Part shown: positions 1 through 64,000 of the stretch, piece by piece
Layout: each line of letters opens with the position of its first letter
Position numbering within the stretch: position 1 is the first letter of the stretch
Assembly (NCBI RefSeq): GCF_000150275.1
Contig: NW_002060951.1
Coordinates: forward strand, 1,994,297-2,058,296
From: Trichoplax adhaerens
Lineage: Eukaryota > Animalia > Placozoa
Direction of reading: 5' to 3'
Length of the DNA: 64,000 nucleotides
The notes under the pieces: model-generated
The model's database searches: none
What the model saw: only the letters and a program-made list of their open reading frames with translations
What the model was told of the DNA's origin: nothing
Made by a program: the position numbers and the translations under genes

Positions 1-3000
1 CCTAATGAGCTATATCCAGCAAAATTCAGTGACTATAACGTGCTATGTTCGAAGTTTAAAATAACTACCGTGAATTTGAAAAGGTAAATGTGTGATCCTA
101 TCAAAGAGAAATTGAGTAACTATTCCATATTATGCATGTAGTAAAACAACCTTAAATCAATCTAAAATTATGACCGAGTCATCGATTTATTGACCGGGAA
201 AGTATAAATTTTTAGCGATGATTCTACCACCAATTGGCTCTATATTATTAAATTTTCAAATATTTTTGTGTAATAAATAAGAGTAAACCTTCTATCATAG
301 CTTGAGCATCAGTTACCGGCCAGTGCTTATTGTTATTTTAGCATATAGTAATGACTTTCGCTAGCAGTAGTTTTATTAATCAGATAGCGGCAAGGATAGC
401 TATAAATAAGAAATTATCAAGTATTACATGTGAGTTTTTTCGTAGCTCGATAAATTTTTTTGTTCTCGCTGTTTTTGTATATTGGAGACTCAATTTCGAT
501 TTTTATTATTCAGTATTTGCAGTATTCGATAAGATTAACAATTTTGCTATTGTTCTAAAGAATTTCTCATTACCTTCATTGATATCTTTTACAAATGTTA
601 TGAAAGAATTTGGGTGACATCAATAATAGTAATAGCCATTGTAAGATCACGAATTCAATTTTAGCCTAATTCTATCACTTTCAAATTGTAAGCATTTACC
701 TACAAATTTGTAATATATAATCCGTTGAAATAGAAGTAAAATTATCATCGATTAGTAGAATTTACAAGTATTGTTCGTACCTTTAAAATTTAATATACTC
801 ATGGCCAATTTTATACGACTGTAAAATATTTTTCATGCCATAAAGAAATTAGTGAATTTGCGATGGATGTACTATATAAGGACAACGTGTACGTTTCATT
901 TAATTTCTAAATATCAGAGTGCATTCATTGTCAATAATTTTTATGCTAGATATTCTGGAACAATAAAGCAGCAGATACGAATACAGCAATTCTGCCTACA
1001 CGTTGAGTACTTTAGAATATTTTACTACTACGTGAGCGAAAGCGTTTGCAACATGAATGCAGCAGTCCAATTTTGCATACACGCTAAAATAAAAATGCTT
1101 GTTCTAGGGAAATGGTACGGTGTATTATGTGGCTATTCAGAATAAACTAGGTTATGGAGTGGCATCGTAATAGTCATTATTTAACTTCCGGAAAACGAGT
1201 TGATAAAATCTTATTTCATATATCATTATGATTTAGACAAATCAGGTTTTGGTCTATCGTGAAAAGATGAAGTTTCCACTTTACAGCGAGCACTCAAAAT
1301 CATTTACTGGTGAATTTAGATCATCTTCGTTAAGTAAGCCGATTACTCCTCTATCACATTTTGACAGATAAGACTAAGCCTTTGCTCTAAATTTAGGTAT
1401 ACGATTTTGCGGAAGACTTTAATCTTTAGCTATGGATTTTAGTCTATCATGAGTGATAGAGGAGAAGGGCTTAATGTATCATCCGTTAAGTCACAAATTT
1501 AACCCAACTAGATCACTAGGCAGAATCAGCAGTAATCAGCAGTTTACTGTTAGAGCATTTTTAGGCGTTGTAATTGCTTCTTGCAAAGTAGAAAGCCAAT
1601 AATTTGAGAATTTTAATATATTTTACTTGCTATGTGCTATAGAGCTCTATAACCTCCTCCATATAAGTTTATGTGATAAGAAACACTGTTATGTAGAATT
1701 TTCCACTATTGACAGTTATCATATGTTAGTTCAATACTAATAAAATAATTAGTTTGTTTGTTCGTTTACTACTGCATTATGTGTATCTTTAGGGTGTAGA
1801 AAGCGCTTTAGATATGCGCTAAAGTTTAAGCACTATCACACTATATAGTATAAGTGTTTTGAATACAATCGTATATAACTTTTCCCATTGCTTGTCGACA
1901 TCTATTCCTTTCGAGACGATTCACAACCATTACTTTCTCGTATGTACGAGTACAGCATATACATAAGTAGCGGCGCCTAGCCACATTATTTTAAGACAAA
2001 GTGTATGCCAACATTTTTATATTGATATATCTTACATGCTCAGAAATTGCCGAACACCACTCGTATACGACTGTTTTTAGCGATTTGAAACTCATAGGTA
2101 GTAACAAAAGGTAAGACAAAAAATTAGAACCTCAATGTCAACAATTTGTTATATAACTAATGTAGTGAGTTACTCAAGTGGTAACGTTATTTTTAGTGTT
2201 ATAAGCAGAAAAAAAGTTATACAATTACTTCAAATTATTATGACTAACTCTGACTTAATACCGTAAGAAATCTAAAACTTCTGAAGCTTAGTTACTTGGA
2301 ATAATTATTTGGTTTCGATAAAAAGAAATGACTGCATACTCATATCTTATTAACGGTTTTTGATCTACACTAAGTGGATCTCCAGAATACAATTTACTAC
2401 TTAGGGAAATGGTATATACGCCGTATCTCTTAGTTCATGGAAAAGAAAAGATATGGTCTCATTTGCAGTCTACGTCGTAAATGATAACAAAATTTTAGTC
2501 TTTTAGATTCTTAATTTGGTCAACATTCCTCGTTCCATACAATACCTTATATTATACCCTCGATTGTGATTGAAAATGGATAATGAGATAATTTCGATGA
2601 TATAAGAGTAAATTTACTAACAATGTATCTCCTACTTTTTTCTAATTTCTTTAAATATTTTAAAAATCTTCAAAGTAGATCAATTTTATCAAATAAATAA
2701 TGTGATGGTTCATATTGATCTCTAAAATGGTCAATTTATAAATAGTTTCTGATCTTTCACGTGTATAGAATTTAATAATACAGCTAACCGCATTTATCTG
2801 ATCGGGTTTAGTTCAAGAGATAATTAGTATTACATTAGTCACGTTATCATTAAATGTAGTAAAATTGGTAATCCTTGCACTCAAATGAATCGATCAATCT
2901 TTTACAACTATACATAGCAAGATAAAGAGTAATTAGATTAAACTTATAGACGATCTTCTCTCTATTATGATGCCCAATAATGAATCTCAATAGTGCTGTT

Positions 3001-3321
3001 ACTATAATCCCAAGGATCAGAAGTAGTTATTAAGCAAAAGATAAAACTAAGTTCTCTAGCTGTGACCGTCTTACAAATAATTGAATTCCCTAAGTATAAG
3101 TTTCAAATCAAATGACAGTACTTCAATTCTTACTTCAAAAATATCTGTATTTATTTGAAATAAAATTGATAAGTAAAATAGATATAACGTCTGAATTATA
3201 ATGGCATGTTGCTGATGTGGACGAATATTTTAATGGCGGTCAAGTCATAATGCAGCATTTGTGAATATTTTGATTACACTATGAAAATGTAACTAAAATG
3301 AGAAATAATTTTTTTGGCTTA

Positions 3322-3526
3322 CCTTAAATAAATTTCCTACAGTCTTTAAAACACTACCCATTGGTGAATAATACCCTTGGATTTTCGAAGAAGTTAACAT
3401 TGGATCAGAATTCGTTGTAGGCGAGCTTTTGATCGAAATCGTTGCTGCGGTGAATTGTTTACAAGATATTGTAGGTAAAATGATCATTGCCATAAAAATT
3501 AAGAATATTATCTTATCGCAAATCAT
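3322..3526 (-). CDS. Candidate first exon of a secreted or membrane protein; downstream exons not resolved
   Basis: ATG at 3526 opens MICDKIIFLIFMAMIILPTISC-KQFTAATISIKSSPTTNS..., a hydrophobic signal-peptide-like stretch followed by an S/T-rich stretch. It ends at a strong donor AAG|GTAAGC. No homology recognised. Confidence 0.35.
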
Positions 3527-5717
3527 ATTACTACAATCAAGAAAAAGCGGTAACTTTTGATGTAGAAAGGAAAAGGAAGCAAGTAAGTAAAATTGATAAA
3601 ATTATTTTGTAGGTGTTATTGACTAAAACTGCAAAATGCACATATTAGGCAAATATGTAAAAAGAAGCTGTAATGGCGCCTGGTGAGCGGCCAATAATAA
3701 ATACCGTAATAAATAATCTAATAATGGCAACTGCGATCAAATAAGTATAAAAATCGAACCCAAGCACAAGGCATTGATAGATACGGTAATTGATCAATAA
3801 ATCTACTTTATACAATACAGTACACCGACAATACGCAAGTCTAAGGCTAGTTCTGTTATTTTCAATCTCTTTTTTCCCTTCCTCTCTCTTTCGCTACTAT
3901 TCTGTCTAACTATTGTCTAATACGCTCATACCTAAAACAACCTCTACTCTTTAATACAGTTTGGTTTCTTTTATTTAGCAAATAGCTATTTTGCTCGTGT
4001 ATAAGAATAATCTTAGAGATAACATTAATAAAAGATAGATAAACAAAGAGATGATATCCTCCAATGTTGTTTGAATATCTTGCAATGACGGCAAGATGAA
4101 ATTATTGACATTACTGGAATGTAATGGTCATATGATCGATTAAAAGGTCAAGGTATTGATCCAATGTAGGCAAGATAATTAAATAGTATAATAGATCGAC
4201 AGTTACAACAGCAAGTCTAATTTCAAAAATAGATTTATTAATAATGCGACTTTGAAAGGGTTAACCTGATTTATCAATACGGTTATGCTGTTGAGTAATA
4301 GTTACGATTGTTAAAGTTATACCAATAAACGGACTTTATTGATTATACGTCTTATGAAAAGTTCGCCCTATTGATAGCCGTTTATCTCATCTAGTTGATC
4401 ATTTTCTCAAAGTTAAACGTATTATGACTATTGATTCTATGGCATTCCATACTTAGATATACATAAATTGCTCTTGTACCAGCATTTCGGGATTAGATTC
4501 ACATCTCGTATTTACGACGATTAATCCCTTTGTTGATTTTAGTTTTTTCAAGCCTTTTGTTGACTACTTTCATGACCCAGTGGTAAGATGACGAAACTAG
4601 GATGCACTACTACTTTATTACCATTGCTGTCGCAGGAAGACTAAACTCAAAATTAATTATTTTTGTAAATTTGCTGTAACTTTTTCTCTTTTTCTTGTCA
4701 AAAACAAGCTTTATTTTAATTTAGTTGTTTTTACCATTCAGTTCCGTATTGACTAATCTCATGATATCGACGATGAAACTTTTAACAAATAATACTAAAG
4801 CTATTGCAGCTCTAAAACGATAATCGTAATTCTAAAAATGATCCAATATTCACCTTCTTAAAATAAACCATAGTCTTCTATGATACCGAACTCTTTTTTG
4901 CTATTTCAAATTGATTAGATAATATAATAATCACTAGGATAACTCGTGATATCAGTGCAAGAGATGGAGTATAGCATGTAAGATAGAAAGGTCTTTTATC
5001 TACTGTGAATACTTATTTAAGTTTATTTACAGTAGTCAACATTGTGCATTCATTCTTTAATTAGAGCTGAAGAGATTTTAATTTATTTCTTGATTGACAG
5101 GAGCTAGTAAATTCTTGATTATCTCAAAAGTTGAATAAAGAACCTTGTTAAGGATAGAACGATATCATAAATCTCGAAAACAAAATAAAATCTTGAACAG
5201 AAGTAGTTTATAAACTCAACGATATCAAATTAACTGATGTTTGATGGTAATACTCACCCTTTTGCGATTACATTGTATCTCTATCGGATCAAACATTAAT
5301 AAGAATTATTTTATGCGTGATTAGGATTATATGGCTCATTTATTATTTGACATAATGAAACTGTCAGCATTTTATTTGGAAAACAAAGGCACTTGCTAAG
5401 CGTTACAAAAATATTACTACTGGAAAATTTAAATCATTTAAAAAGGACCCAAACATCAACACACTTCAATTAAAAATACATACTCAATTTATACCTCTAA
5501 TATTATCAGGATATTATACTTAGCGTAATACTTTATTGATTAAAATGATGGTTTCCAATTTTTGAGTAGCTTTACGGGTATTTATGCTATATATGTATAC
5601 TGTATGCATACTCATATATTTTAATAATAAGAAATGCAAGCGTCGACGAAGAATTTAAAATAAGTATTTTAGCTAGCAAGAAATTCAATTCAATTGCTAT
5701 AATAACTTATACTCCAA

Positions 5718-5928
5718 GAGGAAAGGAAGCTAATGTGAGAAAATATTTCTATTAGTGTATTATAATTTGCTTTGCTACATGAAATAATTTCAACCTCTAT
5801 AACGACAGAAGTTTGTGGTGGCCCGCATTGTTAGTTATTACTATTATTATTAATTTATTTGATTGTCATAGTAAAGATTTCAAATCTCTAAAGGAAGGAA
5901 AACTAATGTCGAAAGTTATTTCTATTAT
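5718..5928. repeat. Degenerate direct repeat pair (about 38 bp, about 172 bp apart)
   Basis: gaggaaaggaagctaatgtgagaaaatatttctatta vs aaggaaggaaaactaatgtcgaaagttatttctatta. Confidence 0.6.
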
Positions 5929-8183
5929 TAAAAATTTATAATTAAATCTAATTCACTTCTCTCGACCCATTATAATGTTTAATAAACTATCTATAGTTTT
6001 TTAGAATATTCTGTCATGAGAAAAAACACTACCTGTAACACTACCTGTAATACTGTAAAAAGGTTATAATATGTCAAATTTTGACCTACTATTTACCTTT
6101 ACACATCGTGACAGATCGATAATATTACTGAGAAAGATATCTTAGATTTCTGAAAGATATACTTGTGCTGGTAATATTATCATAATATATAAATATATTA
6201 ATATCAGATCTATCCTCCCATCGTACATTATTATCCCTGCATATCTATAATATCTACTCCAACGCGAGTGCAAGTGTAAGACTTTAGCTTTCTTTAATTT
6301 ATAAAAATTTTCAAAATAGACAAAACATTATACAGCAAGCTGTAGATTTAGAGCATAAAAGTGTTATAAACTAGGTGTACTGATTTATAATTATAGCATA
6401 CAACCGCAGATCGAGTGTACTATCTGAACTATTTTGTATTCATCCTATTTACAATTGGTAAAACCGTTACTGTAGAATATAAATACCGAATTAATAGCAT
6501 CCTTATGTAATTGATGCTTTATTTGCAAATTTACAAGCGAGTCATCTACAGAATAAGGAAATGTTTACGATAAATATGGTAGACATCTCCTTACATCGGT
6601 GACGATGGTCAAGATTTCATTAAAAAAAATATTCCATTAAAATCATAGTTGACTATCGATTGATAGCAGATTTATAGGTACTACTGGGTGATGTTTGTGT
6701 AATAATCATAAAGTAGTTTATATTTAACTGCAAAGAAATAGATACTTCTACGTAAGGAAAAATAATATAATATTGATAAGTATATACTGTATTAGTAGTG
6801 CTAATTCATGACACCTGGAAGATAATAAAGGAAATTATTCCATAATATACCTAGTGAGAATTGGTTGACTAGTGGGATACAAAGACTATGATGGAATAAG
6901 TATAGAAAAGCGTGAATTCTTCATTAGCTGTAAGCAACAGATTTAAATAGTAGTTGCTACATTCAGATTTTACTAGCAATATGTACGTAAGATGGAATGG
7001 CTGGAATAGAATTTTGCAAAGCAATTTAAATTCCTGTTATGACTAGTCTATCCTGTAGGAGTAAGTTTTAATTTTAATTTTACTGAAATATCATTATTGC
7101 TGAACACAGTGTTATCGGAATATATTTTTCCTTTATACATTCGTTCCTTGACGTATATTAAATGGCGTAAGGGATATTTTTAATAACATTGAATCTTAAA
7201 GTCTTTTTGGGCTTTTAGTTTCACAATCAATGATTGCATTATTCGATTTAATTTCTTGACGAACCCAACAACACCGTTCTATAGCTAATTAAGTCAACTC
7301 CATTACAGATTTAATCTGACGTATGATTGCTAGGAGCTCGCTGTGCTATTGTTCTTTTGAACCAATGTATTGCGTAATGGTGGACTACAACAATTAATTA
7401 GAGGAAGTTATACGTGCTGATAATTTGCTCCTACATTATTCAGGGATCATCTCACAGAAGGTATTAGATGTTACCATATTCGGTATTACGTTAAGTTTTG
7501 TTGATCTAGTGGTCATTACTATAATTATTTATCCAATATATAAATTTAAGAATTTTCCCAAGTTTCAATGTATGACCACAGTTATACCGAGTACTCAATT
7601 GGCAAGGTCATGTTTCATGGCTACCATGCTTTATGAACTCTATAATATTAGCTGTACATCAAATCATCACGCTGTGAAAGTTTAATTTGACCAATGATCA
7701 TGTCCATTTCTTCTTACAAATGGATCAAAAGCTGCGATAATTCTACAGGGATAATTTTAAAATTAAACCTGGCCGTTTACAATAGATTAGAAGTAAAATG
7801 GTAACTGTAAAACGAGGTAGAAAACTTTCATATCCATTTATTGCTTGTTGTAAGATAATAATCCAGGTAAGACTGAAGAGATCATTTTGATTTACCTTCG
7901 AAAGTAGCAATTGAAGCAAAATTTTGCATGGTTTTGAGCAATAATCAACTTCGTGATAAAAAAAAATGAAGCAGATGGAAGAGTCCAGCTGATACTGGGG
8001 ATAGAGCTAGACAGAAAACTTTTGTGTTATGTGGCAAATTTCTAAGCGTAAATTTTGTTCACGATTACATCAACGACTATCTATCAGAGCTATTCCATAT
8101 CGTCATTGTTCTTAAAGTAGGGAATAGGATGAGAAAAGCGCAGTTATAAACGTAACGCATTAAAACATCGATATTAATCCTAT

Positions 8184-8513
8184 CATCCTGATATGTTTCC
8201 GACTAGTAGTATTTTATACGAGTAGTATGTACGATTTTGTAATGAATGCTAATAAACTCTTTTAGTTATTTATATATTTACTTACATAACTTGTTTAATC
8301 TACAGTAGCGAAGGAAAACATTTAATTATACTATCAAAAATAGCCTTCATGAGAGAAAAAGAGCACGTTGTTATAGCGCAACTGATTAAATTCTTAATAA
8401 ATTTTATGTAACATATTATCAAAAGAATCAGTTTAAAGTTCATCACCCTGGCATAATTCCAACTAGTAGTATTTTTCATGATCAGTTTATATGATTTTGC
8501 AATAGATGTTAAG
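8184..8513. repeat. Degenerate direct repeat pair (about 70 bp, 260 bp apart)
   Basis: catcctgatatgtttccgactagtagtattttatacgagtagtatgtacgattttgtaatgaatgctaa vs caccctggcataattccaactagtagtatttttcatgatcagtttatatgattttgcaatagatgttaa. Confidence 0.65.
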
Positions 8514-8938
8514 AGATAGTATGAATACTAAAAACTTATCTAAAATCGATACTCCATGAAGCTACAATTCATCTTTCATCTTAATTATACTATGTTAGCG
8601 TGATTACGGGTAAAATCCGATTTATGTAAAGCCATGTACAGTATATTGGTGTTTAAATTTGGTTTTCATAAATATTATCACACGTACTACGAGTAAGAAT
8701 ACTATATATACTACATAGTGTATAGTATATTCGAATCATATGTTGTAGACTTATAGTTATTCTTTTATTCATTCCATAGACAGTAGTAACGAAATTATGC
8801 ATTAAAAAGCTTCCATGATAGAATGGAGTTAATATAAATCTGAACTGGTCGCTACAAACTCGTTATACTGTAAAAGGATACGTGATGAATTACCCGGCAT
8901 ATTATTTAGCGTCAATTGAGTATTGTATACTGTATAGA

Positions 8939-9263
8939 TGTGAGGGAGTGCAGACTCCGTGAGTTAGTCGTAGCTTTAGTGTGATTAATTAATTAAGATT
9001 TTTATTTGTTGTTGATAATCTTTATTAATTGATATAGACGGTCGGCTATACAAATCTATATATTTTTTAGGACTATTTATCTAAGTTGTCACCGGGTACG
9101 GCCGAGCCAGGGTATATAAAGCCCGGTGTTGTCGTTAGTTAGTTCAGTCGATGCTTGGTGGTGTAGTTGGAGTAGTCTTGGATGACAAGACTACTTTCGC
9201 CGAATAAACGATTTTAAAAAGAGACTTCAAGTCTAGTCTACGTGTAACCCGTTTAGGGTCACA
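8939..9263 (+). mobile_element. Probable isolated retrotransposon LTR (Gypsy/BEL-like), about 325 bp
   Basis: Inverted termini TGTGA...TCACA, an internal TATATAAA (9113-9120) and an AATAAA (9203-9208) in U3-R-U5 order. Followed by TTTGG (start of a PBS-like sequence) and GC-richer than its flanks. No TSD, second LTR or gag/pol seen. Confidence 0.55.
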
Positions 9264-9858
9264 TTTGGCTGTTTGTAGCCTTAGTACTGACGCTCATTTT
9301 TTAGAGACCCAGGTTTGCTTGTCGTGAGTTGAAGGCGACAATATATCAGTTGAAGTTAATTTCGCTTAGAACGTAGCTGACAGATGTCAAAGAATTAGTA
9401 TCTAATTACTAGATTAATGAATTGTATAATTATCAGCGATAATGAAGCTTGATTACAGCTAGTCATTGAATAGAATAATAGTCGTCAATTTGAGCGAAAA
9501 TCGGAATATTTTTTTGAATTACAAAGGAACAATTCTTGATAGGAATACTATGCGTTATAAGGTGTAGCGCAATCGTAGTACAGTGCATTGATTTTCATGT
9601 CCATGGCCAATTTGAGTGACAAGTATTGTTGGAAGTACCACCATTTTTCAGTATAGGAGTGATTCATGAATTTGATTCATTTCGTTATGACTAAAGTATC
9701 GATTTTAATAACTATAGCGCAGGCCTAAAGATGGCAATCTTTGCATTTGAAGCAATATTTTTCACTACATAATAAACGCTGTCTTAATCGACCGAAACTT
9801 TGCTACATAAGTTGAATCGTTTCAGTCAAGAATTTAAGGGAGCAAATATGTTCTTGAC

Positions 9859-9871
9859 GGGGGGGGGGGGG
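9859..9871 (+). repeat. G13 homopolymer
   Basis: Run of 13 G in an otherwise AT-rich region. Confidence 0.95.
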
Positions 9872-9967
9872 CCCAGTGGTGTTAAGCCAGCGTAGTCATG
9901 GTCTATTCCATAGGCTATCTGATATGGATTGTATTACGAATTAATTATCAGATGTCGAGTATTTACT

Positions 9968-10344
9968 TCATCCAGTGGGTAAAAGATTCTTCTTCAACTG
10001 CATATTAAAGGCTTACCGTGGTCAGTACCATCACGGTGATAGAAGCAGTGCGTTAAAGTGCAATACTCTTACAACCGTTTTGAAAGCACCGTAAGCTAGT
10101 CATTAATGAATTCACTAATTACAGTAGATGGTATGATGAATTAATATAGCAGTAATCATCCAGTGGGTAAAAGATTCTTCTTCAACTGCATATTAAAGGT
10201 TTACCGTGGTCAGTACCATCACGGTGATAGAAGCAGTGCGTTAAAGTGCAATACTCTTACAACCGTTTTGAAAGCACCGTAAGCTAGTCATTAATGAATT
10301 CACTAATTACAGTAAATGGTATACTGAATTAATATAGCAGTAAT
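9968..10344. repeat. Tandem duplication, 2 x 188 bp, near-identical
   Basis: Units start at tcatccagtgggtaaaag (9968 and 10156). They differ at only a few positions (ggcttacc/ggtttacc, agatggtatgat/aaatggtatact). Confidence 0.95.
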
Positions 10345-10583
10345 GCTAGCCTCTTATTTGTTGACAGTCAACATGCGCTCACAGGTTAGTTCAGGATGGA
10401 GTGCAGCAGCCATCACGTCCAACAAATTATTCAGAATTGTGCAAGCGCATTGCATTGCACCCATTGGCGGTATGACCCCAGTACGGTACGTACTCGTAGC
10501 GCCTGACACCTTTGGTGTAACCCAGCTGCTCTTCTTGATGGTTATTGTGCAAACATCAAGCATTCCTGAGTTTCCATTGTTTC

Positions 10584-10826
10584 TGTACAGTGTACAGTGT
10601 ACAGTACAGTGGACAGACTAGTGAGTCACGACTGCACGCACATTGACCTCAAGTCTTTTTTCTCCTACCCTTCGTACTTAACCAATGTACGACATTCTTT
10701 TCGGCCATCAATCTTATTGACGTAGGAATAAAATCGACTCTGTACGTGTGTATTGCAAAGTTGGCCATTGCTCTCCTTCTTCGACTAAAACATCAAGTTC
10801 ATTTCAAAAGTTTCTCTTTGGTAGTT
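10584..10826 (+). promoter_or_regulatory. Putative HIP1 promoter/5' UTR with TGTACAG repeats and an AP-1-like palindrome
   Basis: tgtacagtgtacagtgtacagtacag at 10584-10609 and GTGAGTCAC at 10621-10629, about 200 bp upstream of the HIP1 ATG. Confidence 0.4.
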
Positions 10827-13800
10827 ATGTCATCTTTAACCAGAAGATTATCCGAAAGCCTGGGTATTGGCTACGATAGTGCTGAAAGATTCGACCGTGA
10901 ACATGTAAATACGCGTAGCACTAGTGTACTTTAATTCCACTAGCATTGAATGCAAAAAACTCTCTCTCTACCTTCTTGCCATTGCTACTATAGTACACCT
11001 AATGCAACAAAAGTAGAATATTGCCTGTTAGTGATCGCTTGGCAAAATAAAAATACAACTATTTTATTTTGTTATTGTACTGCAATGAAATCCAACTGAT
11101 TCCTTAATCCATAATTAACATTCACCTACTATTATTTAAGTGCTACTGTCGTAATTAAGTCGAAAAATTCATTCTGTACTTGACATTGCATCTTTCGTCT
11201 TCAACAAGGTTAACGCATGCTGTACGTACTGTAACAACATTAAGCCACGAGCTAGGTTCTAACTTTTCAATAAACCATGAAAGTTGAAATGGAAGTTAGA
11301 CAGATACAGCATTCAACATGATTTCTTTTATAGATTGACTGCAGAGATAGACTGACACAATTGTAGAAATTATGTAAAGCAATTCTCCGTATACGTATCA
11401 TAACCTTGATGGAAAGAAAAAAATAAACAGGGACATGAATATCTTACATAGACACTGCTAGCGATAGTCGTACGTACTCGTATAGTGCAGATTTAAGAAA
11501 AATAATGATACTAATTTATAAGAATTACACTGGAGACATTTTATTGCGATATTCATGACGGTGAAGTCTAACCTAGTAACAAATGACAATTTCTTTATGG
11601 TATGGTCTTGATATTTTGCAACAAACACATTCTGCTTTCACTGTAAAATCTCGTTTACTCAAGACACAAGGATGATTTATCGTAAAACGTAAAAGGGATA
11701 CTGCCTTTCATTGCTACCGTAGGCTAGCAGTTCATTATACGCGTATGCGGTGCTGTACGATATACATGAGTGTACAACTACAAATACATCTTGCATAATA
11801 TTCTTTTCCTTTCCTATTTTCCCTGTGATCCTACATTGACGTAGAAGCCGCCTTCTGTACATGATTAAATTTGACTTCGAATTAAATTGAAATCAAATAC
11901 GAAAATCGGATGAATTGTAATACGATAGTATCGGGCCGAGTCTTCAGGAATCGAGAGGAAAAATTAAACTCGCTTGCCTTACTAAAAAATTTATCTCCCA
12001 CAGTATTTCCAATACTTGACCATATTGCCCGGTGGCAATGCACAGTAGTTTCGTTATACGCCTTTTAGACGTTAGCTTGTTTTTGATTGATTGCCAATAC
12101 TTTATGAATGCAGTTAACTTTATCATTTTGCATCAATAAAAATCGATGTTATTTGTCAATTCTATCGAAACAGTTTTAAAAATTATTTGAGTAAATATTG
12201 AATGCACTTATAAAAATAGATTCTCTTGATTGGTATCGATTGTATCATACATAGCATGATATAGATGCAAGAAAGTTTTATTCTTATCCTAAAATGTTGT
12301 AGTGATCGTTTTAATCTACTCTAATGTAACCTTTGTAGGGCAAAGATATACGAATGATTAGACTATTTGTTATTTATTATTATTACATGTTACTGAGAGC
12401 ATTCACGTATCATGATAACTACTATTTGAATATTTTCTTAATTAGTAAGATACTTTTCTATAAATTGTTCTCGTGTGACTACTGTTCATTTTGGATGGAA
12501 TCAATCAAAGAAAATATGTGGTTACCGACGAAAATCGCCTTATATTGACAGATCCGAATCAAATATTCACTTTACTCATACATTAAGGACGAGAATTCAA
12601 AGTGGGGGTGGATTTGCATTATTGTTCTGAACAGGTCTTATAAATGGAATCTTTTATTCTTTTTGAGCCCCATCCTGCGATTTTATATTTTACTTGAATT
12701 TAATGATATGCATCATCACTTTTTAATGATGATATACAGTAGTAATTTCTCCAGTATATTTAATCATCACTAGTAAATCTCTAAAGCACTCCCATGAGGA
12801 TTAATTCTATACGTTGATTAGAAGGCCAGATTGGTTAATTATAATTATCAATATTTGAAGTTTTATATGTAATGTACTACTTCTAATAGTATTGATAATT
12901 AGAATTGATTCTACTAGAGCTATTTTGCATTTCATGTATTTAAAGGTGATTGGTAAATAGGCGTTAAATAGTAGCCTAAGCAAGATTAGTTCTATTTCTA
13001 TATTATTCATAAAACATCTTGATTAATTATCACTGCTAAGGTGGATAGGTATGAAATGATATCGATCATCATCCCTTCATAATATAATTAATTAAGCAGT
13101 TTTGCAATCTGGTGATTACGCGTATATTATCCGTTGTAAATCTACAAAAATATATTATCGTACTAAGGATAAGATCTTTCTGAATTGTCCCTAAGCCATC
13201 CTAATTGTCATTAGAAGTTTTGGATGCATGAAAACAGTGATAATGGCTAGGATAGCTTGCACCAGCATGCCTCATTGATTATCGTTTAAACAGTTTCTTA
13301 ATCTTATTTAATAGCAAATGACGCTGACCTTTACATTTTTTAATGCGACATCCTCTATAATGGATTAAATTATCAGATAACATGTAAAGTTTAAATGATT
13401 GGCTATGTGGTATTAATGTGACAAGGGTTATAACTTGAATTATGTCGACGTATTATGGCTCTAATATCAAATCATGCATATTTTTATTGACATGAACTTG
13501 CAAACCCACATAAATTTTAACTAATGGTAACTACAGTGTATAATTCAACAATAGAATCATATACGATGTGCATAATTACATACTATGTCTTGCTATTAAA
13601 AATTCCAATGGTGGATAGCAATTATAGGAACATACCGTTAAAACAAACTTCGAAAAGGTTCAGCTAAAACGGATATAATTACGTATCAATTACGTTGTGT
13701 ATATGCGATCTTCACTAACGGTCTCTACAACATCACTCCTTTCAATTTTTATAGCGGTAATAAATTCCAACATCTTAATTTCTAAGTAATCATATTATGT

Positions 13801-16800
13801 TCGTGTATAATACACACGTATACATCAAAAAAATTTTAATAGCTAATCAACAATATTTAGCCATGACTAAATCATTGTTAAGAGTAAAGCTAGGGTGAAA
13901 GACAGAGTTTCAATATTGATGTAATCTGGCGATAAATTAAATTTGCAGTATTAAACTAATAAAATGGTTATTTCATCGTGATAGTACTGTAGTTATAGGT
14001 GTAGAAATACATGACACACAATTCACTAAATTAAAATTTACCTCCGAACTAATAATAATCGGTGTTTTTAGCTTTTACTTTTTGCATTTATCTAATTGCA
14101 GTTATATTTCTCTAAGGTTATGTCACTGTATTACCTTCATTTTAGTATTAAATAAATATAAAATTTTCCATTGGTTTTATCTAACTTTTAGGCGGAACAT
14201 CTCGCGAAGGCTATCAGCCCGATCGATGGACCTATCAAGATTAAACATGTTCGATATATCCTCTTCAATTCTCCAAAAAATGAGTACAGTTCAGTACTTG
14301 ACTTCTAAAATGAGTAAATATATCATAGACGTGCGTACCATGTGATGCTCATTTATGTAGATCTATTAATTGCATGATTGAATAAGTACCCAGATATTAG
14401 GCTAAATTGTAGTTTATTTGTTATACTAATTATTAGTGGTAGTAAATTGCCTCCATCTTTCAGAGCTCATTACGACATAAGTCTTAGCTACCTTAACTTA
14501 TCGTAATTACCATCATTGGAACGTGGAAAAAGAAGGGATCTGTGAGTTTTTGGAATTCCTTAAATAAATTGCCTTTACATTCTCAAGAAATAATTTGTTG
14601 GAAGGGGTTGTGTATCATCCATAAAATATTTATTGAAGGCCATCCAAATGTAAGCATTTCGTAATTACTTTCTTTTCTATAACTTGACTATCATATAGCG
14701 TGGAATGTTTGAATGTATCCGTTTTAAAGCATAATAAAAGCCATTTCATATCACATAAATAGGTTATAATCGAATCTTATAACTATAAGAATCTTTTAAG
14801 TAGTCTTCTCTCTACGTGGGTAAGAAAATGAATATGTTTTCGCTAGCTAAAGATCGATTGTTATTTATTTGCAAGAAATCACCCTTGTGTCTTATATTTC
14901 AGACTGCTAGATCTGAATCTTATCCGAAACTGATTATCTTGTACTTGAAATACTTGGATGAAAAGTTGGAATTTCACAAAAAGGTCCAATATCTTGTATA
15001 CTACACTGTAAAGAACTTTACGATATTTATTTTCATACTGTTGATATTGCCAACCTCACTCCCAATAGTATCAAGCTATTCCATCAAATTTTACCAGCCA
15101 ATCTAGTGGATCTATTATAGACTTACCGACAAAGGATATGAACGATACGTAAGTTCTCAATTTCCTCTCCTGTACGGTATTGATATCGTATTTAGTTCAC
15201 ATATAATTTTTGCATCGGCGCTAGAAAATCGATGGTTGACAGTGATATATTCATGTTGTGTGAATGTACACTTTATCTTGTTTAATAGTTATTTTGCTAT
15301 TTAATCGCTTGTGTATGTAACCCGTAATCTTTCATTTCATTACTTAGCTACCAATTGGTAGTAGACTTACTCGATTTGCAGGATCAGCTATTACGTCTTC
15401 AATATTATGGTATTTGATAAAGTAAAATTAATGGTTATCATTTCAATTATTATTCGTAAATACCGGTGTATCATCCATGTATCCCTACGTTTCCATAGTA
15501 TATATCTTAGCAACTTTTCGAATTTTTGTACAGTTTACGAAGCTGTTGGACTAAGTGGTTCTATGAATCCATCTGGACAATGTAAAGTTTTTTGTTTTAT
15601 TACCATCATCCACGTAAGGAATAGATTGGACTAGATAAATTTGTTTCTTAAACGTAATTTTGTATTATATCAAGTTCACTAGTTACACAATGCTCATCTA
15701 GCTGTGAGCTATTCTGGACGTTCTTTTGACCTATATTTTAATTCTAGGAATCATACAACATTTATGGACTCATAGTAAAAGCAATGTTTGAATTGCATAA
15801 ATGTAAGTTTTGCTTTATATTCCATAACGTATAGCGTATATGTTGTATATAATTAATGGCCTACGACTATCGTAATTACTAGATATTTTATTTTATAAGT
15901 TTATACAAAATAAGATAGTAACCATTCCTTTCATAATTTTTGTTAGATCTTGACCCTGAATTCCTAGCAGGCCATAGAACAAGATTTTCGAAGCAATTGG
16001 CAGTGTAAGGAAATTTTATATTATCGTTAACTATATATATGAATAAAGCCACGGAAGCATTTCATAATAATACTTATTCTGAATAGATTACGGACTTTTT
16101 ACAACAACGCCCATACTTTGACATACCTAAGGACTTTAACACCAATTCCTACTCTGCCTGAGGTTTTTATTACATAATTTTGACTGATTATTTTAAATCT
16201 TACTTTGTGATAATTCTTTACAATGGCCTAATTTTTACCGTTAATCATAGAATGAAATAGAATTTGTTCAAGGGGATGTTTCTAACGTTGTAATCACGTC
16301 TTATCGTGAAAGTCGAACAGATTTTTCGCATGATTCGCTACCTTCACCAGATGCTAGCCCTTCTCCAGATCTCATCAGCGATCTTGATGCTACTGATAGA
16401 TCCAGTGCCTCGCTTTCATCACCAATCAGTCCAGCTGTAAATTATTTCGTCTCTTTGAGTTATGCAACTATACACTTTAGCGATCTCTAATTGGGTTTAA
16501 AAAACTTGTATAGGCGACTATTGAGCATTCTTTTGCTGATATCCCTGAAACTGTTGACATGCAAAATGTGTCTTCACCAAGAGTCGACGACAGGTTAGAT
16601 CATCTCAACGATCTTCGCTAACGTGACAAATAATAACTTTCTCTTTTTATCAATTACTGATAGTAAGGATGAATTGATTAATCATTTACGCCAACGAATT
16701 GAAGAGCTACAAATTGAATTAGTAAAATGCAAGTCTGAGGTATTTCTTTTATATTAATGGATTAATAAACATAGTTTTGGTTTACATACAGTTGTCTATT

Positions 16801-19800
16801 GTAGAGAAGTTACTAATTTTTGTATTCAAATCTTTCAAGTTCGAATCCGAGAAGAGCCGAATGCATGAGCAAATCCTTGAGGTAACATGGCAGAAATAAT
16901 ATGAATACTTTGCAGATTTAAATATGATTACTAAATTTAGAAATATATTTATGTAGTACGAAGAAGAAATTCAGCAATTGAAGACAACTATCAAAGCGGT
17001 AAATTTTCCTTATATGACCGTTGATGATCACAATTAATTACAAAAAATCACCAGACATACTTATCTAAGTTAATGCTAGATCATTGAAACTGCTATTTTG
17101 TTACACTCGCATGTTCATGAATTTAGATCCAACAAGAATTGGCGGAATATCGAGCAATTGCAGAAGAGTCATGTCAAGTAAGGCATTGTACTTGGAAAGG
17201 AACGTACTCCAGATTTATTCATACTTCATTGCATTATTTACCTGTTAGGAAAATGTACAACTAAAGGCACATCTTGATACCTTAGCTATAGCTTCACCTC
17301 AAGTAGCAGGAGGGGAATGGGAAGGTTAAATCGTTTATAAGTTACTTAACATGCTTTTATCATAATATTTTACGATAGCGTGTCTATTTTAATTATTTCT
17401 TAAATAATAGCTAAATTCAATAAAATGAAGCAAATGTATCTTAAAGTCAGAGACGATCATGTTAATCTTCTTAGAAAGGTAATTCGTTTAGTTGATTTAT
17501 TGGTCACTTTGATAACTTGCAAAATATATCAATTTTGGTCACTTAGTGGCAATAATATTTCTATGTGTACCTATTACCTACACTGTTTTGATGTCATCTT
17601 AAATTGTTGATTACCGCAGCACGGCAACATAGAAAGTCAGCTAAAGGCCGCACTATTGGAAAATGGGGATATATTAGTGGAATTGGAATCGAAGACTGCT
17701 GACAATGACAACCTATCACAAGAACTTAGTGCGCTAGTGGTCAAGTTAGATTTGCTTAATAAGCAACATGAACAGGAACTACGACAAAAAAATAATAAGC
17801 TGCAAGATCAAACAAAACAATTAGAAAGCGTTCATGCGGAAATGGAGGCTCTTAAAGCTAGTACAGAAACAATTACAGTTAAAGCATCGGTGAATAAGTC
17901 CTTACATGTATTAACTAAATCAGTCTGTAAACTAGTTTTAAAATAATACATGGCATCATTTTTGACAGGCTCTGACTGACGCTGTCGATGAAAGATTATT
18001 ACAAAGTAGCAATGAAGAGAACGTACCAACAAGTGATTCGGACAAAAATGAATTTCAATTTTCGATGATAGGTAGTATTTCCGACGCTAGCGATTTTGCT
18101 CTTAATAGTATTTTTTGACAAAAACTAATATTCTTCCGATAATTGATAGATTGGTCACTGCAACAAGCAATTGCAATGATTTCATTATCATTAGATGGAA
18201 AAAATCCCTCAGCACTTCCTGTTGATGAATCTCTAGGTAATTATCATAAAATTTAACCTTGTGAACTTTCCGCAACAATTGGTAAGATCAGCAAATTCTT
18301 ACCTACTTTTGTTATTGTATACTATTTCAATCGGTCAGATTCCATGCTGTTTCTAGCGGAAAATTCTTCACAGAGAGCAACTATGCTTACTGTTGACTTG
18401 CGTGAATATTTTAAAAATAACTCTGGTAAGGATTATTAGGCTTTCTTTATTATGGGAGTTGTTTGCATACCTAAAGTAATTGATGTTAGGATTTTAGTTT
18501 GTTTATTATCTATTAAATTTGCCCACTATTCAAATCATAAAATCAAATAGATATTGAATCGATAGATACCTCTTTGCGCCACTTTACTTCTGTATTCGCC
18601 TTGATGATTTATACAAGTAAAATATCCTTCCATGGGGACGAAAATCAAAAAACTAATGGTAATATTCACAGATAAAATCTTTGTTAAGTTTGGTACAAAA
18701 CGTGAATAAATTTGCTTTCGTTAGTCTTTTCAGAAATCATTGAAAAGTGCGAGAATGCTGGATACAGTGTTCGAAAGTTTTTAGAAGACCTAAGAAGTAC
18801 AATCAAAGATGGTAATACGTTATAAAATCTTTAAAAAAATAGATAAATTTTTTATCTTATATCGAGTTACTTCGAGACCATAACAGTAATCGTAACATTA
18901 TTTCTCTCTAGATCCATCCATGCTAGAAGCGGTATCTGAAGATATAAAACATACCCTAGACGCCATAATAGATTTAGTAAAGGTGACAAAGCTTTTAAGA
19001 ATATTTTCTCCTAATTTTTAGATACGTAATTTTAAGTTATTTAATTTAGAAACAATGCGAATCTGCGAACGCCGTTGAAAAAGGTGATATTGTTGGAGAA
19101 GAAATGGCGTATACAACGGAGGTAAAAATTTTAGCTACAGCCTTTGGTATGTATTGCTGCGAAAATCAAATAACCGAATATAGTTGTAGGATTACATGCT
19201 TTATCTCATACTTATCCTTTTCCTATAAGGCAATTGATGTTGCAACGGCCAAAATTGAGGCTTTACTAAGACGCGCACGTGAGAATGAAACTGGGACTAA
19301 ACTAGAAGTGAATGAGAGGTAATGCTGTGCTTTGTAATAAATCTTGATTAAATTAATGAAATATGTTTTTATGTAAAACGTTTCGTGTCATTATTTGTTT
19401 CATAAACAGGATTTTAGATTCCTCAACGAAACTAATGAATGTAATCTTTAAAAAATTTCTTTAAATTTTCTTATTGCAGTTTACTAAATCCTATATAACG
19501 CATATGATACGATTTTAATAAAATTGTTACAGGCGATAAGATTACTTATTATTCGGGCTTCTATTCTGCAAAAAGAAATAGTAAGGATAAAGAAGGTAAT
19601 GCCAACTTTTAGTTGTACTGGAATTTCGGGATCTTAACAAACGAATACTATTTTTACTTGTAGGGAATCAGCAGTGGTAAAAAAGATTTTTATAAGCGTA
19701 ATAATCGGTGGACTGAAGGACTATTATCAGCGGCAAAGGCTGTTGGAGCAAGTGCTTCAAATTTTGTGTATGTCTTTGGATAATTCTATAGTTTAAAGAT

Positions 19801-20802
19801 AGGAAATTGCTCAATCTGTTAACTTCGTTTATTACACATATCCCATACATTACGGTTGTGCATGCCATTTTAGAGAGGTAGCCAATGAAATGATGGAAGG
19901 TACTTGTGGATTAGAGGAACTTGTTGTAGCTTCGCGTGAAATAAGCAGCAGTACTGTGCAGCTGGTAAGTAAAATAGTTAATAGTGGAAAACGTACAGTA
20001 TTGTGAAAGTAGACATTGCTAGCTACTAACTTTCGTATTATATAGGTTACGGCTTCCAGAGTTAAATCGAATCCTAGAAGTGAGAATTTGCTGCAATTAG
20101 AAAGTGCATCTAAACTAGGTTATATTAATTTGCTACTTTTACCAAATAATAGAACATGTGATACTATATCATGCCTTTAAAATTTCACAATATAGTCACT
20201 GCGTCAACTACCGAGGTTATAGCAGCAGCCAATGCTGGAAGAAAAGTTTTAGCTGAAGGTATATCTCCTTTTGTTATTAATTTGTAATTCGGAAGCTATC
20301 TATTCTATACTAAATCATGCTTGATCTGTATTTAAATGCAGACGATCAAAACTATGATTTTTCGAAGATATCATTAACCCAAGCCAAACGATTGGAGATG
20401 GAATCACAGGTATTAGCGCCTGAAAACATTTCAGGAGTGAATCTAAGTAGCGAGTCTTTTGGTAACAATAATTTATGTAAGAAAAACAACTTAAAAGTAA
20501 TAATGTGAATGTAGGTGCGTTTACTTCGTTTGGAATCTAATGTAACCAAAGAAAGAGGTTATCTAGGAAGAATCAGAAAGCATCATTACCATTTGGCCGG
20601 TGCGAGCGAAGGCTGGGAAGTAGTAAGTCTAAGCTGGTTATATACGTTCAAGCTGAATACATTTGCATCTGCTGTGCTATTTAGCTAACATGGTATTCAT
20701 ATTGGGAATTAGGATGAAGCGGAGGAAGCTAACGAAGCTTCAGAGAACCCAGACGAAGGAGACAAAGAGATAATTAATAAAGAAACGGATAATCCTGAAT
20801 GA
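10827..20802 (+). CDS. HIP1: Huntingtin-interacting protein 1 / HIP1R / Sla2 family (ANTH, coiled coil, I/LWEQ talin-like domain); about 37 exons, about 1036 aa
   Basis: Exon 1 (10827-10904) MSSLTRRLSESLGIGYDSAERFDREH. Exon 2 (14192-14255) AEHLAKAISPIDGPIKIKHVR. Exon 3 (14507-14649) IIGTWKKKGSVSFWNSLNKLPLHSQEIICWKGLCIIHKIFIEGHPN (ANTH). Later motifs: LAGHRTRF; HVNLLRK; LEVNERILD; FYKRNNRWTEGLLSAAKAVG; SREISSSTVQLVTASRVKS; DFSKISLTQAKRLEMESQVRLLRLE; RKHHYHLAG (I/LWEQ). Last exon 20713-20802 ends in TGA. My summed exon lengths (3111 nt) are in frame. Co-orthologue of HIP1 and HIP1R. Confidence 0.93.
14256..14506 (+). other. U12-type (minor spliceosome) intron 2 of HIP1, apparent AT-AA termini
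   Basis: 5' end ATATCCTCTT directly after CGA T; branch site CCTTAAC at 14491-14497. No in-frame GT-AG pair found. The frame is restored only by ending at ...TCGTAA| (14506). Confidence 0.8.
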
Positions 20803-21332
20803 ATACTGCGCGAAAATGTTGCATAGTTAATTAGTCTATTTGTAACGAACGTGTGTATCTGTTCTCCTGGAGTCGAATGTTGAGCAAGTAACGAGCAAAT
20901 AAACTTAGGAAGTGACCAAACTGTTTCTCCGCTAGCGTTTCACTATAAAAGTTTTGCACCCTCATTATTGCGTTTTTGACCGCACCTCGGCCATCTCTAC
21001 CTATATTTTCGATAGTAATATTGCAGATAATAACTATATAGAGCCATTTATCTTACCTACAATATCTATTAAAATTTATGTGTGGTAATATACCTTCGAT
21101 ACTTTATCGAAACAAATTTTCAGAAGTTTGTTAATTAAAGACTGCAATTTGTAGCGTACTAAATATACGTTTAGCACGACCGCTGAATGTTGCATTTATA
21201 TTATATCATTAACTTCATTGCACATTTGCTATATCTGTCGCATTACAGTGCAATATTTGAATGTGATATCGGTGATCAAAGAAATATTATAATTACGATA
21301 TAGCAATCCGAGAGGAAATAATTTCAAATTAT

Positions 21333-22487
21333 ATGGTCTTGGTAATTATTTTTTTTATTTCTGTATATGGTATTATATAAAATTTCAATCGTACTAAAAG
21401 TAATTATCTATCGAATAATCAACGAAATCTTTCTATCAAATAATTGGTTTAATTCGTTCATTGATTCTTATTTTAGTTATACGTTACCATGATTATTTAC
21501 GAATCAAAGTATAAAGATTTAAATTTAAACTTTTACGAAAATTATTCAATTAAATCACTTTTATTCTTTAGTTATAGTCAGTGTGTTAAATTGATAGCGC
21601 CACTTATGATTGATGAACTACCTATTGATTTTATTTTAAGGTAACAATGTCTATGAGTTATGATTTTGTAACTCTTATGAAATAAAATTAGGGATTTTAT
21701 TCGTGTTAAAAATATACAGAATAAGTAATGTTTCTTATAGAAAAATTGTTGCTTGTGGCTAAATTATAAATCTTCTAGGCGCCTTGTACGCATGCATATC
21801 GAGTTTATGGTAATTCATATTGAGCAGTAACAAGACTGTCTCGAATTCAGCGAGAAAAATACTGGTACTGTTAACATACTCAAAATTTTTACGAATAAAT
21901 TACCAACAATTCCGACATTTCAATATCATCCGATATTTTTGCTGATAGTCATATTCACACCAGTTTTGACAGTGCAATAATTCAGATTGCAACAAATGAT
22001 GAGCCGGACGATGTCGTGTGGCCAAGAACTATTGCTCGGCCTGCTAGGTAAAGTACATCCATTATACTCTTACTGTAATACCTTCGGCTTACCATCAAAC
22101 TTGCTATAAGATATTGCAATATTTTCGGTATGTTTACGTGCTTAATCACACTAATTTTTTTATTAGCTCGGTCTTTGCAATAGAAAAGAAAGTGCAAACT
22201 CGAGACTTGTCATATACACATAAGTATTTCGATTTTAATTAATTTTTCCCTAACAAAGTGCTTGTATGATTATAGCTGTTAATCTTTTTAAGGACAAAAT
22301 CATTCTTAGGAATGGGCGTAACACATACACTGTGCCGACTTGTACCGACAGTACCGCATTCTACGAGTACTGTACAGTATGTCGCGAACATACCGTACAT
22401 TGGTTATACAGTAGATCGATTTCTGAGGGCCAGTATACTGTCCTGTACGTGTGCTGTACGTTAATAAAACAGTTTAGTTGTTCGTGA
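21333..22487 (+). CDS. Candidate unannotated 7-exon orphan gene (about 143 aa) or spliced lncRNA
   Basis: Phase-compatible GT-AG chain 21333-21341, 21477-21508, 21578-21640, 21779-21809, 21986-22047, 22167-22223, 22310-22487 gives MVLLYVTMIIYESNQCVKLIAPLMIDELPIDFILRRLVRMHIEFMIATNDEPDDVVWPRTIARPASSVFAIEKKVQTRDLSYTHKNGRNTYTVPTC... AATAAA near 22463. No recognised homology. Confidence 0.3.
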
Positions 22488-22649
22488 TGTATCGAAATAG
22501 AATAGCTAAAATACCTGTACAGAAAACCTGCATTAGAAGGGTAATTACTATTAATATTGAACTAAGAAGTAAAGAGATTTGCTAAGTTGACGAGGTAAAA
22601 GCAGAGATACTTTGCGTTATCTTTCGTCATGTGACAGTGAATCGTGGGC

Positions 22650-23260
22650 GTACAGTACAGTACAGTATTATCGCGACTAGTTCAGCGCTCGCGGCAGTTT
22701 ATATACATTTTATATGTACAGTACTCGTATAACATGAACTACTGCAAGATAATCTTGCACTCCTTCAGGCTCCAACAGTTGTACAGTACTGTAGCTGCAC
22801 TACTGTAATTTACTTTTCGCGTACACATACTGTACATACAGTATACTGTGCAGCAGTTTGCCTTACTTGCTCCACACAACCATGTAAAAATTGAACGTAT
22901 CTGCGCATACTGTATGTTTCTGCACGAAGCGCAAAGCTCTTGAAATGTCTTTGTGAATGCTCGTATTTGGAGAGAAGAATGGAAGGCGAGCTACGGCATA
23001 CTACGGTACATTGTACTGTAGCGTGCATACAGTACAGTACAGTACAGTACGGTACTGTACAGTACAGTACTGTAGAATCGGAGTACAGTGTATTGTACTG
23101 TACTGTATTGTGGCAAGTGCCTACAGTACAGTACAGTACAGTACGGTACAGTACAGTGTGTACTGTACTGTGCAACTCAAATGTCTCCACTGTAACGTGT
23201 AAGCCGGAGTCGCAGTATTACCATGGGCTACGAAATGTACTGTACTGTATACAGTGTCCA
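22650..23260. repeat. (TACAG)n/(CTGTA)n pentanucleotide cloud, probable CaMKK promoter/5' UTR region
   Basis: Tracts tacagtacagtacagtac, tgtactgtactgta and tacagtacagtacagtacagtacggtacagtacag occur in alternating orientations. A donor AAG|GTACGT at 23350 could end a non-coding exon 1. Confidence 0.85.
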
Positions 23261-24367
23261 GCATAGTCCATGTTGCACCATCTTCTAAAATTTACACTAG
23301 GCGCAGCATGGACTAGAACGCATGCATGAGCCCCACAGTATCCTTAAAGGTACGTTCACAGAGACTAGTTGGAACCTTACTATATTTTATTTTCCACTTG
23401 ATCTGATCTTACTTAATTTTGATGTTCATAATTATAAGTGAACAACAACTGGATCGCTGGCCATGTAATCCTTAATCTTGGATAGTAATAGCTAGTTGAT
23501 GACAAGCAATAATTAATGAATAAAAAGCACTAAGTAAACGTAGCTATTCAAAGATTCCTCCTAACACCATCTCAATCGTGACTGACCCATTCCATTCCTA
23601 CGCTGTCGCAGTTTTCCCAAGGCATTATTAAATTTCCTTTATTTCGTTTCTAGCTGCTATCTCCAAAAGTTAGCGTATAGAGTTGCCGATTATTGATTTC
23701 GCCAATCTCATACCTAGCAGCCATTTTACCTTGATAAGCTTATCTGTATCAATTGGCGATCGGTGAGTGATGAATAAAGTAGGAGCAAAAGTAACAGGAA
23801 TACAATTGCTAACGGATTGATGGTTATAATTAATTAATATTAATGATACTTGTACGCGTATTACCAATGAAAGAAATTATTTCTAATGTTGAACAGATAG
23901 TACTAAGAGCTATTTCAAACAGTATCCACTGAATAATTAATAGTCTTTTACACTATATAATCCATCAATATTACCGAACCGATTAGTCAAACAAATATAA
24001 TTTTTGTTAAATACAGTACATTAACATTGATAATTATAATTGATTAGCTCGAGAAGTATCATCATAACAGCAATAATAATAACAATTTCAAAACTGTGCA
24101 TCCGTTTGAAATGGAATTTTTGCTGAATACGATTCATTGATTTGCTCAAGAAGTATCTATCATGACAACAATAACAACAACCACATCAAAACTGTTTTAT
24201 CCATCAAGGTTTTTGCTTTTCTACTTGCTAGTTGTTGTAATGGTAGATCAAGAATTGGTCAATAATTAGAATTAATTAATTGATGCTACTACTGACGATG
24301 GATGTTTATCGCTGTGTAATGGAAACATTCACTCTAGTTATCTATTCATATACCAAGTAATTAAATA

Positions 24368-25012
24368 TTCAATGTTGCCATTGAAACAGACATGATTGCA
24401 GATCTCCTTTGAGTATCACACACGCAGATCAAGGTATAATCCAGCCATTAAATGCAATTTACTGTACTCAAAGTTGCCATTGAACGCGCCCGGCCATTAG
24501 AAATATTTTACAACAGTTACTGTCGTTGGAGTGTCATCAAAAACATACTACAGTCCATCTTCTTTAAATCAGTATTATACTGATAGACTTTACGATTTAA
24601 ACTGGCTATTAGAATACTATAGAACTTTTAATTACAATACTTCGCCGTGGTTGTCGAAACAGATATTGTTGAAGTTTTAGAGATATCAACTGATTAATTC
24701 ATTATGTTATTGATACAGATTCTATAAAATATTATAATACGCGTATATTCACTCTTGTCAATGAAGCAGGCATGACAGTGGAATATCTTTCAAATCAATC
24801 TTCATACACGTATCGAACATTTTATAGATGTAAACTGCTACTACAACACATTTTAGAATGATCACTGTTATCATTAATACTGGTACTACAGCAGATCTTT
24901 ATTGACATGACCATCATATATGGGTTAGAGATTCAAACTTCCTGGTGACTACTAGAACATAATTTACATTATTCACTGTTTTCATGAAACGAGCGTGACA
25001 GCAGAGAGTGAA
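24368..25012. repeat. Highly diverged tandem array, about 110 bp period
   Basis: Related cores at about 24368, 24467, 24641, 24748, 24861 and 24972 (ttcaatgttgccattgaaacagacatgattgcagatc / ttcactcttgtcaatgaagcaggcatgacagtgga / atcactgttatcattaatactggtactacagcagatc / ttcactgttttcatgaaacgagcgtgacagcagag). Confidence 0.5.
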
Positions 25013-26565
25013 TTTTTTATAATATGAGTAACAATTGTATCATGCTCATAGTAACAGATATGCACTAGCTATTAAAAATTTATCTTTACAGTGATTCATA
25101 TCTTCTATGGCCCACGTATTAATATGGCATCCACAATTAGAGATAGCTATGAGTTCAGTATGGAACATGTAGCCAATTCTAATGAGTGCAAATGCTAAAT
25201 GAGATATTTTCTACGATGTTTTAAGTGTGTACAACATACAAAAATAAGATGATGTAAAACAGTCTGTAAATAATTCGCTGTTATTTAGGGATTTCGAATA
25301 TTCTGCAATTCATGATAGTAACGCATGTAATTATATTTTTTCGGACAGTAGAGTAATAAATTAAGCAGCAATACTGTTCGTAATTGTATATAACCATACA
25401 TATTCTCCTATTGAAAACAACACCTATGCATAGGTTTTAGAATCCTCTATGCTTTTCTCTTTTAATCTGCATCACTACTGTGTTATACACATTTAAATAG
25501 AAATCGCTTACTTGAAATTATTCAAAAAATACTCACGGATGAAAGTCGCAGTTATGCTATTTTAATACAGCACCGACACGCTATAGAAGCTGTCGATACC
25601 GTCATTACTGCTATATCTACTCTCTACTTGTCTTACAGTCAATATTGAAATATTTACCTATCGATCAATTCATCATATTAATGATGGACACCCAAGGTTG
25701 TGTACGTATACTCTTTCATTGTATACTGTACATATAACTTTACTAGTAATAATAATTAATTAGTACAATCGATACTGATTAGACCCTAGGGTCTCTAACT
25801 ATAATTTTTGCGATTTATGGTTTCATAGAATAGGCGTGAATATAAACTCTAAAGTAGGAATTATTAGTTTTCATACATTATCTTCTGTTGTTCCTTTTAT
25901 CTACCTTGATCCCGGGTTAACCATTAATACTGTACTGTACTTGTTTGTATAACTGTTTTAGATTTGGTACAGATCACAAATTCGTACGATTTCGTTGCTA
26001 TTAGTATTTTTATTTGCTATCTTTTCACAAAATCAATTCGTAGCTGCAATAATGGAAATTACCAAAAGATCATCTTGTCACTCTTAAATATTTAGTAAAA
26101 TTATTTTTACATCCTGAAAAAAACATGCCGTAAGAACATGTATCAGTAAAAATCTTGGTTCAATCATAGTATCATACCCTTGTTATTTTGTACTAGTCAA
26201 AATAAAATTACATTCCCGTAGTTGAAAATAATTTCAAGGGGATAAGAACTTGAACCAATGTCAAAGTTGACTTGGCAACTTTTAACAATAACCCTGTTGT
26301 TTTTGTTGACATTCAACAGCCCATCAACATTTCTTGTCGCCTGCGATTGATATCCTTGTTACCATCCAATTGATTCTACTACTCTACAGTATGTATCAAC
26401 ATATTAAAGTAACCATGACAATTGTCTCCAATCGATATGTTATTGGTACTAACACAGTCTTTATTTTTTACAACGCCACTTGCCAAATCACTATTTAATT
26501 ATGATGTTAGGAGTTTCCATTCGAAATTTCAGTTAATTTCCATTAATTCTTTTCACATCTGTCGA

Positions 26566-26735
26566 GTTAACTTTTTACTAGTTTCAGTGTGCTTGCTTAC
26601 TAATAAATCATGATAGAAGTGATGACAATATGTTTTCCTCCTACTCCAGTATACTGTTAACTTTTGACTAGTGTGATTACTGATTAATCATGAAAGAAAA
26701 TGTCTATGCGGTCCACATACTCTATAATACTGTCG
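26566..26735. repeat. Degenerate tandem duplication (about 90 bp)
   Basis: gttaactttttactagt...ttactaataaatcatgatagaa...tactccagtatactgt followed by gttaacttttgactagt...ttactgattaatcatgaaagaa...tactctataatactgt. Confidence 0.6.
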
Positions 26736-28057
26736 ATGATTCGATGATCTTATCATGGATACTATCCATCATACACAGTTAAAAGGCCTCATGCGGCTAT
26801 ACACGCACTGTATTGTTTCTAGCCATTATTCCATTACGGTAACAACTTGATTGTATTAATTCGGCTTTCATCGGAAAGTAACCTAAGGCGAATACAGACA
26901 TTCACGTTGTATTCATTGCGCCCTCATGAGGTACTTAGCATTACTCAATAACTATTCCACGTGTACTCCTTTATTAGCGGTTCATCCTCAAGGGATTACT
27001 TCACATTCTATACGACGAACGCAGTCATACTGAATGTACAGTACATTGAATATTGAAAATTGTGCATGATAAATTTCACGTAATCTTGATTATACTGTAT
27101 AATTATGATAATGTCGAAGGGAGTAACCTAATCTATTTAATAAAGGCTGATTGACGGTTCTAATCAGCGTACTCAAAGTGTTGTAATAATAAGTATATCT
27201 ATAATCCTATGCTATTTGGTAATAAAATCACCAAGGAGAAAAATTTCATTATAGCTCTGACAAAAGTCTTGTTTCTTGCAAGATATACGAGTAAATCTAA
27301 ACTATGCTAGGCATAGTTATACTGCATCAGTATTTCTCTGTAGACATATTTCTATTTTTTCTATATGCTTACCTTTAAATGATAAGAAAATGTCCAAATC
27401 TATTTTTAAGATGAAAGATAACTCTCCTGGATACCTCTTTAAATATTAATGTTGGTATTTCGAACTACTTCTAAGAATCTTAATGGGTGTATTCATTTTT
27501 GTCACAAACAGCGCTAATAATACCGAGTTGTTGTAATGCACGTTCAAATTATGTATATGTATTATTTCAAAATAAATACAGAAAGTATCTGGTTTCGTTC
27601 ACACGAATATCCTAATCATGTAAACTGATAGGTGCAATGTGAAATACAAAATTTATGATAATAAAATAATATATGCGTGCATGTAGATAGTTAGTTGTTT
27701 GCTACTTTTGCCATTACCATTTTAGGAATTAATGGTCATATCCATAACTATGTATATTGTATCATCGCAGATATTCTTTCCCATTTATATAACGTTATTG
27801 GTCTATTCTATTGTGTATTGTTTACCATCCAGCACAGTAGTACTGTACGTATTACGGGCCGTAATTAAGTATGTCTTTTCCAAAGAAGCTTGACACAGAA
27901 TTATAGTCATACATTTCTACATGAATAGTAATGATAAGATTACTAAATGAAGTTAATAACAACACTTAATGTTAAATTCCTACACCTTTCGCTACTGCTT
28001 CATCATAGATTTTAAATTTACAGAAGATACATCATACATACGAGAATAACAAACGAA

Positions 28058-33032
<4,975 letters not shown>

Positions 33033-35296
33033 TTATTAGAATTAAGTTCTATTTTTATAGAAATAGCTGAAGAAACGAAATCAATTTTTTTGCAATTTTT
33101 TGAAATATCTTACTTAGATGTTCTATACAATATGATTTATGAAGCAGACTGTATCACTTAAATGATATTTTAATGCTATAATTACTGGAACTCGGATAGA
33201 TGTGCGTCCAGTGAAGCCATTCTATATTGTATTTTTATCAAAGCTATGCATATTCACCATAGGGCTACTAAAAATTACAATATTACGTTTTGGTTGACTT
33301 GAAGATGTTACCAATCTTATTTACTACGGTCCACTTTTGGTACTAATATATATTCAGGATGCTACATCAGATGCCCTCCTATTACAGTATAAGAAGACAT
33401 TTATTATATTTGATTTATAAATTCATAGAAAGCTATTGATATATATTTCAAAGGACGAAAATATAGCAGGATATTTTTCTAAATTTTCGCGAGTGTATTT
33501 CATTAGTCGATTCTAAGTAATCTTTACCTACTTTTAGTAACCAAACATAGAGACATGTAGATGCAGCCATATTTAGGGATCACTGGTAGAAATAATCGGG
33601 TTTAGTATACGTAATTACAAGAATAACGACTGCTTAAGTATTAAAATGACTTAAAGTTGCAAGCTTATTAATGTTTTGATTTCTATCCGACATATATTTA
33701 CGATGTAATGCCTGTTTCGCCATTTCTTCAAAATTATGAATTTGTCAGAACACTGATAAAGTGTGTCAAATACAGTGGCAAGGCTGCGATTTCTAGTTAA
33801 TTTCACTTTATGATGTCGTATAAAATCAGTTCTTAAAAACAAAGAATATATGTATCTGTATCTCTGCAGTAACAATAAAACATTATAGCCAAACCCCACA
33901 AACTGCGCACTTTAGATACCATTCACAAATAGATACTTGCAGTACATAATCTTACAATCTAACCTATAAAAAATGCTCTACGTATTTGATGGACGTAATA
34001 CAAATACACTATTGGAAAAATTTCATATTACCGGAATTGAATTATCAGCTTGGATACGGTACGGCAATTCTGTATTGCGTATTTACCTATAGTTTATTAG
34101 AAATCTTCATTGATACCTTGGCCAACCTTTAAATATCTATCTAACTATGATAAAAAATGTATGCTATTTGCTAATTTATTAATAAAACATTGATACTACA
34201 GTAGATTGTATTCCGTGAGACGATACTGGGACCTAGTTATGATTACTGTCTCTGAAATTTTATTATGGTTATGTTTTATCATGCGATTTTGTAAATTTGA
34301 TAGTATTCAAAATATATGGCTATTAATACTCCTAACAGGAAATACCTCTTACCCTAACGGGTCTGCTTTACATATACAGATAAATCAGCACGCAAATATT
34401 CCTGCGACGTTCATTAGTCAGAAATATCAGTTTACGAAAGAGATCTTTTTAGATTAAAGTTAAGTATTAACCACTCGTACCATCTCAAAAAACGAATTAT
34501 AGTATATCGCAAACATTTTTCACTAATATACGTGCATATCTTACTTCAGATTGTTAATTATTGCGCAATACTACGATCAAATACATTCATCAACACCAGC
34601 ACTGTAGCATCAATTTTAGACACCTTGCAGCATTATTCGCTACAATTTAAAGTTTAATTCGCAGATCTCAACTAACAGTAGAATCATCGTGATTTCATAT
34701 TACCAGATGCCTATTGTATTGTCAACTAAGCATATGATACTGCTATACGGCTGATCAGTAAATTCACCGTCTGATCGAAAAACTCAAAAATAATGCACTA
34801 AGATACGCCTGCAGTAGCAGATCTTTTCATTGGTCAATGATTTAATGCTATTACAAATTAATACCTGGCAATGAAGGTGAAACTTCTGTATGCATTAATA
34901 TCATTTCACTCGATTTGCTACCAAATGAGTCTATATTCTATTATATCAATTTCGATATTGAACTCTTATGCAAATTGTAACGTCAATACCCTTCAAAATC
35001 CAGATTTATCATCAAAAATTATCTGAACGATTTATTGTTTCTGAAGCTATTCTGGCGTCTTCGGTCTAGTAAAATATGATCGCGGTCTGTTATCAATGCA
35101 AAGATAGAAAAATATTGAACTGCTAATATGAACAATATAAATGACAGAAATTATAGGATTATGGGAAGCACAAAAGCTATTTGCTTGCATTATTATGTCA
35201 GTTGGCTATCCTATAACAGTTTATTTTTACGCTAACTACTGATAATAATCATAGAACACCATAATGATTAATTATTATCACGATATCAGTGCCGAT

Positions 35297-38200
35297 TTAG
35301 GAGGTTTGCTTAGATGATAAGTAAATGTTCCAGCCCAATCCAACAAGGTTGCCGCATAAGACACGGTACTAAAAAAAAAGAAAAATGCCAGAAAGTTTTA
35401 ATCTATTACTTGCAAAGAATTATGAGAATCACTAGTTCTACGATTACTAAAAGCTATTCCGAAAAATATATTTACAGCAGGTTTATTTTGCACTAAAATT
35501 AAGTGTAATAAAGTACCATATACTAGTGTTCGAAATAAAGCTAGATTTTATAACCTAGTCAAGTATAACGTATTAGGATAAATCTACGGTACAAGGTACA
35601 TAAATTGGCATACATGTGTTGGAACGTAATTGACGATAATGTATTGGAATACAGTCCATACACGCCAATTCATTTTTAAAGCTATCCAATAGGATTTACG
35701 AATCCTATCCATGGCCACTTCAGATGAATGTCCCTAAATGCAGTTATTGTATCAATTAGTTGTATTAAAGGTGCACGATATTAAATCCCACATATGAAAT
35801 GTGCCCTATTACATAAGAACAATCGAAGACTATAAAGCTAGTAGTAATTAATAACTTTAAAATATTATGTCGCGTTTAATTATAGACATTTCTCATTTAG
35901 AAAAACTAGTAAACTGTAAGATAATAACGACTGCAATGGCAATATTAGAAGATTCTAAGATTGATATGTGACAAAATTGATGACTTATTCTTTAACTTCG
36001 ATAACGCGATTATATCTGAAGTAGCATGATTTCAAATTAGCAAACCTGAAAGAGTGCTACCAAGTAGAAGACTAAGAAGAGGAACGGTGGTGCAAATATC
36101 AAACGATCCACTAGGACTCGCACAGCAGGAGCAAATGGGACTTTCGATGGAACTAGTTTCTCCAGCCACTGATAGTAGAAATGCGAGAGCGGTCCGGTCA
36201 CGATTAAGCTAAAATTGAACATAGTGAATACTAGATATTAGAATTGAAAGTCTAATAAATGCGCACTAATAGATAAATTAGGACACTAAGTTTAGCACGT
36301 CCTCAACAAATCAGGATTCTGGTACTCATATCTTTAAGTTCTTAAATTTTCTAAATAACTAATATTAAAGATAAAATTTTACTGGAAGCTAATATTAAAG
36401 AAGCTTTAAAATAGGTAATGGAATGCTATACAGTAGCTTATTGAGTAGCGTTAGACGTGACTGGAAAGTCACTGATCCTGTAAAAATTCTAGTCACTATT
36501 TTAATGAAAGCGCTGAAAATGAACTACTTATTTATCAGAATTTCAGTATTTAGCCACCACTACACTAGCTACGCCTGCCAATCAGGGAAAAACAATTTAT
36601 AGTAGTGCCAAGCATTGCATTTGAGTCTGCGAGTCTTACTTAAAAAAGGCGTAAGCTCCAACGTTTCTCCATACTATGGTTCCTTGACCACCTTGAGCTA
36701 GTTTTTGTGATATAAAATCACCTAAGCCAGCAAGAATCGCACTACAAAACAAGAATAAACATCAATCTGTGTTATAAAAAACACTTATACCCCGTGATAG
36801 GGAGAATCATAGCTAGGAAACAACTTAGTTAACTTATTTTTTTTTAACGTTCAAGGTTACGATATTAAGGTATTTAAATAATTTAACATAATCTAATTTG
36901 CTAAAATAAAGCATCCAATAGTTGTTTCTGTTATGCTGCTGTTCATAAATCCTTAGAATATTTTCATGTGTGCCGTCCATTATGTACGATAACTGGTATT
37001 ACATTATATACGGTAGTATTAAAGTAAAATGTTCACGACTTTGTTGAACGTTTAGCTAGTTAAGTTCTTTAATGAATATTGAAAGAAATTCCAATCACAA
37101 AAGCTATAAATTATCTAGTATAAAATTTTCATTTAATTTATTACTTGGAGCATTCTAGATACCGTACTAGACATAATTGCACTGGCGACAATGCGATATC
37201 GTTTACATCAGATGTATCCCTAATTCAGTGATTAAAATCGCTAACTATAAATCTTTATTCAAATTCTTATTCATACGAATATATCACAACTAAACATCTT
37301 GCATTATATCAGCAATATTTTCAGTGAAATTGCAGGATCAAATCTTAAACGTTAAGCATGCATTTAGTTTGAAGTTTAATTTCTATTCATATGAACGTGT
37401 AGTCTACTAGTACGGTATAGTTATCTTATTTAAATAGACCAGATATACCACCTAAAAAGCTACCCGATCGTTTCTAATTTTTAAATGTATCTATATAATG
37501 TAACGGATTTAGATATGAATTCCAAATAAATGAAGATATTGAAGTCAGAGCAGTTGTTACTCTACTTTAAAAGATGTGGCAGTTAAGTATAAATTGAACA
37601 AGGGTAAATATCAAATAATAATGTGGACAACACAAGGTAATCTTCCGTTGCATATAATTATAATTGTCCAATTTTCATCAACAAGTAGTATAAGTACTCC
37701 TATTAAATACATGTTAACGCTAATCCGACGAAATCAGTTGCTAGGGAAAGAGCTAGCGTCGATATTAGTTAAAGAAGTCAGAATGAGATGACTTCGGGAC
37801 ATGGAAAGGCTAACTTAAATTTTATATTACCTCTGGTAAGAGACATTGAAGTATAAAAAATGTCGGAACTCAGAACCGAATGACTTAGTATATCAAAACC
37901 AAAGTCTTTTATATTCTGTATTATGACAGATTTTGGAGCCACGCTGATATCAGCAAATAGATTGTACTAATGAGATCATCCAATCGAGCATGATATTAAA
38001 TATGCTCATAACACGAGTTTGACTTAGTTAAGATATATATAGAAAAAGACCTTCTTTAAAGGGTTTAATAAAAAATCTACTAAATCACTAAAGAGTTTTC
38101 CCTATTTTACAATGATGACCAGCAAACTTATTGAGAAATCGAATTAAAAGAATGATTGCAGTAAAGTAACAAGGTCCTCTTCAAGTTGATAAAACCGAAC

Positions 38201-38366
38201 AAATAATGTTCAGAAAAACATTTTAAGTAGATTATTTCTTAAGCGATTACGAAGGATATCCAATTTACCTTGTAATTGACTTAGTTGCCAATGGATAGTG
38301 TTGAAGAAGATAGAAATATCGGTCTAACAACCGATGCAATATATTTTGTTTGCCTTTCTCCGACAT
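35297..38366 (-). CDS. PXMP2: Peroxisomal membrane protein 2 (PMP22/Mpv17 family), 5 exons, 184 aa
   Basis: Exons: 38366-38269 (MSEKGKQNILHRLLDRYFYLLQHYPLATKSITS), 36741-36640 (AILAGLGDFISQKL), 36208-36046 (VTGPLSHFYYQWLE...VDRLIFAPPFL), 35733-35614 (YWIALKMNWRVWTVFQYIIVNYVP), 35368-35297 (YRVLCGNLVGLGWNIYLS...TAA). All introns GT-AG; total 555 nt. The MNWRVWT and TGPLSHF motifs are PXMP2-like. Confidence 0.92.
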
Positions 38367-41300
38367 TTTTTCACTTGCTTTCCTTTTTTCAAGATAGAAA
38401 CGTGATGATCAAAGATAGCGTGTATTTTAACCTGCAACTATGACTGTTATAAGTAAGTTGTACCTTCTTTAAATTCATGGGAGGATTTAAAATTAATTTA
38501 TTTTTTCTTGCGAACCAATGTTAGCATCGACGCTATAGTCGCCGTAGGGAGTCCCTGAACCTTATACCTCAATACTCTACCCATGAAAAAATTAAAAAAT
38601 ACTTGTAACCGTCACTTTCCGACTGACACTGAAACTGTATAAATATTCAAATATTGTTGTAGTATAATATTTAAATTATTAATATTAAGAAATTGACTTT
38701 GATCGTAACAGTATCGAATATTTTCATTTGTTTAAGCGATATCTACAAGACGCTAGTCTCTATTTTTACAGGATAAATTTCATCTTTTACAATGAGTTTT
38801 TGTTAGTAAGCCGTCAGCTACAAGGTGCTAGTCTCTGCTACTGTACTATGCTAGCAAGGATATTACTAATGGGAGTGAATGTAAGCAGTGAATGGCCATT
38901 GGCTGACCATTTTAATGTTATGTAGATTTCAGTTGCAGCTTCTGTGCCTAGTGTACTTTAACTGGATTAAAGCACTATATTGAAGTAAGAGATGTTTTGC
39001 TGAGAACCAAAAATTGCGGAAGGATACAGTACTAACATTACCAGCTACACAACCAATATTTCAACTGATGAACAGCCTTTTCGGTATTGTACACTGTGAT
39101 GACTGTCATAAAATATTTAATGCGGTTTACGCAATATAAAAAAGTTAATCTATTGGGTACTTGTAAAAGATTAATTGGCTACACAACACATCATTGCTAA
39201 ATAGGAACTACATTGAACCTGGGTTTTATTTTTAGAAACTAAAGTTGCGATTTTAATCGTGTATCTGAATGCAAATTCATTATCGTTAAATAATGAATCC
39301 GTTAACTTAAATCAAAAATATATCACAAAAACCATGGATCGCCTATGGATACTAACGTTAACACTTCTAGAGATCCTAGTTAAATCCACTATTAACTTCA
39401 TGATAGATTATGTAGTCCTCGACAATAATGAATTGTAATCATCACAGGAATAATACCATATACCACGTGTAAGATTCATGCAATTCGGGCAAATTTTGAA
39501 CTCAGATTATATATTTTAAAAACAATCTGCCTCTATAAATTTACGTATGACTATAAATTTATCCTAGTCAGCTTATTAAATCATTTGTTTCTGTTAGATA
39601 GTGAAATAAATCACTGAGAAATTCGATTTTCCTATACAGCAGATACTAATATTACTAACGAGTTCGACAACGATTGTGTTTGATTCTTAACTACTCAGTT
39701 ATTAAAGGAGTTGCTGCCAGAATAATGAAAATAACCATTTGTTAGTAAATCATGTACACATAGCTACTATAAATAGCTGAAATCATTATAATCAGTATTC
39801 ACAGAAATAAACGATTTCGGCTATTAGCAACATTCAATCAGACAGAAGTGCAGGCTCTCAAGTATCTATAAAGCAATAGTGATTTGGCTCCTCCGTATGC
39901 AGTAGTTTTACCATTTAGTAGAGGGCGGTCGCTTTGCTTGCCGTTCATACTCGGCACGATGTCCAATAGTTTTATGCAAAGATATAGAAATAGGCATTTA
40001 ACAGCACAATACTATGTGCATTACGAAAGAACTAAACACAATTTACATTTGCCTTTAAGTAACTTTAACATTACATCTCGATATTCAAAGTAAAATCCTG
40101 CATTTTCCACTTTAACATGATACTGGAGACAAACGTTTCAACTAGTAAATGCATTACCGTAAGTTCTTACATATTTCTATACTGGTAACTGTTTCTTATT
40201 ACCTCAACTACAATGGGCGATAATTGTAGGTTAAATTATTCCATTGATACCAAGAAATAGCAACAACTTCTATTGTACTACCCACAATATTACTAAACTA
40301 TAATTATTCCAGACAGAATGATCCTTCTAAAGTTAGCAAATAAAAGTTTTAATTGAAAAGGTGCCCAGAATCTAGGTTATTTTGACATTTTCAAGGTATC
40401 TGCCTGATTTTTAACATGAATTTAAGTTGAAAATCCTCTACTAACTCAGTAAGCAGTACACTGGCATTAAGAATTTGATTTATGATAAGAGCATAAAATA
40501 TATCGAGAAAAGTAGCGAAGTAATATGAAAATGTTGAAATCATTTGTGCAGTCAAAGTAATCCTGACTATTAGTACTCTTCATAATAGACACGAAGGAAA
40601 CACTTTACTCAAGTGTATATATACATTTAACTTTGAAGATGCGAAAGGGCAATATATACGTTATTACAAAGTATACGTATAACTCAGAATACGCTAATAC
40701 TTCCTTAACGAATGAACAGCATATCATATCGTACAAAAGGAGCGTCTATACTCCTTGAAACCTTACGAAAATTAGAAGCTATAAATGTGGATATATGGCT
40801 TTTGCTTGGACATATATATTCAATATTGATGCTGCTTGGTAGAGTAGAGTATCATCTGCTACTATAAGATCAAGATATACTAGTATTTTCGTAAAGAAGG
40901 TGAAGAATGCGATCGATTTATAACGCCAAATGCTATCGAAAACTACAACTTACCGATAATTCTTATAAAATAGGAGGAACTTATTATAGTTGTAAATATA
41001 AATATGATCTGCTCAATTACATATGTTCATTTAATATTAAAGATAGGAAGGAGATTTTATCTACTACCAGTAATATATTATCTGATGTGATGATACTACA
41101 CACATTTATATTATCAGAAAGACTATTTAGCGTGTATATAATATAGCATAACAGTCATTGTATAACACAAAGAAATTCTTAATGAGTAGAGATAATTATT
41201 ATAACAACATATTGCTTATAAATTCTTTCATAATAAGCATAATATGTATTAGGTTAGATTATCTTCCCTTAACAGAATTTCTAAATAGAACAATGCTATA

Positions 41301-44300
41301 GTTTATGATATAATAGCATCTACAGACTAGACGTCATAACTCAATCGTGCTTTGAAGAGAAAAGTTGGTTAAAAAGAAGAGCATGTAAACAACGATGAAA
41401 GTTGTGCGATCATGGCAATATGGAAAAACAACTTTTGTATTGATCTGAAGACGGATATCATCACATTTATTATTAAGTGGCATAATTGTAATAATTTCTG
41501 TTACCAAACTACATTTATGAAAATACTAGGTGTTTATTTTTATACTCCTAATTTTGTTCTTAATTTTTAACTTCTTCATAACAAAGAGAGAAAAACCGGA
41601 ATTTTATTTTTATGACATAATTCAGATATGAACGATAAAAAGCTATAATAATAACTGCAAATCGGATGGTGATATTGTAGCATAGAATGATAGCATAGTA
41701 ACAGATCATTATTTTGCAATATGAATCATGATATTATTCAATTGTTCAGTTCTCAGGATTATTATTTTTGATATTTTTAGCGTATTATATATTGTATAAT
41801 ATAAAAATTTTAATTAAATGTAAAAGTAGTCTGTGAAAAAGATGGGTTCTAGAATCAATGATAAATGATATATTGTATTATTAACTGTAACTTTTTTCTT
41901 TTATTGTCTAAAAATGTTGTTGATGTAATTAATACTACATTCATAATAAAAGAGTTAAATGAAATACATGATTTGTAGACGTGGTAAATTATAAAAGTAG
42001 AATAAGTATTATAATTATAGCCCGCTTTAGTCAAGAATATACCATTAATGAATAAATGGCTGTAATAATGTTTGTTAGATTTAACTATTCAATTATTAAT
42101 TATCGTCATCAGTCACTGTTATCGTTGTCACTATCATATTTCTATCGTTTTATGAATTTAGCAGATGGTAAATTTTGTACAGAGACACTTCTAATTGATT
42201 TAAAATGCAGAATCTAATATAATTGTTATGATGGCATCATTTTCTGTAAAATTCACATACGAAATTGTTTTCATTTCCAATTATTACTTCTAACACTCTA
42301 ATAAAACTTTACACAATTAGCTGTTGGAGTAAAATAACGCCTTTTACTATTTGTAGTTGATTATCGAATTAACTATAATTAAAACGAAGCTATAGCGGTA
42401 CAAAAATGTTTTACAATGAAAGCATACTCGCAAATTATAATTATAAAATTACCAAAGTTTATCACTTACAACAACCGGTCAGCAAAGGAAAACCTAAAAA
42501 GCCATTTTTTGGCGACCGAGGTCAATTTTCAATTTCGTAGAGGCATTAAAACCTTAGACGCTCACACTACAATTATTTCCATCCAATAATTATAAGTACT
42601 AACTTTTCACTTTTATAGGGAATGGATTACTACGGTTCTTTTCATTAAATTGAGATTGTTAGTTGAAGTTAAGGTAGAAGCTAAGTGAACCTCGATCGGA
42701 AATTGAACTTTATTTTTATCAAATACAAGGATGATACGGCATTTTATGATTGGCTTCATAAAGCACTTGAAAATTTTAAAATACCTAGTAATGTTATGCA
42801 TGATTTCAAAAGTATTTTTATTTCAAGATGTTCGAGTTATCTGGAGTCTGTGGAGACATGAAGATCTTGTCAAAATATCCAAAAGGACAATAGAAATTAT
42901 CAGTTTTGATTATAATTATTAATATAATATGAACGTGAAAAGCTTAAGATTGTAAATTATAATAACGGAATTAAAAGAATGAACAAAATTCTATTTTTAA
43001 TCAAAGTGATAAAATTGTACGTCCGTCATTTATAATCCAAATTGTGGTGTTTCATTACGTGTATAATGATATGACTTATCATTCGTTATATATTTATGAA
43101 ATTACTCCCGCAATATGCCCCAATTTTTTAACGCAATTTTTGAACTATAGTAACATTCTACGCAATATCTCTCGTTTGTAATCTTTATCAATATCACATA
43201 ACCAAAAAAAATGAAATAAAAATAGATAAGGCCATGTATGGTACGCTTAAATACTTTTATCGTACTCGTATTATATTATCAATTGTCGTTTTTGCCTTCT
43301 CTAGCAATCCTCTCATAAATGCACTGATATCCATTTAGGTATTCGACAACTTGTATCACAAAGAGTATTAATCATTTACCGAGAGGGCAGTAGAATTTTA
43401 TATTTGATATTAATGAACTGAAAATCTAATATCATATACGGTGGAATAAGCAATATAAATTTCATTGAATATACGAGGATCTCAACAACTAAAATTGATG
43501 ATTAAAATATTAATTCTATCGGTTTATTGACACCAATTTAACGCTTCCTGCTTATAATTAAGATTATTTTAACATACTATTATTAGCCCAACGATATTAT
43601 ACGTATTGCTATAACACATATCCCTATTAATTTGATTCATTTGATGTAAATTTTACTATATATAATTTTACCCTTGCAATTCATTCATGTACCTTTACAA
43701 CAGTAAAATCATTTATAAGCAACCATCTAATTAATTCTAAATATATATGCTACACAAAATCTCGCAAGTATGAGAGTGCTTATTTTATTAAGTGATGAAT
43801 ATTAATGCGTACGCGTATACCATGGTGCTACAATCATGTGCAATCATATTACTGAATTAAATTATAAACTGTTGTGCTTTATTATACTTGCGTGTGTTAT
43901 GTATTCGTTAAATATATTTTACTTATTATAGTAGCAAGAACAATTTAGGTGGTAGTTCTCTGCAGTATTAATGAAACCGGTGGAAATTAAGGCTTGATGT
44001 CGACACGATAAGGGAAAGGGAAACGCATTAAGCAAAAGTTTCCATTTTGTAAATTTGGTACCATTATTATCCAGTTGACAGCTTCGTGTAATTATGCTCT
44101 TACACTTGGTAGTTTAAGGAGTACTGTATATAGCTAATACTATCTAATTCAATAACTGTACACATAAATGATTTAAGATATTTTATAGTATTTAATCGAT
44201 CAACATTTATTTATACTTAGATTCTGATTTGCATGTATTTTTCTCAGTATAAACTAATACTGTACGGTATATCAAACCAAAGACAAAATGTGGCGCAAGA

Positions 44301-46236
44301 AAATCTCGCTGAAATCATTCTATGCATTTATTCTCTTATTCGATATCCGTGAAACATTTGGAAAACGGTAAATAATTCGTTAATGCTGTTTAGCTACTAC
44401 AAAGTAAGTAGGATATACACTACAGCATACTAAAGAGTCATTTCAAAGTAAATTTTCGTTTTACAAATATAAAATACTATCTAAATTTAGCATTACGAAA
44501 GCAAGATATAACGCTATTCATTTATTGATTAATAGATCGAACTCTTTATTGCATCATTTAGTTTAATAGGACAAAAACTATGCTAAATATAGGCTTGGCT
44601 CTATTCATTATCACAGCTGTTAGTAGTTTTGAAATTTTAGAGAAAAATCTGATATTACGAGCATTTGGAACAATTTCATATTATCTACGAAGAGTAATTT
44701 GGACATTGTAGTATCAGTAGACAGAAGATGTTATCGTATTACCATAGCAAACCTATTTGGGGCGAGATTCTATTTTTCATAACTAGTAATAACATTTTAC
44801 TTGCGAAAAAAAGAAAGAAAATATGACTAATGAGCAGAACTGGTAAAGAAAATCTATAACAATTATCGGATTATTTTTTTACCCCTTAAAATGAAACTAG
44901 TGCGACATGGAGCAGTCATGGTACGATGTAGCATTATAATAAGACATCATGTTTAATAATTAAAAGTTAGACAGATGTCGTTTGATTGATTGATTGGCAG
45001 TATAATGGATTGTCTAAATTAATTATACGTGCCAACTAATTAGATTATGTTGATTATAAAAAAGAAATGTGCCTTACTTTTACCCTAAATGTTAAATTTT
45101 TCTACTTTATCCACAAGGATTGATTCTACTTTAAATTCGTATTATTTGACTAGTATTTCTACATCTGTACGCCATATCACACTTACTGTATCTTTTACCC
45201 ATCTTAAATGAGTGAGATAATTCTTTCGTACCGTAAATGGGTTCTAAGTACTTCTAATGGTGGAGATTACAATCGTAAGCGTCCTTTTAAGAGTAATTGC
45301 AACAATTACTACACTAATTGGAAATGATATTGCTGTTTATATTAAAAAAACCTAGATTCCTACAAATGTATCGAACTAATTATTCAATTAGTGAGAATAT
45401 ATAGGCATATCACTTATCTCTGCCTGTTTCTTCCCTAACTATGTGAAGCTACTATTTGAAAAACCTTCATAACAACAAAACGTATTGTTTCAAGCCTTTT
45501 TAAGCCAGCGATCGATAAAAGATGATTTAGTATAGTAATCTACGATTAAATACTTTATAGTTCGATTGAATTTAGAAACGTCGAGAAAATTTTCACTATT
45601 CCGGATTCTATACTGTATAGTAATTTATTAATAGCTGGAATATTATTATATTTTCTCCATAAGATTAGTATCGGTACTTTCAGTGTTTACTATGCTTAAA
45701 TAATCGTAAGAATTTCGTATCAAGAGAGACGGTGCGATGATACATATTCTTAATTCTATATACTGTCAAGTTGACTGCATCGGAATTAATAAAATTAATT
45801 CGTAATAGAGGAGGGAATTGATTGCTAATAGATAAAAAAGTGATTTAATATATACTTCGTATAATTTTTGCCTTTCAGCAGAGCTTTACAAATTTTAATT
45901 AGGAGTTTTTCATAGAACTAGTGGTGGATAAAATAGGCAGATCATATCTAATATTTTGAGGACTAATTGTTAGACCGGATACAATGCCTTAGAAGTGCAA
46001 TAGTTATGAGTACTAATCGGCGACAGCGCACTATGGATCTGCATATTTCTTTAATGTATCAGCATCCCAATAACATTTTATTCTGAATCTCTCAGTCTGT
46101 GATAGCAGTCTTACCATCTGTCGTGGTAAAGTGAGTTCAATGTTCATTTACGGTAATTTAGTACTTTAAGAGAGTTTGCAGTTATTACAATTCTTAATAT
46201 GCTTATGTTCCTCGCGTACAAGTAAAGATGCGATGC

Positions 46237-46724
46237 NNNNNNNNNNNNNNNNNNNNNNNNNNNNNNNNNNNNNNNNNNNNNNNNNNNNNNNNNNNNNNNN
46301 NNNNNNNNNNNNNNNNNNNNNNNNNNNNNNNNNNNNNNNNNNNNNNNNNNNNNNNNNNNNNNNNNNNNNNNNNNNNNNNNNNNNNNNNNNNNNNNNNNNN
46401 NNNNNNNNNNNNNNNNNNNNNNNNNNNNNNNNNNNNNNNNNNNNNNNNNNNNNNNNNNNNNNNNNNNNNNNNNNNNNNNNNNNNNNNNNNNNNNNNNNNN
46501 NNNNNNNNNNNNNNNNNNNNNNNNNNNNNNNNNNNNNNNNNNNNNNNNNNNNNNNNNNNNNNNNNNNNNNNNNNNNNNNNNNNNNNNNNNNNNNNNNNNN
46601 NNNNNNNNNNNNNNNNNNNNNNNNNNNNNNNNNNNNNNNNNNNNNNNNNNNNNNNNNNNNNNNNNNNNNNNNNNNNNNNNNNNNNNNNNNNNNNNNNNNN
46701 NNNNNNNNNNNNNNNNNNNNNNNN
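46237..46724. other. Assembly gap (488 N)
   Basis: Run of N. Confidence 1.
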
Positions 46725-49306
46725 CCATCAAACCAATTATACTATTATGCATAGATCAGTAAGAACTCTAAATTTTGACGAACACGGACATTAATTGTAG
46801 AAGGGAGTAATTACGACAAAATAGTTTCGTTTAATATCGCATTTGTACTGCATTTAATTAGCAGATATTAATACCTAGGATACGCAATTATACCGGTACT
46901 TCTATAGCAGATTTCGTACATTAGTCTGGCTATATGTAAACGCTCTAATTACTATATGATACAGATTGACTTATTGTGTTATATTGCTATAATATTATAC
47001 GAATAGTACTGATAACTGGGATATGTATGAACCGAATTACGCTAGCAACAGTAATACTTAAAGTAAGATCAAGTGGTGGTCGAATCTAGTTATTAGTCAC
47101 GTTATAGTTTATCTTGCATCACCACACTTATACACGCACGATGATCTCATGTACAAGATTAATAACAAAGGAGGAAAAACTAAATTCTCTTGCAACTGCT
47201 CCTTACTTTGCTGAGTTATCGAGTCTAATAAATATATCCATTTTCGACATTATAGACTTATATAATTAATGTACCTGATAACTAACAATTACAAAATTAT
47301 TATCAATGGTTTTCATTCACTATAACCTGCAGGTAATATATTGGCAAGAGAATAAAAATTAATTATCTATGAATTAGGGTATTTTCATATATTTTTTAAA
47401 TCTGTTATCACAGTAAATTATCACTCACATCGCATCAGTGTGTTAGTGCCTGCGTCACATTGTCAGTGGTATTTAATTGAAAGAGTCCCTGACTCGACAT
47501 TGGTGTTCAGCAACCCTTGAGGGTATTTCTAGATGTATATCCATTAGTTTAAAGCGATTTCATAGAGCTGTATTACAAATGAACTTTCTTATCTGTTATT
47601 TTACACCCTAAAAATATAAGCGATTTCAGATATATTATAATTTTCAATGCTTCGCGCTCTACAGTATACACTATCTCCAATAAAGAAATTTGATTGCAGA
47701 ACCGTTTCTTACGACATGGACGTATACCATACTAAAAAAACTAGCCGATTTTATATCGTAATTGGGGATGATAATTAGACTAAGAAATAAATTTTCAAAT
47801 TAGCAATTTCGCTTTAATTTTCAGTAGTGCATATGCATATAATAGATATCAGCGAAATCCGATGAAATTCAAATTTTCAATGTGGGCTCTTACAAACATT
47901 TCACTTCAAATCTAAAACAGCTAAATTACTTCTATGCTCATTAGCAAGAATCGTGAGAAATTATATTAATCAAATTCTGTCTCAATTCAACTATAATTTA
48001 TTATCACCTACTATCTGGTATGTTCGACTAATGAGACCGGGGGCATCAATTACCATATAAAACCAAAATTTTCTGGTATTTCATTAATACAGTATTTGAT
48101 TGTAAATTCAGAAGTGTATCATTATTAATGCCCTACAATTTCTGAGTAATTTGAATAGCAAGCACCGTGCAAAAGGTATTTTCCGACTTTCAATTAAATT
48201 TTATAAATGCTGCTGGCATGACTTGTCACACATCTTTTATCACATTACTATTCGGTCTATAATAGGAGAGTATCTTATTTCCATATATGCAGTTAATGCA
48301 TTTACGAAAATTAATGGTGATCATAATTAAATAAATTCCTTAATTTAATAATACTTTATTATGGCTACTCGTAAATTTCTAACTTTGCTCATAGATATCG
48401 ACTACGCGTTATGAATTAATCCACCATTCTATTACTAATTTGATTCTCGTCACGACAACACTATTTGGAGGGCATTGGCCAATATTATAGGCTATAAGTT
48501 GTGCAATAGGGAATTAGGCAGTACCTGAAAGGCTACAATTAAGGTTAGAATTAAAATTAACGATTCTTTGCTTCATGTAGGTTTAAGTGCGAATACCTGT
48601 AACATTTTACTCAATTCACTACCAACATAGTAGACTATACTTTATACTAGATAGAGATAAATGCGTAGCTACTGTAGTACAATTAATCAATTTATTCTAA
48701 TTGATTTTCGTCGAGCAAGCGAACCGCAAGGTATGGGTTGGGAATAATAATTTAGTTATAACTACCATGCATATGGTACAGTATCTACGCGCATTTAGTA
48801 GTTGTAAGCATAAAGCCAAAGTAGAAGATAGAAGGCTAGATAGAATCAGGGAAAGATTGCGATACTGTTATCATTAAACGTGATTCTCTATAAAAGGTCA
48901 AAATCAAATTACTTTAACAGGGGGAGGGTATTGTTCAGTGGAAGTTTTAACGGGTTGCCATGATCGAAAGAATCAAAGTGGTAAAACTACTACAGTAAGC
49001 ATATACTATCTATACCACTGCTAAAAGATGTAATGAATTATAAACAAGTATTTACGTAACTGCAGTGTGGTATATCAATGACGTTTTGCCTGGAAGCGCT
49101 ACTACTGGGAACTGCTATCTGTGTCCAATAGCGTGCATTAATTATAAGTCTTTTACTTCTAGGATTGATCTATACGTACAAGGGAGTAATTCTCCTCTAC
49201 AGAAAGTAACAATTCTTATTGCATAAATTTATTTATTTCTTTGATCGCTCTATAATACTGAGTACAATCCACTATACTCTCATCAAAGTGCCGATATGAT
49301 TATATA

Positions 49307-49366
49307 ATAATAATTTATTAGGGAAAATTAAATGAAGTTCATTAATTTTTCCTAATTATAATTATT
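49307..49366. repeat. AT-rich inverted repeat (hairpin)
   Basis: attagggaaaattaaatgaa-g-ttcattaatttttcctaat, about 19 bp imperfect stem extendable by flanking ataat/attat. Confidence 0.7.
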
Positions 49367-49544
49367 TTTATCAAAGAGGTGAAGATCTATGGAATAAAGA
49401 AAGAGCTGTTCCTATTTAGAGTGCATTATGGCACAGAACTACAATGTGATGAAATTCCTATTTTCGTTTTGTCGGCATGGTAGCTGCTTTTCTAGTGTGC
49501 AGTCACTTGGTGATGTTACGCCACTATGTGGAGTGTAGTAAGGA

Positions 49545-49835
49545 ACAGTACAGTGTAGTGTACCAGTAGTGGACAAAATACCCAGCTCAAGGTGAAGTAC
49601 TGTACTATATACTGTACACTGTAAAATACAGTACAGTGTACAGTACAGTACTCACAGTGCACAGTACAACATTGTACTGTAGATTTTTGTTACAGTCTCT
49701 CGTAGCAACTATTATTTTGTCCACAATGCAGTTGTTAAAGGACTTACAGTATGCTCAGCACAGTGTGGCCGTAATATGTACAGTACTGTACTGTACTGTA
49801 CTGTACGTACTGGACAGTAAACGTACAGTACACTG
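49545..49835. repeat. (TACAG)/(CTGTA) cloud in the GRK2 promoter/5' UTR
   Basis: acagtacagtgtag, gtactgtactatatactgtacactgta, tacagtacagtgtacagtacagtac, gtacagtactgtactgtactgtactgtacgtac, 240-530 bp upstream of the ATG. Confidence 0.85.
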
Positions 49836-50074
49836 CCTGATAAGGTTTCCCCAGTGGCAACTGTAAACCCTGTGTTAAGAAATGATCTTCAGGCGCTTCA
49901 AACACAAAATCATCCAATCTATACAGTATAAAACCGAATTTTACTAAAAAGCCCTTGTTCAATTTTATTGATCTCCCTCTGGTGCTCAGTGGTTGCGAAT
50001 AACTTACAACATAGAACATTCTCTTGGGTGTTTATTAATTTGTATTACGCATATTATTCCCCCCCAAAAGTAAA

Positions 50075-53000
50075 ATGGCAGACCTAGAGGCTGTACTGGC
50101 CGATGTGTCGTACTTAATGGCCATGGAAAAAAGTAAATCGACGCCTTCAGCAAGAGTGAGCAAGAAGATCCTTCTTCCTCATCCAAGGTTGGTAGAGAAT
50201 GTACAGTGTACGCTGTAATAGATATATTCAACCGACGTGTATTTCAGTAACGATGCAATTACACAGTATCGATGGCACCTTACTAATGACTGTATTAACT
50301 AATCTTTCAATGCTGATCGTCGCTTTGCGATGTTAACTATAATTGACTAATTTCATCGTTGAACCTTCAAATCGGCCTCTTCAGTGTACTGTACAGTACT
50401 GTAGATACAGTAATATCATCTTTCCCGGTATACTGCATATAATTCTTATACACTACACGTAGCGTATAATCAGTTAATCGCTAGAATATAATACCTTAAG
50501 TTACCGTAAGACTGATTGTTCCTTTCTATGCATTTTTGTGAACACAATTATTGTATAGTATAATTTATAACAGTGATTCAGCTTGTCTGTTCTACGTGTA
50601 TCACTATCTCTAAGTTATTGTAGTCTTGCTAGAAGATAACTAAGATCAAGTAAAATTATCTGTAGCTTACGCGTCTACGCCAATCAATAAAATTCCTTAT
50701 ACTGCTCTACACGTAGATTGCCAACGTCCTGTTGTTTACGATACTTGTCTCAAGTTTATTAAGGCAGTGAATACATATTACTATGACGGCTAATTTTACA
50801 GGGAATACTCAGTAGTACTGTCATCTATCGTACAAACTTATTTTAGTGTACTAACAGCCCTCTCACTCAGTGGTCGCTATTTTTGTTCTTCATTTCTTTT
50901 GGATGAGGATAAACATTAAAACTAAAAATTACATCTTATTCGACCAAGTCCTAAAAATACGCTTAAGTACTTAGCAGGGACCGTACAAGTATACCGTGCT
51001 GCAGTGTTCTTCATGCACTAGTAGTATACAGTACAGTAACCAATGACTGTAGTCCATGCAGAAGGACTAGTTTAGTGAATATGCAAATATGCAATCATCA
51101 GTATTAGGTATCCTAAAAGGATACTTTTCTATTCTTAAATTGCACGATATTTACGTTGTTAAACATTAACCTACACAATTAATAACTATTAAGTTAAGAT
51201 CAAAACCGTCTATAGACATGTATAATTGTACTAAATATGCTGCAATTGCAGACTTTGAATCTTCTAGTACTGTACTGTATGCAATATTGTACATAGAGTA
51301 CAGTACTAATGACATTGGCGTAAGTCGTTTCTCAATTTCTGTGCACTGTACTCATGTAAAGTACTGTATAATGAATGTGTCGATGTAGCACATATATGTA
51401 AGACTGGTATACTGTATATGTTTTATATATACTGTAATTATCTTACAAGTGTACATCACTGCTTCATTTTAAATTATTCTGGATATAGCGCTGATTTCAC
51501 TTGCACTCACATTCAGTAGAGATAGGTCAGTGCAGTTAGATAGTCCGCAAAAAGTTTTTGACAATCGATAGAAGTACTGTACGATATGGTACTTGCTTTT
51601 TTTGTCGAGTATTTGAAAAGCATAGACTACTAATAGTACTGGATAAAGTGATCCAGAATTTTGTTGTAGGACTGATTGAAGCTGGTAGTCTCGTACATGA
51701 CAGGTTAAATTAGGACTGACACAGAAGACAATCTTAGCAACTATGTTGCTGCTATATAGAACGTCAACACTGTAAGATCCTATTCTGCCTTAGCTAATAA
51801 ATTTACTATGGCATGTATGCTACGGATGTTTGTCAAGACAACTGAGTCTTAGTCCTAACCGGTTAATAACAGAGGGCCTAACAATCATAATTCTTTTTTA
51901 TGGTGTTGGCGCACTAAGACTCGACGTTGGTAACGCAATGTTTACCATCTGATACACGGCTGATTTTGTTTGCAGTGAAAGCTCAAAAGCTTGAAGTGCT
52001 GTCACTGCCGTACAGTACAGTACCTTGATTGTGAAGGTTTTTATTTTGACTTCTACTGTGTATAACATACTGTACAGTGTACAGTACAGTATGGACAGTA
52101 TGGTTGCTGAAGCAGAAATGAAGTTGGTGGGTGAAGACGGTTACCGTCTAGTACTCAATGTCATACATACTGTAGGTAAAAGAAATCTCTATGCACTGCG
52201 ACTGTACTATACCATGCATCGACTACTAGACATTCATTGTTCAGTAACTTAAATGCACCTGGTAGTAGTCCTTGACTTTACAGTTATGACAGTATGTCAT
52301 CTTCTCTATATGGATATAAACTCCCAATCGTAATAGATCCTAAAAAAAATGGAGTTCAATGTAAATTCAGATTAGTAATTGAAGAACACCTCAAATAGAA
52401 TCTGCAACTTCAGATCAATCTTTCAGTAATACAGTGTACTGTATAATCAAATGCGAAGATACAGTACTGTACTGTACACCACAGACTAGATGACAGACTT
52501 GTACCGTACGTACAGTACAATGATCTGCTTTCTTCGATATGTTTCAATAGTAAAAACTAGAAGTAAAACGCTCCAAAAAGACCAATCGCTATGAAGCTTC
52601 CTATACACATAGGTCTCTTATTGTAGAAAGCTACCCACTAATCGCGGATATAGAATCTCCAAGTCAAGCACTATCCGTACATATTAATTAAGAAGCATGC
52701 GTTTGCGATCCATTTTGTACAAATGCAAACATTGTAATATCGAGGGATCACGTCGCACAGTGTACAGTTGTGCTGTACAGTATCTTGTACTATGCTGGAC
52801 AGTACTGTACTATACTATACTGTAGGCTCTTTAAACTGGAAATTAAGGTTTTCTTCTAGAAGTCCATCACTTCGATAATGCGAGATACGTTGACAGAAGA
52901 CTATAATACTGTACAGTAGTCAGAAAGGATATTTTCCCTCAAGCTATACAGTACAAATATATTTTATCATTTCACCAGTATTTGAAGAGAAAATATTGAA

Positions 53001-56000
53001 ATATGTGTATTCAACGGTACAACGTTAGGTTCTCACAGCACGTTATGACAGATTGCTGGCTGGTAATTAAGCACTGCTCTCAGTAAATGGATCTACAGTA
53101 TATTGAATAGTAGCATTATCCCGTTATAGTTGTGCTATATGAACTAAGCTTCATGGCATAATTATATTCACCTCTTGCATTCTGTACTGTATATGAATAA
53201 AACTAATGTTAAGACTTAGTACCACCAAAGATATTGTACAAATATGAGGAACTTGATAATTTGTTTCGCTGACAATAAAAAATGTCTCTGCTCAATACAG
53301 AGCTTGTTCATGAAATTCATCACATGCACCATGCAATAAAACTGAATGTACTGAATTGTACTCTCATATCACGGACTGCAGTTAAGTAGTTAATAAATGA
53401 AACGGCTAGGGTCTGTTATAAATTAGGGTATTACTACTAAAGGTAGTGAAGTCATCTCGTTCTAAGAGTGAATATAGAATCGAAATATCGATTCTAAAAG
53501 ATAGCGTGCTCGTGAATTGAAAACTCTAACATCTATTCCTACTCTGATTTTATTTTCGCTGCAAATTTATACGCACATGTATTGTAGAAATAACCCAAGT
53601 ATTCGCTTCAAATTATAAATGATAGCTATTTTAGCTTTGAGGTATCTAGAATCCCTACTCCTGTTTATGGCAAATATACACTATTCATGTAACATCACTC
53701 TAAGTTGCTATGATTGTACAATGTACATGCATACTGAAATGCCTTGATGAGTAGTTAATAGACCATTATTCGTACAGTTACATCTACTGTACACGTATGT
53801 ATGCGTACTGGATATTTTTATCTTCAGCAAGTCATTTTATGGGATTTTAAATTAATGTGTACTTTTTGTAAAAGTGTCTTCATTCTATATGATTTTAAAC
53901 TAATAGGTACTTATTTTAAAATATGTCTTTAATTACATTTAGAAAAGATTTAAGGTGCAAACTTTACATCATTAAGTTTACGTTGCATTTAATAATGATT
54001 TAACTGTCTTTTTATATATATATATAAATATGGATGTACATTATATATACAAGTCAGTCTTCTCTTGGTTTCTAATTTTTCTTGACATTTTCTGTGAATC
54101 TTTTAGTGTCCACAATCTGATGCATAAACATTTAACAGGAAATGGTGAAAATACCTTTGATAAGATATTCGATCAGAAACTCGGTTAGTATGCACTATAC
54201 TACAGTATTAACAGTCGTCTCTACTGTATGTAGCTGTATTGTACAAAAATGTGTAAAATAGACATCGTGCACAATCTTTGCGCTACGCTATTAGTGATGC
54301 TTAATTTACGACATCTGCTTTACACACCCGTCAACCTCTATCAAGTTAAAGGAATCTTGCAATAAATTATATACGTAGTATTGTCAAAATTTCCTTTTGC
54401 AAAAAAATTATCATTCTAAAATCATATCACTATATACGAGTATACGCTGTGTAAAAATATGCCTCTAGCAGGCTCAATTTTTCGAGAGTTATTCAGGTGT
54501 TTTATAATAAGTTATTAATAATAACATATATGCTATTGCAGATTCTTAATATGGCATGCTTAATTGATATCTAAATTATTTATCTTTTCCATTATTTTAT
54601 AGGCTACTTGCTATTTAAAGATTTCTGTGAAAATCACATCAATGAACCCGTGCCACAATTGCACTTCTATGAGGAGGTAACCATGTTAATAAAAACATGT
54701 TGGAAATACCTTTTGTAATTCTTATACATTATTAGATTATGGAAGCAAAGCAGCTTTACATAATGATGCTACAACACATGATATATCACAAAGTCTTGGG
54801 CTATGATACTGTCATGTAACATTGTTGAATAACAAGCCAGTAGTTGCTTTATCTAACTTATTAATATGAATCTCTGCCAGTATTCAATGATAATGCTCTG
54901 TGCAATCTGAAAGCTTCGATGCTAAACTTTGTGTAATTATTCGAGAATGTGATTTGATACCAGAGTTTATCGTTATCAAAGCGTAAATGCCCAATTTTTG
55001 CATAAATTGCATGGAAATCCCATTATTCGCTGATCACACGGAATACGAAAATTATGTTAGTTTTATATTATGACAAGCACTATATCATTGAATTTGAGAA
55101 GTTTCTGGCATAAGTTACTTTCAATGATGATGAAATTTGTTGTTTAATTTATATATACAGTATGATCGTTATTTTTTATACCGTATATGTAATTCTTTGT
55201 TAAAGATCCTATTTTGCAGTTAGTGGCTCTACGAAATTCTTTTATTTATGTATATGTTGTTATTAGATTTTAGAGTATCAAAAATTAGATGATAAAGTGG
55301 ACCGAATAAAGAAAGGACGTGAAATTTTCGATAATCATATCATGAAAGAATTACTGACTTGCTCTCATGTAAGATGTTATACGCTAGACTTGATCGTAGT
55401 CACTTAGTTAATGCCAGCAAATTTAACTTAACGATATCTTTTATTTTTCTTTACCTCAGACCTTCAGTAAAGCAGCAACAGAACATGTGAGAAGCAATTT
55501 GTCAACTAATAACGTTCCGGTCAATTTATTTGAGGTAAGTATTATAGTTATAATTATACGGTCGTCTGGCCAGTGTCTAGAATAAAAGATCTGATATTTA
55601 ATTATTTTGTTGTCAATAATAAGATTTATTTAAAATAGAATTTATAACGATATATATAGTCTTAAATATTAATATTCAATGCGCTTGTATATTACAGCCG
55701 TATATAGAGGAAATACGAGACAGCTTACGTGGTCACGTGTTTAATCAGTTTGTAAAATGGTAATTGATCTGTTTACTTATTGGGATTACTAAATTAATTA
55801 TCATACTTATCATCAACGTGTTTTCTAAATCGTGAATTTCTACTTTTTAACACTACTACCGATAATTATAGTGACAGATATGTTAGATTTTGTCAATGGA
55901 AAAATCTTGAATTAAACATTCAGGTATAACTTGTGATTGCAAATCGTTTTGAATTTTTTCAGTTAATAACTGATGACTTTAATTGCAGTTGACAATGAAC

Positions 56001-58866
56001 GATTTTAGCGTTCATCGAATTATTGGTCGTGGTGGATTTGGCGAAGTATATGGTTGTCGTAAAGCTGACACAGGCAAAATGTGCGTTAAGATGCTACTTT
56101 TAATTGTTAAACCAACACATAAATGAATTATGCAATGATTATGCTATCTTTGACCAAATAAAGGTATGCAATGAAATGTTTGGATAAGAAACGAATCAAA
56201 TTGAAGCAAGGCGAAGCTTTAGCCTTAAATGAACGTGTTATGCTCTCTATGGTAATCGTTTACCGTTATTGATGCTGGTATTTTTTTAATTGGAGTCATT
56301 AACGGTATAACTGACGATTATTAATATGTCTCAAATACATAGGTAAATTGTCCATTTATTGTCTGTATGAGCTATGCTTTTCAAACACCGGACAAGTTAT
56401 GTTTTATCCTCGATCTGATGAACGGTAATTTGATAAGTGTCTGTTCTGCTTTTACTCTAGTCTATGAATTGTATGTTACCCTTGTATTAGAATATCGCTC
56501 ACCGTAATGTGTATAATTGCTATAACTACGAATTGCTCATGTTCTTTTTAGGTGGAGATTTGCACTATCATCTGACTCAGCATGGTGTCTTTTCAGAGGC
56601 GGATGTAAGGACAAATTTCACGTTATAAGAGTCTCTTCTAAGTAAAATTTTCTGACGTATATAATATTACTTTTAGATGAAGTTCTTTGCTAGTGAAATT
56701 ATACTTGGCTTAGAGCATTTGCACAACAAATTTATTGTTTACAGAGATTTGAAGGTAATTTTCATAGTAATATTTTACTGACCTTAGCAAGCCTTTAAAT
56801 ACTACATTTCACTACTTTGATATATATATAGCCAGCTAACATACTCCTTGATGAAGCTGGTCACGTTAGGATATCTGATCTTGGTCTAGCATGTGATTTC
56901 AGTAAGAAAAAGCCCCATGCTAGCGTGTACGTATATGAACAGTTTAATACTTAAAATGGTACTGTGCGTTGGATCATTGGTGAAATTATTATTAATAAAT
57001 AATTACAGAGGTACGCATGGTTATATGGCTCCGGAGGTATTACAGAAAGGAGTTGCATATGATTCAAGTGCTGACTGGTTTTCACTTGGTTGTATGTTGT
57101 ATAAATTACTTAGAGGGTACGAAAATCGCTATTATCTATTTGTAGTATTTGGGCATTTGAAATTCTTATGACAACAAATTTATTCAACCCTTAGACATAG
57201 TCCCTTTAGACAAAATAAGACTAAAGATAAGCATGCTATTGATCAGATGACGTTGACTGGGGTAAGTGATGGGCGCTGCTTAATTTATGATAGATTAGAT
57301 GAGTGCCTAGTTGCTAGCTGTAAATGGTAATGAAGATAAACCGTCACATTTGATTACGCATTTCTTAATAGGATGTAGATTTTCCTGATACCTGGACACC
57401 AGAGTGCAAAGATATTCTCCGCCGGTTACTTCTAAAAGACGTCGGCGAACGTGTTGGTTGTTGCGGAGGGTCGTGAGCGTTGACCTTAAACTCATACAAT
57501 ATATTGCACATGCAACATGCTTTTTTGTTATGAAAATTTATACTAGCAACTATACTGAAATTTGACTATGATATGCTGCTTTCAATAGTGCTACTGAGGT
57601 GAAAAACCATCCTTTCTTTCGTGAAACCGATTGGGATTTGGTAGGATTGCAGAAGGTATAACTATCTATGTGTTGTAAATTTTTTGTTGAAGTGATTTAA
57701 AATTTACTAATGTGATCAATAATACTCGGGCAATATGAACATAGTATCCACCGCCTTTAATACCTCCGAAGGGAGAAGTTAATGCCGCTGATGCTTTCGA
57801 TATTGGATCTTTTGATGATGAAGATACCAAAGGCATTAAGGTCCGTTTACGTATGGCTGCACTTTCTGAAAGATTAAAACATTTTTTGAGCCTGTTTTCC
57901 TACTTGTATTATTTATAGTAATACTTGTTATTTAGTATTTATTTCTTATATTGAATAGCTAACTGAAGCCGACCAAGAACTTTATAAGAACTTTCCTCTG
58001 GTCGTGTCTGATCGATGGCAGGCTGAAATAGCTGGTAACAAAAATTGATTATTTATTAGTTCTATAACAGTGTCATATTTTTGGAAATCTGATAACTTCC
58101 AATGATTAATGAAATTATTTTCTTTTATCTCAGAAACTGTCTTTAACATAGTGAATTCAGACGCCGATAAAATGGAATCAAAGAGAACAAATAAACAATG
58201 GGAGCAAGGTGCTTTCAATATAATTGGCTAAAAATTCCTACACTAGCCATAAAAATAGATAGCACGCTAACCTATTTCTTCATATAAAAACTGTAGAAAT
58301 TATGACATTAGAAGAAAACAGTGATGTAGTTGTTCATGGGTTTTTATACAAACTTGGTGGTCCTTTTCTGTCGCAATGGCAAAAACGCTATTTCCATTTA
58401 TTTCCGAATCGTTTAGAATGGAAACAAGATCAACAAGTAGGACTAACGGCTACATATAGAAATTGTGATATTACCTTAATATTAACGCGATTCATTTTTT
58501 GGTGTATATACTTATAGATATCATCAAAAACACTTTTAGTTTTTGAACGAGTAACTGATATTGAAGAGACTCTAATTAAAGGGTATAAATGTATCAAGAT
58601 AAATGTAAAAAATGGACGGGATTACATTTTAAGGGCCGAAGTAAGCGCATTCGATATTATTGCCGTATTAGTTTACGATTATAGAAATTTGTACAGAACT
58701 TCATAAAGTAACCCTGATTAGTATAAATTAAAAAGCTGGCCATATCGATAATTACTGTTTGTTATGATTGCAGACTGAAACTGAATATATAGAATGGTTG
58801 AAATGTTTCAAAGGTTGTTTTGAAGAAACACAGAGGATGCTTAAACGCGGAATGAAAAGAATATAG
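50075..58866 (+). CDS. GRK2: G protein-coupled receptor kinase 2/3 (beta-adrenergic receptor kinase; RH, kinase and PH domains), 23 exons
   Basis: Exon 1 (50075-50187) [35 protein letters not shown]. Later motifs: GYLLFKDFC; [13 protein letters not shown]; [12 protein letters not shown]; [43 protein letters not shown]; [13 protein letters not shown]; [28 protein letters not shown]; [23 protein letters not shown]; PH domain [24 protein letters not shown]. Last exon 58774-58866 ends in TAG. Confidence 0.97.
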
Positions 58867-61125
58867 ATCGTTACTATTATATATATTACTAGGAATATGA
58901 AAGCCAATACGACACTTCGGTTATGGTTTAACTACAGATGGTTCACTGAGGGTTGGGTTTAATTATGGAAAGTAATGTAGCAGCAGTTAAAAGATTTTAT
59001 TATAATCGATTACAAATATCGACGATTGAGTAATAAGAATATGCAGCGACGAGTGGTGACATTATTCAAACCCCGCTGGATAACCTTTTTGAAATACAAT
59101 TTAATGCGTAATTTTTCTGTTGAAAATGCTACTGTAGCAGCGGTTGCGTTTTTCGATTAGTTATTAGGCTAGTAAATTATGAAGAGAATTGATATCTGAG
59201 AATATTACTTCATGTGTACTTGTGCACAAAGTTATACAACTAGCACCGATCGTATCATAGTTTTATCCATTTAGATTTAGAAAATTTATCTAAAATTAGA
59301 GTAGCCTCATGAAAGATATAGCATTACTAGTGGAAGCGATACTGTTTCGCTTTTCGATATACGAGTACTGACCACTGTATTTATTAGTAAGAATTGCATA
59401 GCACGGCTTAGATTGCAACATAGTGAAATCATTACTGATTATTATTTCGTTTTAAGAAAAAGGCGGTTAATATAACCTGCATTTCCGTATGCTTGGAAAT
59501 GTACGAGACATATACTCATTTAAGATTTATTGTCTTTATTTCCTATATATATTGCGATGGTAATTTCTTTTAATATAAACTCGATTGATTTATAACATGA
59601 CAAAAGGAGTTGAGTTCTTTCTTGAATAGATTGTAAGAGTTGTGTTATTGTTGCAGTTTTCAATATTACATATAAATATTGAATTATCTGAATGTCTACA
59701 ACATTCTTTTATGGCTAGAACATACAAATTATCGCAAGAATTATTATAAATACATATGATTAATATCATCATACGTATAACTTATTGTTAATAGAGATCC
59801 TATTTCTAATATCTACACTGGTAGATTTTAAATATCAGTAGAATATGAAATTTTCCATTGTGATATCACGTGTAGATAAATTTGATTACGTAGTTATTGT
59901 CTATTTATGCCGCACTAATTGCTTATGACCGTAAAAATACATATGATCTAGCATTTATTATAGCCATAGATAATTTATTTCGTTAACGATCAACTTATGC
60001 CACAACGTTCTTTGAGTCTTTCTATAGATTATTAAGTCATCCAACTCTGAATATGTTACTTTTCAACCTTTGTGTGAAAAAGCAAAAATTTTTTCCTGAT
60101 TAGTTATATTAATATAACATTATTCTAGATTATTATAATTATATTATTATTTGTGTACAGAATTCCTTTACTATGTATGACCTTTGTGTTTGTCCACATT
60201 TCTCGACTGTTATTATACGTCAAAAATTATGTTTAGGAGTTGATGGTGTTCAATTTATATAATTGTGATAACGACACTGATATGATTCTTATCCAACTTG
60301 TGCCTTAGCCACGAGGCATAGCAAACGCACATATTGCATATACGTCGATGATATTGGAAAGCATCGCACTTGGTAGATGTAAAGTTACAAAGTGATCATT
60401 TGCTATCTTGACAAAGCAAAATTAGGCTTTACTATTGCGTTCCATCGTAATCTAACAATGTTATAGACATAGAGTAATGTAAAGGTTTAGACTGGGGTCA
60501 TGTTATTAATTATATGAATGTTTTGTCAGCAACTGCCCAACGAACTTATGGTTCAAAAGTTCGCATTCTTATTTTTGCCTCTTTTTAAATCCTGTCGTGA
60601 TTAAATTTCAAGTCTATGTTGATTATGTTAACCTATTTCTTGAACGATCTATTAAGTACTTATTTCGAGACACTACTCAATGTCAAACACCTATCAGCTG
60701 CCATTATTCAATTAGTATTAATAAAGGTCTACCGTTAATCTAATTAGTTTCTTGTGTGATAATTGTCTCTTAACTGTATATGCTACACGATTATATACAG
60801 CATGAGTATAATAGAAATTAATTTAAAGCTGTCAAAAATCAACGGAGAGATTAAATATTATTAAAACATAAGCGGTATTAGTATGATAGTAATCAGCATG
60901 ATAGATGGCTTACTATCGTAATATCGTACAGATAGGATTATAATTCTATATAATACCATCTCGATATTTAAATTATATAATGTTTATTATTTAATCATTT
61001 AAATATTTCGGAATTTTAAAATCATTCAAGAGAATGTATCCGAAAGCAAACATATACATATTGTCGGTATCAGATGGACGATGAAATAAGACAACATGCA
61101 GCTGCAAGAGAATTATATATATAAC

Positions 61126-61148
61126 ATATATATATATATATATATATA
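61126..61148. repeat. (AT)n microsatellite
   Basis: atatatatatatatatatatata in the convergent 3' region between GRK2 and GOLGA3. Confidence 0.95.
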
Positions 61149-61520
61149 CAGTATATGTATCTGCCTTTTCTAGTTGCAATATTCATTAATAAAATAAGAA
61201 AACTAAAAGGTTTATTACAGCATAAAATTTTAAGCTTCTCATGAAAAGTATTTTGTATTTTGTCCATTACATACCATCCAAACCAAACAATACATAATCT
61301 ACATGATTTAAAAATTATTTACACATTAGTGCAATACTATAGCACAAATTGTTAACTAAGCCAATAGCAACTAGATCAGTCAATTACAATGAAAAGTTTA
61401 TAACAGCCCCGTTTTCAACCTTTATTTACGATTTGTTGATATATAAACTAACAAGAATCATTTACTAAAATTGGAAAGTGTACAATATAAGCCATCTTCC
61501 TACTTTCTGGCTTTTATACA

Positions 61521-64000
61521 TTATTGAGAATATACAACTTTGTAAACAGTTTTCTTATGTTCATCCATTCTTTCTTGCAAGGTAGCCATTTCCTGCCTAA
61601 AAATTTTACAATCAGGGTCGATCAGATATGTATTACTTTACAATTTATTCTCCACTAACAGAATTTTCCTGACAATTAGACGCAAACACTCTTATACTAT
61701 AATGGATATTCATCTGCTGCTACCTTAAATAACAGCTTATGCAATATTATTTGTAAAGTGCAGTGTAATGATTATTCAAATTTATTTACCTTAATTCCGA
61801 CAGACAATTCTGTAAGGTATTAATAGATCTGGAATCGCAAATGAAAATTAGTATTAATAATAATATTAGCCTTCATAATTTTTATAGAACTTATTTATTA
61901 GACTATGGCAAATATGTTATTACTATCATCTAAATCTTACCGATTATCACTATTTCCAGTATCTTGTTTCTTATATGCACTCCACAGTAATTCGACGTAT
62001 TCCTCAATATTTTCAGTGTCTAGCTCTAATTCTAATTAAGATCAGAAATCCAATTACAGAAAAGATCTAAGATATTAGCAAATATAGGTTGTGATATAAG
62101 CTACCTTTCGATATTTTATCAGCGACATCGCTTGGCAGGTGTTTAATAACTTGTACTAGTTGGCTTTTACATCGCTGTAAGGCTAATGTATATTTTTTAT
62201 CAAATCTCCATATTTTTGTTTATCTTTTTCAGCCTCGTTCAGATTTACTTCAAGTTGATCAATTCTTTCTTGCATACGCTTGTTATTAACTTGGTGCTGA
62301 TCAGTTAATTGCTCTAGCTCTTGCTGCGATGCAGTAACTTCCTCTTGTTTTAGTATTAACTGTTGTTTTAAGCTATCAATATCAAGTTGCAAAGCTTGTA
62401 ATTTCATCACTTTATCATCTAGCGCTCGCTGTGTTGCGTCAGCTTCAATCTGAAGTTGATTACTATCTCTCGTTGTTTCCTGATATTGCTGCTGCATAGT
62501 TATATAATTATTTTCCAATTTATCTAAATTATCCCTCATACTTTCTAATTGTTTACGTTTATTTTCTAATTCTCTCTCGTAATCTTCAATTTGACCTACA
62601 CTTTGATTGTAACGCTGATTTAAATCGGCATTTTGCTTCTTTTCAGATATAATTAAATCATTCAAATCGGTAACTGTAAGGTCTTTTTGATCAAGTTGTT
62701 GCTGCAATTCATTTACTGTAACTTGAAAAGCAGCTTTTACGGATTGGTTTTCTTCCTGGCTATTTTTTAATTTAACTATAATTTCTTCTAATGCTAACTC
62801 CTGTTTGCCTAAAGCACTCTGGAGTATACCACTATGTTGTCTCAAGATTGATTGGATTTTTTCAAGACCTTTCCGTCTGCCTTTTTCTCGCTCCAATTGG
62901 CTACTTAGTTGTTGTAACTTTTGATCCATACCGGTATCTACAATATCAATATGATTTGTAATATTTTCAATCGATGTTTGCATAGAATTGTCGACTAAAG
63001 TAGGACGGATAATGTTGCTTTTGTCTTCTTGAAAATCTTGCGATATTTTTGTTAGATCAGCAGAATCAGTTGTTGACTCCATTATCGGCACCTGATAAAC
63101 TTTCTCAATTAAATCGTCTTGTGTAGGTAATTGCGTCAGACTCCTAACCTCAACATTGGGTTCAATGATGCTTTCAATAATTGCTTTTTGATCAGACATC
63201 GGTAACTGCTCATCAATATTAGCCTGCTGCATAGATCCCTCTTGTACAGATCTACCAAGAGATTCCTCTATTAATCGACGATTTTCCTCTTGTAATTGCT
63301 GACATTCTGATTCCTTTAATGCCAAATTTCGTTTATAATCAGCATGTTGATCAGCATGGTCATGACGTGTAACTTGTAAGTCTTGCGTCAAGCGAGCAAT
63401 TTTAGCTTTTAATTTAGTTAATTCTTTGCGACTTTCACTTCCAGCTTTGTGTAATCGATTTTCTAACTCCTCATTTTTAATTTTTAGTTCATTTAACTCT
63501 TCGAGTTTATCACCTGTTGATGGTAATGGTTGTGATAGAGCCGCTTGAGATGACTGACTTAACTCTTCCAGATGATCTTTCAACAAGTGCATTTGATTTT
63601 CAATCCTATCTTTCTCTTCTTTTGTTGCAGCATGATCGGACAACATATGATCGAAATCGTGCTTAAGAACTTGCAATTCGCTTTCCACTGTAGCTCGACT
63701 AACGCGTAACTGTTCAACCTGGGTTTCTTTAGCGTAATGCTCACGAGTTAACTCTTCAATATTCTTCTGTTGATCATCTAAAGTTTCTTGCAAAGATTCA
63801 ATCTCTTGACGCAAACCCTCCTTTTCTTGTTGTAGCATAAGTAATTGTTTCTCTTGAGCTTCTTTATTGCGTTCGATTGTATCATACTCATCCTTCACTC
63901 TATTCATTTCACATTGTAATGATTCCATTGCCTGAGTAAATGCCTGTTTTTCATCTTGAGCTACTTGTAACCCACTGCGAAGCTGTTCAATATTGTCCAT
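61521..64000 (-). CDS. GOLGA3: Golgin subfamily A member 3 (golgin-160)-like coiled-coil protein, 3' part (5' end outside the window)
   Basis: A 1.8 kb Q/E/L/K-rich coiled-coil exon (64000 to about 62190) is followed by a segment to 62105 and exons 62031-61941, 61828-61790 and 61596-61521. These encode SINTLQNCLSELRQEMATLQERMDEHKKTV, matching the golgin-160 C-terminal motif (LNSCLQQLKQEMDSLQRQMEEH, recalled from human). The junction near 62175-62250 is ambiguous (see findings). Confidence 0.75.

What the first reader, a model, noticed from the sequence alone, without database searches (positions are those of the whole stretch)
14256..14506. Minor-spliceosome intron with non-canonical AT-AA ends in HIP1, with an out-of-frame AC 4 nt downstream
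Seen: exon 2 ends ...KHVR+T followed by ATATCCTCTT (U12 5' splice site), and a U12 branch site CCTTAAC lies at 14491-14497. The nearest AC (14509-14510) shifts the frame to a stop (…CTG TGA). Splicing at AA (14505-14506) gives HVR-F-T-IIGT, exactly colinear with HAR-T-C-ILGT of human HIP1, and keeps the whole CDS in frame. Established: U12 3' sites are chosen mainly by distance from the branch point, and AT-AA introns are rare. Inference: this early-branching animal has a working minor spliceosome, and AA/AC competition could route some HIP1 mRNA to NMD.
Basis: partly seen in the sequence, partly recalled or inferred. Interest (0 to 1): 0.8.

Follow-up and report, generated by a model that had tools for sequence, protein, structure and literature searches.

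The report
AT-AA minor intron in HIP1
The second intron of this placozoan-like animal's HIP1 gene is a real minor-spliceosome (U12-type) intron that must end in AA rather than the usual AC to keep the protein in frame. This is a rare but already known intron subtype, at an ancient conserved position, and ordinary gene predictors would miss it.

Summary
Exon 2 (14192-14255) is followed by ATATCCTCT, TACCTTAAC lies at 14489-14497, AA at 14505-06 and AC at 14509-10. Using the AC gives a TGA at 14543-45.

The AT-AA reading is strongly supported by comparison, not by transcripts:
- All 131 orthologues carrying the motif have exactly 2 residues between KHxR and IIGT.
- Exon 2 is 64 nt in all five animal loci fetched. 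Exon 3 is 143 nt in three and 143 or 146 in two. The window matches 64 and 143 only with the AA acceptor.
- The same phase-1 intron is U12-type in Hydractinia, Rhopilema, Lingula and Xenopus HIP1R (GT-AG) and in Ptychodera (AT-AC). It is U2-type in Capsaspora.
- The genome encodes U11, U12, U4atac, U6atac, a U11-48K-type zinc finger and a CENATAC match.

None of this is new in kind. AT-AA is the commonest non-canonical minor subtype (about 1.1% of conserved animal minor introns). Mouse Hip1r has a known minor intron. Trichoplax minor snRNAs were published in 2008-09. The scan has also flagged AT-AA introns elsewhere in this genome (SHMT and others).

AA/AC competition feeding NMD is plausible (spacing 10 versus 14 nt around a 11-13 optimum) but untested. 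The AC is simply a conserved Thr codon. I rate it a new member of a known kind, of modest interest.

The parts
14186..14191 (+). Canonical U2-type acceptor (ttttag) of the intron upstream of exon 2, phase 0
   Evidence: The acceptor is in the same place in five animal orthologues.
14192..14255 (+). HIP1 exon 2, 64 nt (21 codons plus 1 nt). It encodes AEHLAKAISPIDGPIKIKHVR, including the KAIx6xKxKH lipid-binding signature of ANTH domains.
   Evidence: The 64-nt length is identical in Rhopilema, Hydractinia, Lingula, Xenopus HIP1R and Ptychodera. The signature is named from my own knowledge.
14256..14506 (+). U12-type intron, 251 nt, phase 1, termini AT-AA
   Evidence: The orthologous intron is U12-type in five animals.
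14256..14264 (+). U12 5' splice site ATATCCTCT (8 of 9 to RTATCCTTT)
14489..14497 (+). U12 branch site TACCTTAAC (8 of 9 to TTCCTTRAY). The branch A is 14495 or 14496.
   Evidence: The genome's U12 snRNA carries the matching GAGTAAGGAAAAT.
14505..14506 (+). Productive 3' terminal dinucleotide AA, 10 nt after branch A 14496
   Evidence: It is the only acceptor that gives a 143-nt exon 3 and two residues between KHVR and IIGT.
14509..14510 (+). Out-of-frame AC, 14 nt after the branch A. It is the first two bases of the ACC Thr codon.
   Evidence: Thr at this position is shared with cnidarian orthologues.
14543..14545 (+). TGA reached if the AC acceptor is used
14507..14649 (+). HIP1 exon 3, 143 nt, ANTH domain, followed by GTAAGC
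   Evidence: Pfam ANTH 32.6 bits. Exon 3 is 143 nt in Rhopilema, Lingula and Ptychodera.
14496..14497 (+). In-frame AC inside the branch motif. It is the acceptor of the rejected rival reading, which adds 3 residues.
   Evidence: That reading would make exon 3 152 nt long.
19670..20616 (+). C-terminal I/LWEQ (THATCH) exons of the same gene, colinear with Pfam profile positions 1-151

Best explanation
Intron 2 of the single HIP1/HIP1R-family gene of this genome is removed by the minor (U12-dependent) spliceosome. The genome's size and assembly fit Trichoplax adhaerens.

Inferred mechanism, from the established pathway:
- U11 and then U6atac recognise ATATCCTCT at 14256.
- U12 pairs with TACCTTAAC at 14489-97.
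- The 3' site is picked by distance from the branch A.

The productive cut is after AA (14505-06), 10-11 nt from the branch A. It joins exon 2 to exon 3 as ...KHVR-F-T-IIGT.... This makes it an A-type (AT-AN) minor intron of the AT-AA subtype.

It is the orthologue of an ancient minor intron of the HIP1 family. That intron is GT-AG in cnidarians, a brachiopod and frog HIP1R, AT-AC in a hemichordate, and U2-type in Capsaspora. The subtype has therefore switched in evolution while position and phase stayed fixed.

Shown here: the signals, the colinearity, the orthology and the presence of the machinery. Inferred: actual use of AA in vivo and U12 dependence.
For: - Sequence signals are as described.
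- All 131 orthologues carrying the motif have exactly two residues between KHxR and [ILVM][ILVM]G[TS].
- Exon 2 is 64 nt in all five animal loci. Exon 3 is 143 nt in three and 143 or 146 in two. The window reproduces 64 and 143 only with the AA acceptor.
- Among in-frame acceptors between the TAA at 14494-96 and IIGT, only 14496-97 (AC, inside the branch motif) and 14505-06 (AA) have a penultimate A.
- The orthologous intron has U12 signals in Ptychodera (AT-AC, 9/9 and 9/9), Hydractinia, Rhopilema, Lingula and Xenopus HIP1R.
- Mouse Hip1r has a minor intron whose in-vitro splicing drops 4-fold on U12 block (PMC8848931).
- The genome encodes U12 (97 bits), U6atac (105), U11 (99) and U4atac (59), a U11-48K-type zinc finger and a CENATAC/CCDC84 match.
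- AT-AA is a documented subtype (PMC1635337, PMC8280824, PMC10639083).
- A second AT-AA candidate (SHMT) and a canonical AT-AC intron (VPS11, spacing 12) exist in the same genome.
Against: - No transcript, EST or junction read was available. Records of this genome and its near relatives are withheld from the protein and contig tools.
- The AC at spacing 14 has the more active terminal base and lies within the permitted spacing, so it may take a sizeable share of splicing.
- The 5' splice site has C at +8 and the branch motif has A at position 2, one mismatch each.
- The genome's U6atac lacks the canonical AAGGA box, although this 'CC variant' is known in species that keep minor introns (PMC2396436).
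Confidence: 0.85

Rival explanations
1. The minor spliceosome mainly uses the canonical AC at 14509-10. Most or all HIP1 mRNA is then frameshifted, and the gene is a decaying pseudogene or is expressed only at trace level.
For: AC is the canonical A-type terminus. It lies 14 nt from the branch A, inside the usable range. The optimum is 11-13 nt (PMC3584512).
Against: The rest of the gene is intact and colinear with orthologues. Its ANTH exon and five I/LWEQ exons cover Pfam profile positions 1-151. It is the only HIP1-family gene found in the genome. The AA acceptor restores exact exon-length conservation.
Confidence: 0.04
2. An assembly indel near 14498-14511 hides a normal in-frame AT-AC intron.
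For: This cannot be excluded without reads. A single-base error would change the frame.
Against: One inserted base after the AC would give in-frame AC splicing but with only one residue between KHVR and IIGT and a 140-nt exon 3. Orthologues show 2 residues in 131 of 131 and a 143-nt exon. Restoring both would need a 4-nt error. The sequence as assembled already fits exactly with AA. A second AT-AA candidate exists elsewhere in the genome.
Confidence: 0.03
3. The intron ends at the in-frame AC at 14496-97, using a weaker upstream branch site (GTCTTAGC, 14480-87, A at 14485, spacing 12). This would be a canonical AT-AC intron and a protein with three extra residues (FIVIT instead of FT).
For: The AC is in frame and the spacing of 12 nt is ideal. 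Lingula uses a TTCCTTAGC-type branch site.
Against: It requires the near-perfect TACCTTAAC, 10 nt upstream of the conserved exon start, to be a coincidence (about 3e-4 densities). It breaks the 143-nt exon and the invariant 2-residue spacing. U12 would pair much better with CCTTAAC.
Confidence: 0.04
4. AA and AC are both used, and the balance is an evolved switch that sends part of the HIP1 mRNA to nonsense-mediated decay to set its dosage.
For: The two sites straddle the 11-13 nt optimum at 10 and 14 nt (PMC3584512). Selection of the U12 3' site is described as error-prone (PMC3584512). The TGA at 14543-45 lies upstream of many exon junctions. A Upf2 domain is encoded in the genome.
Against: There are no expression data. 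The AC is the start of a Thr codon (ACC) that cnidarian orthologues share at the same residue. It therefore needs no regulatory explanation.
Confidence: 0.08

Closest known systems
A-type (AT-AN) U12 introns, AT-AA subtype
   Same: It has an ATATCC donor, a TCCTTAAC-type branch site, a short branch-to-3' spacing, a penultimate A and a variable last base. AT-AA is the commonest non-canonical minor subtype: 1.117% of conserved animal minor introns, 823 cases (PMC10639083 supplement). It is also described in U12DB (PMC1635337) and the CENATAC study (PMC8280824).
   Different: Here an out-of-frame AC sits 4 nt further on. No transcript evidence is available yet. The host is a placozoan-like genome.
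The minor intron of vertebrate HIP1R (mouse Hip1r reporter; Xenopus laevis HIP1R locus)
   Same: The Xenopus intron is at the same position and phase, after KHxR plus 1 nt. The flanking exon 2 is 64 nt and exon 3 is 143 or 146 nt. Mouse Hip1r splicing is U12-dependent in vitro (PMC8848931).
   Different: The vertebrate intron is the GT-AG subtype and about 2 kb long. The window's intron is AT-AA and 251 nt. I did not confirm that the mouse reporter intron is this same intron.
Orthologous AT-AC intron of Ptychodera flava HIP1
   Same: It is also A-type, with an ATATCCTTT donor, a TTCCTTGAC branch site and spacing of 11 nt, at the same position and phase.
   Different: It ends in the canonical AC and has no competing site nearby.
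Alternative or erroneous 3' splice-site use in U12 introns
   Same: Two candidate AN dinucleotides lie within the 10-20 nt window after one branch site. The literature says the 3' site is chosen by distance and is error-prone (PMC3584512).
   Different: Use of the second site is not shown here.
Trichoplax minor spliceosome (snRNA annotation of 2008-09)
   Same: U11, U12 and U4atac are each found once and U6atac has a single full-length copy. U6atac carries the published 'CC variant' GCCGA box (PMC2396436, PMC2655684).
   Different: Those papers list the RNAs, not this intron.

Membership tests
U12-type (minor) intron | 5' splice site matching RTATCCTTT directly at the exon end | tested here: met
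   ATATCCTCT at 14256-64, 8 of 9
U12-type (minor) intron | Branch site matching TTCCTTRAY | tested here: met
   TACCTTAAC at 14489-97, 8 of 9. It is complementary to GUAAGGA in the genome's U12.
U12-type (minor) intron | Short branch-to-3' splice site spacing (about 10-15 nt, optimum 11-13) and no polypyrimidine tract or AG | tested here: met
   Spacing is 10 nt to AA (11 if A 14495 is the branch point). There is no AG from 14488 up to the IIGT codons and no uninterrupted pyrimidine run (PMC3584512).
U12-type (minor) intron | Orthologous introns at the same position are U12-type | tested here: met
   Ptychodera, Hydractinia, Rhopilema, Lingula and Xenopus HIP1R are U12-type. Capsaspora is U2-type.
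U12-type (minor) intron | The genome encodes minor-spliceosome components | tested here: met
   U11, U12, U4atac and U6atac are above Rfam cut-offs. There are also matches to the U11-48K zinc finger and to CCDC84/CENATAC.
U12-type (minor) intron | Splicing depends on U12/U6atac snRNPs | not testable with these tools
   This needs snRNA blocking or a minigene assay.
AT-AA subtype | The intron begins AT and ends AA, as defined by the mature mRNA | tested here: inconclusive
   Inferred from protein colinearity (131 of 131) and conserved exon lengths of 64 and 143 nt. No transcript could be reached.
HIP1/HIP1R/Sla2 family | N-terminal ANTH domain | tested here: met
   Exon 3 hits PF07651 at 32.6 bits against a cut-off of 21.5.
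HIP1/HIP1R/Sla2 family | C-terminal I/LWEQ (THATCH) domain | tested here: met
   Five exons hit PF01608 colinearly over positions 1-151. Two of them are above the cut-off on their own.
NMD-coupled alternative splicing | An alternative junction creates a premature stop upstream of later exon junctions, and the isoform is observed and stabilised when NMD is blocked | tested here: inconclusive
   The stop at 14543-45 and downstream introns are present, and a Upf2 domain is in the genome. The isoform itself could not be observed.

The most novel reading that the evidence does not exclude
The in-frame AA and the out-of-frame AC straddle the optimal branch-to-3' spacing (10 versus 14 nt). They could form a conserved placozoan switch in which minor-spliceosome 3' site choice sends a set fraction of HIP1 mRNA to NMD, making HIP1 dosage depend on minor-spliceosome activity.
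Probability: 0.07. Interest if true: 0.5.

Novelty: new member of a known kind. Interest (0 to 1): 0.28.

Why it matters
- It corrects the gene model. Any GT-AG-only predictor will truncate or misjoin HIP1 here. Orthologue models in the databases show exactly such errors: an intron translated through in P0142, and a 'LOW QUALITY PROTEIN' label in Ptychodera.
- It documents that one ancient intron kept its position and phase from before animals, while changing between U2-type, U12 GT-AG, U12 AT-AC and U12 AT-AA.
- It offers a natural test case of how the minor spliceosome chooses between a weaker in-frame AA and a stronger out-of-frame AC at nearly equal distance from the optimum.
- It does not change what is known about minor splicing.

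Tried and rejected
- **Placozoan proteins or transcripts to read the junction directly.** The exhaustive search with exon 3 and two word searches returned only other phyla. The tools state that records of this genome and of very near ones may be left out.
- **Joined exon search.** I did not search with a joined exon 2-exon 3 sequence or a junction pattern.
- **False positive.** P0001, the top hit, is an unrelated repeat protein.
- **Orthologue loci that failed.** The Hydra locus is too long to fetch. P0182, P0185, P0246 and P0009 are not on record. P0042 is a cDNA contig without introns.
- **Second donor-like motif.** ATATCCTT at 18622 in the same gene lies inside a coding exon and has no branch site, so it is chance.
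- **Paralogue or retrocopy that would show the spliced junction.** The other ANTH-model hits are a CALM/AP180-like gene (L016) and an epsin-like ORF (L018).
- **Other motif pairs in the window.** The other U12-like donor plus branch pairs that I checked have no convincing coding flanks.
- **Exon 1.** It was not located. 'Exon 2' is numbered by analogy with orthologues.
- **Literature.** The 2005 mutational paper on U12 terminal dinucleotides is not held. One paper search failed on syntax.
- **Genome-wide ratio of AT-AC to AT-AA.** I did not attempt it. Pattern matches would be dominated by chance hits without gene models.

Full report
**Setting.** The window is G000:C1406:1994297-2058296 of a 105.6-Mb genome in 1414 contigs with about 31% G+C. 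From my own knowledge, this size and contig count fit the Trichoplax adhaerens draft assembly. I did not prove the species, because records of this genome and its near relatives are withheld from the protein and contig tools.

**The gene.** A gene with an ANTH exon and five colinear I/LWEQ exons runs on the plus strand from about 14192 to about 20640.
- The ANTH exon hits PF07651 at 32.6 bits.
- The I/LWEQ exons cover PF01608 positions 1-151.
- tblastn with cnidarian and Capsaspora HIP1 proteins lines up along its length.
- The ANTH model found only two other places in the genome, a CALM/AP180-like gene and an epsin-like ORF. This appears to be the single HIP1/HIP1R-family gene.

**The observation.**
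- Exon 2 is 14192-14255, preceded by ttttag, and ends ...KIKHVR plus one T.
- The next bases are ATATCCTCTT.
- CCTTAAC is at 14491-97 (TACCTTAAC with its flank).
- AA is at 14505-06 and AC at 14509-10.
- From 14507 the frame reads F-TIIGTWKKKG...EGHPN, then GTAAGC at 14650.
- From 14511 it reads SLERGKRRDL and stops at TGA 14543-45.
- The exon 3 frame is closed upstream by TAA at 14494-96, and no AG occurs between there and the IIGT codons. No canonical acceptor is therefore possible.

With a phase-1 donor, the in-frame exon starts are 14498, 14501, 14504, 14507 and 14510. The corresponding intron ends are AC, TA, CG, AA and TA. Only the first and the fourth have an A in the penultimate position.

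**Chance.** Taken singly, the motifs are at background frequency in the window: RTATCCTY 12 against 9.3 expected, CCTTAAC 5 against 5.7 expected. From those densities, consider a donor motif exactly at the conserved exon end together with a branch motif whose A is 9-15 nt before the conserved exon start. This has a joint chance of about 2e-8. A second ATATCCTT in the same gene (18622) lies inside a coding exon and illustrates the background.

**Which acceptor.** Three independent comparisons single out AA.
1. In 131 of 131 HIP1-family proteins that carry the motif, exactly two residues separate KHxR from [ILVM][ILVM]G[TS]. AA gives F-T. The upstream AC would give five residues. An AC rescued by an indel would give one.
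2. Exon 2 is 21 codons plus 1 nt (64 nt) in Rhopilema, Hydractinia, Lingula, Xenopus HIP1R and Ptychodera, as in the window.
3. Exon 3 is 143 nt in Rhopilema, Lingula and Ptychodera. In Hydractinia and Xenopus it is 143 or 146 nt, because the intron's GT reads as the next Val codon. The window gives 143 nt only from 14507.

**Type of intron.** The orthologous intron sits at the same position and phase in every fetched locus.

| Species | Termini | 5' splice site | Branch site | Spacing (nt) |
|---|---|---|---|---|
| Ptychodera | AT-AC | ATATCCTTT | TTCCTTGAC | 11 |
| Hydractinia | GT-AG | GTATCTTTT | TTCCTTAAT | 12 |
| Rhopilema | GT-AG | GTATCTTTT | TTGCTTGAC | 10 |
| Lingula | GT-AG | GTATCCTTT | TTCCTTAGC | 9 |
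| Xenopus HIP1R | GT-AG | GTATCCTTT | TTTCTTAAC | 12 |
| Capsaspora | GT-AG | GTAAGT, with a pyrimidine tract | none (U2-type) | - |

- The position therefore predates animals.
- The intron is U12-type across animals, and its subtype has switched.
- Subtype switches are known but considered rare (PMC3584512).
- Mouse Hip1r is a known minor-intron gene whose reporter splicing falls 4-fold when U12 is blocked (PMC8848931). I did not confirm that the reporter intron is this one, but the frog HIP1R locus makes that likely.

**Machinery.**
- The genome has U12 (97.3 bits), U6atac (104.8), U11 (99.2) and U4atac (58.7).
- U12 carries GAGTAAGGAAAAT, the branch-pairing box.
- U6atac has GCCGA where most species have AAGGA. 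This is the 'CC variant' already reported for Trichoplax, cnidarians and others (PMC2396436).
- A U11-48K-type zinc finger, a five-exon match to CCDC84/CENATAC and a Upf2 domain are also encoded. CENATAC is the factor that favours AT-AN introns (PMC8280824).
- The minor snRNAs of Trichoplax, with U4atac expression verified, were published in 2009 (PMC2655684).

**Comparison with what is known.**
- AT-AA, AT-AG and AT-AT ends have been described since 2001 (PMC1635337).
- In the largest survey, AT-AA is the most common non-canonical minor subtype in animals and plants. It makes up 1.117% (823) of conserved animal minor introns, against 21.8% AT-AC (PMC10639083).
- Within this genome the scan has already flagged AT-AA introns in SHMT, NHE paralogues and spermine synthase.
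- I rechecked the SHMT signals: ATATCCTT, TTCCTTGAC, and a 112-nt intron ending in AA at spacing 13 with no AC nearby.
- I also rechecked a canonical AT-AC intron in VPS11: ATATCCTTT, CTCCTTAAC, spacing 12, 318 nt.

The HIP1 intron is thus a new member of a known kind.

**AA versus AC.**
- The optimum branch-to-3' spacing is 11-13 nt, and U12 3' site choice is described as error-prone (PMC3584512).
- From memory of the 2001 Padgett-laboratory study (not held here), the penultimate A is essential, and any last base works with C best. Spacings under 10 or over 20 nt activate other sites.
- Here AA is at 10 (or 11) and AC at 14 (or 15), so some use of AC is quite possible.
- That mRNA would stop at 14543-45, far upstream of later exon junctions, making it a plausible NMD substrate.
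- However, the AC is the first two bases of the ACC Thr codon, and Thr at this residue is shared with cnidarians. Its presence needs no regulatory reason.
- Without junction reads, this part remains an inference.

No contig was taken for human, and I fetched no human locus. The vertebrate comparison used Xenopus.

**Verdict.** The core interpretation is well supported by comparative evidence, and the regulatory add-on is untested. It is a new member of a known kind, of modest interest.

Noticed in passing
L002 (G000:C1402:437964-441092), U6atac at C1402:439464-439592 minus strand: Downstream of the one full-length U6atac gene lie five 5'-truncated U6atac-like copies within about 1 kb (C1402:438491-439325, model positions 29-126 or shorter). 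The 2009 annotation reports each snRNA except U6 as a single gene.
   Followed up: no
L002, first 25 nt of U6atac: U6atac reads GAGCCGAGAGAAGG where the Rfam consensus has GAAAGGAGAGAAGG, so the AAGGA box thought to pair with the 5' splice site is replaced by GCCGA. This is the published 'CC variant' (PMC2396436). How it pairs with ATATCCT donors remains unexplained.
   Followed up: partly
L014 (Capsaspora locus) 601-1399: The filasterean orthologue has a U2-type GT-AG intron (GTAAGT donor, long pyrimidine tract) at exactly the same position and phase as the animal U12 intron. This is either a U12-to-U2 conversion or the ancestral state.
   Followed up: partly
Protein P0142; protein P0166 / locus L015: Database gene models mishandle this intron. 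P0142 translates straight through a GTATCCTTT intron (KHVR-SILFF...), and the Ptychodera model with the AT-AC intron is labelled LOW QUALITY PROTEIN.
   Followed up: no
window 52932-52677, minus strand: ATATCCTTT is followed 238 nt later by TTCTTAAT and an AC at spacing 11. This is a formally good AT-AC minor-intron signal, but I saw no clear coding flanks.
   Followed up: partly
The flanks show no open frame, so it is probably chance.
   Followed up: partly
L018 (G000:C1384:37055-40402), minus strand: An uninterrupted 635-codon epsin-like frame (ENTH domain, DPW repeats) lies on a small contig. A frame of this length without introns is notable if most genes here have many introns, as HIP1 does.
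   Followed up: no
G000:C1413:9134950-9135061 (in L021): The SHMT gene has a 112-nt intron with ATATCCTT, TTCCTTGAC and an AA end at spacing 13, with no AC alternative. This is a second AT-AA candidate in the genome, already reported by the scan.
   Followed up: partly
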